Assembly: GCA_963705105.1 (NCBI GenBank)
Contig: CAVPIW010000008.1
Coordinates: 32,001 to 96,000 of the forward strand
Length of the DNA: 64,000 nucleotides
Origin: an uncultured Nitrospiraceae bacterium
GTDB taxonomy: Bacteria; Nitrospirota; Thermodesulfovibrionia; Thermodesulfovibrionales; Dissulfurispiraceae
Direction of reading: 5' to 3'
The position numbers and the translations under genes are program-made. Position 1 is the stretch's first letter. Every line of letters starts with the position of its first letter. A model generated the notes under the pieces. That model was not told the origin of the DNA. It saw nothing but the letters and a program-made list of their open reading frames with translations, and made no database searches. Shown in pieces: positions 1 through 64,000 of the stretch.

Positions 1-1
1 G

Positions 2-97
2 GAGAACAGGCAGAAACTTGACCGGATCGCCGAGGCGCTGATCCGCGAAGAAGTGCTTGACAGGGAAGATATAAAGAAAATCATAGAAGGTGAGTGA
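2..97 (+). CDS. ftsH: 3' end of a probable FtsH-type protease (partial)
   Basis: Frame 2 reads ENRQKLDRIAEALIREEVLDREDIKKIIEGE*, resembling the peptidase M41 C-terminal helix. Confidence 0.65.
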   Translation, partial: ENRQKLDRIAEALIREEVLDREDIKKIIEGE

Positions 98-115
98 GGC
101 AGAAGGAGGCGCACC

Positions 116-388
116 GTGTTCACCCTCATCATCGTCATTCTCATTATCGCCTTTGTCACCATTTTTTCCGTGCAGAACGCGACGCCTGTGGCCATATCGC
201 TGATTACGTGGAAATTCGAGGCCTCCCTTGCGGTGGTCGTTTTTCTGTCCGTCCTCGCCGGCGTTCTCATCGGTTCGATCATCACCTCCGTCATGGTCGC
301 GAAACGCACCCGGAGAAAGAAACTCAAGGCCCTTCAGTCAAAGCCTCCGCCGCCCGAGAAGCCCGAGGCGCCTACCCTGAGCAACTGA
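116..388 (+). CDS. LapA-family small membrane protein
   Basis: Two TM segments with FSVQN motif and a basic tail; SD AGGAGG before GTG. Confidence 0.8.
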   Translation: MFTLIIVILIIAFVTIFSVQNATPVAISLITWKFEASLAVVVFLSVLAGVLIGSIITSVMVAKRTRRKKLKALQSKPPPPEKPEAPTLSN

Positions 389-470
389 GCGGACGATCAT
401 GTCAGGGCGAGGCTTCTATCGGGGAACGTCCAATTCTGGAAGTTCTCTGATGAAGTCCGCCCCGAGTCCA

Positions 471-529
471 TCATCCCGGCTTGCCCGGGATCCTTCTTGA
501 AGAGAGATTCCCGACAGGCGGGAATGACA
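471..529. repeat. REP-like double palindrome TCATCCCGGC...GATTCCCG...CGGGAATGACA
   Basis: Nearly identical to 27469-27529. Confidence 0.8.
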
Positions 530-545
530 TGGACGTAGTGGCTTT

Positions 546-578
546 ACCTTTGCATACGCCGGACCGGAAGGGTAGGGT
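546..578 (-). repeat. Fragment (right end) of long hairpin repeat family
   Basis: ACCTTTGCATACGCCGGACCGGAAGGG matches the reverse complement of the right end of the 42088-42302 copy. Confidence 0.55.
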
Positions 579-682
579 AAAGAAAGCACGTATCTGGCAA
601 TAAATTGTCACCCATTGGTATAATCATTGAATTCAGTCAGTTGATCTTCTTCAATAATGTTCGAAGTGCAAGGAGGGAATCG

Positions 683-1378
683 ATGGCACGGAAGGTGGGA
701 ATCTGGTTCACAGGATTTTGTTTCATCATGGTATGCGTCTTCTCCGGGTTTTTCGGCAGCGGCGGGACTGCATGGGCCGATGTTTACCAGGACATATCGA
801 AAGACCTGGGAAACGACAACTGGAAAATCAGGTTTGCAGCGGTCCAGAAGCTGGGTACCATGCGGGACGACACGAGGACCGTCGACATGCTTATGAAGGT
901 GGCGGACGACAAGGTCGAGTACTGGCCCGTCAAGATCGAGGCGATAAAAATCCTCGGCGAGATCGGCAACCCGAAGTCCGTCGATGTCATCCTCAGTGTG
1001 TACAACGACACATTCCTCAACAATGAGTGCCCCTCGATCAAGTCTTTTGCTGCGGCTGCCCTCGGCGGCTTCAAGAGCGAGCGAAGGGTTATCGAAGCCC
1101 TCATCGAGGGGATCAACGATCCGGAGGTTCTCACGAGGGAAGCCGCGATACAGTCTCTGGGCAAGCTGAAGGACCCGAGGGCCGTCCCCCCCCTGATCAG
1201 TGCCCTGAACGACCGGAACTATACGGTCAGGCTGAATGCGATCATCTCTCTCGGCAAGATCCAGGATCCCCAGGCGATCCCCCATCTCCGGAAGATCTCG
1301 ACGGTCGAGGAAGACCAGGTCCTGAAGGACACGGCCCTCCTGGCATTAAGGAGCTTTCCCTCCGAAAAGGATCGCTGA
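683..1378 (+). CDS. HEAT/PBS-lyase repeat protein with signal peptide
   Basis: Repeated ..REAAIQSLGKL..AVPPLI..LND units; SD AGGAGG before ATG 683; TGgTATAAT at 616-624. Confidence 0.85.
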   Translation: MARKVGIWFTGFCFIMVCVFSGFFGSGGTAWADVYQDISKDLGNDNWKIRFAAVQKLGTMRDDTRTVDMLMKVADDKVEYWPVKIEAIKILGEIGNPKSVDVILSVYNDTFLNNECPSIKSFAAAALGGFKSERRVIEALIEGINDPEVLTREAAIQSLGKLKDPRAVPPLISALNDRNYTVRLNAIISLGKIQDPQAIPHLRKISTVEEDQVLKDTALLALRSFPSEKDR

Positions 1379-1419
1379 TCCCGAATACCGGGTGGTCAGC
1401 ATAGAGCGACGGATTACGC

Positions 1420-1466
1420 AGGGCCGTTCTCCGCGTGCAGTCGGGCATGCCGGAGACGGCCTTTTT
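1420..1466 (+). terminator. Intrinsic terminator after HEAT gene
   Basis: AGGGCCGTTCTCCG/CGGAGACGGCCT stem followed by T run. Confidence 0.6.
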
Positions 1467-1608
1467 CCATCCCTGAAACAAATCCAACCGCGGCGATTGC
1501 CGGAATCTGCAGAGCGGAATAGAGAGCCCCATGACGGCGAGGGGACGCTTGATGACGGCGCCCTCTGATCGTTTTGCCCTTGATACATCGCGTGATGGAG
1601 CCGGAGGC

Positions 1609-4305
1609 ATGATGGGCGAAGCTTCTGAAAAGGAAATCACTAAGTGGTATCAACTGTCAGCGAAGGAGGCGCTTGCCAAACTCGGCGCCGACGAGCACGG
1701 CCTAACCGAGGATGAGGCCCGTGAGCGCCTTCTCCGGTTCGGTCACAACAAACTCTTTGGCGAAGAGAGGATCAGCAGACTGAAGCTGGTCCTTCACCAG
1801 TTCACGAGTCCCCTCATTTACGTCCTTCTCATTGCCGCCGTCGTGACTTTCGTCCTTGGGGAGCGCATCGACACGGGGGTCATTCTCGCCGTCGTGGTCC
1901 TCAACGCGATCATCGGCTACACACAGGAATACAAGGCCGAGGAGAGCGTCCGGGCGCTCAAGAAAATGGTGGTGCCGAAGGCGCGGGCCCTGCGCGGGGG
2001 CAAAGAGAAAGAGATCAACAGCGAGGACCTCGTTCCCGGCGACATCGTGCTTCTGGCCTCAGGCGCGAAGGTGCCGGCTGACCTGCGCCTGATCAGGACC
2101 ATCGAGCTCAGGATCGACGAGGCGATGCTCACCGGCGAATCCGTTCCCGCCGAGAAAACACACGGGGCGCTGAAGCAGGAGAATCTCACGCCCGGTGATC
2201 AGAGAAACATCGCCTTCATGGGGACGGTCGTCGTTAACGGGAGGGCCACCGGCGTCGTCGTGGAAACGGGAACCCACACCGTGCTCGGCAGTATAGCACG
2301 AGAGGTGACGGAGATCGGCTTCGTCAAGGCGCCTCTCCAGGAGAAGATCCATCGCTTCGCGCAGACGATCGGCCTGATCGTCATGGGCGCTTCGGCTGCT
2401 CTCTTCGGCATCGGCATCCTCCTCGGGGAAAGTGTGAAGGACATGTTCATGACGGCTGTGGCCGCCGCTGTGGCGACGATTCCCGAGGGGCTGCCCATCG
2501 TCGTGACGATCGCCATGGCTGTTGGTGTAGCCCGCATGGCCAGGCAGAACGCTATCATCAGGAAGTTGCCGGCAGTCGAGACCCTGGGCAGCACCACCGT
2601 GATCGGGTCGGACAAGACGGGGACCCTCACGAAGAACGAGATGACGGTGAAGCTCGTCTATGACGGAACGGACACCTATGAAATAACAGGGAGCGGCTAT
2701 GAGCCGAAGGGGGAGATAGTGCATGACGGACTGCCTGTGGACAAACAGGCGGTGAAAGGACTCACTCCTCTATTCAGGATCGGACTTCTTTGCAATGAAT
2801 CAGCCCTTTATGAGGAAGAAGGCCAGTACAAGATCGACGGCGACCCGACGGAGGGTGCGCTCATCGTCTCGGCGAGGAAGGCCGGGATGAACACCGGGGA
2901 GGAAAAGGAGCACTATCCGCAGATCGGTATCATTCCCTTCGAGTCCGACAGGGGCTTCATGGCAACGCTTCACAGGCACCGGGGAAAAAAACTCATTTTC
3001 GTCAAAGGCGGCCCCGAGAAGATTCTGGATATGTGCGCATCCGCTCCTGACGGCGCGGAACTGGACAGGAAGGGCATCCTGCATGTGGCGTCCGCCTTCG
3101 CCGCCGAGGGACTGCGTGTCCTCGCCTTAGCCTTCAGGGAAGGGCCCGATGATATGGAGGACCTCACGCACCATGACGTGGAATCGGGTCTCGTCTTTGC
3201 GGGCCTGCAGGGGATGATCGACCCGCCGAGACCCGAGGTGATCGAGGCTGTCGCGGGATGCCAGAGTGCCGGCATCAGGGTGGTGATGATAACGGGCGAC
3301 CATGCGATCACAGCCCGGGCCATAGCGAAGAAGCTCGGCATTGTCGGGGAAGACGCGGAGGTCCTGACGGGAAAGGAGCTCGAGGGACTTGACGATGAGA
3401 CGCTGTTCAGGAGGGTGCGGGACGTTTCGGTGTACGCGCGCGTCTCCCCCCAGCACAAGCTGCGCATCGTGCAGCAGCTCAAGGAGCATGGGCACATCGT
3501 TGCGGTGACGGGAGACGGGGTGAACGACGCTCCGGCGCTCAAGGCGGCCCACATCGGCGTGGCCATGGGCAGGTCGGGGACGGACGTGGCGAAGGAGGCA
3601 TCGGACATGGTGCTTGCCGACGACAACTTCGCCAACATCTTCAACGCCGTGAAAGAGGGCAGGATCGTCTTCGACAACATCCGCAAGGTCACCTTCTTCC
3701 TCATCCCGACGGGTGTCGCCGCAATCGGTTCGATCATCATGACGATGATGCTGGGCATGCCCATACCCTTTGTGCCGGCCCAGCTCCTCTGGATCAACCT
3801 CGTGACGAACGGGCTGCAGGATGTGGCCCTGGCTTTTGAACCGGGAGAAAAGGGGGTCATAAAGAGGCGTCCGAGGGACCCGAAAGAGGGAATCATGAAC
3901 AGGCTCCTCATCGAGAGGACCATCCTTGTGGGGCTCGTCATCTCCATAGGCGTCGTGTTCAATTTCATGACGTCCGTCAATGCCGGGTCTTCCGTGGAGA
4001 AGGCGAGAACGGTCGCCGTGACGACGATGGTCCTCTTCCAGTTCTTCCAGGCCTGGAACTCACGATCGGAGCATCAGTCGATCTTCACCATAAATCCGCT
4101 GAGCAATCCATTCCTCTTTGTCAGCATGATCGCGGCATTCCTCGCACAGCTTGCCTTTGTCTATGTGCCGGCCCTCCAGTGGGTCTTCAGGACCGAGCCC
4201 ATCACCGCGGCTGACTGGATCAGGATTGTCGCCGTCTCCCTGAGCATCGTCCTTGTCGTCGAGATCGACAAGATGGTCCGGAGACGGAGGCGGGGTGCGT
4301 CATGA
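1609..4305 (+). CDS. P-type cation-transporting ATPase (type IIA, Ca2+-like)
   Basis: TGES, PEGLP, DKTGT, TGD and GDGVND motifs; multiple TMs. Confidence 0.95.
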   Translation: MMGEASEKEITKWYQLSAKEALAKLGADEHGLTEDEARERLLRFGHNKLFGEERISRLKLVLHQFTSPLIYVLLIAAVVTFVLGERIDTGVILAVVVLNAIIGYTQEYKAEESVRALKKMVVPKARALRGGKEKEINSEDLVPGDIVLLASGAKVPADLRLIRTIELRIDEAMLTGESVPAEKTHGALKQENLTPGDQRNIAFMGTVVVNGRATGVVVETGTHTVLGSIAREVTEIGFVKAPLQEKIHRFAQTIGLIVMGASAALFGIGILLGESVKDMFMTAVAAAVATIPEGLPIVVTIAMAVGVARMARQNAIIRKLPAVETLGSTTVIGSDKTGTLTKNEMTVKLVYDGTDTYEITGSGYEPKGEIVHDGLPVDKQAVKGLTPLFRIGLLCNESALYEEEGQYKIDGDPTEGALIVSARKAGMNTGEEKEHYPQIGIIPFESDRGFMATLHRHRGKKLIFVKGGPEKILDMCASAPDGAELDRKGILHVASAFAAEGLRVLALAFREGPDDMEDLTHHDVESGLVFAGLQGMIDPPRPEVIEAVAGCQSAGIRVVMITGDHAITARAIAKKLGIVGEDAEVLTGKELEGLDDETLFRRVRDVSVYARVSPQHKLRIVQQLKEHGHIVAVTGDGVNDAPALKAAHIGVAMGRSGTDVAKEASDMVLADDNFANIFNAVKEGRIVFDNIRKVTFFLIPTGVAAIGSIIMTMMLGMPIPFVPAQLLWINLVTNGLQDVALAFEPGEKGVIKRRPRDPKEGIMNRLLIERTILVGLVISIGVVFNFMTSVNAGSSVEKARTVAVTTMVLFQFFQAWNSRSEHQSIFTINPLSNPFLFVSMIAAFLAQLAFVYVPALQWVFRTEPITAADWIRIVAVSLSIVLVVEIDKMVRRRRRGAS

Positions 4306-5360
4306 TAGACGGAGCGGCAACTCCGGTGGAATATCATAAGATCCTTGCGGGCAAGGGAAAGTATTACATTCTCGTCATCATGGTTCTTACGGGACTGATA
4401 ACGTATCTGCACCTGGCGGTGTTCCGGGAGCCCTTTACCTACGTTGTCCTGGAGGAGTTTTACTATATTCCGCTGCTGATCGGGGCGCTGAAGTTCGGTC
4501 TGAAAGGCGCTCTCGTCACGTACCTCTTTGTTTCGGCCGCTTACTTGCCGTTTTTTTTCGCACCATGGACGGAGACAATAGGCGCTTTTGCGGACAGGGC
4601 GCTGCACCTGCTGTCTTCGGGCCTGTTCAGCGCCCTCGCCGGCGTCCTCGTGGACAGGGAGGAGAGATATCGCAGGCAGTCGGAGAAGGATCGGCACCTC
4701 GCAAAGATCGGTCAGGTGGCCGCAATTATCGTGCACGACCTGAAAAGCCCCCTGATCTCCATTCTTGGATTCGGGAAAAGACTGCAGGAGGGAAAAGGGG
4801 ACATCCTGTCGGCAGCGGAAGCGATAACCGAGTCTGCACAGAACATGCAAAAAATCGTCAACAGCGTCCTCGATTTGTCGAAACCTCTCCAACTGGAAAT
4901 GACGCAGAAAGATCTCAGAGAGGCCGTAAGGCAGGCATCCGAGTCTTGCCATGCAAAGGCCGATGAGAAGGGGATAAAACTGTCAGTCGAGGTCCCTGAT
5001 GCGCCAGTAATCTCGATAATGGACCACGGCAATATTCGGAGAGCGCTGGTCAACCTCATCGACAACGCCGTCGACGCTTCAGCCAGGGGACAGGACGTCA
5101 TGATCAGCCTTGGGACGAAAAAGCGCGGCATCGCCGTTCTGATAAAGGACAACGGTGAAGGGATGGACCCCGAGACGGCTGACAACATCTTCATCCCGTT
5201 CTTTACGAGGAAGGCGGGCGGCACGGGTCTCGGCATGGCCATCGCCAAGAAGATCATCGAGGAGCATCAGGGACATATCCGCGTCGAGAGCCGTCGGGGA
5301 AAAGGGACCACGATAACAATCACTCTGCCTCGCGAAGCCGCCGTCGAAGAGACGGGATAG
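4302..5360 (+). CDS. Membrane sensor histidine kinase
   Basis: N-terminal TMs, H box HDLKSPL, N box NLIDNA, G boxes DNGEG and GTGLG; ATGA overlap with the ATPase. Confidence 0.92.
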   Translation: MIDGAATPVEYHKILAGKGKYYILVIMVLTGLITYLHLAVFREPFTYVVLEEFYYIPLLIGALKFGLKGALVTYLFVSAAYLPFFFAPWTETIGAFADRALHLLSSGLFSALAGVLVDREERYRRQSEKDRHLAKIGQVAAIIVHDLKSPLISILGFGKRLQEGKGDILSAAEAITESAQNMQKIVNSVLDLSKPLQLEMTQKDLREAVRQASESCHAKADEKGIKLSVEVPDAPVISIMDHGNIRRALVNLIDNAVDASARGQDVMISLGTKKRGIAVLIKDNGEGMDPETADNIFIPFFTRKAGGTGLGMAIAKKIIEEHQGHIRVESRRGKGTTITITLPREAAVEETG

Positions 5361-5443
5361 CTGTCGTCATCGTCGCGTCCGGCATGATGGGCTGACGGCT
5401 TGTGTCGGCGAACGTGAAAACGGGCAGAAACCGGAGGCATGCC

Positions 5444-5878
5444 ATGAACGGGACATTGTTTCAGGGAGCATGGAAAATCGGCTCGGTATTTGACATTCCC
5501 GTCAGGGTGCATGTCACATGGTTCATTGTTTTCGGCCTCATAACGTGGTCGTTATCGACCTATTATTTCCCCGAGGCGCCGCCCGAGTTGCCCCCCGCCG
5601 CCCACTGGGTGGAAGGCGCCGTCGCGGCTCTTCTCCTCTTTGCTTCCGTCGTCCTGCCCGAAATCGCCCATTCCGGTTTAATGGTTTCCATGGAACATAT
5701 TCTCTTGGGCGCTTTTGTTCTTGTTCTTCTCAGTGTCGTTGCGAGCAAGGCATTCCTCGGCGTGGGGATGCTCGCCGGCGCCAACGGCCAGGGCGGCATA
5801 CATTTCGACGACCCCTGCCTCACGCTGACCTTTGCGTTTGAACGTAATGTCATCCGGAGACATGAAAGGGGGCGCTGA
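5444..5878 (+). pseudogene. Chimeric remnant: M50 site-2 protease N-terminus fused to a K+/H+ antiporter (NhaP2-like) N-terminus
   Basis: GIPVRVHxxW-like start; HExxH degraded to PEIAH; then LLSVVASKA-FLGVGMLAG..GGIHFDDP with an apparent internal deletion. Confidence 0.65.
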
Positions 5879-6386
5879 TGATGGCGTTTGAAAACATCTT
5901 CCAGCAGACCGCTTTGCTGCTCTTGGCGGCCTCGGCGGCGAGCGCACTGCTCCTGTGGCTGCTCCAGCCCCTGATTGTCGCATACATCCTTGTCGGCATT
6001 CTTACGGGACCTTCCGTGCTCGGCATTATCACCGTCTTTGAGAGAAGGGTTCACGAGCGGGAGGACGCCACGTTGCCGTGAGGAGCAAACAGGGGTTTCG
6101 CGTGTGCTACGGAGATGTGGAAGACCCCGAATGTCCGGCGGCCCTGCCGCTGAACCGGGCGCAGTTGATTGTCAGTACTATCCCGCAGCTTGACGTAAAC
6201 CTCGCGCTTCTCGAGGCGCTCAGGCAGCACGGCTATGAGGGCCGCAAAGTCCTGACGGCTCACTCGGAGTACGATGCCTCGAGATTGAAAGAGTCGGGCG
6301 CTGACATGATCCTGTCGCCTTTTATCGACGCAGCAAGAGAGGCTGCCGACACAATGGCCGCAGCAGTCCCGAAAGGAGATGGGTAG
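5878..6386 (+). pseudogene. Remnant of a Kef-type cation:proton antiporter (first TMs at 5878-6081, TrkA-N domain at 6078-6386)
   Basis: QPLIVAYILVGILTGP is a typical CPA2 start; [17 protein letters not shown] is a TrkA-N end; the middle is missing. Confidence 0.7.
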
Positions 6387-6388
6387 GT

Positions 6389-8101
6389 ATGAAACGAAAA
6401 AATGGAGCGTTACGGTCTGTCGCCTATTTTTCCATGGAGATAGGCATTGACGAGAGGATTCACACGTACAGCGGCGGACTGGGAGTGCTGGCAGGAGACA
6501 CGATCCGCTCTGCGGCCGATCTCAAGGTGCCCATGGTCGCGGTCACTCTTCTGTACCGCAGGGGTTACTTCCGCCAGAAGCTCCTGGCGGACGGATGGCA
6601 GGAGGAACAACCCGATCCGTGGACAGCCGGGGAATTGCTTCACGAGGAGTCGGCCAGAGTATGGGTCACAGTGGAAGGACGGACCGTTCAGCTGCGGGCG
6701 TGGCGATACACCGTGAAAGGAGTCGATGGCTTTACGGTCCCGGTTTATTTCCTCGATGCCGACCTGCCGGAGAATATGGAATGGGACCGGGGCCTGACAC
6801 AGTCTCTGTACGCTGGGGACGATCACTACCGGTTGTCCCAGGAGATGATTCTGGGAGTGGGCGGTGTCAGGATGCTCCGCGCCCTGGGCCATGGGAACAT
6901 CAAAAGCTTTCACCTTAACGAAGGCCATGCCGCTCTCCTGACGCTGGAACTCCTGGACGAGGCGGCGCGAGCGGCCGGCCGGGCGTCGGTAACGGAGGAA
7001 GATTGCGAAGCGGTGCGAGAGAAATGCGTCTTCACGACCCACACCCCCGTGCCTGCCGGGCATGACAAGTTCCCCATCGGTCTGGCGCGACAGGTGATCG
7101 GTGAACGAAATGATTTTCTTGAACTGGAGGGTGTCCTATATGAGGGAAATAGCCTGAATATGACCCACCTTGCCCTCAATATGTGCCGTTATATCAACGG
7201 GGTGGCCCGAAAGCACGGGGAGGTCTCCCGGCTGATGTTCGCCGGCTATTCCATCGATGCCATCACCAATGGAGTCCATGCCGCGACCTGGGTTTCAAGG
7301 CCTTTCGCATCTCTTTTCGACCGGCATATTCCTCTCTGGCGGCGCGACAATTTCAGTCTTCGCTCTGCGTTGAGCATTCCCGGCAAAGAGATCTGGAATG
7401 CCCACATGCAGTGTAAGAAGATGCTGATTGACCTTGTCAAGCGGGAAACTGGCGTTGGCATGGATGAGAACGTCCTGACTATCGGATTCGCCAGGCGTGC
7501 CACGACGTACAAAAGGGGGGACCTGCTTTTCCGGGATATGGAGCGGCTTAGGAGGATATCAAATAACGTCGGTAAAGTCCAGGTGATCTTCGGCGGCAAG
7601 GCCCACCCCAGGGACCGCGACGGGAAGGAAGTGATCAAGAGGATATTCCATGCGATGCACGTCCTGCGGAATGATGTTCCCATCGCCTACCTTGAGAATT
7701 ACAATATGACGCTGGGTGCCATGATAACGTCCGGTGTCGACCTTTGGCTCAATACTCCGGAGCCCCCCATGGAGGCGTCGGGAACGAGCGGGATGAAGGC
7801 ATCCCTGAACGGTGTTCCCAATCTCAGCGTTCTGGATGGCTGGTGGATTGAAGGGCATATAGAAGACGTGACGGGATGGGCAATCGGGGAGATGGCTCCG
7901 GGGAAAGGAGTCGACCGGGATCATTCCCGGGATGCACCCGCCCTCTACGATAAACTGGGGAATGTCGTTCTTCCCCTCTTCTACAACAACAGGGAACGAT
8001 TCATCGACGTGATGATTAACGCAATCGCCATAAATGGATCGTTTTTCAATACTCACAGAATGATGCAGGAATATGTCCTCAACGCATACTTCGGCAGTTG
8101 A
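6389..8101 (+). CDS. glgP: Alpha-glucan phosphorylase
   Basis: [17 protein letters not shown] and EASGTSGMK (PLP lysine) motifs. Confidence 0.95.
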
Positions 8102-8127
8102 GCCAATAAAGGGCAGGGAGGCTATTG

Positions 8128-8538
8128 ATGATGCTTGAATATATGAAACGATTCGAGAGGATCATAACGGCTTCACTCGTTGTCATGCTGGCGATTATCG
8201 TTTTTCTTGCAACGTTGGAACTCGGCTGGCTCATCGTGCAGGACATCATCAGTCCGCCGCTTTTTCTCCTCGAAATAGGGGAACTCCTGGATATCTTCGG
8301 CCTTTTTCTCCTTGTCCTGATCGGCATCGAGCTCCTTGAAACGATCAAGGCGTACCTGAAAGAGAGCGTGGTCCACGTCGAAGTCGTGTTTATCCTGGCC
8401 ATGATCGCCATCGCGAGAAAGGTGATCATCCTCGATATCAAGGATGTCGATGCCCTGACCCTGATCGGCATAGGAGTCATCATCATTGCTCTTTCGGTGG
8501 GATACTGGTTCGTTCGTCAAGCGCGCCCTCGGCAGTGA
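8128..8538 (+). CDS. PsiE-family membrane protein
   Basis: 4 TMs with LIGIELLET and AIARKVII motifs. Confidence 0.8.
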   Translation: MMLEYMKRFERIITASLVVMLAIIVFLATLELGWLIVQDIISPPLFLLEIGELLDIFGLFLLVLIGIELLETIKAYLKESVVHVEVVFILAMIAIARKVIILDIKDVDALTLIGIGVIIIALSVGYWFVRQARPRQ

Positions 8539-8551
8539 CGTCCGGCAATGA

Positions 8552-8767
8552 ACCTTGTAGTCGCATTGAAAGGGCGGGGCGAAGCGCCTCAAAGCCTTGC
8601 TGAAGGCGACGATGAGCCTCGTTATGCTTGTGCGTCAGGATCCCACCCTTTGTGTGATCGACCATCGGCTTGAAACGTGGCCGTCCGTACCGGTTATGGT
8701 GTCGCCGCAGCAAGGTTTTCGGCGCATACACCCCGCCTTTCCAGAGGTCCTATTGCAACGATAAGGT
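8552..8767 (+). repeat. Long hairpin repeat, type I, full copy
   Basis: ACCTT...AAGGT ends and ~60-nt imperfect inverted arms; homologous to 42088, 45957, 60335, 61680. Confidence 0.9.
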
Positions 8768-8816
8768 AACCAAGGGGTAAGACCTGCACAGGCCGTATCG
8801 TTGGTGAGGAGGAAGA

Positions 8817-9128
8817 GTGAAGATCATAGAGGTGATCGCAGATAAAAGCACTTCCGGCGTCGTATCAGCGGTTGCGGAGAAGCACGAGACATATGATTTC
8901 CGTTTGGGGCACGAAGGGGAAAACGGCCGGCAGGTGATGCAGCTTCTCGTGCGCGATGACAGAGTGCAGGAAGCGATTGACGCCTTGCAGGGCGCCCTGG
9001 AGGGACAGCCGTCGGCGAGGATTCTCGTTGTTCCCCTGGATGTGGTGCTGCCGATGCCTCCCGAAGAAAAGCGCACCAAAGAAGAGGCTGCATCGGCCGC
9101 ACGGGAGAAACTCTATCTTGATATATGA
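8817..9128 (+). pseudogene. 3'-truncated TIGR00341/DUF389-like membrane protein
   Basis: Only the soluble N-terminus, ending AREKLYLDI*; TM region absent; abuts a truncated repeat copy. Confidence 0.6.
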
Positions 9129-9142
9129 TCTTTTAAAAAATA

Positions 9143-9269
9143 ATCCACCCCTTGTGTCATCGACCATTGGCTTGAAAGGTTGTCTTTTGTAAGGGTTACG
9201 GTGTCGCCGCAGCAAGGTTGTCGGCGCATACGCCCCGCCTTTCGCGGGAGTGTATTGCAACGATAAGGT
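9143..9269 (+). repeat. Long hairpin repeat, right half only
   Basis: Matches the right ~125 nt of the 8552 copy. Confidence 0.85.
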
Positions 9270-9307
9270 ATATTTAAATTAGAACTTTGAACATTTCAGG
9301 AGGCTGC

Positions 9308-9796
9308 ATGAGAGCAAAGGACCTGATGGTGCCTCTTGCAGAGACGCTGAAGCCGCAGGATACCCTGAAGGACGCGGCCCGCCTTTTAAGGACGGTCAGG
9401 AGAGGAGAAGAAACAATCGGCGTCAAAGCATTGCCTGTGACGGACGAAAAGGGACGTCTCGCCGGCATCCTTTCGATCGGTGACATCCTGAAGGCTGTCT
9501 ATCCGCCTTACATGTACTTCTCCTCTCTCGGTGACTTCGCCTGGGACGGCATGGTGGAAGCCATCGCCGCGCGCATGGCCGAGAGGAGGGTGGAGGAACT
9601 CATGACAAAGCCGGTTATCACGGTCAGCGAAAATGCGACCCTCATGGAATGCATCGACCAGATGCTCCGGAATGACGTCAAGAGGGTCCCCGTCCTGAAT
9701 GATGAAAAAAAGGTCGTCGGCATGCTGTACGAACGGGATGTCTTCTATGCCATCACGAAGGCCATGCTGTCCGAAAAGAACGAGGGGGAGAAATGA
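9308..9796 (+). CDS. CBS-pair domain protein
   Basis: Two CBS motifs (LPVTDEKGRLAGILS, VPVLNDEKKVVGML). Confidence 0.9.
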   Translation: MRAKDLMVPLAETLKPQDTLKDAARLLRTVRRGEETIGVKALPVTDEKGRLAGILSIGDILKAVYPPYMYFSSLGDFAWDGMVEAIAARMAERRVEELMTKPVITVSENATLMECIDQMLRNDVKRVPVLNDEKKVVGMLYERDVFYAITKAMLSEKNEGEK

Positions 9797-11163
9797 CGCA
9801 GGAATCCGCACAGGCAGCACGGTCTTTCGTCATGGATGCGACCTTCTGGACGGCGACGGCCATTTTTGTCCTGGGATATGTGCTCATCGTGTCCGAGAAG
9901 GTGCACAAGACCGTAGTCGCCGTCGCCGGCGCTGCTCTCGTCCTTGTGCTGGGGATCCTCGATCAGCACGAGGCGTTCCATGTCGAAGAACTCGGCGTCG
10001 ACTGGAACGTCATCTTTCTCCTCATCTCGATGATGATCATCATCAATCTCATGCGTCCCACAGGCGTTTTCGAGTACATAGCCATCAGGAGCGCAAAATG
10101 GGGAAAGGGCGAGCCCTTCAGGATCCTGGCGATCTTCGCTGTCGTGACGGCAGTGCTCAGCGCGCTGCTCGACAATGTCACGACGGTTTTGCTGATCACC
10201 CCCGTGACGATATTCATCGCCGACGCCCTGGAGGTCGACTCGACACCCTACCTCATCTCCTGCGCCCTGTCGTCGAATATCGGGGGCACCGCCACCCTCA
10301 TCGGCGACCCCCCCAATATCATGATCGCGTCGAAGGCGGATCTGACATTCATGGATTTCATCTATCACCTTGCGCCGCTCGTCGTCGTCGCCATGGTTTT
10401 TTACATCGCCCTCATCTGGCTTATCTGGGGAAAGAAACTGGTCACGACGGAGGAGCACAAGAAGAGGATACTGGCAATGGACGAAACGAAGGCCCTGAAG
10501 GACCCTTCGATGCTGATGAAGTCTCTTTCCGTTCTTGCGATCGTCCTTGCCGGTTTCGTCCTTCACGGTGTCCTCCACCTGCAGCCCGCCACGATCGCGC
10601 TCTTCGGAGCGGGACTTCTCCTGCTGCTCCTGCGGGTCGAAGAGCCCCATCATGTCCTGGCCGAAGTGGAATGGCCCACGATCTTCTTCTTCATCGGCCT
10701 TTTCATCATCGTCGGCGCCGTCGTGAAGGTCGGCCTCATCCGGTGGCTGTCGGTGCAGATGCTCGACCTGACGGAGGGGAATTTCTTCGCCACTTCTATG
10801 GTGCTGCTCTGGTTTTCCGCCTTTGCCTCTGCTATAGTTGACAATATACCCTATGTCGCGACGATGAACCCCCTCATCGTCGACATGGCCGAGCAGCTCT
10901 GGCCGAATCTGACCGGAACGGCACGTCTTCACCATCCCGATCTCATGCCGCTCTGGTGGTCACTGGCGCTGGGGGCCTGCCTCGGCGGCAACGGGTCCGC
11001 CATCGGCGCCTCGGCAAACGTCATCGTCGTGGGCATGTCGGAAAAGGCGGGAAGGAAAATATCCTTCCTGAAGTTCATGGCGTACGGCATGCCCGTCATG
11101 ATACTGACGGTGCTCCTTTCAACGGTCTATGTCTGGCTCCGGTACTACGTCATTGCAGTGTAA
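9793..11163 (+). CDS. ArsB/NhaD (CitMHS-type) transporter
   Basis: SALLDNVTT, NIGGTATLIGDPPN and GGNGSAIGASAN motifs; many TMs. Confidence 0.9.
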   Translation: MTQESAQAARSFVMDATFWTATAIFVLGYVLIVSEKVHKTVVAVAGAALVLVLGILDQHEAFHVEELGVDWNVIFLLISMMIIINLMRPTGVFEYIAIRSAKWGKGEPFRILAIFAVVTAVLSALLDNVTTVLLITPVTIFIADALEVDSTPYLISCALSSNIGGTATLIGDPPNIMIASKADLTFMDFIYHLAPLVVVAMVFYIALIWLIWGKKLVTTEEHKKRILAMDETKALKDPSMLMKSLSVLAIVLAGFVLHGVLHLQPATIALFGAGLLLLLLRVEEPHHVLAEVEWPTIFFFIGLFIIVGAVVKVGLIRWLSVQMLDLTEGNFFATSMVLLWFSAFASAIVDNIPYVATMNPLIVDMAEQLWPNLTGTARLHHPDLMPLWWSLALGACLGGNGSAIGASANVIVVGMSEKAGRKISFLKFMAYGMPVMILTVLLSTVYVWLRYYVIAV

Positions 11164-11221
11164 ACCTTATCGTTGCATACGCCCCCGGAAAGGCGTTTCG
11201 CCCCGCTTTTCTATGCAAGGT
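11164..11221 (-). repeat. 58-bp mini derivative of the long hairpin repeat (two ends joined)
   Basis: ACCTTATCGTTGCATAC...GAAAGGCG joined to TTCGCCCCGCTTTTCTATGCAAGGT; starts right after a TAA stop. Confidence 0.75.
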
Positions 11222-11394
11222 AAAGTTCCTACGATCCTCATTTCGTGATACAATGCTCATAGGACGCTCCCTTGTCTTTAATGACAAGGGCCCAACGGTT
11301 CTGGAACGCGCACAGGCGATCGTCTTTTCCCTGTGCGACGTATTCAATAACTTCCCTTTCGGAAATTATGCCTATGCGCACGAGGAGGATCATC

Positions 11395-12636
11395 ATGGCA
11401 AACCCTGATATTCTTGCTTTTGTTCTTGCCGGCGGCAAAGGGGAGCGTCTCTTTCCCCTGACCGCCTTCCGTTCGAAGCCTTCCGTACCCTTCGGAGGCC
11501 GTTACCGGATCGTTGATTTCGTCCTGAGCAACATGGTGAATTCGAAGATCTACTCGATTTATCTGCTCGTTCAATACAAATCGCAATCCCTCATTGAGCA
11601 CGTGAGACGGAACTGGGCGCTGTCGTCTGTGATGAAGGACCATTTCGTGACAATCGTTCCGCCTCAGATGCGGATCGGACCGGAGTGGTTCCAGGGAACG
11701 GCCGATGCCATATTCCAGAACATCGATCTCATCAGGCAACACGCGCCTGAGCTTGTCGTCATCTTCGGCGCCGATCACATTTACCGGATGGATCTCCGGC
11801 AAATGGTCGATTTCCACATCGCTTCCGATGCGGCCGTCACCGTTGCGGCTCGCCCCGTCCCCGTCGAACAGGCGAGCGCCTTCGGCGTCATCGTGACGGA
11901 CGGAGAGAAACGCATCACCGGTTTTCTGGAAAAACCGAAAAAACCCGTCCCCATGACTGACGACCCGAACCGTGCCTATGTATCGATGGGCAACTACATC
12001 TTCTCGACGGACACCCTCATCGAGGCGCTTATCAGGGCGGAGAGAAAAAAACAGCATGACTTCGGAGCCCATATCCTGCCCGATCTCGTAAAGGGCGGCA
12101 GGGTCTTCGCCTATGATTTCGAAATGAACAACGTGCAGGGTGTACAGGAGTATGAAGAAAAGGGCTACTGGCGCGATGTCGGGACGATCGCCGCCTATTT
12201 CGAAGCGCACAGGGACATGCTGAGCTATTTCCCTTTGTTCGAAATCAACAATCCCCTGTGGCCGATCCACCCGTCTGGTTACCAGGGACCGGCATCCAAG
12301 GTCTTCAAGGCGAACATCGAGAACAGCATCATCGCGGAAGGTGTAATAATCCAGGACGCGACAATCCGCAACTCCGTCATCAGGAGCGGTGTCGTCATCG
12401 AGGAGGGCGTCACCCTCGACGACTGCATCATCATGGACGAGGTCGTCCTCAAAAAGGGATGCAAACTAAAAAACGTCATCGTCGACAAACAGAACGTCAT
12501 CGCCGAAGGAGAGCAGATCGGGTACGATCAGGAGAAGGACAGGTTTCATTGCCATATTGACGCATCGGGGATATCGATCGTCCCCAAGAAGGGCAAGCTC
12601 AAGAAATCGCCGAAGGCGTTTTTTAAGAATGTTTAA
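11395..12636 (+). CDS. glgC: Glucose-1-phosphate adenylyltransferase
   Basis: LAGGKGERL, KPSVPFGGRYR, GTADA and YWRDVGT motifs; C-terminal hexapeptide repeats. Confidence 0.95.
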   Translation: MANPDILAFVLAGGKGERLFPLTAFRSKPSVPFGGRYRIVDFVLSNMVNSKIYSIYLLVQYKSQSLIEHVRRNWALSSVMKDHFVTIVPPQMRIGPEWFQGTADAIFQNIDLIRQHAPELVVIFGADHIYRMDLRQMVDFHIASDAAVTVAARPVPVEQASAFGVIVTDGEKRITGFLEKPKKPVPMTDDPNRAYVSMGNYIFSTDTLIEALIRAERKKQHDFGAHILPDLVKGGRVFAYDFEMNNVQGVQEYEEKGYWRDVGTIAAYFEAHRDMLSYFPLFEINNPLWPIHPSGYQGPASKVFKANIENSIIAEGVIIQDATIRNSVIRSGVVIEEGVTLDDCIIMDEVVLKKGCKLKNVIVDKQNVIAEGEQIGYDQEKDRFHCHIDASGISIVPKKGKLKKSPKAFFKNV

Positions 12637-12646
12637 AGCGATCCCG

Positions 12647-12683
12647 GGGAGGTGGGGCCGTTCGCGGAACGGCCCCACCTCCC
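12647..12683. repeat. Perfect 17-bp-stem palindrome between convergent genes (REP-like or terminator)
   Basis: GGGAGGTGGGGCCGTTC-GCG-GAACGGCCCCACCTCCC; core shared with the hairpin in type II repeats. Confidence 0.7.
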
Positions 12684-12695
12684 TGCCCGACAGGG

Positions 12696-13349
12696 TTACC
12701 CTTCTTTCAACGCCCCGGCGATCCTGAGTCCAAGGTCACGGGCCGCGGCGAGGGCCGGCTCCTGGTCTTCAAACCTGTTTTTCGCCACGCTGTCCACCGT
12801 GGCATCGGGCCCGAAGATCATTTTGAGACCCGACATGTCGCAGAGGTCGCCTTTGCCGCAACTGATGCACGGCACATTGCCCTGGACCCTGACGGACCCG
12901 AGGAAATTCATCCCCTCCTCCATCATATAGAACATGACTGCGTTGATGCCCATCTGGCAGGCCGGGGGCAGCATCTCAACGCCCTCGGGGATGGCGCAGG
13001 TGACGACGGCGCCTCCCGGTTTGCCCCTCATGAAACCCTTCAAGTGACGTAGCGGATAGAGACGTTCGAGAAAGGCCTTCGTCCTCGCGTCGAGCGTCGA
13101 ATAGGGGGTGAAGCCGCCGACAACGAGGGCATCGGCCTCCTTCGCCTTTTCGGCCAGCATGATGCCGTCGTCCTCGATCACGCAGCGGTTCGTCTCGACA
13201 CATCCGAGACAGGCCCTGCAGGGCTCTACCGTGAAATCAGCGAGTTTAATGAATTCCGTCTCCAGGCCCGTCGCGTCAAGGACCGCCCTGAGGGCCCTGT
13301 CGGTATTGCTGTTGGGAATCGGGGACCCTGAAACTCCCAGTACTTTCAT
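12696..13349 (-). CDS. Iron-sulfur flavoprotein / FMN reductase family
   Basis: GSP..NSNT and CRACLGC..TNRC motifs; SD AAGGAG. Confidence 0.85.
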   Translation of the reverse strand: MKVLGVSGSPIPNSNTDRALRAVLDATGLETEFIKLADFTVEPCRACLGCVETNRCVIEDDGIMLAEKAKEADALVVGGFTPYSTLDARTKAFLERLYPLRHLKGFMRGKPGGAVVTCAIPEGVEMLPPACQMGINAVMFYMMEEGMNFLGSVRVQGNVPCISCGKGDLCDMSGLKMIFGPDATVDSVAKNRFEDQEPALAAARDLGLRIAGALKEG

Positions 13350-13791
13350 GTCATCTCCTTTCAGCCTGAATGATCCGTCCTTCTTTTTCTCCGGCGACAT
13401 ATGTCCGGATGCTCTCCTGCCATTATACCCGATCATCGGGGAAAGCTTGAGATTATTTCGAACAGGCCCGTGTCGGATTGACTTGTCTGACGGCCTCTAA
13501 GGATAATAGAAACAGAGAGAAAAGCCGGGGAGAACGTATTCGGCATACCGTTGCCGTGCACGAAACGAGGCTGTCAACCAGGCGCTGCTCCGGACTTTCA
13601 ATTTTCCGTTTTTCCGCGGAAGGGTTGTTTTTTTGCCCATGAGACGGGACGGCGGACATTATCGCCGTGATACAATTCGTCGATAATTAATGAAAAAGTG
13701 CTCATTGACCGCTGATGCCGGATTCCTCCGGACAGAGGCGCTTCGCCCTGCTTTTATCATGCAGATGGAAATTTGACACGCAGGTTTTCGG

Positions 13792-15183
13792 ATGGAGAGC
13801 GAACAGAGGAAAGACAATAAACCGTTCCTGCGACGGTTCATACCGCCGTTCCGCCTGAGCATTGCAAACAAGCTCCTGGCAGGGTTTCTCATCAATGCGT
13901 TGCTTCTTATCATCATCGCGGCTTTCAGCCTGTCGAATCTGAACCGCCTCAACTCGATCAACGACAGCATCATTCAGGCGGACATGCCCCTCATCGATGC
14001 CACGGAAAGAATGATTGACGCGGTCCTTGCACAGGAATCCTACGGGAAGCGCTACATGATCCTGAAGTCCTCTGACATGCTCGACCTCTTCTGGCAACGG
14101 AGCGAGGAATTCAGATCAATCATCGACAGGGTCAGGGGGCTTCCGAATGCCGGGGAGGTCCCCGTTGATCGTCTCACATCCCTCCATACCGAGTATGACA
14201 CTCTCTTCAGAAATGCGTTCTGGGAGCGCGCCGCATCCTCAGCAGCGCCCCAGGCCTATGATGAGCCGGTCAAGAGGAAGCAGGAAGAACTCGTTTCTCT
14301 TCTCCAGAATATCGCCTCACAGACCCGTCAGCATCAGAACGCGAAAAACCGTTCGACGATGGCCATCGGGAAGGAAACGTTCAGGATCACCCTTGCCCTG
14401 TGCGTCCTCGCCGTGCTTTCCGGCATCGTTTCCGCAATGGCTATCACGAAGAGCATATTGGCGCCGATCCTGCGGCTGAAAAAAGCGACGAAGGAGGTCG
14501 CAGAGGGAAGATTCAACCGTGTCCCCCTGTCCCTGAACCAGGATGAAATCGGCGACCTCTCGGTGGCCTTCAATGAAATGACGAGAAGATTGAAAAGACT
14601 CGAAGAGATGTATCTTGACGCAAGCCCCCTGACGAGGCTTCCCGGCGGCATCGCCATCGAAAACGTGCTCAGGAAGAGGCTCAGCGCCCGGGTTCCCCTC
14701 GCTTTCTGCCTCCTCGATATGGACAATTTCAAATCCTTCAACGACCGATACGGGTATGCGCGGGGCAGCGACGTCATCCTCGCCACGTCCCGGATCATCC
14801 TTGGAGCGGTCGCGGAATGCGGAAAAGAAGAGGATTTCGTGGGTCACATCGGAGGGGACGACTTCGTCATCATCACGGTGCCGGAGCGTTATGAAGCGGT
14901 ATGTGCCCGTGTTGTCGACGACTTTGACAGGATCATTCCCGATTTCTACGACCCCGAGGACAGGGAAAGAGGCTACATCGTCGGGAAGACCAGGCAGGGC
15001 CAGGGAATACGGTTCCCCCTCATCACCCTCTCCATAGCCATTGTCACGAACGAGAACCGCTCCTTTACGAGTCACCTCCAGATCGGGGAAATTGCCGCGG
15101 AGCTGAAGGATTACGCAAAAAAAATCCCGCGCAGCATCTATATCATAGACAAGAGGAAAAAACAGGCCGAAACAGGAGTATAA
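13792..15183 (+). CDS. Membrane diguanylate cyclase (periplasmic helical sensor, HAMP, GGDEF)
   Basis: 2 TMs, HAMP DEIGDL..AFNEM, DNFKSFND and GGDDF motifs. Confidence 0.9.
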   Translation: MESEQRKDNKPFLRRFIPPFRLSIANKLLAGFLINALLLIIIAAFSLSNLNRLNSINDSIIQADMPLIDATERMIDAVLAQESYGKRYMILKSSDMLDLFWQRSEEFRSIIDRVRGLPNAGEVPVDRLTSLHTEYDTLFRNAFWERAASSAAPQAYDEPVKRKQEELVSLLQNIASQTRQHQNAKNRSTMAIGKETFRITLALCVLAVLSGIVSAMAITKSILAPILRLKKATKEVAEGRFNRVPLSLNQDEIGDLSVAFNEMTRRLKRLEEMYLDASPLTRLPGGIAIENVLRKRLSARVPLAFCLLDMDNFKSFNDRYGYARGSDVILATSRIILGAVAECGKEEDFVGHIGGDDFVIITVPERYEAVCARVVDDFDRIIPDFYDPEDRERGYIVGKTRQGQGIRFPLITLSIAIVTNENRSFTSHLQIGEIAAELKDYAKKIPRSIYIIDKRKKQAETGV

Positions 15184-15212
15184 TAGAATATCTGCCCTGG
15201 AAAGGAATAGCG

Positions 15213-15797
15213 ATGATCACATACAGAATGTTCTCTTTTGTTTTTGGTTTGTTCATGCTCTTTGCGTTCTCCCATTGCGGGCTGAGGGTTGAACCGATAC
15301 CGCCACCTACACCTAAGATAATTGATTACGAACTCGAAACGGCCAGCTACGAGGCGTTGAGCCGGGACCCGCGGCCGGGCGTCGCCGCTGATGCATACCT
15401 CCGGCTCGCCTGGCTCTACGTCGACAATGAGAACCCGAAAAAGAGTTATCCGAAAGCCCTTGAGGCATTGAGCATTTACAGCGAGCTCGAACCTGAAAAG
15501 GCGAAGGAAGGGAATGTCCGGAACTGGCTTGAGGTGCTTCAGGAAATGTCACAGGAAACAAAAAGGGCCGACTCCTGCGACGAGGAGCTGGACAAGTCGG
15601 GCAAGGAATCGAAAAGGCTCAAGACCAGGTCTGATCAGCTGTCGAGAGAAGTGGGGGATTTGAGGGAAGCGAACGACCAGCTCCAGAAGAAATACCAGAA
15701 ACAGCAGGAGACGATCGAAAAGCTCCAGGAAACGATCGAGAAACTGAAGCATCTCGATCTGCAGCTCGAGGAAAAGAGAAGAAAAAGCATCAAGTAG
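15213..15797 (+). CDS. Lipoprotein with TPR-like helix and coiled coil (QseG/YfhG-like)
   Basis: Signal peptide ending in Cys; coiled coil ending EKLKHLDLQLEEKRR. Confidence 0.7.
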   Translation: MITYRMFSFVFGLFMLFAFSHCGLRVEPIPPPTPKIIDYELETASYEALSRDPRPGVAADAYLRLAWLYVDNENPKKSYPKALEALSIYSELEPEKAKEGNVRNWLEVLQEMSQETKRADSCDEELDKSGKESKRLKTRSDQLSREVGDLREANDQLQKKYQKQQETIEKLQETIEKLKHLDLQLEEKRRKSIK

Positions 15798-15804
15798 CGG
15801 ACAG

Positions 15805-16287
15805 ATGACGCGTTTCCTCATCATTGTCCTTTTGCTCTCCCTTTTATCCGGCTGCGCCCACGTCGTATCGCGGGAAATGCGGGACCGGAGCGATCAGGTC
15901 ACACCACTCGGCGAAATCTTCGGCGACCCTGCCCGTCACGAAGGCCGGATCGTGATTCTTGGCGGCATCATCATGAGCACGTGGAACACAGATGAGGGAA
16001 CATACGTGGAGGTCCTTCAGAAGCCCCTTGATTACCGGGGAAGGCCGACCCAGACGGACAGCACACTGGGAAGGTTCCTCGTGCTCCACAGGTCATACCT
16101 CGACACGGCGATATACGCGACCGGCAGGGAAGTGACCGCCGCCGGCGAAGTCATCGGCCGGAGGACGCTCCCCCTGGGGGAAATCGACTATCCCTATCTG
16201 CTCATCGAGGGCCGTGAGATCCATCTCCACTCCCCGGGAATGTCCTTCCCCGTCTTTTTCTCCATCGGCGTCGGGGTAGGTTTCTGA
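15805..16287 (+). CDS. Slp-family outer-membrane lipoprotein
   Basis: LSGC lipobox; GG.I, EVLQKPL..RP, GRFL and GREVT motifs. Confidence 0.9.
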   Translation: MTRFLIIVLLLSLLSGCAHVVSREMRDRSDQVTPLGEIFGDPARHEGRIVILGGIIMSTWNTDEGTYVEVLQKPLDYRGRPTQTDSTLGRFLVLHRSYLDTAIYATGREVTAAGEVIGRRTLPLGEIDYPYLLIEGREIHLHSPGMSFPVFFSIGVGVGF

Positions 16288-16438
16288 ACTGCATCGCCAT
16301 CGGGCCGGATCATATTTTGATGACTCAATGACCAATGACTTGATGACTTAGATTAGACGGTGGCATCTTCACGCCGCTATTTCCCGGGATCTTTGTCAGC
16401 GACGAGGTTCATCGCCGGGGCCTGTTTGCCCCCGGGCC

Positions 16439-16467
16439 TTGACATTTCCCTGCCGATCTGGTAAAAA
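16439..16467 (+). promoter_or_regulatory. Sigma70 promoter of the aroF leader
   Basis: TTGACA-17 nt-TAAAAA with extended TG. Confidence 0.7.
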
Positions 16468-16473
16468 AGGAAC

Positions 16474-16557
16474 ATGATTCACGAAGGGAATATCTCCTTC
16501 GCCCTTGCCTTCTGGTACGGCTTCATTTTTCTGTCGTCTACCCCTGGCAAGGTTTGA
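16474..16557 (+). CDS. Attenuator leader peptide MIHEGNISFALAFWYGFIFLSSTPGKV
   Basis: 27 codons with F9, F13-W14-Y15, F17, F19, directly upstream of DAHP synthase. Confidence 0.8.
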   Translation: MIHEGNISFALAFWYGFIFLSSTPGKV

Positions 16558-16586
16558 ACGGAGAGTAAAAAAACCGAGCAACTGCG

Positions 16587-16623
16587 AAAGCCGAGGGTAG
16601 ACGGACGGGCCCCGGCTTTTTTT
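16587..16623 (+). terminator. Attenuator terminator of aroF
   Basis: AAAGCCGAGGG...CCCCGGC then T7; its 5' arm is also complementary to 16535-16548. Confidence 0.8.
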
Positions 16624-16695
16624 CGCATATGCCAATTGGAGAGGCCGGGTGCATAGCCCGGCCTCTCTCGTTTTTCGGACAATGAGGAGAAGAGC

Positions 16696-17715
16696 ATGAT
16701 CATCGTAATGAAGACAACGGCGACGAAACGGGAAAAGGAAGACGTGATCAGACGGATCAAAGAACTGGGGTATAAACCGCATGTCATACGCGGCACGACA
16801 CGGGATGTCATCGGCGCCGTCGGTGACGAGAGGGGCAAGGTCGTCCTCCAAACCATCGAATCGATGCACGGTGTCGAAAGCGTCGTGCCGATTCTCAAGC
16901 CCTATAAGCTTGCATCACGTGAAGTGCGGCGCGAAACGAGCATCGTGGAGATCACCAAGTCCGTTTCCATCGGCGGCAGGGAAATCATCGTTTTCGCAGG
17001 TCCCTGCGCCGTGGAGAGCGAGGGGCAGATCCTCGAAACGGCCAGGGCCGTGAAGGAGGCAGGCGCCCAGGTGTTCCGGGGCGGTGCTTACAAGCCGAGG
17101 ACGTCTCCGTACAGTTTCCAGGGGATGGGAGAGGAAGGGCTGAAGCTCCTCGCCAAGGCCCGCGAAGCGACGGGCATGCCTGTCATCACCGAAGTCGTCA
17201 ATCCGGAAACGGCGGAACTCGTGGCCGAGTATGCCGATGTTCTCCAGATCGGGACGAGGAACGCCCAGAACTTCGAACTCCTGAAACGCGTCGGCATGCT
17301 GAGAAAGCCCGTGCTCCTGAAACGGGGCATGTCCATGACCGTCCAGGAGTTGCTGATGAGCGCCGAGTATATCCTCAGCGAAGGCAACCAGTCGGTCATT
17401 CTCTGTGAACGGGGGATCAGGACCTTCGAGACGGCGACACGAAACACACTCGATCTTTCGGCGATCCCGGTCCTGAAGGAAAGGACCCACCTGCCCGTCG
17501 TCGTCGACCCCTCCCATGCGACGGGACATCACCGGTATGTGGCGCCCATGGCCTATGCCGCTGTCGCTGCAGGTGCGGACGGTCTCATGATCGAGGTGCA
17601 CCCCGATCCGGAACACGCCGCTTCGGACGGTCCCCAATCTTTGACGCCGAAGAATTTCGCAGAGGTGATGGCGAAACTGCGGTCCTTTGCGGAGGTGTCA
17701 GGCAGAAGCCTCTGA
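16696..17715 (+). CDS. aroF: DAHP synthase type I-beta with N-terminal regulatory domain
   Basis: [31 protein letters not shown] and DPSH motifs. Confidence 0.95.
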
Positions 17716-17716
17716 T

Positions 17717-18064
17717 CTAAGAGCCTTCCTCTATCGAAAAGAGCGGGTCCTCCAGCGCTTCGTTGCGGCAGACGGGACATCGTCCGGGTTTCTTCATGCG
17801 GTCCCTCTTCGTGAAAACGAAACCGCATTTCCTGCAGGCAGCGGCAATGACGACAAGCGGGTGTCCGGTCCTGCCCAGAGACCGGTGTATGTGCTCGAGG
17901 TGTTCATAGACCTCGCGCTCGGGCAGTCTCACGGCCGCGGATATCTCCCGCGCCGTCACGGCCCCCTGGTGAAGCAGGGCCATGATCTGTTGCCTGATCG
18001 TTTCGTGCCGCTCTGCCGGGACGGGCGGTTCCCTGTCTCTCTTTTTCACCGGACATAACCCCAT
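17717..18064 (-). CDS. HTH plus Zn-ribbon transcriptional regulator
   Basis: HTH (AREISAAVRLPEREVYEHLEHI), CRKC and CPVC. Confidence 0.8.
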   Translation of the reverse strand: MGLCPVKKRDREPPVPAERHETIRQQIMALLHQGAVTAREISAAVRLPEREVYEHLEHIHRSLGRTGHPLVVIAAACRKCGFVFTKRDRMKKPGRCPVCRNEALEDPLFSIEEGS

Positions 18065-18200
18065 GCGTTCAAGGTCTATTCTTGGAAGGGTTTTGAACTA
18101 TATCTGGCTTCCCGGCGTCAGCCATTGGTGTCCAAAATGATCTGAAACGAGGCACTTTGCCCCGCCTTTGCTCTGCAATGTAAACCCTGCGCAGCCGGAA

Positions 18201-18440
18201 TCAGGTTTCCCAGATGTTGTATTCGTGGAGAAGCCTGATGCCCATGTAGTAGCAGCAGTGGTTATGATTGAGATCGTTGATGAAGGACCGTTCGCTGCCG
18301 TCCTGAAAGAGTATCCGTACAAAGCAGAACCCCCCGGGTAAATCCGAGTGGCGCTCCTCGACGACCTCCCCCGAACCCCAGGATATATGTCTCAGATGCC
18401 TTACCCTGTCTCCGACCTGAAGGAACAGTCTTTTCCGCAT
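18201..18440 (-). CDS. Small SH3-like protein (DUF3553-like)
   Basis: GDRVRH..WGSGEV..VRILF pattern. Confidence 0.65.
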   Translation of the reverse strand: MRKRLFLQVGDRVRHLRHISWGSGEVVEERHSDLPGGFCFVRILFQDGSERSFINDLNHNHCCYYMGIRLLHEYNIWET

Positions 18441-18470
18441 TACCTGTATTATACCAAAGGGTCCTTTGAC

Positions 18471-19361
18471 CTACCGGATACGGGTACCGTACATCGAATA
18501 GACAAAATGCCCCGTAATGGTGAAGGTGTCGCTCCCCCATTCATCGGGAAGAGGCCAGTAAGGCTCGGCATCCCTGAGGGCCCTGATCGCCGCATCGTCG
18601 AGGCTCCTGTGCCCGGACGTGCGGACCAGCTCGACGGACCCCAGTTTGCCGTTCTTCGTGATGGTGAACCGGATGTAGAGGTCCCCGTAGATGCCGTTTC
18701 GGGCGGCATCCTCCGGGTATCGCCAGATATGCTCGATCCGCTCCCTCAGTCGCTGGAGATACCCGTGATAACGGAAATCTTTCGTGTTGAAGGTGATCCC
18801 GCCGCTGTCCGGGCGCGAGCCGCCCGGTTCTCCCCTCTGGGGGAGCTTTGCTATGACATCGCGGTCAAAGATCTTGTCCCGCGTGCTGCCGGGTCCGCTG
18901 CCCGGCGATGGGACTTTCCGGGATGTCCCTGGTCCATCGGGTTTTCCTGCGCCCTGTCCGGGGATACCGCCCTTTGTTGATAAGACACCGTCAGGACTTT
19001 CTTTTACCCGAGGCGACGCCGTGTCGGTCTGTGAGGGGACATCGCGGGACGGCGCCGGGGCCTGACTCCGTCTCGCCTCCTGCTGTTCCGCCCGCGGGCG
19101 GGTCTCTCTGCGTGAAGGCGTGCTCTTCGGCGCCGGAACGGCAGGGGCGCTTCTCTGCCGGGGGGGGCTGACCTGCGCCGGCGGCCGCGGTTGCACGGGC
19201 CGGGAACCCCGGGGAGCGCTTTCAGTCCTCATTTCTTCGGGAGTTACGATCCGGGCGTACAATGGCGGCGTTCTCCTGGTCTTGTCTTCCTGAACGAAGA
19301 TAAGTGCCAGGATCAGCAGGAGAATATGCAGAATGCCTGAGTAGAGGACGAACCTTTTCAA
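18471..19361 (-). CDS. tonB: TonB-family energy transducer
   Basis: N-terminal TM with SxxxH, Pro-rich linker, YPEDA..G and SG..SLDDAA. Confidence 0.85.
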   Translation of the reverse strand: MKRFVLYSGILHILLLILALIFVQEDKTRRTPPLYARIVTPEEMRTESAPRGSRPVQPRPPAQVSPPRQRSAPAVPAPKSTPSRRETRPRAEQQEARRSQAPAPSRDVPSQTDTASPRVKESPDGVLSTKGGIPGQGAGKPDGPGTSRKVPSPGSGPGSTRDKIFDRDVIAKLPQRGEPGGSRPDSGGITFNTKDFRYHGYLQRLRERIEHIWRYPEDAARNGIYGDLYIRFTITKNGKLGSVELVRTSGHRSLDDAAIRALRDAEPYWPLPDEWGSDTFTITGHFVYSMYGTRIR

Positions 19362-19437
19362 ACTTTTCTATTTTACCACAGCGGGTAAGACCGCACCGAA
19401 CCGGCAAAGGCGGGAGGGACAGTATGGATTTTCCTCC

Positions 19438-19675
19438 CAGTTGCGCAAGAAAGGCGGGGCGTATGCGCCGAAAACCTTGCTGCGGCGACACCAATGGTCA
19501 GCCACGCAAAGAGTGGAATCCCGTAGGGGCCGTTCCCCGAACGGCCCGACATCGATGAAGCTATTTCAGGCCGACGGCTGAAAAAGGTGAACTTTTTGCT
19601 GACACTCACACTGTCACTGACACTGTATTTCAGAGCGCTTCGCCACGCCTTTCCATGCAACTCCTACTACAAGGT
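19438..19675 (-). repeat. Long hairpin repeat, type II (composite)
   Basis: Shares the internal CAGTGT-repeat and GTAG-hairpin module with 27165 and 31732; its end overlaps the TAA of the GGR gene. Confidence 0.9.
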
Positions 19676-20844
19676 TAAAGCAGGTGACGGAGAAACTGCA
19701 TGTACGAAATGAGGCCCCCCCTCCCTGATTCCTTTCTCAGAAATATCCGCATCGCAATCTCCCGGACTTCCGGCCGCTTATGGAGTAGCACCCATTTTTC
19801 GATGAGGTCATCGCTGCCGAAGAGGAGTTCTCTTAACGTATTCATAAGGAGGAACCTCTTCCTGAACGCATGTTCCCAAAGCTTGCGGTACATAGAGGGG
19901 CTGCTTTCACAGATCGCCTGAGCCGCGAACTCCCCTGATTTCATGGCATAGTAGATCCCCTCGTAGGTGATCGGCATGACCATGCCCGCGGCGTCGCCGG
20001 TGAAGATCACGTTCTTCCAGGAAAAAAGGGGGGACTTCCCCGAGGGAATCCTGAAGGTCCTTCTCTTCATTCCCCGGGATTCTTCCGGTAAGGCATCGGG
20101 CCTCCCGCCGAACCGCCGGTCGAGAAAGACCCTGAAGAGCGGGCCGAGGTCTCCTGAAGCGGTGCCGCCCGTCCCGATTGAAAAGCCGTCACCGGACGGG
20201 AAGACCCAGGAGTAAAACCCGGGCGCATGGCGCCTGCCGAACCAGAACTCGCAGCAGTCTCCGGGCTCACGGACGCCGTCGCTCCCTGAAAAGGTCTCCG
20301 ATGTGATATGTGTACTGATCGTCGGCAGGGAAGGGGGCCTGGGAATGCCGAGGGCGGATCCGACTTTCCCGGTGACGCCGTCGGCCGCGACGATATAGTC
20401 CGACTCGACCTCTACGGTTTGGAAAGACTTTCCATTGCTTCCGGCGACATTTCTCCGGATCGTCGAAACGATGGTTTTGCCGGTCCTCGAAAATCCCGAG
20501 AATTCGCCTTCCATGACCACCGCACCTTCGCGGCCGGCGAGTTCACGAAGCACCTCGTCAAAGAGGCCCCGGTCCGTCATTGCCAGGTATCCTCCCGTGA
20601 GCGCTATCTCCTGTGCCTCGCCGCGCGGTGACACGACGAGGATCTTTCTCGCTTCCTTCCTGACAACTGTGTGGGGGATCTTGAATTCTTCGAGGGCTGT
20701 GGAGGGGATCCCCCCTCCACAGGGTTTGACGAACGACATATTCCGCTCGACGAGTATCGTCTCCCTGCCTTGTCCGGCAAGAAACCGGGCAGCCGTGGCG
20801 CCGGCAGGTCCTCCGCCGATGACGAGGGTGTGGGTCCTCACCAT
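19675..20844 (-). CDS. Geranylgeranyl reductase-family FAD oxidoreductase
   Basis: GGGPAG, KPCGG, AADG, YSWVFP and GDAAG..P.TYEGI. Confidence 0.9.
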   Translation of the reverse strand: MVRTHTLVIGGGPAGATAARFLAGQGRETILVERNMSFVKPCGGGIPSTALEEFKIPHTVVRKEARKILVVSPRGEAQEIALTGGYLAMTDRGLFDEVLRELAGREGAVVMEGEFSGFSRTGKTIVSTIRRNVAGSNGKSFQTVEVESDYIVAADGVTGKVGSALGIPRPPSLPTISTHITSETFSGSDGVREPGDCCEFWFGRRHAPGFYSWVFPSGDGFSIGTGGTASGDLGPLFRVFLDRRFGGRPDALPEESRGMKRRTFRIPSGKSPLFSWKNVIFTGDAAGMVMPITYEGIYYAMKSGEFAAQAICESSPSMYRKLWEHAFRKRFLLMNTLRELLFGSDDLIEKWVLLHKRPEVREIAMRIFLRKESGRGGLISYMQFLRHLL

Positions 20845-20881
20845 GAATGACGGTCAGTGCAGAACAGACGGCGAATCTAAC

Positions 20882-21325
20882 TTACGACTTCCCCCGTACC
20901 GTCATGACAGGACAAGTCGCATTTCTCACAACTCTTTCGGCCGTGCTTCCGAAAAGGACCCTGTCGAGACCCTTTCTCCCGTGGGTGCCTATCACGATAA
21001 GATCGACGGCGTTTTTCTCTGCAAATTTAAGGATTTCCTCATAGGGCACGCCCCGCAGGACGGTGAATTCAATATCCTTCATGTCCCTGCGCAGATCGAG
21101 GCCAAACCTCTCGAGTTCCTTCCGGGCGCTCGCCTCCATTTCCTTGTACATCTCATCGACTGAAATGTGAGGAATATAGAGACCGGAAGATGTTGAGATG
21201 TCGTACATAACGTGGAGCATCGAGAGTTTCGCTCCGTAACTCTTCGCCAGATCGACAGCGTAGGGGAGTGCATTGAGAGCCCCTTCGGAAAAATCGGTGG
21301 GGAAAAGAATCTTTTTAACCTCCAT
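20882..21325 (-). CDS. Universal stress protein
   Basis: ILFPTDFS and DLIVIGTHGR..FGSTAE..CPV. Confidence 0.95.
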   Translation of the reverse strand: MEVKKILFPTDFSEGALNALPYAVDLAKSYGAKLSMLHVMYDISTSSGLYIPHISVDEMYKEMEASARKELERFGLDLRRDMKDIEFTVLRGVPYEEILKFAEKNAVDLIVIGTHGRKGLDRVLFGSTAERVVRNATCPVMTVRGKS

Positions 21326-21425
21326 ATGGCCTCCTTATGCGTGTTTCCCGCATCCCATCGGGATGCAATAGTATACATCATTCCGGAATCGAAACAAAGA
21401 TCGAATCATACCCATCAATCGTCAC

Positions 21426-21516
21426 ACTTTCACTTTGTATGAAAAGGCGGGACAAAGTGCCTCAAAGCCTTGCTGATAGCGAGCATGATCATTTGAAATT
21501 GGATATCGGAGATCCC
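21426..21516 (+). repeat. Long hairpin repeat, left arm only
   Basis: GAAAAGGCGGGACAAAGTGCCTCAAAGCCTTGCTGATAGCGA. Confidence 0.75.
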
Positions 21517-21520
21517 AATG

Positions 21521-22318
21521 TCATGAGCCCTCACCTTTCCTCATCCTCAGATGGATGAACCGCATCCCTTCGAATGTGAGCGCCGGGATGACACGATGAT
21601 GCCTCCCGATGAGGGGAGCGACCAACTCCACCGCTCCGCCGGTGAGCACGAGCGCAAGGGAGAAGCCCAGTTCACGCTCCATGTCGCCCACAAGCCGTTC
21701 AACAGCGCCCGCCGTCCCGCACACGATGCCGGCCCTGATCGAGGACAGCGTGTCCCGGCCCGGCAGGCTCAAGGGCTGACGGAGGTCGACAGCAGGGAGC
21801 TTCGCCGTTCCAGTGTGGAGAGCCCTTTCCATAAGCCAGATCCCCGGAAGGATCGCCCCTCCGATGAGGTCCCTCCGCCGTCCGACAACGGTGATCGTCG
21901 TCGCCGTGCCGAAATCAACGATCGCAGTCGGTCCGTCGATGAGCACGACAGCTGCGACGGCATTGGCGATCCTGTCCGATCCCGTCTGCCCGGCATTGTC
22001 GACGGCGAACGTCAGGCCCGTATCGAGCCTGTGACTGACGATCAGCGGCTCCCTGCGACAGAGCCCCCTGAGGGCCTCGATGATCCTCTTCGTGACGGCC
22101 GGCACGACAGAGGAGACGACGGCATCGAGATCACCGACACCGGCCGCCGGAGCCATGCCGGTCTGTGTAGCGATGAAACCGGCGATCCTTTTTCGATAGG
22201 CTGCAACAGTCTGAAGGGGATTGAGAGGAACCTGAGAGGTCGCGCACCTGCTGCTTTCCGGGTCACTGTAGACACAGAGATTGATGGTGCTGTTGCCGAT
22301 ATCCGCACAGAGGAGCAT
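21521..22318 (-). CDS. coaX: Type III pantothenate kinase
   Basis: DIGNS, SSVVP, GSDR, DFGTAT and LTGG. Confidence 0.92.
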   Translation of the reverse strand: MLLCADIGNSTINLCVYSDPESSRCATSQVPLNPLQTVAAYRKRIAGFIATQTGMAPAAGVGDLDAVVSSVVPAVTKRIIEALRGLCRREPLIVSHRLDTGLTFAVDNAGQTGSDRIANAVAAVVLIDGPTAIVDFGTATTITVVGRRRDLIGGAILPGIWLMERALHTGTAKLPAVDLRQPLSLPGRDTLSSIRAGIVCGTAGAVERLVGDMERELGFSLALVLTGGAVELVAPLIGRHHRVIPALTFEGMRFIHLRMRKGEGS

Positions 22319-22337
22319 GGACCGGGCGGGGCGACGA

Positions 22338-23168
22338 TCAGGGCCGGAGATGGGCAAAGGACGGGTTCGGCGACTCCATCCTGAGGACCGTCACGTCTCC
22401 GGCGCTGATCTTTGAAATGGACTGGTCAGGCAGCCTGAGTATGAGCAGGCCTTCTTCGTCGATCCCCTCGGCGACGCCCGTCATCTCCGATTCCGCCATC
22501 GCGACCCGCACGGCGCGGCCGAGCGTCGAGCAGAGCCGGACCCACTCCGACAGGACAGGGCCTTTACCCTCCCGCATCAGGATGTCATACCACGAGTCGA
22601 GCTCGCTGATCATTGATGCGGCAAGCCGGGACCGTGAATGGGTTTCTCCTGTCTCATCCCTGAGGGATGTCGCGGCGGACCTGATTTCATCGGGAAAGTC
22701 CTCTGCCGTACCGTTGACATTGAGACCGATGCCGATGACGGCAGCCTCGATCCGGCCGGCCGAAGACCTCGTTTCCGTCAGGATGCCGCCGAGCTTCTTC
22801 ACGCCCACCATCATGTCGTTCGGCCATTTGATCGTCACGGGCACCGGCACACTCCGACGGATTGCCGATACGGAAGCGACAGCCGCCAGGAGGGTCAGGA
22901 CGGGCGCGTCGCGGGGGAGCATCTCCGGTTTCAGGAGGATGCTCATGGAGATGTTTTTCCCTGGCGGCGACACCCAGGTCCTCCCGAGCCTCCCCCTGCC
23001 ACTGTTCTGGCTGTCTGCAATAAAGACGGTGCCGTCGGCGAACCCGCTCCGGGCATGTTCCATAGCCAGCGTATTCGTCGAGCCGGCAGTGTCGAAACAG
23101 AAGATCTCCCTGCCGACAATTTTTTCCTCGCCGGAGAGGGCATGCCTGATGTCAGCCACGGAAATCAA
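22338..23168 (-). CDS. birA: Biotin-protein ligase (no N-terminal HTH)
   Basis: STN, GRGRLGR, KWPND and KLGGIL. Confidence 0.92.
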   Translation of the reverse strand: MISVADIRHALSGEEKIVGREIFCFDTAGSTNTLAMEHARSGFADGTVFIADSQNSGRGRLGRTWVSPPGKNISMSILLKPEMLPRDAPVLTLLAAVASVSAIRRSVPVPVTIKWPNDMMVGVKKLGGILTETRSSAGRIEAAVIGIGLNVNGTAEDFPDEIRSAATSLRDETGETHSRSRLAASMISELDSWYDILMREGKGPVLSEWVRLCSTLGRAVRVAMAESEMTGVAEGIDEEGLLILRLPDQSISKISAGDVTVLRMESPNPSFAHLRP

Positions 23169-23177
23169 CGGGTCAGA

Positions 23178-23792
23178 TCACTCCTGCTCCAGGATGACGA
23201 CGTCGATCTTCCCCTTCAGGGCCTCTGCGAATTTCACCGCGTCTTTTTTATCGCCGACGATGGCGCCGTAGTGCATGGGTATGGCAACTTTCGGCTTGAT
23301 GTCGAGCGCCGCCTGTACCGCTTCGTCAGCAGTCATGACGTATGTCCCTGAGACGGGCAGAAGGGCGATGTCAACCTTGTATGTTTTCATCTCCGGAATG
23401 TAGTCCGTATCTCCCGCCAGGTAAATCCTCTGACCGTTCACCGTGAATATATATCCGACCCATCCCTTGTCCTTCGTGTGAAACTGCTTGTTCGTGTTAT
23501 ACGCGGCAACAGCTTCGACCTGTATCCCGCCCACATTTATCGTTTCGCCCGGCTTTATCACCTTGATATTTCCCTTCAGTTCCTCGGCGCATCCCTTCGG
23601 CGTGACGATGACCGTCTCCGGCCCCTGGATCATCTTCACGTCGTCGGGCGAGCAGTGATCAAAGTGTTCATGGGTGATGAGGATGATGTCCGCCTTGTCT
23701 TTCTTCTTCAGCTTGAAGGGGTCGGTATAGATGACCTTTTCGCCGGTGATCTTGAATGTGTCGTGCCCCAGCCAGTGAATGTTCTGCACCAT
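23178..23792 (-). CDS. MBL-fold metallo-hydrolase
   Basis: THEHFDH, AGDT and PMHYG. Confidence 0.9.
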   Translation of the reverse strand: MVQNIHWLGHDTFKITGEKVIYTDPFKLKKKDKADIILITHEHFDHCSPDDVKMIQGPETVIVTPKGCAEELKGNIKVIKPGETINVGGIQVEAVAAYNTNKQFHTKDKGWVGYIFTVNGQRIYLAGDTDYIPEMKTYKVDIALLPVSGTYVMTADEAVQAALDIKPKVAIPMHYGAIVGDKKDAVKFAEALKGKIDVVILEQE

Positions 23793-23965
23793 GGATCTGC
23801 CCTCCTTTTTCGCTCCGTGTAGAATAGCGGGAAACAAGCATTAAACGACAGCATAAAAGGCGAATAACTGCAATCTCCGCATCGGTTTCATCCTTATTCG
23901 AAGTGTAGTATATCACGGGAAAAACTGCAATCATTTTCTCATACATCTATTTGCTATAATGTGTG

Positions 23966-24889
23966 ATGACTCTCTACCTCATAGACGGCAGCTCCTATAT
24001 CTATCGGGCCTATCACGCCATCAGGGGCCTGAGCAGCTCGAAGGGCTTTCCCACCAATGCGATCTTCGGATTCACGAACATGCTGATCAAGATCATCAGG
24101 GAGAAGCGGCCCGAAGCCCTCTGCATCGTCTTCGACTCGCCTGTCCCGACGGAAAGGCATAAGCTGTATGAACAGTACAAGGCCCAGAGACCGGAGACCC
24201 CCAATGACCTCGTCGTCCAGATCCCCCACATCAAGGAGATCATCCGGGCCTTCCGCGTGACAGCCATCGAGATGCCCGGATACGAGGCCGACGACATCAT
24301 CTGCACCGTCGCGCGCAGGGTCTCCGAGCAGGGCATGGACGTCTTCATCGTCAGCAGCGACAAGGACATGATGCAGATCGTCAGCGAGAGAGTTCGCATA
24401 TTCGATCCGATGAAGGATGTCGTCATAGACGAAAAAACGGTCCTGGAGCGTTTCGGCCTGCCGCCGGAACGATTGAACGAGCTCATGGCGCTCACGGGCG
24501 ACGCGATCGATAACATCCCCGGAGTGAAGGGGATCGGGGAGAAGACGGCGAAGGAGCTGCTTCAGAGCGCAGGGAGCATCGACGATCTCCTCGACAATCC
24601 GGGGGCCATCAGGAAAGAGAAACTCCGCGCGCTCATCACGGAAAACAGGGATATCATCAGGCTGAGCAGGACATTGGCGACTGTCAATGCCGACCTGCCC
24701 GTCCATATCGACCTGGAATCGCTGAAAGCCCGTGAGCCGGAATGGACTGAGATCCTCCGCCTTTTCAGGGAATTCGAATTCAGGAGCCTCATGAACCGCA
24801 TACCCGCCGTCAGGGGAGAGCCGCGGGGGACGTACAGGACCGTCATGACCAGGGAGGAGCTCAGGGAGCTCATCGGGAGGATGGGATGA
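23966..24889 (+). CDS. polA: DNA polymerase I 5'-3' exonuclease (flap endonuclease) part
   Basis: DGSSYIYRA, EADD, DKD and GD..DNIPGVKGIGEKTA; stops at an ATGA overlap. Confidence 0.9.
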   Translation: MTLYLIDGSSYIYRAYHAIRGLSSSKGFPTNAIFGFTNMLIKIIREKRPEALCIVFDSPVPTERHKLYEQYKAQRPETPNDLVVQIPHIKEIIRAFRVTAIEMPGYEADDIICTVARRVSEQGMDVFIVSSDKDMMQIVSERVRIFDPMKDVVIDEKTVLERFGLPPERLNELMALTGDAIDNIPGVKGIGEKTAKELLQSAGSIDDLLDNPGAIRKEKLRALITENRDIIRLSRTLATVNADLPVHIDLESLKAREPEWTEILRLFREFEFRSLMNRIPAVRGEPRGTYRTVMTREELRELIGRMG

Positions 24890-26643
24890 TCCAGCCCGGT
24901 CTGTTCGGCGCCGGAGATGCCGGGACACTCCGCCGCGAAATCGCCCTCGACATCGTCGCCGCCGGCGCCGGTCCCATGGACGGCCGGATCATCGGGGTCG
25001 CCCTCTGCATGGAGCAGCACGTCGCCTCCTACATCCCTGTCCGCCATGCCCACGGCCCCAATGTTGACGATGCACTTGTCCTGCTGAAAGACATCTTTGA
25101 GGATGAGGCGATGGCGAAGATCGGCCACAATCTGAAGCAGGCCATCCTCCTTCTCAGGCAGGAGGGAATCGACATGAAAGGTGACCTGTATGACGCCATG
25201 GTGGCGGCTTATCTCCTCAACCCGAACACGCAGAGCCATGGCATCGAGGATGTGGCCCTTGAACACCTCGCCTGCAAGAAGCCGTCCGCCGCAGAAGTGC
25301 TCGGCAAGAGGACCTCCTGGGAGGATGTCGGGATTGATGAGGCAATGCAATTTGCCGCGGAAAACGCCGACATCTCTTTCGAACTGAAGAATGTCCTGTT
25401 CGATGCCTTGCGCCGGGAGGAGCTCGACCGGCTCTACTTCGATATTGAGATGCCCCTGATCCGCGTCCTCGCCGGCATGGAAGAGGCAGGGGTGAAGATC
25501 GACGTCAACCGGATCGCGCAGTTGTCCGAAGAGCTCGAACGGGGACTTGCGACGCTGCAGCAGACGATATACGACGTCGCGGGAGAGGAGTTCAACATCA
25601 ATTCCCCCCGCCAGCTCGGCGTCATCCTCTTCGACAGGATAGGACTGAAGCCTCTCAAGAAGACGAAGACCGGCTACTCCACAAGCGTCGAGGTGCTGGA
25701 GGAACTCGCCCTGAGCCATGATCTGCCGCGGGAGATCCTCTCGTACCGGACGCTGAACAAGCTGAAAACGACATACATCGATACCCTTCCCAGGCTCGTC
25801 AACAAGCGCACCGGCAGGATCCACACATCCTTCAACCAGACGGCCACCGCCACGGGCAGGCTGAGCAGCAGCGACCCGAACCTCCAGAACATCCCGATCC
25901 GAGGCGAATGGGGTCCGAAGATGAGGGAGATCTTCATCGCCGATGAGGGGTGCATGCTCCTGTCCGCCGATTACTCGCAGGTCGAGCTGCGCGTCCTTGC
26001 CCATGTAAGCGGCGACGAGGGTCTCGTCGAGGCCTTCAGGAGCGGTATCGACATCCATACGCGGACGGCTGCGGGGATCTTCGGCGTCCCTCGGGAGGAG
26101 GTGACACCCGACATGAGGAGAGCGGCGAAGGTCGTGAACTTCGGCATCGTCTACGGCATCACACCCTTCGGTCTCTCCGAAGCCCTGGGTATCGCTCCCG
26201 CCGAGGCCGGACAGTACATCACTCAGTACTTCGAAACGCACAGGGGGGTGAAACGGTACATCGACGAGACCGTTGACGCGGTGCGCCGGTCCGGCTTTGC
26301 CGTCACGCTGCTCGGCAGAAAGAGGCCGATCCCCGACATCGGCAGCGCCAATGCGACGGTGAGGCAGCAGGCCGAGCGGCTCGCTGTCAACACCCCCATC
26401 CAGGGCACCGCGGCGGACCTCATAAAGAAGGCGATGATCGACATAGGGAACACGATCCGGGACCGGAAGCTCAGGACGCGCATGGTGCTTCAGATCCATG
26501 ACGAGCTTCTCTTCGAAGGCCCCTCCGGTGAGATGGAGGAGGTGCGGGAGATCGTCAGGGAGGGCATGGAAAATGTGGTACCTCTTTCGGTTCCCCTGAG
26601 GGTCGACATCGGCTCGGGAAAAAACTGGGCCGAGGCGCATTGA
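24886..26643 (+). CDS. polA: DNA polymerase I Klenow-like part (degenerate 3'-5' exo plus polymerase)
   Basis: DYSQVELR, RRAAKVVNFGIVYG and QIHDEL; SD GGGAGG at 24875-24880. Confidence 0.9.
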   Translation: MIQPGLFGAGDAGTLRREIALDIVAAGAGPMDGRIIGVALCMEQHVASYIPVRHAHGPNVDDALVLLKDIFEDEAMAKIGHNLKQAILLLRQEGIDMKGDLYDAMVAAYLLNPNTQSHGIEDVALEHLACKKPSAAEVLGKRTSWEDVGIDEAMQFAAENADISFELKNVLFDALRREELDRLYFDIEMPLIRVLAGMEEAGVKIDVNRIAQLSEELERGLATLQQTIYDVAGEEFNINSPRQLGVILFDRIGLKPLKKTKTGYSTSVEVLEELALSHDLPREILSYRTLNKLKTTYIDTLPRLVNKRTGRIHTSFNQTATATGRLSSSDPNLQNIPIRGEWGPKMREIFIADEGCMLLSADYSQVELRVLAHVSGDEGLVEAFRSGIDIHTRTAAGIFGVPREEVTPDMRRAAKVVNFGIVYGITPFGLSEALGIAPAEAGQYITQYFETHRGVKRYIDETVDAVRRSGFAVTLLGRKRPIPDIGSANATVRQQAERLAVNTPIQGTAADLIKKAMIDIGNTIRDRKLRTRMVLQIHDELLFEGPSGEMEEVREIVREGMENVVPLSVPLRVDIGSGKNWAEAH

Positions 26644-26681
26644 ATCAAAGGGGCGTAAAAAAACATCAGGCAGGTGACGCG

Positions 26682-27020
26682 ATGGATGACAGTATATCGA
26701 ATCGGAGACGGTTTCCCAGGATCAATGACCGTCTGAAGTTCAAATTGAGAGATCAGAAAACGGGCTGGACGGAGGACACGGTCAACATCAGCGCCGGCGG
26801 CTTGAGGTTTCGGACGGACGTGGAGCACCGTGTGGGCGATGTTATAGGCGTCGACATCATCAAGGGGGGGGTCGGTGTGCCGAATACGTACCTCCGGGTA
26901 ACGGGAAGAGTCGTCAGGGTGATCGAAAGATCGGGGATGTTCGAAGTCGCCATAGAGTACACGGACATGAACGAGGACCTGAAAAAGGGCTTTGAGCGGT
27001 TCGTCCACCGGAAGGAATAA
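26682..27020 (+). CDS. PilZ domain protein
   Basis: RRRFPR and NISAGG motifs. Confidence 0.9.
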   Translation: MDDSISNRRRFPRINDRLKFKLRDQKTGWTEDTVNISAGGLRFRTDVEHRVGDVIGVDIIKGGVGVPNTYLRVTGRVVRVIERSGMFEVAIEYTDMNEDLKKGFERFVHRKE

Positions 27021-27048
27021 TGAAACGCCGGATCGACGGCCGTGAAGA

Positions 27049-27131
27049 GCGAGAGTGGCGGAACTGGCAGACGCACCAGACTTAGGATCTGGCGGGCAAC
27101 CGTAGGGGTTCGACTCCCCTCTCTCGCACCA
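27049..27131 (+). tRNA. tRNA-Leu (TAG)
   Basis: Acceptor GCGAGAG/CTCTCGC, anticodon stem CCAGA/TCTGG with TAG, variable arm, GTTCGAC and encoded CCA. Confidence 0.97.
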
Positions 27132-27164
27132 CATTTTTCTTTTACATCCTGAGACAATTACTTA

Positions 27165-27448
27165 ACATTGCAGTTGCGCAAAAAGGCGGGGCGAAACGCT
27201 CTGCAATACAGTGTCAGTGACAGTGTGAGTGTCAGCAAAAAGTTCACCTTTTTCAGCCGTCGGCCTGAAATAGATTCATCGATGTCGGGCCGTTCGGGGA
27301 ACGGCCCCTACAGGATTCCACTCTTTGTGTGGTCGACCATTGGTTTGAAAGGTTGTCTTCTGTGAGGGTTATGGTGTCGCCGCAGCAAGGTTTTCGGCGC
27401 ATTCACCCCAGCCCCGCCTTTCCCGGAAGTGTATTGCAACGATAAGGT
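27165..27448 (+). repeat. Long hairpin repeat, type II
   Basis: Highly similar inverted copy of 31732-32008. Confidence 0.9.
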
Positions 27449-27468
27449 GACATGATGCAGCCCGTACC

Positions 27469-27529
27469 TGTCATCCCGGCTCGTCCGGGATCCTTCTTGA
27501 AAAATGATTCCCGACAAGCGGGAATGACA
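27469..27529. repeat. REP-like TGTCATCCCG...CGGGAATGACA palindrome
   Basis: Near-identical to 471-529. Confidence 0.8.
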
Positions 27530-27584
27530 AGGATGTCATGACGTATATTAGGTGCTCCTTGGTATAATAGGAGTTGGGGATGAC

Positions 27585-28565
27585 GTGGACGACAACAGCA
27601 GGACAAAAGAAGATCTTCTGAAAGAACTTGAGGAACTGAAGCGCCGGTTCGGCCTTTCCGACGGCCCGGGGCGTCCCGGACCGTGCCTGGGCAGCGAGGA
27701 GCGCTACGGCGACCTTTTCGAGAACGTGAACGACCTGATCCAGTGCATCAGCGCCGAGGGGCGCTTCGTTTACGTCAACCAGGCGTGGAGAGAGACACTC
27801 GGCTATGCCGCTGAAGAGATCGAAAAACTCACCGTCTTCGACATAATCGACCAGGAAAGCATCGAACACTGCATGGACGTATTCGATCGTCTCAGGAAGG
27901 GGGAGAAAATCGACAGGGTCGAGGCTATCTTCCGAGCGAAGGATGGGAGCAGGGTCATGCTCGAGGGGAGCATCAGCACACGGTTTACCAACGGACAGTT
28001 GATATCGACCCGAGGCATTTTCCGCGACATCACGAAACGCAAGCGGCTTGAAGAGGAACTGCGCGCCCTCTCCCTGACCGACGATCTGACGGGCCTCCGC
28101 AACAGGCGCGGATTCCTTACCCTTTCGGAGCAGCAGTTGAAGGTGGCCAGGCGGCTGATGAAGATGATGGTCCTCTTCTTCATCGACATCGATGGGATGA
28201 AAAAGATCAACGATACTCTCGGCCATCCCGCAGGCGACCGGGCACTCACCGAGACCGCCGAGGTGCTGAGAGGCAGCCTGCGCGAGTCCGACATCATCGC
28301 GCGGATCGGCGGCGACGAGTTTGCCGTCTTTTCCCTGGAGGGAGCGAGCCCCGATGTGGAGGGCATCCTGTCGAGGATCAGCGAAAGTATCAACAGCCTG
28401 AATTCAACGGAGGGACGTCCCTTTGCCCTCTCCCTCAGCATCGGCGTCGCGCGCTACAGTCATGATACGTCGCTGTCCGTCGAGGAGATGATCGCCGAAG
28501 CGGACCGCGCCATGTACGAACAGAAACGCAGCAAACAGAAACAATCCACACCCGGCTTGGCCTGA
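27585..28565 (+). CDS. PAS-GGDEF diguanylate cyclase
   Basis: PAS ending RDITKRK; RESD I-site; GGDEF; upstream TGgTATAAT. Confidence 0.92.
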   Translation: MDDNSRTKEDLLKELEELKRRFGLSDGPGRPGPCLGSEERYGDLFENVNDLIQCISAEGRFVYVNQAWRETLGYAAEEIEKLTVFDIIDQESIEHCMDVFDRLRKGEKIDRVEAIFRAKDGSRVMLEGSISTRFTNGQLISTRGIFRDITKRKRLEEELRALSLTDDLTGLRNRRGFLTLSEQQLKVARRLMKMMVLFFIDIDGMKKINDTLGHPAGDRALTETAEVLRGSLRESDIIARIGGDEFAVFSLEGASPDVEGILSRISESINSLNSTEGRPFALSLSIGVARYSHDTSLSVEEMIAEADRAMYEQKRSKQKQSTPGLA

Positions 28566-28624
28566 TCAGGACAATCCGCGCAAATCCTCAACGGACCGGC
28601 AGGTCCGGCGGATCTGCCCCCTGC

Positions 28625-30340
28625 CTATTTCATGAAAGGAAACACGTTATATCCCTCTGTGTCGAACAAAATCAGAGGAATCGCCCTGTTCTTTATCGTG
28701 AAGGATTCTGCGGTCGCGGGTGAAGAAGCCGGCATGACCAGGCCCTGCGCAGTTCTGGGCCTGCAAAGCCCCCCCGATCCCGGTATCGGTTCATATCCAG
28801 CGTCGCAGCAGCGGTTCACATCGGGATGACAGAGAGCCACGGACGTACAGCAAGTCTTTCCGTCGGGACAGGCGACATTGCCCTCCCTACAGCAGAATCC
28901 CTCTCGCACACACCATGCACCGGGGTTGCAGCAGCCGTTGCCGCAACAGGGGTACCCGGGGGGACAGGCGCTGTTCCCGCAGCACGTCCAGAAATCCGGC
29001 CAGCATTGGCCGCCGCAGACCTTCTCATCAGCTGCGCATCCTGTCAGAGTCACGGAGATGGATGCGCTACCTGTTACAGATTGTCCGGCGCCGTCTTTCA
29101 CCGACACCGTAACGGCATATGTGCCCGCGCTGTTGTAAATGTGCCCGGCGGCCTGGGAGACCGAATCGACCCCCGAAAAAGTCGTTTTCCCACCGTCTCC
29201 CCAATCAAACGAATAATCGTATGGGCCTGTCCCTCCGGACGCCGTCGCCGTGCACATGGCGTCTTTCCCTACCTCCGCCTGAGAAACGCAGGAGAGAGAC
29301 ACGGCCATGGGCTCTCTGACCTGCAGTGCGATCGTCACGAGTCCAAATGCGAAATTGCTGTCATTGGCATAAAATTGCACATAATGCATGCCGGGTGTGT
29401 CGAACGAGCGTGAGCAGGATTGACCCTCTGTCCATCCCGACGAACTGCAGACCGTCTTGTAGTGGTAAGGAGGCAAGCCCCCCGAGGCTTCAGCGGTCCA
29501 CATGCCGCCTTCACCGACATCAAGCCATATGGGGCCGCTTGTCCCTAAGACCAGATTCTGTTTCCTTACAGATAAGAAGGTCTCGCCATAGCCCTGCCTG
29601 CCCTGCGCATCACGAACCTTCACATTAATATGTGCCCAGCCATTATACGAGAAACTCTTCACCTGAGTATCCGTCGTTGCACTTGTCGTGATTTCACGGG
29701 ATTCCCCCGCAAGGTTCCATGCAAAAACAAGGGGAGGGACGGGAGCCCCGTCATTCTCAAAGGCCGAAACGACTCCCGTAAAGGAGACATCTTTCTCCGC
29801 ATCGATAGTTTGCGCTGGCTTCGATATCGCCACTGAAAGAATTTTCGTAACAGCGACTGCGTAAGAGGTTGTGCCTGTGCAGACAGCTTCTTTTCCTTTC
29901 ATGGCGAGAAAGGTTACCTTTACGTTGTCGATATGATCGAAGCGGTCGGGCGCCTCGTCATGCCACACGTAAAGTCCGTTGCCCATGGGGACAGCGGTTC
30001 CACTTGTCTCCCCCTTGATCTCGACAAAGTCTATCTCGTCGCGCCAAAGGGCGGGGATCCGGACTTCAACCGTCACAGTTCCGCCATCGTTCACCGAATA
30101 CTTATCGAGCGTGATGCTCCCTGCACAGGTCTGGCCTTTCGTGCCCTGTCCCGCCGACGGAGGGGCAGGCGTGGCTTCAGTCTCGTCGGCGTACCAGTCG
30201 AGCTGGGGCTCGGCTGAAGATGCATACAGAGGCATTGTGAGCAAGACGAGAGCAACCGTCACCGCGGCAAGAGCCGTCGCACATAGAGAAAAATATCGAC
30301 GTCCTGATCTGTCTATCACGTTGAGTTCCGTCTTTACCAT
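28625..30340 (-). CDS. Secreted PKD-domain protein with Cys-rich C-terminus
   Basis: Signal peptide; DWGDG..H.Y..AGTY.V PKD motif; repeated CC motifs. Confidence 0.8.
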   Translation of the reverse strand: MVKTELNVIDRSGRRYFSLCATALAAVTVALVLLTMPLYASSAEPQLDWYADETEATPAPPSAGQGTKGQTCAGSITLDKYSVNDGGTVTVEVRIPALWRDEIDFVEIKGETSGTAVPMGNGLYVWHDEAPDRFDHIDNVKVTFLAMKGKEAVCTGTTSYAVAVTKILSVAISKPAQTIDAEKDVSFTGVVSAFENDGAPVPPLVFAWNLAGESREITTSATTDTQVKSFSYNGWAHINVKVRDAQGRQGYGETFLSVRKQNLVLGTSGPIWLDVGEGGMWTAEASGGLPPYHYKTVCSSSGWTEGQSCSRSFDTPGMHYVQFYANDSNFAFGLVTIALQVREPMAVSLSCVSQAEVGKDAMCTATASGGTGPYDYSFDWGDGGKTTFSGVDSVSQAAGHIYNSAGTYAVTVSVKDGAGQSVTGSASISVTLTGCAADEKVCGGQCWPDFWTCCGNSACPPGYPCCGNGCCNPGAWCVREGFCCREGNVACPDGKTCCTSVALCHPDVNRCCDAGYEPIPGSGGLCRPRTAQGLVMPASSPATAESFTIKNRAIPLILFDTEGYNVFPFMK

Positions 30341-30356
30341 GGTATCATTCTCCTCC

Positions 30357-31577
30357 TTACCGCGACGGGATCACGAAGACAAGCCTGTCGCCGGAAAACC
30401 CGAACACGATGCCGTCGTAGATGAAGTGCTTGTCCGTCCTGAACAGGTCGAAGAACTTGCCGCTGCCCGGCGGAGACGATGTCATCGACAACGGCTGACC
30501 GTGAAGTGCGAGGATGCCCTCCGTCGTCATGTCAAAGGAGTAGTTCTCCGGCCGGAGCTGCGCAGGCTGAGGCGTCAGGCCGGCAGTGTCAACCTGGACC
30601 TCTTTCATGAAGATACCGTTTGTGAAGAACTCCCGCACCCCCCGGGTGATATAGATCCAGGCCTCGTCAATCCTGATCACACCGCCCTGCTCCCTGAATG
30701 TCTTGATGAATTGCTGGGGGTAGCCGATTTTATTGACGAAGGCCTGCTGGGCCGGCGAAAGTTTGTCAAAGGACAGGACCGAAACAGCGGCGTTGCTTGT
30801 CCATGTATTCACGTCAAAGAGGTTGGCGAAATTGCCGACCATCACTCCGGCAAAGATGTAATCACCGGAGAGAAGCGACGAGGGCAAAACAATGTCGGGA
30901 AGGATCGAGCCGGTCTCTTTCACCGGGTTGACGCCGATCTGATAGGGAACGATCTGATCGGTCACGCCGTAGCCGGCCAGAAACAAGGGAGGCAGTCCCG
31001 GCGCTATCAGGATGACATAGAGGTCCGACGGACCCGTCATCGTCCCGGGCGTGACGTCAAAATCCCAGCGGAAAGTATTGCCCGGCCCGGCCGCCGCTGA
31101 GCTTAACGGCATGTCGAGTTTGTGTTTGGTCTCTGCCGGAGCCGCGTCGACGGTTGCCGTGACGGTGAAGTCGATGGGGAACAGGATCTGACTCACGTTG
31201 ACGGGTGTGATGTACCACCGCCCCTCCCTGAGGGGAGGTGTCGAGGTCGGGGTGACCTCGATCCGCTCGTGGGAGTCGACGGCCGTCGAAACGAAGTCGG
31301 CCCCGTCGTACAGTTCTCCATAGTTGGCCCCCTGCAGGGGCGCACCGTACTTCAGGAAGAGGTCGAGGTCGCCCCGGTCCGCCGCGAGGGTCACTGTCAG
31401 CCTGGTCGCCCGGGCGGGCACCTCGATGTAGTGGTTGGTGTATGTGCCCATAGAGAGGGTCAGCGAGACGGGCACACCGCTCTGGAGCGCCGTCTGGGCA
31501 TAGACCGGCGTCATCAAGAGCATCAGGTCTGCGCATATCAGCAGAAAAACAAAGATGAAATGAAGAGATCTTTTCAT
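30357..31577 (-). CDS. Secreted protein with PPC (pre-peptidase C) domain
   Basis: Signal peptide; GDLDLFLKYG..GRWYI. Confidence 0.75.
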   Translation of the reverse strand: MKRSLHFIFVFLLICADLMLLMTPVYAQTALQSGVPVSLTLSMGTYTNHYIEVPARATRLTVTLAADRGDLDLFLKYGAPLQGANYGELYDGADFVSTAVDSHERIEVTPTSTPPLREGRWYITPVNVSQILFPIDFTVTATVDAAPAETKHKLDMPLSSAAAGPGNTFRWDFDVTPGTMTGPSDLYVILIAPGLPPLFLAGYGVTDQIVPYQIGVNPVKETGSILPDIVLPSSLLSGDYIFAGVMVGNFANLFDVNTWTSNAAVSVLSFDKLSPAQQAFVNKIGYPQQFIKTFREQGGVIRIDEAWIYITRGVREFFTNGIFMKEVQVDTAGLTPQPAQLRPENYSFDMTTEGILALHGQPLSMTSSPPGSGKFFDLFRTDKHFIYDGIVFGFSGDRLVFVIPSR

Positions 31578-31613
31578 GGCTTCCGTCCTCACGATACTGC
31601 GGAATTTGCCGGT

Positions 31614-31722
31614 TGTTATACCCGCAACCCCTCACTTGATGCGGGGCGTCGGGAATCACCCTGAAGCAAAGAAAGATTCCGGACCGATCCTCGGCTGTGC
31701 GAGGGCAAGAGCCGGAATGACA
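31614..31722. repeat. Expanded variant of the ...GGAATGACA REP-like palindrome
   Basis: TGTTATACCCG..CGGGAATC..GATTCCGG..CCGGAATGACA with extra internal hairpins. Confidence 0.6.
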
Positions 31723-31731
31723 GCACTGTAT

Positions 31732-32008
31732 ACCTTATCGTTGTAACACACTCCCGGAAAGGCGCGGTGTATGCGCCGAAAACCTTGCTGCGGCGACACC
31801 ATAACTCTCACGGAAGACAATCTTTCAAACCAATGGTCGACCACACAAAGGATGAAATCGTGTAGGGGCCGTTCCCCGAACGGCCCGACATCGATGAAGC
31901 TGTTTCAGGCCGACGGCTGAAAAAGGTGAACTTCTTGCTGACACTCACACTGTCACTGACACTGTATTTCAGAGCGCTTCGCCCCGCCTTTCCATGCAAC
32001 TGCAAGGT
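31732..32008 (-). repeat. Long hairpin repeat, type II
   Basis: ACCTT...AAGGT ends; inverted relative to the 27165 copy. Confidence 0.9.
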
Positions 32009-32285
32009 AGCCCTACGATCAAACGAATCGGCAACTCCTGAAAATCCCCGTCTGACGACGGGAAAACAATGACTTCTTTCTTTCTGAATATCATGAAAAA
32101 GAGGGCTTGTCAACACAATATTTCTTATTGATCAATAGAGATCGCTTATAGATCGTGTCATTGATAACGTCAAGGGGACGGCGGGGTGGGCAAGCCGATA
32201 CGGCAAGCCCCTGTATCCCCCTTCTCCAGGGGGGAATAAGAAAAGGAAAAGAGAGGGGACGTGTCGTCGCAGGAAGATGAGTGGA

Positions 32286-33893
32286 CTACTTTTTTTCTTT
32301 CCAGTACGGGTTTGCGAGGTCCTCAAAGGCGGTGAGGGCGGCGACGGAGGCCTGGCCCACGGCTGTGACGATCTGTTTCACTCCTCCTGTCACATCGCCC
32401 GCCGCATAGACAAGGGGCACGGACGTGCGCATCTTGTCGTCAACCCTGATGTAGCCCTCTTCATTGAGATCGAGGCCGAGCACCCGGGCGATGTCGATGT
32501 TCGGGTCATACCCGACGGCGATGAAGACACCCTTGACAGGTTCCTCCGTCACAACACCAGTTTTGGTGTTCTCGATCTTCAGCTTCGTCACAACCTTGTC
32601 ACCGCTGATCTCCCTGACCACGCTGTTCCAGATCACGGGGATGCCGGCCTTGAAGAGGCTCTCCTGGAGATTCATCTCGGCCCTCAGTGTGTCCCTCCTG
32701 TGCAGGAGCGTCACATCGGCGCCGAGCCCGTTCAGGTAAAGGGCGTCCGTCACGGCCGTGTTTCCCCCTCCCACGACGATGACGCGCTTGCCGTCCTTGA
32801 AGAAATAGCCGTCACAGGTGGCGCAGGAACTGACGCCTTTCCCGTAGTACTCGTCCTCTCCCGGCACGCCCAGCTTCCGGTACCGAGCGCCCGTCGCGAC
32901 AAGCACGGCCTTTGTTATGTAAATGCCCCAGGTCGTCGTGGTGCGGAAACGCCCGTCTTCGCGGGCGATCTCCTGTATCTGTTCGGAGATGTGGATATCG
33001 GAGTACTGCGCAGCCTGCTGGGCCAGCAGGTCGACGAGAGACTTTCCGGCGATGCGGGAAAATCCGGGATAGTTTTCTACGACGGGGGTGACGGTGATCT
33101 GCCCCCCGATGTTCTCCCGCTCGATGACGACCGTCTTCAGCCCTGCCCGCTCAGCGTAAATCGCGGCGGTCAGTCCCGCCGGTCCTGCCCCGACGATCAG
33201 GAGGTCCTTCTCCACGGGCTTGTCCGAGAAGCCCGCAGGGGCCGCCTCGGGCTTCTTGAGGGTCAGGAGGGATTCGATGAAGATCTCCTCGGGCTCCACG
33301 CCGGGGGCGACGAGAACGCCGTTGACGAAGGTCTGCGGCACCGACACGATGCCGTACTTCCCGGCGATGTCCTGGTTCTCGTAGATCTCGATGACATCGA
33401 CGGACACGAGGTCGCTCCGCACGAGGGCCGCCGACACGGCGGTGACGACGGACTGGGGGCAGTAGGGGCAGGTGGGGCTCACAAAAACCTGGATGTCCCT
33501 CTTCTCGCGCAGGTCCTGGAGTCTCTTCAGGGATTCTCCCGAGATGACAACACCGCCTGTTGAAACCATGAGGATCGTCGTGATGAGCGACCGTCCCTCC
33601 TCGCCGAGGGGGGCGCCGGAGAACCGGATCTTGTACTTGTCCGGCTCGATGAGAACAGTCGGGGACCGCTGAACATCTCTTTTCTTCGCCTGTTCGTCTC
33701 CGACCTGATGATAGGACACTTTGATTTTCTTCGAGAGCTGGGGAAGGACCTTCATGAGGTCGAGCAGGACCTCGTTATATGTATCGTTGGTTCCCTTCTG
33801 TGTGAAGACCTCGATCCTGACGTCGTTCTGCAGCTCCTTGAATGTGTCCTTGAGGACTTTCTTTATTTCGTCGGTGATGATTTCTTTTTCCAT
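32286..33893 (-). CDS. trxB: Thioredoxin reductase fused to an N-terminal PDO/thioredoxin-fold module (AhpF-like)
   Basis: CPYC in the N-module; GAGPAG, CATCD, GGGNTA and AAGD. Confidence 0.9.
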
Positions 33894-33981
33894 ACAATTA
33901 TTGTAGCCATATCCCACCCTCTTTGCAATTGCTCCGGCCCGTCGCCGCACCGCGCCGGCGATAATGTTTTATAATAATGTA

Positions 33982-36900
33982 ATGCTCACCCCTTCTTCAC
34001 TCGCCGCCGAACACCGGACGCACATCATCGACAGCCTTCGGGACAGCGGAAAGAACAGGATCACGTCTCTTTCCCTTTCCCATCTCGCTCTCTTCCTCTC
34101 CCAGGCCGAAAGGCCCTATGTGGTCATCGAAGATTCCGGAGAAAATGCGCAGGCCCTCGTGCGGGACATCACCTTTTTCCGGGGGATGACCGGACCTGCC
34201 GCTCCTGCCGGAAATTCGCCCGCTCCCCTGTGCTTCCCCTCACCGTCCGATGCCGGGGATATCGGGCAGAGGGCACGGGTCGTGAAAGCCCTCGCAGAAG
34301 ACCCGCTCCTGCCCGTCGTGACAACCCGCGATGCCTCTCTGACCGGGTTTTCCGTCGCAGCCATCGGTGAGACGATCGTCACCGTCGAAAAAGGGCTCTC
34401 CATCGAACGGCACCGCTTTCAGTCCCTCCTGGCCCGGCTGGGATACCGCAATGTGAGCGTCGTCGCCGAGCAGGGTGAGTACAGCGAGCGCCGGTGGCTG
34501 TTCGATATTTTTCCCGTGACGGAAGATGCTCCCATCCGTATCGAATTCTTCGGCGACGAAATAGACACGCTGAGGGTCTTTGACATAGAGACACAGAGAA
34601 CGGTCCGTGAGGTCCCCGGGTTGACCATCCTCCCCGCCGCCGAACCGGACAGGACGGGAAATCTCATCGACGAACTCGCCGGCGGCGCCAGGGACTTCTA
34701 CCGGTACGGGACGGAAGAGGATGATCTCTCCCGCAGCCCCTGCGTCACCTTTTCACATTTGCCCATTGAAGACGAGGGCATCCCGTCAGGCGAACTCCCC
34801 CTCCGCGGATATGGCATCACCGCCGATGAGAGGACGTCCCTCGAAGAGATCGCACCGGCGATCATGAATTGCCGGGAGCGAGTCATGGCCGTTCTGCCTT
34901 CAAGGGGCCAGGCGGAGCGTTTCAGGGACATCCTCTTCGACGGGGGGCTCGTCGCTCCCGTTCTGGCTCCCGCTGAGGCGGGGTCCTATCCGGGACCGGT
35001 CTGCATCATCGTGGGGTCCCTGTCGTCGGGCCTCCATATACCGGGCCTGATGGTCCTCACCGACAGGGAGCTCTTCGGTGAACGGCCCGCCCACAGGCCG
35101 ATGAAGAAATCGAAGGTCTCGGGGCTCCTGCTGAACATCGATGACCTGCGACCGGGAGACTTCGTCGTCCACACGGACCACGGCATCGGGAAGTTCGTCG
35201 GCATGCAGCGCCAGAAGACCGAGGACCGCGAAGAGGATCTGATCACCCTCGAGTACGCCGGCGGCGACAGGCTCCACATACCCTTCCAGAGTGTCGGAAG
35301 ACTCCAGAAGTACGTCGCCGGCGAGGGCCACGTGCCGGCATTGGACAGGCTCGGCGGAAAGAGGTGGCAGAAGACGAAGGAAAAGGCCCGTCAGGGGATC
35401 AAAGAAATGGCCGAAAAACTCCTGAAGCTCTATGCCGAGCGGACCGTTTCGCGGGGTTTCACCTTCAGCGACGACACGCCGATGCACAGGGAATTCGACG
35501 ATTTCTTCTCCTACGAGGAGACGGAGGACCAGCTCAGGGCGACGGAAGAGATCACAAGGCATATGCGCTCGGACAAGCCCATGGACATGCTCCTCTGCGG
35601 CGACGTGGGATACGGCAAGACTGAAGTGGCCATGAGGGCCGCTTTCAGGGCCGTCTACGACGGCAAACAGGTCGCTGTCCTCGTGCCGACGACGCTCCTG
35701 GCGGAGCAGCACCACAGAACATTCCGGACAAGGTTCTCGGGGTTCCCCGTGAAGATCGACTACCTCAGCAGGTTCAAACATTCCGCCGATGTGAAGAAAT
35801 GCCGCAAGGCCCTCGCAGCGGGCGAGACGGACATCGTCATCGGGACCCACATGCTCCTTCACAAAGATGTCAGCTTCCACGACCTCGGGCTCCTCATCAT
35901 CGACGAGGAGCATCGCTTCGGCGTGGCCCAGAAGGAGAGGCTGAAGGAGCTGAAGGGCGGCGTCGATGTCCTTACCCTCACGGCCACGCCCATCCCGAGA
36001 ACGCTTCACCTGTCCCTTTCGGGAGTCAGGGAGATCTGCAATATCGAGACCCCCCCGGAGGAGCGCCGGGCTGTGCGGAGCATCGTGACCGTCTTCAGTG
36101 AAAGGACGATCAGGGAAGCCATCGGGCGTGAGCTGCAGCGGGGCGGACAGGTCTTTTTCCTTCACAACAGGATCCGGGACATCGGGAAAGTGGCGGAGCT
36201 GCTGACGAAGCTCGCTCCCGGCGCAGGGATCGCCGTCGCACACGGACAGATGAGGGAAGCCGACCTCGAACGGATCATGCTCTCCTTTCTCGACAGGAAG
36301 GCGGACATTCTGCTCTGCACGGCCATCATCGGGTCCGGCCTCGACATACCGACGGCGAACACCATACTCATCGACAGGGCGGACGCCTTCGGTTTGGCCG
36401 ATCTCTACCAGCTCCGGGGGCGGGTCGGCAGGGGCGCCCTCCAGGCATACGCCTACTTCCTCGTGCCGGGCGAGGACTTTCTCAGCGATGACGCCAAGAA
36501 GAGGCTCACGGCCATCCAGGAGATGAGCTATCTCGGCGCCGGGTTCAGGCTGGCCCTCAGGGACCTCGAAATCCGCGGCGCCGGCAACCTCCTCGGCGCC
36601 GAACAGTCGGGGCATATCTACAGCCTCGGTTTTGACCTCTACATGGAGATGCTTGAGAAGGCGGTATCTGAGCTGAAGGGCGAAGTGAGGGCCGAGGCCT
36701 TCGATCCCCAGATCAGCCTTCAGGTATCGGCGTTCATACCGGAGGACTACATATCCGACATCAGCCTGAGGCTGAGTGTGTACAGGAGGATCTCGGCCCT
36801 CCAGGCCGCCGATGCCCTCGAAGACCTGGCAGGCGAGATCGAAGACAGGTTCGGTCCCGTCCCGGACGAGGTCCGGCACCTTCTCCATGTCATGCGCATC

Positions 36901-37191
36901 AAGATCTATGCGCGGAAGCTGTTCATCTCCAAAGTGTCGGGCTATGACGGCTCCTACCGGTTTACCCTTACCGCCGAAGGACATGAGCGGTATGGTATTC
37001 CGGTGGACTTTTTCGACAGGCTCCTGCAGACGCTCGTCGCCATGAACACGGCACAGGATGAATTCAGGGGAAAAATCAGGTTCCATCCCGACGGGTTCGA
37101 GCTGAACACGGGCCGTCCCGGCGCCGGCAAAGGCATTGTCCTTGTCGAAAATGCTCTCAGGAGGCTTTCCGGAAGCCTTGCGAAAGACTGA
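33982..37191 (+). CDS. mfd: Transcription-repair coupling factor
   Basis: GDFVVH..HGIG, GDVGYGKT, DEEH, TATP, QLRGRVGR and a TRCF-like C-terminus. Confidence 0.97.
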   Translation: MLTPSSLAAEHRTHIIDSLRDSGKNRITSLSLSHLALFLSQAERPYVVIEDSGENAQALVRDITFFRGMTGPAAPAGNSPAPLCFPSPSDAGDIGQRARVVKALAEDPLLPVVTTRDASLTGFSVAAIGETIVTVEKGLSIERHRFQSLLARLGYRNVSVVAEQGEYSERRWLFDIFPVTEDAPIRIEFFGDEIDTLRVFDIETQRTVREVPGLTILPAAEPDRTGNLIDELAGGARDFYRYGTEEDDLSRSPCVTFSHLPIEDEGIPSGELPLRGYGITADERTSLEEIAPAIMNCRERVMAVLPSRGQAERFRDILFDGGLVAPVLAPAEAGSYPGPVCIIVGSLSSGLHIPGLMVLTDRELFGERPAHRPMKKSKVSGLLLNIDDLRPGDFVVHTDHGIGKFVGMQRQKTEDREEDLITLEYAGGDRLHIPFQSVGRLQKYVAGEGHVPALDRLGGKRWQKTKEKARQGIKEMAEKLLKLYAERTVSRGFTFSDDTPMHREFDDFFSYEETEDQLRATEEITRHMRSDKPMDMLLCGDVGYGKTEVAMRAAFRAVYDGKQVAVLVPTTLLAEQHHRTFRTRFSGFPVKIDYLSRFKHSADVKKCRKALAAGETDIVIGTHMLLHKDVSFHDLGLLIIDEEHRFGVAQKERLKELKGGVDVLTLTATPIPRTLHLSLSGVREICNIETPPEERRAVRSIVTVFSERTIREAIGRELQRGGQVFFLHNRIRDIGKVAELLTKLAPGAGIAVAHGQMREADLERIMLSFLDRKADILLCTAIIGSGLDIPTANTILIDRADAFGLADLYQLRGRVGRGALQAYAYFLVPGEDFLSDDAKKRLTAIQEMSYLGAGFRLALRDLEIRGAGNLLGAEQSGHIYSLGFDLYMEMLEKAVSELKGEVRAEAFDPQISLQVSAFIPEDYISDISLRLSVYRRISALQAADALEDLAGEIEDRFGPVPDEVRHLLHVMRIKIYARKLFISKVSGYDGSYRFTLTAEGHERYGIPVDFFDRLLQTLVAMNTAQDEFRGKIRFHPDGFELNTGRPGAGKGIVLVENALRRLSGSLAKD

Positions 37192-37252
37192 ACACCTCTT
37201 TCAAACTTTCCCGCTCTGGACTTCGCGGAGGAAATCGGGTAAACTGGATGAC

Positions 37253-37960
37253 ATGAAGAGGTTCGCTGCAACGGCGCTGATCATGCTCTTTTTCGTCACG
37301 GGCTGCGCGACAATGAGTCCGGACAAGGAAAAGGAGGCATCCTTCTATTACACCATGGGTGTCTCGGCTCTGAACGAGGGCAACGTCCAGAATGCCTTCG
37401 TCCATTTCCAGAAGGCCTATCAGCTCAACCCATACAACAAGGAGATCATGAACAGCCTCGGCCTCGTGTATTCGCAGCTCGAGGAGAACGACAAGGCACG
37501 GGACCTCTTCCTCAAGGCGATCGTCGAAGACCCGAATTTTGCCGAGGCCCACAACAATCTCGGCGTGACGTACATGAAGATGGAGAGATGGAACGACGCC
37601 GTCGAGTCTTTCAAACGGGCACTGGCGAACCCGCTCTACCCGACCCACGAACGGGCTTTTTACAACATGGGGATGTCCTACTACCGCATGGGGAACTACG
37701 ACGGCGCCATCAATGCCTTCAAAGATTCCCTGAGGCGCTCTCCCGCCTTTCCCTATCCCTATTATGGTCTCGCCCTCGCCCTGAACAAACTCTCCCGTTT
37801 CGGCGAGGCCGCCACTGCGATGACGAAGGCGATCGAGCTCGATCCCGCCTATAAAGGCAACAGGGAAACGTTCCTGGATGACATGAACGAGCGCAGCCTG
37901 ACCGCCAAGGGCCACGACGAGAGAGACATACGGGATTATATCGAGATCATGAAGTATTAG
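37253..37960 (+). CDS. TPR lipoprotein (PilF/PilW-like)
   Basis: VTGC lipobox; TPRs; ALANPLYPT motif. Confidence 0.85.
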   Translation: MKRFAATALIMLFFVTGCATMSPDKEKEASFYYTMGVSALNEGNVQNAFVHFQKAYQLNPYNKEIMNSLGLVYSQLEENDKARDLFLKAIVEDPNFAEAHNNLGVTYMKMERWNDAVESFKRALANPLYPTHERAFYNMGMSYYRMGNYDGAINAFKDSLRRSPAFPYPYYGLALALNKLSRFGEAATAMTKAIELDPAYKGNRETFLDDMNERSLTAKGHDERDIRDYIEIMKY

Positions 37961-37974
37961 CCTCTTTGGTGCAT

Positions 37975-39225
37975 ATGGTGAGACCACCCCGCAACGGTTC
38001 CGCAAACTCTTCGTTTCGTTTCCTCATCCCCTTCCTCCTCATCCTTATCCTAATCTCTTTCGGCGGTTGCGCGGGAAAAGACGCCTCCCGTTTTGCCTTC
38101 GTCGTCGTCGGTGACACGAGAACGGAACCCTACGTGACGGGCGGATTGAAACAGGCCGGTGAGGTGAAAAAGGTCCTCGGAATGCGCTTCCGCGGGAGCG
38201 ACATCCTGCTGTCCCATGACGAGACCGGTTCGGAGGTGATCAGGGCCGATATTACGGAAAAAAGCGGCAGCCGGACCACCATTCACTACCGGGACGGATG
38301 GCCGCGGCTCATCTCGGCGACAAAAGACGGCGACATGAAGGTGATCATGCGCGACAGCGGCAGGAAATGGGTCTATGACCGGGTCGTCTCGACGATTCAA
38401 CGTGACGTCTCGTCATATCCCGGCGGGTCCGCCTTCGTCGTCCACGGTGGAGATATATCGCTTTTCGGCGCCCAGGGGAAAAGCCTTGACGAGAACCCCT
38501 ACTGGCAGCTCTTCGATGCTGAATTCCTCAGCCGCCTGCCTGCTGTGAGCGCCGGCTTTCCCCTGCCTTCACGCATCATCGCGGCCGTCGGCAACCACGA
38601 GACATGGCTCGACGAACCGATGGAAGGCATGCTGACCACCATGCCGTGGCTCCGTCAATTTGGACTGTCGAAGGAGCGCAGGATCTACGCCGCCACATTC
38701 ATGAACTGCCGTTTCATCTTTCTTGACTCGGGCGACTACGGGGTCAGCGGCGAGATCTGGGGAAACTATCCGCCCTTCAGAGAGCAGATGGATTTCCTCA
38801 CCGATGAGCTGAAGAGGGCACGGGAGACGGGAACAGACCACGTCTTCATCGTCTATCATAAACCGTCCTTCATCAAAGTGGGCCACGACCCGCTCCCTGA
38901 CGACCTGAATCCGCACAAATATATCCGGCCCTTTGCAAAAGACCTGAGGATATATGTCTTCAACAGCCATTCACACACTACCGAGCACTACCTTGTCGAC
39001 GGGATCCGGTATCTCGTCCTCGGTGCGGGCGGGGCGCCGCAGAAGTTCGAAACCGCCAAACATCCCTCCCCCCAGGAAGAACTCTACTGGAAAGGGGCAG
39101 AGAGGGTCGAGGAGTACAACTTCCTGCGCGTGGAAGTCGAAGGCCCGACCACCAGGGGGACCATCCACCGCTTCCGCCCCGGCGATCCCCTTCGTCCCTT
39201 CAGCACCGTCACAATATTCGAATAA
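37975..39225 (+). CDS. Metallophosphoesterase lipoprotein
   Basis: GD, HGGD, GNHE and HSH motifs. Confidence 0.85.
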   Translation: MVRPPRNGSANSSFRFLIPFLLILILISFGGCAGKDASRFAFVVVGDTRTEPYVTGGLKQAGEVKKVLGMRFRGSDILLSHDETGSEVIRADITEKSGSRTTIHYRDGWPRLISATKDGDMKVIMRDSGRKWVYDRVVSTIQRDVSSYPGGSAFVVHGGDISLFGAQGKSLDENPYWQLFDAEFLSRLPAVSAGFPLPSRIIAAVGNHETWLDEPMEGMLTTMPWLRQFGLSKERRIYAATFMNCRFIFLDSGDYGVSGEIWGNYPPFREQMDFLTDELKRARETGTDHVFIVYHKPSFIKVGHDPLPDDLNPHKYIRPFAKDLRIYVFNSHSHTTEHYLVDGIRYLVLGAGGAPQKFETAKHPSPQEELYWKGAERVEEYNFLRVEVEGPTTRGTIHRFRPGDPLRPFSTVTIFE

Positions 39226-39282
39226 GGGGTCAGACTTGCGAATTGCTTTTGGCCGGCAGCCCGCCATCAGGCGGGCGGTCTT

Positions 39283-39329
39283 CAAGGCTTTGAGGCGCTT
39301 CGCCCCGCCCGTTCATGCAGATGAAAGGT
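39283..39329 (-). repeat. Long hairpin repeat, left-arm fragment
   Basis: Reverse complement reads ACCTTTCATCTGCATGAACGGGCGGGGCGAAGCGCCTCAAAGCCTTG. Confidence 0.8.
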
Positions 39330-39458
39330 TTACAGGACCTTTTGATTTACGTCTTTCACGAGAACATCCATTGTGACGCCTCTCACTGCTGCAGACGTCC
39401 GTTTGATGCATCATAGGCGAAGATACGGTATCATTACATGATAATTCGTGAGGATCGC

Positions 39459-40970
39459 ATGACCAGCTGTCTGCATATCAAGGCCATTAAAATGGCACTC
39501 CTTCTTTCTGTGATGTTGATAGCCACCCTGGCTTTTGTTCACAACGGCTTCGCAGCGCCGTCCGTTGCCGGATGTTCAGTTTTCAGTGCGGATAACGTAT
39601 GGAACACGCCTGTTGACACTTTGCCCCTGGACCCGAATTCTCAAGCGTACGTCACGACCATCGGGGAAAACAAAGGGCTTCACGCCGACTTCGGTTCAGG
39701 CCTGTGGGATGGCGGGCCCATCGGCATTCCCTATACGATCGCAACGGGGTTGCAGCCGCTCGTGAACGTCTCGTTCCAATACGCAAGTGAGAGCGACCCG
39801 GGTCCCTACCCCATCCCGCCCGATGCACTCATCGAGGGAGGGCCGCAGTCAGACGGAGACAGGCATGTTCTGGTCATCGACAGCGACAATTGCGTCCTCT
39901 ACGAACTGTTTGCCGCCTATCCTCAAACCGACGGCTCATGGCACGCAGGTTCGGGAGCGATTTTCAACCTGCGTTCCAATGCCCTGCGGCCGTCGACGTG
40001 GACATCTGCTGACGCTGCCGGACTTCCCATTCTCCCCGGGCTGGTGAGGTACGACGAGGTTGCCGCAGGCGAGATAAAACATGCCTTGCGCTTTACCGCT
40101 CCGCAAACCAGAGATGCCTTCATTTGGCCTGCTCGCCACGAGGCCTCAAGTCTGACAGGGCAACAGTATCCGCCAATGGGTCAGCGATTCCGTCTTAAGG
40201 CGAGTTTCGATGTTTCGGACTTCTCTGAGGCTGCCCGGGTCATCCTCAGGGCTTTGAAGAAGTACGGTATGATCCTGGCTGACAACGGGTCTTCATGGTA
40301 CATATCGGGTGCACCCGATCCGGGATGGGACAATGATGTGCTTCACGAACTCGGAAGCGTTACCGGCTCGGCATTTGAAGCCGTTGACGAGTCTTCGTTG
40401 ATGATAAGCCATGATTCCGGGCAGGTTGCCGTCCATCCGGCCGAATTCCAGTTGACCACAACGGTGAATGCATCTCAGGCAGGCGCGGCAGTCCCCGACT
40501 GCTCGGCAGGATGCTGGTATGACAGCGGCGCTCTGGCGTCCCTCGTTGCAGTCCCCGCCGCAGGGCATGTCTTTGACGGATGGAGCGGGGATTGCGCGGG
40601 CAGGAACCCTTCCGTCTCGGTTGCCATGACGGCGCCGAAGGGCTGCACAGCCGATTTCACAGCCTGCGCTGATCTGCCGGTGAGGATCATGGCGGAGGGA
40701 TTCTTGACCGTTCAAGGGGCATACAGAGCTGCAGGGGAGAACGATGTTATCAGGATTCTTGCCGCAGATCTGCAGGAAGAGCTGCTTCTGGACCGCTCAA
40801 TATCCGTAATCCTCAAAGGTGGTCATACCTGCGGCTATGGCTCAAATCCTTCCATGAGTCTGATAAGGGGACCGGTCGTCATTACCCAGGGGACGGTCAC
40901 GGTAGAAAACCTGCTGATCATAAGCGCGGCGGCTGCGCCGTCTCCCCCGGGGACTCCGCCAGTACCATAG
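39459..40970 (+). CDS. Secreted protein of unknown function with an InlB-B-like repeat
   Basis: Signal peptide; WTSADAAGLP..ALKKYG domain; FDGWSGDC repeat. Confidence 0.75.
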   Translation: MTSCLHIKAIKMALLLSVMLIATLAFVHNGFAAPSVAGCSVFSADNVWNTPVDTLPLDPNSQAYVTTIGENKGLHADFGSGLWDGGPIGIPYTIATGLQPLVNVSFQYASESDPGPYPIPPDALIEGGPQSDGDRHVLVIDSDNCVLYELFAAYPQTDGSWHAGSGAIFNLRSNALRPSTWTSADAAGLPILPGLVRYDEVAAGEIKHALRFTAPQTRDAFIWPARHEASSLTGQQYPPMGQRFRLKASFDVSDFSEAARVILRALKKYGMILADNGSSWYISGAPDPGWDNDVLHELGSVTGSAFEAVDESSLMISHDSGQVAVHPAEFQLTTTVNASQAGAAVPDCSAGCWYDSGALASLVAVPAAGHVFDGWSGDCAGRNPSVSVAMTAPKGCTADFTACADLPVRIMAEGFLTVQGAYRAAGENDVIRILAADLQEELLLDRSISVILKGGHTCGYGSNPSMSLIRGPVVITQGTVTVENLLIISAAAAPSPPGTPPVP

Positions 40971-41138
40971 TCCTGATCTCCTTTCGTCGAATTACCGGCC
41001 CCTCCCCGCAGCGGAAAAATCATTGTTCTTCATTTTTTCCGCGTTGTGAACACAAATTTATACGGTTCAACTGCATTTCCGCTTCTGTCCTTGAAGTTCC
41101 TGAACTTCTCCGTGTTTTATACATGAGGTAGACTTGAG

Positions 41139-41441
41139 ATGCCGAAGCTCAATGTCGCGAACATTGAGTCCTCCGATTTTCTCGGGTGCGGCATCGACAG
41201 GGGCATCGAGGTGCTCGATAACTCGGGCATCACCGACACTGCGCTGGCCTTCACAATCGTCGATCCGTTGGAGGCCGGGGATCCGCTTTCGATCTTCTGC
41301 ACGAGGGCCGGAGGTGCCGCGGGCGACATCGTGGGGGTCTGGTCGTGTGACCTCGGTGATGTGGGCTCACTGACTCTGGACATGAAACAGGATCGAACTG
41401 TCACCATTACCGGGGTCCTGCAGAACTGCCAGATCGACTGA
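41139..41441 (+). pseudogene. 5'-truncated paralog of 42602-43190
   Basis: About 90% nucleotide similarity by eye to 42909-43230; lacks the N-terminal half. Confidence 0.7.
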
Positions 41442-41564
41442 TCCGACGATAGAGCGTCCCAACTCTTTCCAGGGCATCACATGCCCCGCAGTTGTCAGCT
41501 TAAACAGACGGGGTCAATAACGGGGACATATCAGGTCTGTTTCTTGAAAGAGTGCTATGGGAAG

Positions 41565-41591
41565 AAGAGGCCCCTCCGTGGGAGGGGCCTT
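41565..41591 (-). terminator. Hairpin downstream of the cold-shock gene
   Basis: AGGCCCCTCC-GTG-GGAGGGGCCT; minus strand continues with TCTTCTT. Confidence 0.6.
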
Positions 41592-41599
41592 GTGGTTGG

Positions 41600-41800
41600 T
41601 TAGAGTTTGACGACGTTGATAGCTTTGGGGCCCTTCGGACCCTTTTCGGTATCGAAGCTGACTTTGTCACCCTCGGCAAGACTCTTGAAGCCATTGCCCT
41701 GGATGGACGTGTGATGAACAAAAACGTCGGTGCTGTCTTCACTCGTGATGAAGCCAAAGCCCTTGCTGTCGTTGAACCACTTCACAGTTCCTTGTGTCAT
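41600..41800 (-). CDS. cspA: Cold-shock protein
   Basis: GTVKWFN..KGFGFI..DVFVH; SD AAGGAGG. Confidence 0.97.
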
Positions 41801-42087
41801 GTTGGTTACCTCCTTTTTCTGGATTAAAATCTCAGAAGCAGCCAACAAAAAAGGGCCACAATATTAAAAGTCTTTGTGGCCCGTTATGAACGCAAAAACT
41901 TCTAAGACCTTGCATTAATAATATCACATACCATGTCAATTAGACAAGTCGTCATTTAGAGTATGACACCCGCCGGATTTCGGGAGCTGCGGCGCATCCT
42001 GCGCGACCTCATTCAGATCGATGAAAAACAAGATCGCCGAATTTCCCCGACGGCAGGCCGGGTTCACCCCGGATGAACATTAACATT

Positions 42088-42302
42088 ACCTTCCAGTTGC
42101 ATGAAGGGGCGGGGCGAAGCGCCTCAAAGCCTTGATGAAGGCGACGATGAGCATTGTCAGGTTCGTCCTTCAGGATTCCACTCTTTGTGTGATCGATCAG
42201 TGGTTTAAAAGGTCGTCTTTCGTTGCGATTATGGTGTCGCCGCATCAAGGTTTTCCGCGCATACACCCCGCCCCTTCAGTCCGGCGTATGCAACATTAAG
42301 GA
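42088..42302 (+). repeat. Long hairpin repeat, type I
   Basis: Full copy with compensatory arm changes. Confidence 0.9.
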
Positions 42303-42601
42303 TTATATAGGAGATCACAATACTCGTGCTGACATTATTTTTCCTTGACACCGACTTCTTTATCGGTTATATATGAGATAAAGAATTGGGAGATGCTGAA
42401 ACACCGTGTCGCGAAGGGACGATTGGTGGTCGGCATTCACGGCGCTGATAGTGAAAAAAAGGGGGTAGGATACAAAAGATGAAAAATTGGGAGCAGGTCG
42501 AACCTCGTTAGGGAAATGGCCTCGAGGTGGGGGCGGGTCCCACCCGGGAGAGGGTTCTCCTGTGCATTGATTTCGAACTCTGTGCCACGAAGGAGGGCGG
42601 T

Positions 42602-43190
42602 ATGATGAGATCCTTATTGGTCGGTCTGGCAGTCGCAGTTCTTGTCGTGACCATGTGTTTCGGGGCCGCCGATGCCCAGATATCCTTCAGTCAAGGTTAT
42701 GTGAACACCATCGGCAACGACGTCTTCCTGACCATACCCGAGATCAGTAGCGGAACCGTCCAGGGGTGGGTGACCTGGAAATTGAACTTCGGCACCATAT
42801 CATGGGACCTGGAGGATTTTGGCCTCACCGCTGATGTGCCGAAACTGGGATCGCGGACGGCAAACGGAAGGTACCTGTACCATGCTCAGAAGAGTATCGT
42901 AGTGATCGACATTGAGTTCTCCGATTTTCTCGGGTGCGGCATCGACAGGGGGATCGAGGTGCTCGACGTCTCGGGCATTACCGACACTGCACTGAACTTC
43001 ACTATCGTCGAGCCGTTGGAGGCCGGGGATCCGCTTTCGATCTTCTGCACGAGGGCCGGACGGTGCCGCGGGCGACATCGTGGGGGTCTGGTCGTGTGAC
43101 CTCGGCGATGTGGGCTCATTGACTCTGAACATGAAACAGGACAGGACTGTCACCATTACGGGGGTCATGCAGAACTGCCTGCTCGACTGA
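42602..43190 (+). pseudogene. Secreted hypothetical protein with +1 frameshift at ~43061
   Basis: Extra C relative to the 41139 paralog; removing it gives 196 codons ending QNCLLD*. Confidence 0.7.
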
Positions 43191-43300
43191 CCTCACGGCG
43201 GAGCGTCTCAACTCTTTCCGGGGCATCCCAGCCCCGGAAGGCTTTTATATCGACACGTTCTCTTTTTATGTCGACAACGTCTATACATCACTGCGATACA

Positions 43301-43460
43301 GAGTCGGCAAATCCTGACGCCCTTATACTTCTTTATCTCCAGCAAATCATCATCTCCCGTCACCAGATACGCAGCTTTTGCAGGCAGTGCACAGGCGATA
43401 ACGCTGTCGTCATCGGCGTCGCGGCCATGGCGTTCCTTGATTACCGGAACGGCCTGATCG
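43301..43460 (-). pseudogene. PIN-domain toxin C-terminal remnant
   Basis: Minus frame reads RDADDDSVIACALPAKAAYLVTGDDDLLEIKKYKGVRI. Confidence 0.75.
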
Positions 43461-43510
43461 GTTAGGCGCTTGCATTTGCAAGGGAATTAAATATAATGAA
43501 AGGAAAAGTC

Positions 43511-43621
43511 ATGAGAGAAACACCGGTGATCTTGGACCCCGAACCGGGCATTTATTGCCGGTGGAGCTGTGGAAAGCCAGGCAATTTGCCGTTCTGTGAT
43601 GGCGCTCATAAAAACCCCTGA
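43511..43621 (+). pseudogene. Degenerate CDGSH iron-sulfur mini-protein
   Basis: MRETPVILDPEPGIYCRWSCGKPGNLPFCDGAHKNP; first Cys of CxC replaced by Trp. Confidence 0.65.
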
Positions 43622-43734
43622 CAAAGAGGAACGCGAGCGAAGGCGCATCGAAGTAGCCTCAAAAAGTAGTGTGCACCGGATCGCCGGCGTCATTGGGGTA
43701 TCCGGGGCACAATCCTTCTCACAGGAGGTGTGCT

Positions 43735-45708
43735 ATGACTGAGGGAATTACCAGACGGACCTTTCTGGGCGCCGGAGCCGCCGGGATGCTCTCCCTTTGT
43801 GGCTGCAAAACTCTGAACAGACCGACGCAACGGACAGACATGCCGGCTGACATTATCCTTTTTAACGGCAAGATCACCACCCTCGATGGTGCCAAACCTC
43901 AGGTCTCGGCCGTTGCCATGGCCGGAGGACTCATAACCGCCACCGGGGGCGAAGAACTCCTCGCTGCCGCAACCGGCAAGACCAGGAGGATCGACCTCAA
44001 GGGGAGGCGGGTCATCCCCGGCCTGAACGATTCGCATACCCACGTCATCCGCGGCGGTCTCAGTTACAATCTGGAGCTTCGCTGGGACGGGGTTCCCTCT
44101 CTCGCCGACGGTTTGCGCATGCTGAAAGAGCAGGCACAACGAACTCCTCCCGGCCAATGGGTTCGGGTCATCGGCGGCTGGAGCGAATTTCAGTTCGCTG
44201 AGCGGCGCATGCCCACGCTCGAGGAGATCAACGCCGTCTCTCCCGATACGCCGGTCTTCGTCCTGCACCTGTATTGCCGCGGAATGTTGAACAAGGCCGC
44301 TCTGCGGGCCTGCGGCTACACGAAAGACACGCCGGACCCGCCCGCCGGTGAAATCCAGCGCGACGCAAGCGGCAACCCCACCGGGCTTCTCATCGCCCGT
44401 CCCAATGCCGGCATTCTTTACGCCACCGTCGGCAAGCAACCGAAACTGCCGCCCGAACATCAGATGAACTCTTCGCGTCACTTCATGCGCGAGTTGAATC
44501 GCCTCGGCCTCACCAGCCTGGTGGACGCCGGCGGCGGATCGCAAATCTATCCGGATGACTATGCGATCATCGAGGAGCTTCACAAGCGGGGTGAAATGAC
44601 CGTGCGCATGGCCTACAACATTTTCACGCAAAAGCCCAAAGAGGAAAAAGAGGATTTCCTGCGTACCATGAAGCTGACCGCGCCCGGCAAAGGTGACGAT
44701 TTCTACCGCTGCAACGGTGCCGGAGAAATGCTGGTTTACTCGGCAGCGGACTTCGAGGATTTCATGGAACCCCGGCCCGATCTCCCGTCCGACCTGGAGC
44801 GGGATCTGAAAGAGGTCGTTTCGCTGCTAGCCGCCAATAAATGGCCGTTCCGCATTCACGCAACCTATGACGAAAGCATCTCCCGCATGCTGAACGTGTT
44901 CGAAGAGGTGAACCGCGAAATCCCCTTCAAAGACTTACAATGGATCTTCGATCATTGTGAAACCATCTCCGACCGCAGCCTCGAACGTGTCAAAGCTTTG
45001 GGAGGCGGCATTGCCATCCAGGACCGCATGGCCTTCCAGGGGGAGTATTTCCTGGACCGGTACGGGAAGCAGGCAGCGGAGCGGACGCCGCCGGTTCGAA
45101 AAATGCTCGATCTTGGCATTCCCGTGGGGGCGGGCACCGATGCAACCCGCGTGGCCAGCTATAACCCCTGGCTTTCCCTGTATTGGCTGGTTGCCGGGAA
45201 GACACTGGGCGGCGCCTCGTTGTATTCCAGAGCAAACCGCCTCAGCCGGGAGGAAGCATTGAAGCTCTATACCCAGGGCAGCAGTTGGTTCTCCGGTGAA
45301 AGCGGCAGGAAAGGGGCAATCTCCGTCGGCCAATTGGCGGATGTCACCGCGCTCACTGAAGATTACTTTTCGGTGCCGGAAGAGAAGATCAAGGGGATCG
45401 AGTCGGTCCTTACCATTGTCAACGGGAAGATTGTATACGGCGCTCAGGAATTTCATAACCTTGACCCGGCTCCCCTGCCGGTTCTGCCGGAATGGTCGCC
45501 CGTAAAGGTTTATGGCGGGTACGGGGCGCCGCTGGATGTTCGCAAAGCCGCCCGCGCCGGTGTCCCGGTCCCCCTGCACCAGCATTCTGCTGAGTGCCGC
45601 TCGCACGGCTGTCTCCATGCCGCCCGGCAACTCCTGGTCGGCATCAAGGCTGCTGCTCCCCGTTACGGTGATTTCTGGGGCCTGGGTTGCGACTGTTTTG
45701 CGTTCTGA
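43735..45708 (+). CDS. YtcJ-like amidohydrolase with Tat signal
   Basis: TRRTFLG, PGLNDSHTH and GAGTDA. Confidence 0.9.
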   Translation: MTEGITRRTFLGAGAAGMLSLCGCKTLNRPTQRTDMPADIILFNGKITTLDGAKPQVSAVAMAGGLITATGGEELLAAATGKTRRIDLKGRRVIPGLNDSHTHVIRGGLSYNLELRWDGVPSLADGLRMLKEQAQRTPPGQWVRVIGGWSEFQFAERRMPTLEEINAVSPDTPVFVLHLYCRGMLNKAALRACGYTKDTPDPPAGEIQRDASGNPTGLLIARPNAGILYATVGKQPKLPPEHQMNSSRHFMRELNRLGLTSLVDAGGGSQIYPDDYAIIEELHKRGEMTVRMAYNIFTQKPKEEKEDFLRTMKLTAPGKGDDFYRCNGAGEMLVYSAADFEDFMEPRPDLPSDLERDLKEVVSLLAANKWPFRIHATYDESISRMLNVFEEVNREIPFKDLQWIFDHCETISDRSLERVKALGGGIAIQDRMAFQGEYFLDRYGKQAAERTPPVRKMLDLGIPVGAGTDATRVASYNPWLSLYWLVAGKTLGGASLYSRANRLSREEALKLYTQGSSWFSGESGRKGAISVGQLADVTALTEDYFSVPEEKIKGIESVLTIVNGKIVYGAQEFHNLDPAPLPVLPEWSPVKVYGGYGAPLDVRKAARAGVPVPLHQHSAECRSHGCLHAARQLLVGIKAAAPRYGDFWGLGCDCFAF

Positions 45709-45956
45709 ACATTACTTGACAAGAAACTCCAGTGCGGGTTAGATGAAACGAAAGTTTGTCGCATGGTAGGGAAGCGTCAATTAACTCCGGCGCAAGGTCG
45801 ATGCAGCGGCCGGTCTTCTCGGCAGGACATGCATCGTCGAAACAATTGAACCTCGTTTGCTACCGTACGTACCGCTTCAACTTTAGGGAAACGGCAAAGA
45901 AAACCGGCCTGATGGTGAGGCCGGAGTCGCTTCCGTGAGCATTTACTGTATACTAA

Positions 45957-46169
45957 ACCTTGCAGTTGCATAGAAAGGCGTGGCGAAGCGCCTCAAAGCC
46001 TTGCTGAAGGCGACGATACGCCTCGTCAGCTTCGTGTTTCAGGATTCCACTCTTTGTGTCATCGACCATTGGCTTATAGGTCATCTCTCGTTTGATATAG
46101 GTGTCGCCGCAGCAAGGTTTTCGGCGCATACACCCCGCCTTTCCCGGGAGTGTATTGCAACGATAAGGT
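45957..46169 (+). repeat. Long hairpin repeat, type I
   Basis: Full ACCTT...AAGGT copy. Confidence 0.9.
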
Positions 46170-46217
46170 AAAGATGATTGCCTGAAATATGGATGTCTTT
46201 TTTCTCTGCCGAGCATT

Positions 46218-46700
46218 ATGAACCGGAATAAGATATGCTCTGATTGTGGTGTCGAGTACCTCCCGCACGTCGAAAAGTGCGCCGACTGCGGCGCCGTCCT
46301 CATGCTGCACGAGGAGTACGAGAAAGCACAGGGGGAAAAAGAACGGCTCAGGGGGCAGGCCGTCGACAGCGCGGTCGCTGTCAGGGAGGGCGATCTCAGT
46401 TGGATGAGTGAACTGCGCTCCGTGCTTGTCGACTCCGGCATTCCCTGCACCGTCCGCACGGAGTCAGTCTGCAGGAAGGGCTGCCGCGACAAATACTATT
46501 TATTCGTATCCCGCGATGACGTGGAACGGGCGCAGCAGCGCATCGAAGAATACTTCGCGGAATTGCATCCCGAGATCCGCGCTTCTCAGGATCTGCTCGG
46601 CGAGGGCAAATGCCCGGCCTGCGGATCCCCCGTCGGCGATAAAGACCGCGCCTGCCCCGATTGCGGCCTGATGCTCGTCATTGAGGAAGAAGAGGGGTAG
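46218..46700 (+). CDS. Double zinc-ribbon protein (DUF2007-like core)
   Basis: Four CxxC motifs; LVDSGIPC. Confidence 0.75.
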   Translation: MNRNKICSDCGVEYLPHVEKCADCGAVLMLHEEYEKAQGEKERLRGQAVDSAVAVREGDLSWMSELRSVLVDSGIPCTVRTESVCRKGCRDKYYLFVSRDDVERAQQRIEEYFAELHPEIRASQDLLGEGKCPACGSPVGDKDRACPDCGLMLVIEEEEG

Positions 46701-47133
46701 AAGGACAAAGTCGAATAGAACAGGGCAGTTAGGTGACCTGAAAACCCGAATCCAGACAGCTTGCCTTTTTCACCGCCCCGCTGCTTATTCAGCGCTTCTC
46801 CGACCTCCCGATCGCTCAACTCAGCATCGATAAGACGCCGCCGCCCCTTTTCCATGACGAAACGGGCAAACGGCGTATCTGCAATAAACAAGACCTGACC
46901 CCCTTATTACCTTTTATTACTTATTAGCTGCGCGAAATAACTCAGTTCAGCGTGAGCGCTCTCACGAGATGGACTCTCTTGTATCACAATGAAATAACTA
47001 CATAATATCAGGCTCACCCTCACATCCCGGGATTTCCGTGTATGTCTGACGATACAAACGCCATTCCAGGGTACGACGAAACCAAGAGAAATAATGATTG
47101 CATATCAGTCTGTTAGAGAAGCCATGGCATTCA

Positions 47134-47149
47134 TGGTATCGTTCTTGCT
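47134..47149 (+). promoter_or_regulatory. Putative sigma54 -24/-12 promoter
   Basis: TGGTATCGTTCTTGCT (GG-N10-GC) in an AT-richer intergenic region. Confidence 0.55.
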
Positions 47150-47434
47150 TGCTCAATAGTTCACAAAACGCGTCTTTAAAGAAACTGCCGAGCGGTCCAC
47201 AATTCATGTATGCCAAAGGAGGAGGTGACGGGGTTTGTGGCAGTGGAACCTGGAACGGAGGAAGGTTGCATGTCTCACAGACCTTTTGGGAGATCTGACA
47301 GTTTCCCCAAGGGTGCTGGATGAAGTTATCTTTGAAAGGAGGTGAGTTCGTCCGGACCTGTATTGACAGAGGCGTGTCAATACGATGTCGCTGAAAAAGC
47401 GATCGAAAAAGTTGCAGAAAAAAAGGGAGGTAAT

Positions 47435-49711
47435 GTGACAAAGAAAGCAATACTGACACTATTAGCGGTTTTTGCGGTGACTGTTCTCGTCGCCTGGGTA
47501 CCTGTGGCTGAGTCCGTATCGGGCTATTATACGAGCCAGGGCTGCACGGACTGCCACGCGGCCACACCCACCACATGCAAGGGATGCCACGCCCACGGGA
47601 CGCATTCAAGCGTCGCAGGAAACGGCATAAACATCACCGGAACAACGAATACCACTTCATACAACCCCGGCCAAACCGTATCGGTGACGATTGCCGGAGG
47701 AGTGAACTCAGGATGGGTTCGCGCCATACTCTATAATCAGAACATGGTGGAGCTTGCAAGGAGCACCGGTACGGCGACCGGCGGCATGGGCGGCGGCGCA
47801 AGCACGCCCGTTACCTTAACCGCTCCTGCGCCGACTACTCCGGGTACCTACACATGGAATGTGGCCTGGTACGGCAACTCATATGACGGCGGTACTCCTT
47901 CATACGGACCGCGCTGGACTCCTGACCCGAACAATCCGGATCACGGACAGGAAATCGTTGCGACCAATTCCTTTACCGTCGTCGCAGTGGCGCCGGCCCC
48001 AGCGCCCGAAATCAACCCGAATCCGGCATCGCTGAACTTCGGCACGGTGAGCACCGGTGCTTCATCAACGCTGACCGCGCAGATCCAGAACCTGGGCAAC
48101 GCGACCCTGAACGTGACGGCCATCGCCCGCTGCGCGGGAACATCCGCAGAATACACATTCTCTCCGACGACGCCGTTCACCGTGCCCGCTAACGGCACCG
48201 CGACCCTCTCCGTCACGTACACGCCGACGGCTGCAGGGACCGATTCAGGCTGCATCCAGATCACGAACAACGACGCTAATGAGGGGACACTCCAGCTGAA
48301 CGTATCGGGAACGGGCAACGTGCCGCCTCCGGCCGCAGTGCCTGACATCAACACGAACCCGGCGTCTCTCAGTTTCGGGACGGTCACCGTGGGGAGTCCG
48401 GCCACGCTTACGACACAGGTACAGAACCTCGGTAACGCAGGCCTCAACATCACGAGCATCGTCAGGTGTTCGGGCACGAGCACGGAGTTCACCGTCTCTC
48501 CTGCCGGACCTCTCACAGTAGCCGCAGCTGCAAATGCACCGGTGACGGTGACGTACACGCCGACCGGGGCAGGAACGGACAGCGGCTGCATCCAGATCAA
48601 CAGCAATGATCCCGCCACGCCTGCGGTGCAGGTGACGGTTTCAGGGACAGGCAATGTGCCGGCGCCGCCGCCTGCGGCAGCGATCAACCTGAACCCGACG
48701 TCGCTCAACTTCAATACGGTGACGGTCGGCAACAACGCGACGCTCACCGCAGCTATTCAGAACACGGGCAATGGCGCATTGAACATCACGGGCATAGCCC
48801 TCTGTTCAAACACCAGCACAGAGTACGCAGTGACTCCTGCGGCCCCGATCACCGTCGCAGCAGGGGCTAATGCTACGCTGTCGGTCCGCTATACGCCGAC
48901 CGCGGCAGGCACCGATGCGGGATGCATCCAGATCACGAGCAATGCGACGGCTGCACCGGTCAGCCTGGCCTTGAGCGGCGCCGGCGTGAACCCGACTCCG
49001 CCGCCTCCCGCAGGATCTCCCGACATCAGCCTCGCACCGAACACGGTCGATTTCGGCTCGGTGACAGTCGGCGGCTCTGCGACGCAGACGGTACAGGTCC
49101 GGAACATCGGGACTGCCGACCTCGTAGTGAGTCGTATTTCCCTTTGCACCGGTACGACCTCTGAGTTGAGCTGGACAACACAGTCTCTCACTATCCTTGC
49201 CGGCAGCAGTGCGCCTTTCTCCGTGACGTACCGGCCTGCAGCCGCGGGAGCGGACACGGGTTGTATAGTGTTCGAGAGCAACGACGCGGGCAACCCGACG
49301 GTGAGTCTCCAGGTGAGTGGCTCAGGCGTCGCCCCGGCCCCGCCCCCTGCCGGCTCGGTTGACCTCGACATCAGGAGATTTACGGCGACATCCTCCGTTG
49401 ATCTCGCACAGGTGGGACCGGTTGAGATCAGGCTCTCGGTGGTCAATGCAGGAAGGGTCGCCGGACAGGCGCAAGCAACGGTGGTCGGTATGCAGAACGG
49501 GACGAGGGTCTACGAGCGGACCGTCACAGTATCTGACCCTGTCACAGAGGGAAGCACTTCCTTCAGGTTCCCGTCCTATGTGCCCACTGCTACCGGGAGG
49601 ATCACATGGACCGCTACCATCGCCGATGGGAACTCAGACACCGACCGGATGAGCGTGACGACCCTCGTCGTCGACAACGCCGGTGATGAGCATGACGAGG
49701 AGGATGATTAG
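47435..49711 (+). CDS. Secreted diheme cytochrome c with four Ig-like (ASH/choice-of-anchor D) repeats
   Basis: Signal peptide; CTDCH and CKGCH; four SLNFG.V..N.G.A.L repeats with Pro linkers. Confidence 0.85.
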   Translation: MTKKAILTLLAVFAVTVLVAWVPVAESVSGYYTSQGCTDCHAATPTTCKGCHAHGTHSSVAGNGINITGTTNTTSYNPGQTVSVTIAGGVNSGWVRAILYNQNMVELARSTGTATGGMGGGASTPVTLTAPAPTTPGTYTWNVAWYGNSYDGGTPSYGPRWTPDPNNPDHGQEIVATNSFTVVAVAPAPAPEINPNPASLNFGTVSTGASSTLTAQIQNLGNATLNVTAIARCAGTSAEYTFSPTTPFTVPANGTATLSVTYTPTAAGTDSGCIQITNNDANEGTLQLNVSGTGNVPPPAAVPDINTNPASLSFGTVTVGSPATLTTQVQNLGNAGLNITSIVRCSGTSTEFTVSPAGPLTVAAAANAPVTVTYTPTGAGTDSGCIQINSNDPATPAVQVTVSGTGNVPAPPPAAAINLNPTSLNFNTVTVGNNATLTAAIQNTGNGALNITGIALCSNTSTEYAVTPAAPITVAAGANATLSVRYTPTAAGTDAGCIQITSNATAAPVSLALSGAGVNPTPPPPAGSPDISLAPNTVDFGSVTVGGSATQTVQVRNIGTADLVVSRISLCTGTTSELSWTTQSLTILAGSSAPFSVTYRPAAAGADTGCIVFESNDAGNPTVSLQVSGSGVAPAPPPAGSVDLDIRRFTATSSVDLAQVGPVEIRLSVVNAGRVAGQAQATVVGMQNGTRVYERTVTVSDPVTEGSTSFRFPSYVPTATGRITWTATIADGNSDTDRMSVTTLVVDNAGDEHDEEDD

Positions 49712-49855
49712 TCGGAACGGGACTGAGCGGTTATCGCTCCGTCGGTCTTGCCCCTCGTTGCACAGTTTCGGGCGGGGGGCTTCGGCCCCCCGCCGCTCAC
49801 CGTGTCATGAGTAGCTGAGGCGGACATTTCAGAAAACAATTATGTTAAGCAGTCC

Positions 49856-49884
49856 GAAGGGGCCGGCAATTCGCCGGCCCCTTC
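49856..49884. terminator. Strong hairpin downstream of the cytochrome gene (a second lies at ~49771-49794)
   Basis: GAAGGGGCCGGC-AATTC-GCCGGCCCCTTC. Confidence 0.55.
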
Positions 49885-49920
49885 ATTATATACATATCGC
49901 ACATAGCGCTGCGACATCTG

Positions 49921-49949
49921 TTGACACTTTTCGGGGACGCAGTTACAAT
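49921..49949 (+). promoter_or_regulatory. Sigma70 promoter for the ygiD operon
   Basis: TTGACA-17 nt-TACAAT. Confidence 0.75.
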
Positions 49950-50020
49950 TGTTCGTGCCGGTGGAGCGGTTTTTCAAGCATGACGAAATTATAACAATGT
50001 GCCTGAAAGTCGATTAATAA

Positions 50021-50056
50021 ACCTTTCAGTTGCATGAAAAGGCGGGCCGCAACGCT
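50021..50056 (+). repeat. Long hairpin repeat, left-end fragment
   Basis: ACCTTTCAGTTGCATGAAAAGGCGGG. Confidence 0.7.
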
Positions 50057-50082
50057 GTCCGCGCTGACGAGGAGTTATTCTC

Positions 50083-50880
50083 ATGAATACAAAAATGCCC
50101 GTCCTTTTCGCCGCTCACGGCTCGCCGATGAACATCGTCCTCGACAACGACTTCACGAGGAGCCTCAAAGCATGGGGCAGGAAGCTGCCCCGTCCCAAAG
50201 CCATCATGGTCGTCTCGGCCCACTGGCTCACAAAGGGTACCTTTGTCGGCTGTATGGACCATCCACGGACGATCCACGACTTTTACGGCTTCCCCGACGA
50301 ACTGTACCGGCTGACGTACCCCTGCCCCGGCTCGCCCGACGACGCCCGGTTCGTAACCACCGCCGTGAAAGCGCCTCCCGTTTCATGCGATATGACGTGG
50401 GGGCTCGATCATGCGTCCTGGGCCGTCCTGAGGCATCTCTATCCGGGGGCGGACATCCCGGTTTTCGAATTGAGCCTTGACTACTCGTGGAACGACTGGC
50501 ACGCGAAGCCTCTCCGGTATCATTACGACCTGGCGCGGCAGCTCTCGGGACTCCGGGACCGAGGCGTCCTCGTCATGGGGAGCGGCAACATCGTTCATAA
50601 CCTCGCCATGCTTGACTGGGAAAACATCGATGCCGAACCCTTCGACTGGGCCCGCCGGTTTGACGAAGAGGTGAAGAAGAGCCTGCTCGGCGGTAATCAC
50701 GAAGCGCTCATCCGCTATCAGGACATGGAAGGGTCGGCATCCCTTGCCGTCCCCAGCCTGGATCATTACCTGCCGATGGTCTATGCGATCGCGCTGCAGG
50801 AAGAAAACGAGCCCCTCACGTTTATTCACGAGGGCTTTCAGTACGGATCGGTCTCGATGCGCTGCTTTCAGATCGGGTAG
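50083..50880 (+). CDS. ygiD: 4,5-DOPA extradiol dioxygenase-like (LigB family)
   Basis: HGSPM, SAHW, HDFYGFP, GLDH and GSGNIVHNL. Confidence 0.9.
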   Translation: MNTKMPVLFAAHGSPMNIVLDNDFTRSLKAWGRKLPRPKAIMVVSAHWLTKGTFVGCMDHPRTIHDFYGFPDELYRLTYPCPGSPDDARFVTTAVKAPPVSCDMTWGLDHASWAVLRHLYPGADIPVFELSLDYSWNDWHAKPLRYHYDLARQLSGLRDRGVLVMGSGNIVHNLAMLDWENIDAEPFDWARRFDEEVKKSLLGGNHEALIRYQDMEGSASLAVPSLDHYLPMVYAIALQEENEPLTFIHEGFQYGSVSMRCFQIG

Positions 50881-50883
50881 AGG

Positions 50884-51933
50884 ATGAGTGATCCCGTCGG
50901 GCTTCTCGTGAGGCTGGTCGAGTCGGAATATATTCCTGATGCGGTGATACGGGCGGGGATCAGGTCCCTGAACAGGAAGAGGCTGAGACTGGAGCACCGG
51001 GGTGGAGGCGAGGCCCTGAGCGAGCATCGGCGACATTTTATCGAAATGCTGAGGCACAGCCCTATCGCCGTGATGACCGATGCCGCAAACAGGCAGCACT
51101 ACGAAGTCCCCGCCGATTTTTTCCTGCTCGTCCTCGGAAGGCGCCTGAAGTACAGCTGCTGCCTCTACCCGAAGGGGACGGAGACCCTCGACGAGGCTGA
51201 GGAGGAGATGCTCCGTCTCACCTGCGAGCGGGCGCAGATCGGCGACGGCATGGACATCCTGGAACTGGGCTGCGGCTGGGGATCACTGACGCTCTGGATG
51301 GCGGAGCGGTATCCGCTGTCGAAAGTCACAGCCGTCTCGAACTCCACACCCCAAAGGGAGTTTATCGAAGACCGCTGCAAAGAAAGGGGCATGGCAAACG
51401 TCAGTGTCATTACTGCAGACATGAATTATTTCGAGACGGACAGACATTTCGACAGGATCGTTTCAATAGAGATGTTCGAACACATGCGGAACTACGAAAA
51501 ACTGCTGGGGAAAGTAGCGTCCTGGCTGAAGCCGGAGGGGAAGCTCTTTGTGCACATCTTCAGCCACAGGGAATATGCCTATCTGTTCGAAATGGAGGGC
51601 GGGGACGACTGGATGGGACGGCACTTTTTCAGCGGAGGGATCATGCCCTCCGACGACCTGCTGCTCCATTTCCGGGACGATGTGGTCGTTGAGGCCCATT
51701 GGCAGGTGACGGGCACACATTACGAGAAGACGGCCGAGCACTGGCTGGCCAACATAGATGCAAGGAAAAGCGCATTGATGCCTGTCCTGGAAAAGACTTA
51801 CGGGAAAGCCGACGCCTCACTCTGGTTGCGGCGCTGGAGGATTTTTTTCATGGCCTGCGCGGAGCTCTTCGGGTTTCGCGACGGCCGGGAATGGGGCGTC
51901 TCTCATTATCTCTTCCGAAAGCGACGTTATTGA
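50884..51933 (+). CDS. SAM methyltransferase, CFA/coclaurine-NMT-like
   Basis: QHYEVP, KYSCC, LELGCGWG and SIEMFEH. Confidence 0.9.
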   Translation: MSDPVGLLVRLVESEYIPDAVIRAGIRSLNRKRLRLEHRGGGEALSEHRRHFIEMLRHSPIAVMTDAANRQHYEVPADFFLLVLGRRLKYSCCLYPKGTETLDEAEEEMLRLTCERAQIGDGMDILELGCGWGSLTLWMAERYPLSKVTAVSNSTPQREFIEDRCKERGMANVSVITADMNYFETDRHFDRIVSIEMFEHMRNYEKLLGKVASWLKPEGKLFVHIFSHREYAYLFEMEGGDDWMGRHFFSGGIMPSDDLLLHFRDDVVVEAHWQVTGTHYEKTAEHWLANIDARKSALMPVLEKTYGKADASLWLRRWRIFFMACAELFGFRDGREWGVSHYLFRKRRY

Positions 51934-52475
51934 ACGTGAAAGCGGTTGTTGCACACTTTCGCCAGACCACAGAGCGCCGGCATGGCGACTGCCCATGCGA
52001 TAGCGATACCCAACAGCGCCTGAAAATCCGGTATGGCCGTCATTGCGCCCAGTTTCGCCCCGCTGTAATAGGCCAGGGGACCGCCGACAGCACCGAAGGC
52101 GGACGCGAGCAGATAGCGTCCCCGGAGCCAGGCCATGGACACATTCAATGTCATGGCGAGGTTCACCCAGAGCATTACCATCCATAGGGAACTGAAGGGA
52201 TGAGGGAAGCCATAGGGAATGGGCGTGAAAAGGCCAGCCGCGATGAGACCCGAATCGACGGCAAACCCCGTCAAAGCTGCGGACAATGCCAGCAGCAGCT
52301 CAGGTCGCCAGTCCGGAGAAAGCGCAAGGTGTACGGCAAGAGCGATCGGGACGACGACCACGCCGAGCCAGGGCACTCCGTGGGCGGCACCGAGGACGGC
52401 GACGAACCAGGATGCCTGAAAGGTGACGACATTGACGATTTTTCGCAGGCCCGATCCCTGCGTCACCGCGGTCAT
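51927..52475 (-). CDS. DUF2878 membrane protein
   Basis: N..FQ..W and GAVGGPLAY..GAKLG; ATGA overlap with cfa. Confidence 0.8.
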   Translation of the reverse strand: MTAVTQGSGLRKIVNVVTFQASWFVAVLGAAHGVPWLGVVVVPIALAVHLALSPDWRPELLLALSAALTGFAVDSGLIAAGLFTPIPYGFPHPFSSLWMVMLWVNLAMTLNVSMAWLRGRYLLASAFGAVGGPLAYYSGAKLGAMTAIPDFQALLGIAIAWAVAMPALCGLAKVCNNRFHVQ

Positions 52476-53761
52476 CGGGCCTGCCGCGGAAGAATGTCCC
52501 CAAGGCGGCATGCCGGCTTCGCAAGGATCATCTGGACGTCCCCGACGTACCGCTCGCTGAATGCCGCCTCGCAATAACTGAGATAAAACTCCCACATCCT
52601 TATAAAACTCTCGGGATAGCCGAGGTGCCTGACCTCCGGGAGACGGGCAAGGAACCTCTCCCTCCAGAGTTGGAGCGTTTTCACGTAATGGTGCGTAATG
52701 TCCTCGAGGTGAATGAGCTTCATGTCCGTCGCATCGGAGATGGAGCGTGTGATCGCGCTGATCGACGGGATGACCCCCCCGGGGAAAATATACCGTATGA
52801 TGAAGTCCGGTGAGCGCAGATGGGACCTGTAGACCTGGTCGGTCATCGTGATCGCCTGGAGGGCCATCAGGCCGTCGTCCTTCAGCCTGTCGGAGCAGGT
52901 CCTGAAATAGCGGTCAAAAAAATGGTTCCCCACGGCCTCAATCATCTCGATAGAGACGACCTTGTCGAAAGTCCCCTTCAGTTCCCGGTAATCCTCCAGC
53001 AGGAGCTCTATCCGGTCTGACAGACCCGCCTGCGCAACCCGCTCCTTCGCCCAGTCGTATTGATTGCGGGAGATCGTGGTCGTCGTAACCCTGCAGCCGT
53101 ACTGCGTCGCCGCATGGATTGCAAAACCGCCCCAGCCCGTCCCGATTTCGAGGACCAGATCGCGGGGACGGAGCGCGAGCTTCCTGCAGATGAGGTCGTA
53201 CTTCGCCAGAGCCGCCTCTCCGAGTGTGGAATCTTCACGCTCGAAGATGTTGCAGGAGTATGTCATGGTCTCGTCGAGCCAGAGGGAATAAAAGTCGTTT
53301 CCTATGTCGTAGTGCGCCGCAATGTTCCTCCTGCTCCCCCGCTTCGTGTTTTTACGAAGGGCATGCAACAGTTTATGGAGCAACGCGGTAAAACGCGCCG
53401 CCCCTCCCTCCATCTCCAGCAGTACCCCCCTGTTCAGGAGGATGATCCTGATCAGCGCCGTCAGATCATCTGTGGACCAGTAACCGCACATGTACGATTC
53501 GCCGGCACCGATGCTCCCCCCGAAAGCGACATCGGCGTAAAAGGCGGGATCAGAGACGGTGATGGTGACGCGGGGCGGTCCGTCATCCCCGAAATCGAAC
53601 CGCTCTTTTGCCTCCACGATGGTAATCCGGCCACTCCTTATCTTTGCCAGAAGAGACAGGACTTGTCGTCTCGCGATTTTTGTCAGCGCGCCGATTAGTC
53701 CTGACGGAATGATGCGCAGACCCGGCATGCTGCGCGTCGGCACAATACCGTCCCGGCTCAT
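52472..53761 (-). CDS. cfa: Cyclopropane-fatty-acyl-phospholipid synthase family methyltransferase
   Basis: NIAAHYD.GN, LEIGTGWG, SIEMIEAVG, YIFPGG and YLSYCEA. Confidence 0.92.
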   Translation of the reverse strand: MSRDGIVPTRSMPGLRIIPSGLIGALTKIARRQVLSLLAKIRSGRITIVEAKERFDFGDDGPPRVTITVSDPAFYADVAFGGSIGAGESYMCGYWSTDDLTALIRIILLNRGVLLEMEGGAARFTALLHKLLHALRKNTKRGSRRNIAAHYDIGNDFYSLWLDETMTYSCNIFEREDSTLGEAALAKYDLICRKLALRPRDLVLEIGTGWGGFAIHAATQYGCRVTTTTISRNQYDWAKERVAQAGLSDRIELLLEDYRELKGTFDKVVSIEMIEAVGNHFFDRYFRTCSDRLKDDGLMALQAITMTDQVYRSHLRSPDFIIRYIFPGGVIPSISAITRSISDATDMKLIHLEDITHHYVKTLQLWRERFLARLPEVRHLGYPESFIRMWEFYLSYCEAAFSERYVGDVQMILAKPACRLGDILPRQAR

Positions 53762-53762
53762 G

Positions 53763-54530
53763 TCACTTCACCACTCCGGCACTTTTCGGTGGATGGGTGT
53801 AAACGGGCACGCCCTTCATCCAGAGCCGCAGGGCCTGCCAGTAGATGCCTGCAACGACCTTGACCGTCATGAAGGGGTACCTGATAAGCATGAGCGCCAG
53901 GCCAGGGCCGCTGATCTCCCTTCTCGTCATGGCCAGGTCGGCCTCGAAGATTTTCTTTCCCTTTTCCATGTTGATCATATGTACATTCAGGGCCGGGCCG
54001 GGCTCCGTAAAGGACCAGTCATACTCGATGTCCATATCGATGAAGGGAGAGACATGGAAGGCCTTGGTGAGCATGAATCGCTTCTGCGCCTCCGTCCCGA
54101 CGTTCTGCGCCCTGTCGAGCACATAGCAAAAGACCTCGCCCCAGGGGGTGTTGTGGACCTCGACGATGATCGTCTCGACGTGCCTGTCCGCCGCGTCGTA
54201 ACAGTAATAGAATGTGGCGGGGTTGAAGTTGTGCCCGAAATAACGCAAGTGGCACATCATACGGATGGGGCCTGCCGGCCTGATTCCGGTCCTCTGCTGG
54301 ACAAGGTCCCGGACGGCTGTGTCGATCGGCACGGCAGGATCGCCGAAGTGGTCCCTGCGCCTGAAGTACGCAACATTCACGCCCTTCACGGACCACAGCC
54401 AGCGCGATCTGAAAGCGGTCTCCATCTCCGCAAGGTCGAGGTACAGAAAAAAGATCGCATAGCGGAAGGAGTGCTCCTTGGGGACATAGCGCCTGTGGCG
54501 GACATGTCCTTCGTAAATCGCACTGACCAT
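53763..54530 (-). CDS. DUF1365 protein
   Basis: YEG.VRHRR, FNP..FYYC, EVHNTPW and KAFHVSPF. Confidence 0.9.
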   Translation of the reverse strand: MVSAIYEGHVRHRRYVPKEHSFRYAIFFLYLDLAEMETAFRSRWLWSVKGVNVAYFRRRDHFGDPAVPIDTAVRDLVQQRTGIRPAGPIRMMCHLRYFGHNFNPATFYYCYDAADRHVETIIVEVHNTPWGEVFCYVLDRAQNVGTEAQKRFMLTKAFHVSPFIDMDIEYDWSFTEPGPALNVHMINMEKGKKIFEADLAMTRREISGPGLALMLIRYPFMTVKVVAGIYWQALRLWMKGVPVYTHPPKSAGVVK

Positions 54531-55775
54531 TCAGAGCCCCTTCCCGAAGAACCTGCAGGCGGCCAGCGCACTGTTCACTCCGTCTTCGTGAAACCCGTAG
54601 CCCCAGTAGGCGCCGCAGTAATGCGTACGGTTCCTGCCGCTGATCTCGCCATGGCGCCGCTGCGTACGCGGCGCGTTGACCGTATACTGAGGGTGGTGAT
54701 AGAGATAGGTCCCAACGGTCTTCTCGCTCATTATAGCGCCGGGACGGTTCAGGGTGACGCAGAATTCCTCCCTGCAGTCGAGTGTCTGCAGAATGTTCAT
54801 GTTATACGTCAGCGACACCCTGGCAATCTCTTCCCTCGGGATGAGGTAGTTCCAGCTCGACCACAGTTTCCGCCGCTCCGGCAGGACCGACGAGTCCATG
54901 TGCAGGATGACCTGGTTCTGCTGGTAAGGGATCGAACCGAGGATTTCACGCTCCCGCGGAGTGGCGCTCTTCAGCATCCGTAATGCCTGGTCGCTGTGAC
55001 ATCCGAACACCACATGATCAAAGCGCTCGGCAATACCGTCCTCAGGGTGAACTTCGACATGATCCTCATGCCGCACGACTGTCCGGACGGGTGTGTTGAG
55101 CCTGATCCTGTCGGCAAAGGGCTTTGTGAGCTTCTCGACGTATCGCTTCGACCCGCCCTTGATGACCTTCCACTCGATGGGATGCCTGACCTCGAGAATG
55201 CCGTGGTTCCTGAGGAACTTCACCAGGCTCCGGAGCGGAAAATCGTGGATCCGGGCGGAATCGGTCGACCAGAGGGAGGAACAGAGAGGGAAGATAAAAT
55301 AATCGATGAACTGCCGCGAATATCCGTGCCTGTGGAGGTAAGATCCCAGCGCCTGCTCGTCGCTTCCCTCCCGGAGAAGGCCGGTAAAGGCGCTCCGGAA
55401 CCGCAGGATATCCAGGATCATCCGGTAAAAGGATGGCTTCAGAAGATTGCGCCGCTGCGCGAAAAAGGTGTCGAGATTATGCGGGCCGTATTCGAGTCCC
55501 GTCCGCTCGCATTTGACGCTGAAAGTCATGGCAGATCTCTGGTAATCCACGCCGAGTCTTTTCAGCAGCGTCACGAAATTGGGATAGGTCGTCTCATTGA
55601 ACACGATGAACCCCGTGTCGACGGCATAGGTCTTTCCCTCCACCTCCACGTCATGCGTGTCGGTATGGCCGCCGGCGTAATCGTTCGCTTCGAAGACAGT
55701 TATGTCGTTGTCCCCGCAGAGGAGATAGGCGGCGGTGAGGCCGGAAATGCCGGCGCCTATAACAGCTATCTTCAT
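54531..55775 (-). CDS. FAD-dependent oxidoreductase (fatty-acid desaturase-like)
   Basis: GAGISG, VDTGFIVFN..TYP and GAYWGYGFHEDG. Confidence 0.92.
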   Translation of the reverse strand: MKIAVIGAGISGLTAAYLLCGDNDITVFEANDYAGGHTDTHDVEVEGKTYAVDTGFIVFNETTYPNFVTLLKRLGVDYQRSAMTFSVKCERTGLEYGPHNLDTFFAQRRNLLKPSFYRMILDILRFRSAFTGLLREGSDEQALGSYLHRHGYSRQFIDYFIFPLCSSLWSTDSARIHDFPLRSLVKFLRNHGILEVRHPIEWKVIKGGSKRYVEKLTKPFADRIRLNTPVRTVVRHEDHVEVHPEDGIAERFDHVVFGCHSDQALRMLKSATPREREILGSIPYQQNQVILHMDSSVLPERRKLWSSWNYLIPREEIARVSLTYNMNILQTLDCREEFCVTLNRPGAIMSEKTVGTYLYHHPQYTVNAPRTQRRHGEISGRNRTHYCGAYWGYGFHEDGVNSALAACRFFGKGL

Positions 55776-55912
55776 GTCACCGCTCCCTGCACACTCGCTC
55801 TCATCAACAACAGCGTGCGGCGAGACCCTGAAAACGAGGATGGGGCTTGGTTTCTGAAGGAAATGTCACGGTAAACCTCGTATCGCATTATTTTGGAAAC
55901 CGGTGCTGCATG

Positions 55913-56335
55913 CTATTTTAACCAACGGTCGAAATGCGCTGCCGCGAGGGTCCCGACGGCGTTCAGGAAAGCGCCCCAGCAGATGTCGATGAGTGACAGG
56001 CGGAGCGGCCAGTCTTTCAGGAGCGAATAGTTCGTCATGTCATAGATCGTGTAGACCACAATTCCGTAAACCGCGCCCCAGAAAATACTGGACGTCACAA
56101 CGTTGTCCGGCGAGACCCTGGGCAGGGCGAAAAGCACGATGCCTGCGGGAATGGCGACATAGACGAGCAGCGCCGCCCAGATGACAGGCTGCAGGGCTTC
56201 GCCCGAGATCCTCAGGAACCCGCTCAGATCCTTTTTGTAGAGGCTTGATGCGAAGAATCCGAGCCAGATGTAATCAAGGACGAACAAAATCGGGGGGAGG
56301 CACAGGAATACCTTGATGTTATGCCACATGGGCAC
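55913..56335 (-). CDS. DUF2177 membrane protein
   Basis: LDYIWL, YDMTN..LKDW and DICWG. Confidence 0.85.
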   Translation of the reverse strand: MPMWHNIKVFLCLPPILFVLDYIWLGFFASSLYKKDLSGFLRISGEALQPVIWAALLVYVAIPAGIVLFALPRVSPDNVVTSSIFWGAVYGIVVYTIYDMTNYSLLKDWPLRLSLIDICWGAFLNAVGTLAAAHFDRWLK

Positions 56336-56340
56336 CTCCT

Positions 56341-57111
56341 TTATGCTTTCGGCGGGAGCGGAAAGAAAGCGCTTGTTCTCCGCCTGTAATCCTCGTAATC
56401 CCTGTTTCCCTCGTACTTCCTCTCAAGCATGGGGATGCCGGAGACTTTCAGGATCAGGAAAGTGATCGTTATCGGCCCGATGAGAGCGGCCAGACCGTTT
56501 CCGGATGACAGCGCCAGCAGGTAAATGCCCCACCAGAGGGTCACCTCGCCGAAATAATTGGGGTGCCGGCTGTAACGCCAAAGCCCGCTCATAATGACCT
56601 TTCCCCTGTTCGCGGGGTCTCTCTTGAAACGGAGGAGTTGCCAATCGGCGACGGCTTCAAACAGGAAGCCCGTGATCCAGACGAGCACGCCGGCGGCGTC
56701 CAGAAGGGACAAGGGTTCTGTCCCGGACGTGATGACAAGGATGACCGGCAGCGCGACCACGAGGAGCAGAAACCCCTGGAGCAGGAACACCTGGAAGAAG
56801 GCGCGTATGTTTGCATAATTTCCCCATTCCCTCCTCCAGGCCCTGTATCGGGCGTCCTCAGGCTTTCCCCTGTTCCGCAGGGAGACGTGAAGGGACAGGC
56901 GTATTCCCCAGACAGCGACGAGAGCCATGACGAGGTATGCCCGGGCATGGAGGTGTTCGCTGACCGCCGCCGCTGTCACGGCGGCGACGATAAAACCGGG
57001 ACCCCAGGCGATATCGGCGACATCGAATCGTGACAACGCCCGTGCCGCCAGGTACCATGCAGTCATGTATGCGGCGACAGCGACAGCCTCGGTCAGTAAT
57101 ATAATTTTCAT
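56341..57111 (-). CDS. DUF1295 (steroid-reductase-like) membrane protein
   Basis: DIAWG, ED.RY and GLWRYSRHPNYFGE. Confidence 0.9.
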   Translation of the reverse strand: MKIILLTEAVAVAAYMTAWYLAARALSRFDVADIAWGPGFIVAAVTAAAVSEHLHARAYLVMALVAVWGIRLSLHVSLRNRGKPEDARYRAWRREWGNYANIRAFFQVFLLQGFLLLVVALPVILVITSGTEPLSLLDAAGVLVWITGFLFEAVADWQLLRFKRDPANRGKVIMSGLWRYSRHPNYFGEVTLWWGIYLLALSSGNGLAALIGPITITFLILKVSGIPMLERKYEGNRDYEDYRRRTSAFFPLPPKA

Positions 57112-57170
57112 CTCATGCCGGAGTCCGTTTCAGACTCCTTCCCGTCCTCCTCCCAAAGATTCCGCCGGAT

Positions 57171-57668
57171 TCATGAAGTATTCCTCCCGAAGAGATAACT
57201 CCACTGCGCCCCCCGCAGCTCCTGCTCAAAACCCCACTTCACGACAAGGGTGTCCGCGTCACGCTCGATGATCCTTTTATGTGTGCGGCAGTATAGAGGC
57301 TTGTGTCCCAGGTAAACGTGGGCAAATTCATGGGCGATCGTGTAGAGGACGTCATTCCTCCCGTACTCGCAAAGGTTGGAGATGAAAAGGACAATCGTGC
57401 GAAGAGGGATCTCGGGGTCTCCCTGGCCGGAGTTGAAGGTCACGAAGGAATTCATTGCCGGCTGTGTGACCCGCAGGCCGGGAGCCCGCGCGAAGAAATC
57501 GAAGGCATTCTCCGGGAGCCTGCAGAAGAACTCCAGGAGATACTGCCCGAATCTGTCGTCGCAAGGCCCCAGGATGAGCCTGTCCACGAGATCTGTCGCA
57601 TAAGCCTGACGTGCGGCCCGATCGGGACGTTCGTTTTCCACGGATGCAATTCCTTTGACGTAAAGCAT
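57171..57668 (-). CDS. Hypothetical zinc metallopeptidase
   Basis: IAHEFAHVYLGH..E..AD; start uncertain. Confidence 0.6.
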   Translation of the reverse strand: MLYVKGIASVENERPDRAARQAYATDLVDRLILGPCDDRFGQYLLEFFCRLPENAFDFFARAPGLRVTQPAMNSFVTFNSGQGDPEIPLRTIVLFISNLCEYGRNDVLYTIAHEFAHVYLGHKPLYCRTHKRIIERDADTLVVKWGFEQELRGAQWSYLFGRNTS

Positions 57669-58036
57669 CGATCGCAGGAAACCTGCGGGGAGTCAGGTCA
57701 TCTGCCCTGTCACGTCCATGGAAAAAACTCCGGAAGTCCCGCTCCCCTGCGGTCTTCTGAAGGCTCAGCCCTCTTCAAATGAAGATCAGGCACATTTATA
57801 TTACTATGCTGTAGAAGATTTGGTAAATATTTCTTGAGAATGAAAAACACTGCAGGATGAAAGACGGCGCCCTCGTGCTCCATGCTCAGCGTTCATGAGC
57901 TTACGCAACGCCAGGGCCAAGAGTGTGGAACGAGAGTTGTTCCCCCGTTGAGTCTGCTTACTGACTCGTACTACCGGTGTGTCTGACTCATTGTCAGGGA
58001 ACAATGGGCTAATCCCCTAATCATGTCGATCAGGGG

Positions 58037-58432
58037 CTAAAGGCCAAGATCTAAAACAGGCAGGTCGATCATATCACGGCAGATGGTAGTGGTCCCCTGA
58101 TCGGACCAGGCAGCCAAACGTTGGCCTGCCCAGAAGGGCCTCACATCACTCTTGCCTACCCGAAATTCCAACTGGTTGCCGCTGACACACGCAGACGATG
58201 AGCTGAAGCTGCCGTTTCCTGCTGCCGGCACGAAGTAGTTGATATCGCTTCTCCCCTCCAGCATCCTCACCAGGATGTGCATGTCGGCGCCGAACTTGTA
58301 TCCGAACGTCGGGTCCAATGGTCCGTTCAGGACATAGCGCACATAGATAAAACTGCTGTCCTGGGCCAGATAGACTTCCCTGATATCCCGTCCGTTTTCA
58401 TAAGCCCTCCATCGATGATTCTCGTGAGTCAT
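58037..58432 (-). CDS. Hypothetical protein (possibly a C-terminal fragment)
   Basis: ORF starts 6 nt after the AAA gene; beta-rich. Confidence 0.45.
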   Translation of the reverse strand: MTHENHRWRAYENGRDIREVYLAQDSSFIYVRYVLNGPLDPTFGYKFGADMHILVRMLEGRSDINYFVPAAGNGSFSSSSACVSGNQLEFRVGKSDVRPFWAGQRLAAWSDQGTTTICRDMIDLPVLDLGL

Positions 58433-58438
58433 GGACCT

Positions 58439-59521
58439 CTACGTTCGGGAATAGGTCACGCTGTCTCTTTCGAACTCTTTTATGGTTTCATTCGTCAAGG
58501 TAGGACTGACTTTCCGGAGAAGGTGAAGAAACGTATCAGTCGTTACACGGTAGTCCTGCTTTGTTTCATATTCCTGTTCAAAAGAGAATTGAGCGACCTG
58601 CTGATACAGATATTCCAGGTCTGCGGGCGTATATCCGGACGTCTTCTTCACAACCAGATCCAGGTCGACGCCGCCGGTGTTCAGTTTCGCGAGGTAATGC
58701 TGCAGAATCGTCCTTCTCCCATCTTCGTCCAGGGCGCCAACGGGAATAATGCAATCGAAACGTCCGGGCCGGAGGAGTGCGGCATCCAGTTGCCGGATGT
58801 AGTTGGTGGCACAGACAAGCAAAACCTTGTTCCCCTGATTCTTGAGCAGAGGGACCTGTTTGAGAAGCTCGTTGGTAATGGATTTGTCAACCCGTCCTGC
58901 CGTGTCCCGACTGCCCGCCAATTCATCGAACTCGTCGATGAAGATGACCGCCTCCTCCAGATTTCGGGCCTTTTCCATTACCATATGCAGATTGGCACCG
59001 ATCTTCTCCACTCCCTCTGCCATGAGCATGCTCGGCAGTATCTCAATGTACCACCACGACAGGATGCCTGCAATCGCCTTTACAAAATGGGTCTTGCCGG
59101 TACCCGGGGGTCCGAAGAATATAATGGTCTTTGGCGGAGTCACGCCATGCTTGAGCGAGAGGCCCTCCTCCTTGAGAGGAAGGATGATTCTCCTTTGAAC
59201 CAGCTGTTTTGGAGGTTGCGAGTCAGATATGGTATCCCAAATTTCCCTGCTGATGGTCTGAGCCCCCATCTCTGTCAACAGGTCTCTCCGTTTGTACTCC
59301 ATAAACTCTTTGACGGCCTGATCCATGTTTTCGAGAAAATCAATGCAGGCAGTCCGAAACCCCACGTCGCGCCCAAGCTTTTCAGAGAGAAGCCACTTAT
59401 GCTGCAGTATCTTAGGCCAGAGGTCAGCCGCCATATCAGGCTCGAGTTTCATGCCGCTGGATTCAAATATCGTGCTTGCAGCAACCTCGGGTGATGGTAT
59501 CTCCGGCGCCGCTTCGTTCAT
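58439..59521 (-). CDS. AAA+ ATPase with DUF4032-like N-terminal domain
   Basis: HKWLLSEKLGRDVG; GPPGTGKT; IFIDE; ATN..LDAALLRPGRFD. Confidence 0.9.
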   Translation of the reverse strand: MNEAAPEIPSPEVAASTIFESSGMKLEPDMAADLWPKILQHKWLLSEKLGRDVGFRTACIDFLENMDQAVKEFMEYKRRDLLTEMGAQTISREIWDTISDSQPPKQLVQRRIILPLKEEGLSLKHGVTPPKTIIFFGPPGTGKTHFVKAIAGILSWWYIEILPSMLMAEGVEKIGANLHMVMEKARNLEEAVIFIDEFDELAGSRDTAGRVDKSITNELLKQVPLLKNQGNKVLLVCATNYIRQLDAALLRPGRFDCIIPVGALDEDGRRTILQHYLAKLNTGGVDLDLVVKKTSGYTPADLEYLYQQVAQFSFEQEYETKQDYRVTTDTFLHLLRKVSPTLTNETIKEFERDSVTYSRT

Positions 59522-59649
59522 ACTTTTCCTCCTTATGGCCGTGTCTTCTTAGCTTCTCGACGAAAAGCCCAAAAACGAGAGCCCTAACCCTCCAAACTGA
59601 GCTTGTGACACCTCAGGCTTTGAGACATGATGCCGATTTGGAAATTCTG

Positions 59650-60033
59650 TTAAAGCCATTCTCCCTTGTTCCATTTTCTCCTGTATTTTTCAAGCATGAC
59701 AAAAGCAAGCCATAGTTTTTCCATACTATCAAATTTTTCAAAGTATGACGATTTTTCTCCCATTAAGACATTGCTGAATGCTATAGCTAAATCCCAGGGC
59801 ATTGCATAATCTTCAATTACCATCTCCTGCAGTTGGTCTTGTCTTGGAATCCAAACAGCCTTTATCGTCTTTAAATAAGATACCTCTTTCTCAAGCTCAC
59901 TCATAATGGGCTGACATGGTGAAGTCAAGCCTAATGACATCGAGACATAAAAGTCTCCAAACTCAGGTTGCCACCGCGCTTGTATCTCTTCTATCCCCTC
60001 ACACATCCTGATATAGTCAGACGATCTATCCAT
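59650..60033 (-). CDS. Hypothetical protein, AT-richer
   Basis: SD AGGAGG; WIPRQDQLQEM..SMEKLWLAFVM. Confidence 0.7.
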   Translation of the reverse strand: MDRSSDYIRMCEGIEEIQARWQPEFGDFYVSMSLGLTSPCQPIMSELEKEVSYLKTIKAVWIPRQDQLQEMVIEDYAMPWDLAIAFSNVLMGEKSSYFEKFDSMEKLWLAFVMLEKYRRKWNKGEWL

Positions 60034-60334
60034 ACAACCTCCTAATCGTCAAAACATAAGGGCCAGCTGACACATCCTTATACCATCGATGTTTCACATA
60101 ATCCAGGAAATTCTGCCTTTACTTTCGTCAACGACGGTCATCAGCACAATTGTCGGCTGTTTCATCTCGCTTCTTCCCTCATATATAACCGATAAAGGGA
60201 TGGGTGTCAAGAGGAAAATAATGTTTCAGCTGTTCAATTACAGGGCCTGTGCCCGGAGTGTCGCGGGCAGTCAGAGGATCATGCGGTTGTGGGAATGACA
60301 ACTTGTACGGTCCTGCGTATGAACAGCCAAGTAC

Positions 60335-60547
60335 CCCCTGTAGTTGCATGAAAAGGCGGGGCAAAGCGCCCCAAAGCCTCGCTGATAGCGACATTGATCA
60401 TTCTAAGTTCGTTGATCAGGATTCCATCCTCTGTGTCACCGACCGTCGGCCGGAAATAGTCTTTATGGGAAGGCAAAGGTTTCGCAGTACCGATGCTTTT
60501 CGGCGCCTTCGTCCCGCCTTTCCTGATGGCGTATGCAACGACAAGGT
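60335..60547 (+). repeat. Long hairpin repeat, type I, diverged
   Basis: Both arms recognisable; ends with AAGGT. Confidence 0.8.
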
Positions 60548-60552
60548 ACTCT

Positions 60553-61646
60553 CTATTTGCCGAGAATGATTTTCAGGAAGACATTGCGCGGCGGATGAGC
60601 TTCTTTCACGAGGTCGGCCAATTTGCACAGGGCTGCAACGACAACGAACACTGAAAGAGTAATGACGATGAACAGGTAATCCGAAGAGACCTGCTCCACC
60701 CCCGCCAGTGCGAGAAGGGGTTTGAGGCCATACTCGCCGAGAGCCTGATGCGAAATATAGACCAACATGGAGTATTTCCCGAAGAAGACAGGGATCGCAC
60801 TCCAGGAGTTATGACTCACTCTGATAAATAGGGCGACCTGAGCGAGAATGGCCCCGGTCGAGAAGAAGGCAAAACCGTATGTGGGCGGATAGAAAATCTC
60901 CGAATATCCTGCGCGACTCGCCAGGATTCCTCTGTTGGTGAGATTGGGGAATGCCGAAGTGGGAACGAACAGGAGGAATGTCCCGAGAGCGAGAAGGGCC
61001 AGTCCGGGAATGGCAAGTCGTGCAATGGAGGGCTGGTTTTCGCCTCGGAACATAAAGCTGAACAGGGAGGCACCGACAAATGCATATCCCAGCCAGGGGA
61101 ACAGGGGGAAATATCCGTCGATGAACCAGCTTGCGGCGAGGCGTGACACATCGGGCACGTACAGACCATCCAGGTCGATTTCCAGGACTTCGGGATGATA
61201 GCCGACGAGAGACTGGAGAAGCGGCCCCCCAGGATAAGGATTGCTCCTGAAGCAATGAGTGACGGCATTTTCTGCTGACGGACTGCATATATGAGCGGGA
61301 TGCCGATGCCGATCACGTACAGGACATCCACGCTTGCGAAAGGCAGAAGCCTCCAGACCAGGGTATCCAGAAGAGCCCCTGTCAGAACGACCAGGGCACC
61401 GCGCGTCAGATAATATTTAAAATCGTGCCTTTGTGAACTCAGGATCACCATGCCCGCACTGAGAGAGATGAACGTCGGCGCCGCGAGGGAGCTCATGATC
61501 CGGTACCACATCGCATGGGGCTCAGCGTAATAAGGAGATAGATTTGCCGGAATCATCAGCATGATGGCGATCCCGCGAAGGAAGTCGACCCAGAGAATGC
61601 GATCCTCGCTCCGTGATCTTTCAGGATTGCCGGGGCCCGCGTTCAT
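60553..61646 (-). pseudogene. DUF1624/HGSNAT-like membrane acyltransferase, frameshifted at a G6 tract (61225-61230)
   Basis: DFLRGIAI..M N-half and FPLFPWLGY C-half lie in different frames. Confidence 0.75.
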
Positions 61647-61679
61647 CGTGTGCGATATGGATACGTTGAAGATGAGTTG

Positions 61680-61893
61680 ACCTTTCTGTTGCATGAAAAG
61701 GCGGGACGAAGCGCCTCAAAGCCTTGCTGAAGGCGACGACACGCATTGTCAGCTTTGTGTTTCAGGAATCCAAACTTTGTGTCATCGACCATCTGTTTAT
61801 AATTCGTCTTTCCTTTCGATACAGGTGTCGCCGCAGCAAGGTTTTCGGCGCATTCACCCCGCCTTTTCGGATGTCTTATTGCAACGACAAGGT
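61680..61893 (+). repeat. Long hairpin repeat, type I
   Basis: Full ACCTT...AAGGT copy. Confidence 0.9.
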
Positions 61894-61902
61894 TAATTTT
61901 GT

Positions 61903-62484
61903 CTATTTCCCGCTCTGCTTTTCTTTCAGATAGTTGGGCAGGAGGGACGTCCCTCCCGAATGCTGCTCCGTGACGACGTATTCAAAGGTGCTGCTCTCCT
62001 TCGGCCAGAAGATCATGGAGTTCTTTGCCGTTGTGACCTTTTGGCCGTTTGTCGACACGATCTTGTTTCCGGCCGGCAGGAAGAGGACGACCTCGTCATT
62101 GATCATTTCAAAGCGCCAGCCGTTGGCATGGACATAGGTCATGATCGCGGCTTTGGACGGGAAGCACTTGGGACATTTGACTTTCTGCATCTTGCGGGCG
62201 GACAGCACGTCCTTTTCCTCGAACAATTCCTTTGAAATGTCCTCGACCACATCGGGATCGAATTCCGGCTTCTGTTCCGCGATCAGCCGCTTCAGCTCGG
62301 CCCAGTCGTTCTCGACGCTGTAGTTCTTTTCGTCGACTCCTTTTTTCGAGCGGAGGTCATAGTACTCCCGTGTAATTATGCCGGTGTCAAAGTTGAGAGA
62401 GAACCTGTACTGTGAGACCGTGATGCAACCTGTCAAAAGGACGGAGATGCTGATACTCAGAAACAAGAGACTAATCGTTTTCAT
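61903..62484 (-). CDS. Hypothetical lipoprotein
   Basis: LLTGC lipobox; CPKC. Confidence 0.75.
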   Translation of the reverse strand: MKTISLLFLSISISVLLTGCITVSQYRFSLNFDTGIITREYYDLRSKKGVDEKNYSVENDWAELKRLIAEQKPEFDPDVVEDISKELFEEKDVLSARKMQKVKCPKCFPSKAAIMTYVHANGWRFEMINDEVVLFLPAGNKIVSTNGQKVTTAKNSMIFWPKESSTFEYVVTEQHSGGTSLLPNYLKEKQSGK

Positions 62485-62556
62485 AATTGTTGTCCCTTCC
62501 TTTAACACGACTATCACATGCGGCACAGGGCAATCCGGCCATCTGTCGGCAGATGG

Positions 62557-62832
62557 TTATTTGGCCTCTATCAGCTTTCCGTTAACGAATTTGTGAATGA
62601 TGCTGGCAACATATGTCTGATAAGGCAGCCCCTCACTAATTGCCCGTTTCTGCAATTCCGTCAGGTCTCTTTCTGATATTCGTATGTTGAGACGTTTATC
62701 TTTTCGCAGGGTGTTCCGTGCATACCTCATTAATTCGGCTTTTCTTTTTGAAAGATCCTTCACCGGAATCCATTCGCCTCTTTCAAAGCTCTCCAGTATT
62801 TCCTGTTCTTCTTTGGTCAGTTTCGCTTTCAT
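62557..62832 (-). CDS. CopG/RHH-type antitoxin
   Basis: KRLNIRIS..DL..A..EGLPYQT. Confidence 0.85.
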   Translation of the reverse strand: MKAKLTKEEQEILESFERGEWIPVKDLSKRKAELMRYARNTLRKDKRLNIRISERDLTELQKRAISEGLPYQTYVASIIHKFVNGKLIEAK

Positions 62833-63107
62833 TTCTTACCCCCGAAATACAATTCCGTCGCCTTTCTGCCTGGAATAACGGTTTTCAAAAATATTTCCTC
62901 TTCATCTTCAACGTAGGGCACAACGTATGCGCAACTGTCTATTCCAATTACCATTACCCGTTGTTTAGGGTGTTTTGTTTGATCCGGATGGAGATGGTCG
63001 TCCAGGATATCTCCCTTCTCGATATAATAGACAATATCCTCAAAGCAGACTCCTCTTAGTTCTTTGAGTTTCAAACTTTTTTCAGTGTTCCAATTGATCT
63101 GTTTCAT
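62829..63107 (-). CDS. BrnT-like toxin
   Basis: WN.EK..LK..RG..FE..FLKT; ATGA overlap with the antitoxin. Confidence 0.8.
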   Translation of the reverse strand: MKQINWNTEKSLKLKELRGVCFEDIVYYIEKGDILDDHLHPDQTKHPKQRVMVIGIDSCAYVVPYVEDEEEIFLKTVIPGRKATELYFGGKK

Positions 63108-63189
63108 CTACTGACAGATTATCACATTGTGTGCATTTTGGCAACCTCTTATTCCCGTCAGGGCTCCCCCCCATGATACGTCCCGGGTT

Positions 63190-64000
63190 AAACCGAAGTT
63201 CCGGTAGGGGGACAAGCTAACCTGTTGTTATTTTGATAGGAAACCATCGAGTTAGGTTTTCTGTACTGGCAACAAGCCCAGCAACTGCATAGCTCTCTCC
63301 TGTAACGGGCTGTACTCTGTATGCTGAACGAATGTCAGTGCGTCGGGCTGCGATTGTACCCGGCATCGGTTACGGCACCGGGTTGCCAATTCCGCCAGAA
63401 GACTCTGAAAGCTGTGAATCGGAAGACCATCCTCTGTCGTCCGTCTCGTCTTCTTTTTCCGTGCCGACTCCGATGGCTGCGCGGGAGCCACAGGATCACG
63501 CGTGACGCGCAGCTCCTGCAGGTGCTCGTCATCAAACAGCAGCGGAGCGAGCGCCTCCCTCATGTGCCATTCCACATAATAGGCCAGCATGCACAGAAAG
63601 ATGTGCGCCCGGACATGATCAGACGTGAAGTGCCGGATGGGCCGGACCAGCAGGTCAACCCCCTTGAGACAGCGGAATGCCCTCTCCACTTGTGACAGGC
63701 CCTTGTACTGCCGTACCGTATCAGCCGCCGACATCTCCTCCGCAGACTCACTGGTGCGGACCACGTAGATCCCGTCCAGCCGCATCTCACGCTCGATGGA
63801 CTCCTCATTCCTCCTGCACTGAAACAGTCCATCCTGGATCGTCAGAGCAAAATGCTTCCCGACCTTGTACCGGTTGATCACCTTGCCGACCTTCTGTCCA
63901 ATCTCGCTTGCCGTCAGCGGATGCCTGCTCCTGCGCTGCACCTGCGCAGCGATCTTCTGGAGGTCCCTCTGCGCTGCCTCGATCAACTCCTGCCTCTTGC
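63190..64000 (-). mobile_element. IS1634-family (IS4-like DDE) element, 3' part; transposase stop at 63252
   Basis: LDGIYVVRT, YKGLSQVERAFR and RPIRH..VRAHIFLCMLAY; element end approximate. Confidence 0.85.

Follow-up and report, generated by a model that had tools for sequence, protein, structure and literature searches.

Predicted ribosome-mediated attenuation of a DAHP synthase gene by a leader with adjacent Phe, Trp, and Tyr codons in Nitrospirota and Geobacterales

Introduction

The first step shared by the synthesis of Phe, Trp, and Tyr is catalyzed by DAHP synthase, and E. coli balances this common entry step with three isozymes and two repressors. In an uncultured Nitrospiraceae bacterium, the DAHP synthase gene aroF lies behind a short open reading frame (ORF) in which codons for all three amino acids stand side by side. 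Does this leader control aroF, and which of the three amino acids would it read? Single leaders that read several amino acids are found in enterobacteria (thrL and ilvL). Their his leader adds a relay helix to its series of alternative helices, and its last hairpin is the only terminator. The available part of one source names trpL and pheL as classical enterobacterial attenuators (PMC11802643).

The initial annotation of the locus proposed such an attenuator upstream of aroF, with a leaderless peptide whose stalled translation at any Phe, Trp, or Tyr codon would free segment 2 of the RNA, and with possible further control by a second hairpin; it suggested aligning the aroF upstream regions of relatives as a check. 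We followed up these proposals by computational analysis of a 64,000-nt stretch of DNA (contig CAVPIW010000008.1, positions 32,001 to 96,000), called the window below, and of aroF loci from related bacteria.

Results

Organization of the aroF locus

The features of the locus are collected in Table 1. The leader ORF, whose translation is MIHEGNISFALAFWYGFIFLSSTPGKV, contains F13-W14-Y15 and three further Phe residues, as stated in the initial annotation; these Phe residues are at positions 9, 17, and 19. The ORF lies 138 nt upstream of aroF. The TAAAAA of the −10 region ends 6 nt 5′ of the leader ATG, and transcription is predicted to start at or adjoining that ATG (16474). Ten RNA runs were considered, none of which contained half of the sequence words; the four compared with the window consist of contigs and place only short pieces over the leader. 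A consensus promoter scanner called no promoter at the window leader. Among 171 short ORFs of the same genome located 26 to 36 nt after TTGAC[AT], the window leader is alone in having five aromatic residues within nine codons, and an nhmmer search of the genome returned no further copy (next best E value, 0.23). Two candidate leaders from a background scan of the genome, Thr-rich and Leu-rich, were rejected, being located inside or away from unrelated genes. Upstream, the intergenic stretch 16316-16360 carries short tandem ATGAC-type repeats, a 13-mer of which occurs 42 times in the genome; the stretch thus belongs to an intergenic element present in many copies and has no relation to the leader.

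Table 1. Features of the aroF leader and gene in the window
Feature	Coordinates	Strand	Basis
−35 hexamer TTGACA	16439..16444	+	Sequence; TTGAC[AT] 29-33 nt 5′ of the leader ATG in 48/79 clade rows
−10 region, TG-extended, non-consensus; TAAAAA at 16462-67	16459..16467	+	Sequence
Leader ORF, 27 codons, probably leaderless	16474..16557	+	Sequence; homologous leaders in 76/79 clade rows
Aromatic codons (range includes F19), predicted effective: F9 16498, F13 16510, W14 16513, Y15 16516, F17 16522	16498..16530	+	Ribosome-mask folding; consensus FYFWYGFYF
F19 codon, predicted too late for an effective stall	16528	+	Ribosome-mask folding
Segment 1; 16503-09 pairs with 16546-52, 16514-21 with 16533-42	16503..16521	+	Free-leader fold; covariation
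Segment 2, partner of 1 or 3	16533..16552	+	Fold, covariation; almost no synonymous change in codons
Segment 3, antiterminator 2:3 or terminator 3:4	16587..16603	+	Fold, covariation
Segment 4 (complementary to segment 5 as well), with the U7 tract of terminator 1	16610..16623	+	Fold, covariation
Segment 5 (hairpin 2, 5′ arm), predicted to pair with segment 4 in the relay	16638..16650	+	Covariation
Segment 6 and imperfect U tail (CGTTTTT), hairpin 2	16656..16675	+	Terminator-like by scanner; covariation
Shine-Dalgarno-like AGGAGAAG of aroF	16685..16692	+	Sequence; conserved block in alignment
aroF, type I-beta DAHP synthase, N-terminal ferredoxin-like regulatory domain	16696..17715	+	NF006421 and TIGR01361 above cut-off; PF18152

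AroF is 339 residues long, and its closest natural solved structure is that of the T. maritima enzyme. Since the ORF 3′ of it is convergent, aroF is apparently monocistronic; the genes found there differ between relatives, and none looked aromatic-pathway-like by eye. At position 31 (codon 16786-16788), all 79 proteins of the AroF clade described below carry Ile, and the equivalent residue is Ser in the T. maritima enzyme and in operon-encoded paralogues of relatives. Ser at this position, as in the T. maritima enzyme, presumably helps to set Tyr specificity. Ile31 suggests an altered feedback inhibition of the AroF proteins encoded behind the leader, and a changed feedback site would explain why the clade's aroF paralogue needs transcriptional control. 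In the genome itself, PF00793 matched AroF and one KDO8P-synthase-like protein, and PF01474 had no match. The pheA-hisC operon stops at a contig end (contig C14, 316557-318261), exactly where relatives carry a second aroF. The claim that AroF is the only DAHP synthase of the genome was dropped as unsafe for this reason, and the tyrA and second aroF genes of that operon may simply be unassembled.

Conservation of the leader among relatives

The names attached to the nearest AroF hits point to Nitrospirota (Thermodesulfovibrionia) as the lineage of the window. A total of 210 aroF loci were gathered, and a FastTree phylogeny was built from 204 rows after removal of five duplicates and one short protein. 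The window AroF falls in a clade of 79 rows (local support, 97) made up of Thermodesulfovibrionia, i.e., relatives from its own order's lineage, together with Geobacteraceae/Geobacterales/Desulfuromonadales; these rows share kinship and are not independent, so that counts within the clade overstate the number of events. A full leader ORF with the consensus FYFWYGFYF was present in 76 of the 79 rows, the leader starts for the consensus and for display of the promoter block being picked by hand. Two of the remaining rows are cut by contig ends and retain a partial cluster, and the third (L116) has an internal deletion. In the 230 nt 5′ of aroF at L116, the −35 hexamer, an ATG, and strand 4 are kept and the aromatic codons and segments 2 and 3 are gone; the deletion may be natural or may stem from assembly.

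An automatic rule, requiring an ATG-initiated ORF with at least six aromatic residues in nine codons, was satisfied by 68 of the 77 clade rows with enough upstream DNA, compared to a mean of 0.2 in shuffled sequences. With a best score of five aromatic residues in nine codons, the window leader falls below this threshold and is among the poorer copies. Leader length ranges from 14 to 41 residues among relatives, with variable N- and C-terminal parts. A core DNA pattern of the leader matched 19 times in 251 genomes of the class, 16 times directly 5′ of aroF and three times elsewhere, versus four matches for the same pattern read backwards.

Outside the clade, 23 of 110 rows also satisfied the automatic rule (0.2 in shuffles), in Deltaproteobacteria, Planctomycetota, and others, one of which (L167) may be another kind of small gene. 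Aromatic-rich leaders with terminators were seen there 5′ of type I-beta aroF at L051, L069, L071, L124, L129, L137, L146, L173, L084, L090, L102, L105, L168, L187, L012, L016, L133, and L185; several share the two-hairpin layout. Short F/Y/W-rich ORFs also lie directly 5′ of aroF in three Methanosarcinales archaeon records (L092, L099, and L100) and at a similar metagenome locus (L143), and inspection of these four by eye found no classical G+C terminator.

Mutually exclusive helices upstream of aroF

The three pairings of a classical attenuator proposed in the initial annotation were all found in the window. Helix 1:2 proved longer than first described, with a second paired block (Table 1), and the 2:3 antiterminator (16535-48 with 16590-603) and the 3:4 terminator (16587-16623, U7) both covary among relatives. 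Terminator 1 has a bulged stem, a 10-nt loop, and a folding energy of about −11.8 kcal/mol; a strict consensus scanner left it unflagged in the window, and its tail has at least five U residues in 40 of 49 aligned leaders. Across 16470-16700, the window folds with a z score of −3.7, and none of 200 shuffled sequences folded as well.

The structure alignment comprised 49 leaders of the common layout, two divergent subgroups (27 rows) being left out. Helices of the terminated state were 86.5% paired, with two-sided changes at 21 of 40 pairs, a result reached in none of 500 shuffles (slid controls, 40 to 63%). For the antiterminated state, 83.9% pairing and two-sided changes at 14 of 29 pairs were obtained (0 to 8 of 500 shuffles), the 2:3 core varying so little that its covariation support comes from few cells. 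Applied to the whole alignment, RNAalifold recovered helices 2:3 and 5:6 only. The alignment suggested at the outset thus found the F/W/Y cluster, its frame, its distance from the promoter, and three covarying stems conserved in relatives.

Folding of the window RNA up to the first U tract gave helix 3:4 a probability of 0.80 when the leader was free of ribosomes. A ribosome mask placed at codons 7 to 17 shifted the balance to helix 2:3 (0.91 to 0.99, with 3:4 at 0.04 or less), and a mask anywhere from codon 19 to the stop codon restored 3:4 (1.0). With footprints of 10, 13, and 16 nt, F13, W14, and Y15 were effective throughout, F17 was lost at the largest footprint, and F19 was outside the effective range in all. 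The proposal that a stall at any aromatic codon would free segment 2 consequently holds in this model for the F-W-Y triad and fails for F19. Equilibrium folding takes no account of the chance for 2:3 to form ahead of the synthesis of strand 4. Among the 49 homologues it let 2:3 beat 3:4 in 2 leaders without a ribosome, in 0 with one at the stop codon, in 26 with one at the anchor Trp (W), in 32 at W+3, and in 12 at W+4, leaving 23 of 49 with no preference for 2:3 at W.

The region upstream of aroF thus carries an ORF rich in codons for the amino acids that the pathway makes, mutually exclusive, conserved 1:2, 2:3, and 3:4 helices, and an intrinsic terminator before the gene; in the folding model, the control codons are placed such that a stalled ribosome leaves segment 2 free and one that has reached the stop codon occupies it. 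It is highly probable that the leader is a ribosome-mediated transcription attenuator. In the model that we favor, transcription would begin at the leader ATG. When amino acids are plentiful, the ribosome would reach segment 2, helix 3:4 would form, and RNA polymerase would stop at 16617-23; when no ribosome is present, helix 1:2 would form, followed by 3:4 and the same stop. A ribosome stalled at about codons 7 to 17 (F9, F13, W14, Y15, or F17) would block segment 1 and allow 2:3 to form instead. We assign a probability of roughly 0.8 to the model as a whole, i.e., an attenuator that switches aroF on when charged aromatic tRNAs are short.

Amino acids read by the leader

In the window copy, codons for Phe, Trp, and Tyr all lie within the range predicted to be effective (F9, F13, W14, Y15, and F17). 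Over positions W−3 to W+3 of the 76 leaders, 51 contain all three residues, 17 contain Phe and Trp without Tyr, and 7 lack Trp. The best-conserved Tyr (position +4, 44 of 76) stands at the edge of the effective range, where 2:3 wins in 12 of 49 leaders, and is replaced by Ile in the window copy. Relative to the consensus, the window copy has lost an F-Y pair upstream and a Tyr downstream, and it keeps its pairing in a shifted register. The triad that the window copy retains, with a single Trp and a single Tyr codon beside F13, fits three-way sensing.

The same attenuator could nevertheless act effectively as a sensor of Phe, or perhaps of Phe and Trp, with pauses at Tyr and Trp codons too short to matter and these codons kept mainly for the U/G-rich pairing of segment 1. 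Phe is the commonest aromatic codon between W−3 and W+3 (217 Phe, 73 Trp, and 76 Tyr), the residue following the anchor Trp is Phe in 31 leaders, Tyr in 22, Cys in 12, and Arg in 5, and 17 leaders have no Tyr in this interval. Moreover, according to the available part of its description, the aroR leader of Corynebacterium glutamicum, with F-Y-F and one Tyr, shows a response to Phe but none to Tyr (PMC11802643); by analogy, the single Trp and Tyr codons of the window copy may stall the ribosome too briefly. Against a Phe-only reading, Trp is kept at the anchor in 68 of 76 leaders, including 8 of 11 in a subgroup with a different RNA layout, and Tyr occurs somewhere in 70 of 76, with both of its codons used, also in an unpaired loop. 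We regard a mainly Phe-responsive leader as a substantial minority possibility. Overall, sensing of Phe is very likely and sensing of Trp fairly likely, and for sensing of all three in the window organism the odds are about even. The initial suggestion that one leader could sense all three thus stands as plausible, the codons being present, and is weakened by the 17 leaders without Tyr and by the Corynebacterium precedent.

The second hairpin

Polymerases that escape terminator 1 would meet hairpin 5:6 as a second stop. This hairpin (16638-16668) has 13 pairs, its helix shows the strongest covariation of all, and a U-rich tail follows it in 35 of 49 leaders, or in 43 when the offset is relaxed, making it a probable second terminator. 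Because an unconditional second terminator would undo antitermination, the coupling of hairpin 2 to the switch was tested. In the window, strand 4 (16610-20) is complementary to 16639-49, in the 5′ arm of hairpin 2, with a duplex energy of −16.4 kcal/mol. The comparison among relatives started from 94 leaders, of which 61 had both hairpins by an automatic rule and 8 of these were dropped (hairpin miscalled or unrelated); the lineages compared extend beyond the 79-row clade to deltaproteobacterial leaders. For 22 of 25 distinct types, the cognate 4:5 duplex was stronger than non-cognate duplexes, and over 15 tree lineages the median z was −4.1. Eight lineages with different strand-4 types gave an exact median p of 0.0065 (worst, 0.048), against 0.70 for a reversed-arm control.

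Alternatively, attenuation may take place at terminator 1 alone, with hairpin 2 as an independent 5′ stabilizing or processing hairpin or a constitutive dampener, whose likeness to segment 3 would come from duplication or G+C content. At equilibrium, 5:6 wins in every state of the window RNA, and the tail of hairpin 2 is imperfect in the window copy. Compared to 58 terminator-like arms of the same genome, the window 4:5 duplex ranks at the 5th percentile, and 10 of the 25 types rank at or above the 10th; furthermore, 11 Thermodesulfovibrio-like leaders have one hairpin only. Independence is harder to reconcile with the covariation of segments 4 and 5 across distant lineages. It also sits less well with the decay of the first U tract in 9 of 49 leaders, most of which keep a U-rich tail behind hairpin 2, a pattern that would be expected where this hairpin can serve as the working terminator. 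We hold an independent hairpin 2 to be possible, at odds of about one in three.

For the coupled reading, in which the freed segment 4 would capture segment 5 as it emerges, delaying hairpin 2 and letting polymerase enter aroF, partial transcripts are informative. In the stalled state, 4:5 formed in 43 of 49 leaders (window, 0.99 to 1.0); it also formed with a ribosome placed on the stop codon in 21 of 49 (window, 0.01 to 0.88 depending on length), and often in the free state. Given this and the equilibrium preference for 5:6, the relay would have to be kinetic. As a his-type relay, with a freed strand 4 and a further terminator arm, the arrangement is favored by covariation, and equilibrium folding separates the states poorly. 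We lean toward a functional 4:5 relay. Hairpin 2, for which the initial annotation had allowed additional control, now appears coupled to the same switch through 4:5 covariation, which strengthens that suggestion; it is probably wired in such that one stall would open two terminators.

A conserved segment 7 (16670..16678, + strand) is complementary to approximately 16585-16591, just 5′ of segment 3, and is weak in the window copy. This helix (3a:7) would enclose both hairpins, about 18 nt 5′ of the aroF start; it gave a duplex z of −5.5, but its column test was not above shuffles (35 to 175 of 500).

Reading of the leader as codons

In a blind test of the 79 clade rows, 29 had no TTGAC[AT] in range and 2 had no ATG at 26 to 36 nt from it; the 48 ATGs found, at 29 to 33 nt after TTGAC[AT], were all in frame with the aromatic cluster. 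No Shine-Dalgarno motif was evident by eye 5′ of these ATGs. Frame-matched ATGs at a conserved promoter distance together with the absent Shine-Dalgarno motif support a leaderless start, in line with the leaderless look initially noted from the 6-nt spacing. Length changes between the ATG and the Trp codon are whole codons. In the Phe/Tyr columns, both synonymous codons are used (45/21, 17/14, and 25/19) and Phe and Tyr exchange, and the codons of segment 2 hardly vary (CCG, 36 of 36; GCC, 27 of 28). This is the pattern expected of a cluster under codon-level selection followed by a segment 2 under RNA-level selection. All 49 leaders keep the T that opens TGG, although the model leaves this T unpaired. 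The GG of the Trp codon also pairs in helix 1:2, so its conservation may be partly structural.

The 11-row Thermodesulfovibrio-like subgroup has a shorter leader (14 to 18 codons), mostly an AGGAG-like site, and one long terminator. A tRNA-Pro gene was found 5′ of the leader in four of five loci scanned, tRNA-Pro(cgg) at L009, L010, L201, and L204. The leader of this subgroup would be the same sensor rewired.

Could the peptide itself be the sensor or effector, as a TnaC-like nascent-chain arrest peptide binding a free aromatic metabolite or as a small membrane peptide? It has a conserved hydrophobic motif (FxFWxGFYF), and leader peptides with roles in trans exist, according to the portions of the literature available. 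However, its residues exchange freely (F, Y, W, and C), its ends and its length vary, the stretch behind the cluster is constant down to its codons, as RNA, and a ligand-induced stall would turn a biosynthetic gene on when its product is plentiful; we consider this reading very unlikely. Still less credible is a non-coding switch in the RNA, such as a riboswitch, a T-box, or a protein-binding leader, with an incidental ORF, for which one might cite the first record of the Geobacter element as a short RNA element (available text of PMC2700814) and the double use of U-rich codons as pairing strands, since the frame is kept in all 48 blind tests, ATG-Trp length changes come in whole codons, the ORF gains a Shine-Dalgarno site in leaders that lie behind a tRNA gene and have a changed promoter context, and no Rfam covariance model reached its gathering score on the leader (best, 20.6 bits versus 45; eight weak matches, with no T-box, Phe or Trp leader, or riboswitch among them). 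A likeness to the DUF2815 motif was rejected (9 nt; 17.7 versus 41.2 bits in Rfam).

Discussion

The proposed leader follows the 1:2/2:3/3:4 logic of trpL and pheL, would be multivalent like thr and ilv, and would form a chain of helices like his. It differs from enterobacterial attenuators in placing three aromatic amino acids at a common first step and in its predicted leaderless start, and from the his leader in carrying U tracts on both the middle and the last hairpins rather than on the last only.

The primary study of the C. glutamicum aroR-aroF attenuator is reportedly that of Neshat et al. 2014. The parts available of two sources describe aroR-aroF as an established leader attenuator 5′ of a DAHP synthase gene (PMC11802643 and PMC4046766). 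As in aroR, where stalling raises transcription, the window leader has adjacent aromatic codons 5′ of such a gene. As far as aroR is described there, with F-Y-F, no Trp, and a response to Phe only, the window leader is set apart by its F-W-Y in place of F-Y-F (family consensus, FYFWYGFYF), by its phylum, and by two predicted coupled hairpins. The uORFC-13-1 motif of Acholeplasma, a predicted upstream ORF and terminator, is found only 5′ of aroF according to the available part of Brewer et al. 2021 (PMC8632094). The motif, with 24 sequences (Acholeplasma and environmental), combines a ribosome-binding site with a U run that encodes at least one Phe, and the same part of the paper describes no Trp/Tyr cluster or relay. 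Novelty relative to the textbook leaders for one amino acid cited in the initial annotation is reduced, aroF leader peptides having been published for Corynebacterium and Acholeplasma.

In Geobacteraceae, Gmet_R0069 (= GSUR082) was recorded as a predicted short RNA element 5′ of aroG-2 (Aklujkar et al. 2009, PMC2700814, available text). Since the named Geobacteraceae fall in the 79-row clade, this is very probably the same element as the window leader. The main text of PMC2700814 gives no ORF, structure, or mechanism for Gmet_R0069, and the words "leader" and "attenuat" are absent from it. Attenuator peptides translated from leaderless transcripts have been described in Streptomyces lividans (PMC8079986); these are actinobacterial, and none is listed 5′ of a DAHP synthase gene in the available part of that report. 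The available parts of PMC2659441 and PMC2965389 contain nothing on an aroF F/W/Y leader element. Within the full-text literature searched, main texts mostly from outside the subscription journals, no F/W/Y leader was described for Nitrospirota or Geobacterales. What is new here is the combination of adjacent Phe, Trp, and Tyr codons, a predicted leaderless start, and a predicted two-terminator relay on the classical attenuator plan.

In its fullest form, the proposal would be a leaderless mini-gene acting as a three-input OR gate for shortage of Phe-, Trp-, or Tyr-tRNA, with a six-segment relay (1:2, 3:4, and 5:6 versus 2:3 and 4:5) that opens two tandem terminators per stall. The DAHP synthase under its control, in two phyla, would be a spare one whose feedback site is altered, and related leaders would stand 5′ of type I-beta aroF genes of other bacteria and possibly of archaea. 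We put this complete picture forward tentatively, as one that may well fail in some part. If it is true, these anaerobes would tune the shared aromatic entry step by an RNA of about 220 nt that reads three charged tRNAs, in a switch sharpened by two terminators chained to one stall. It would provide a mechanism for the Geobacter element recorded without explanation in 2009, would extend leader-peptide attenuation to Nitrospirota, for which no report was found in the literature searched, and would offer a compact biosensor for aromatic amino acid supply.
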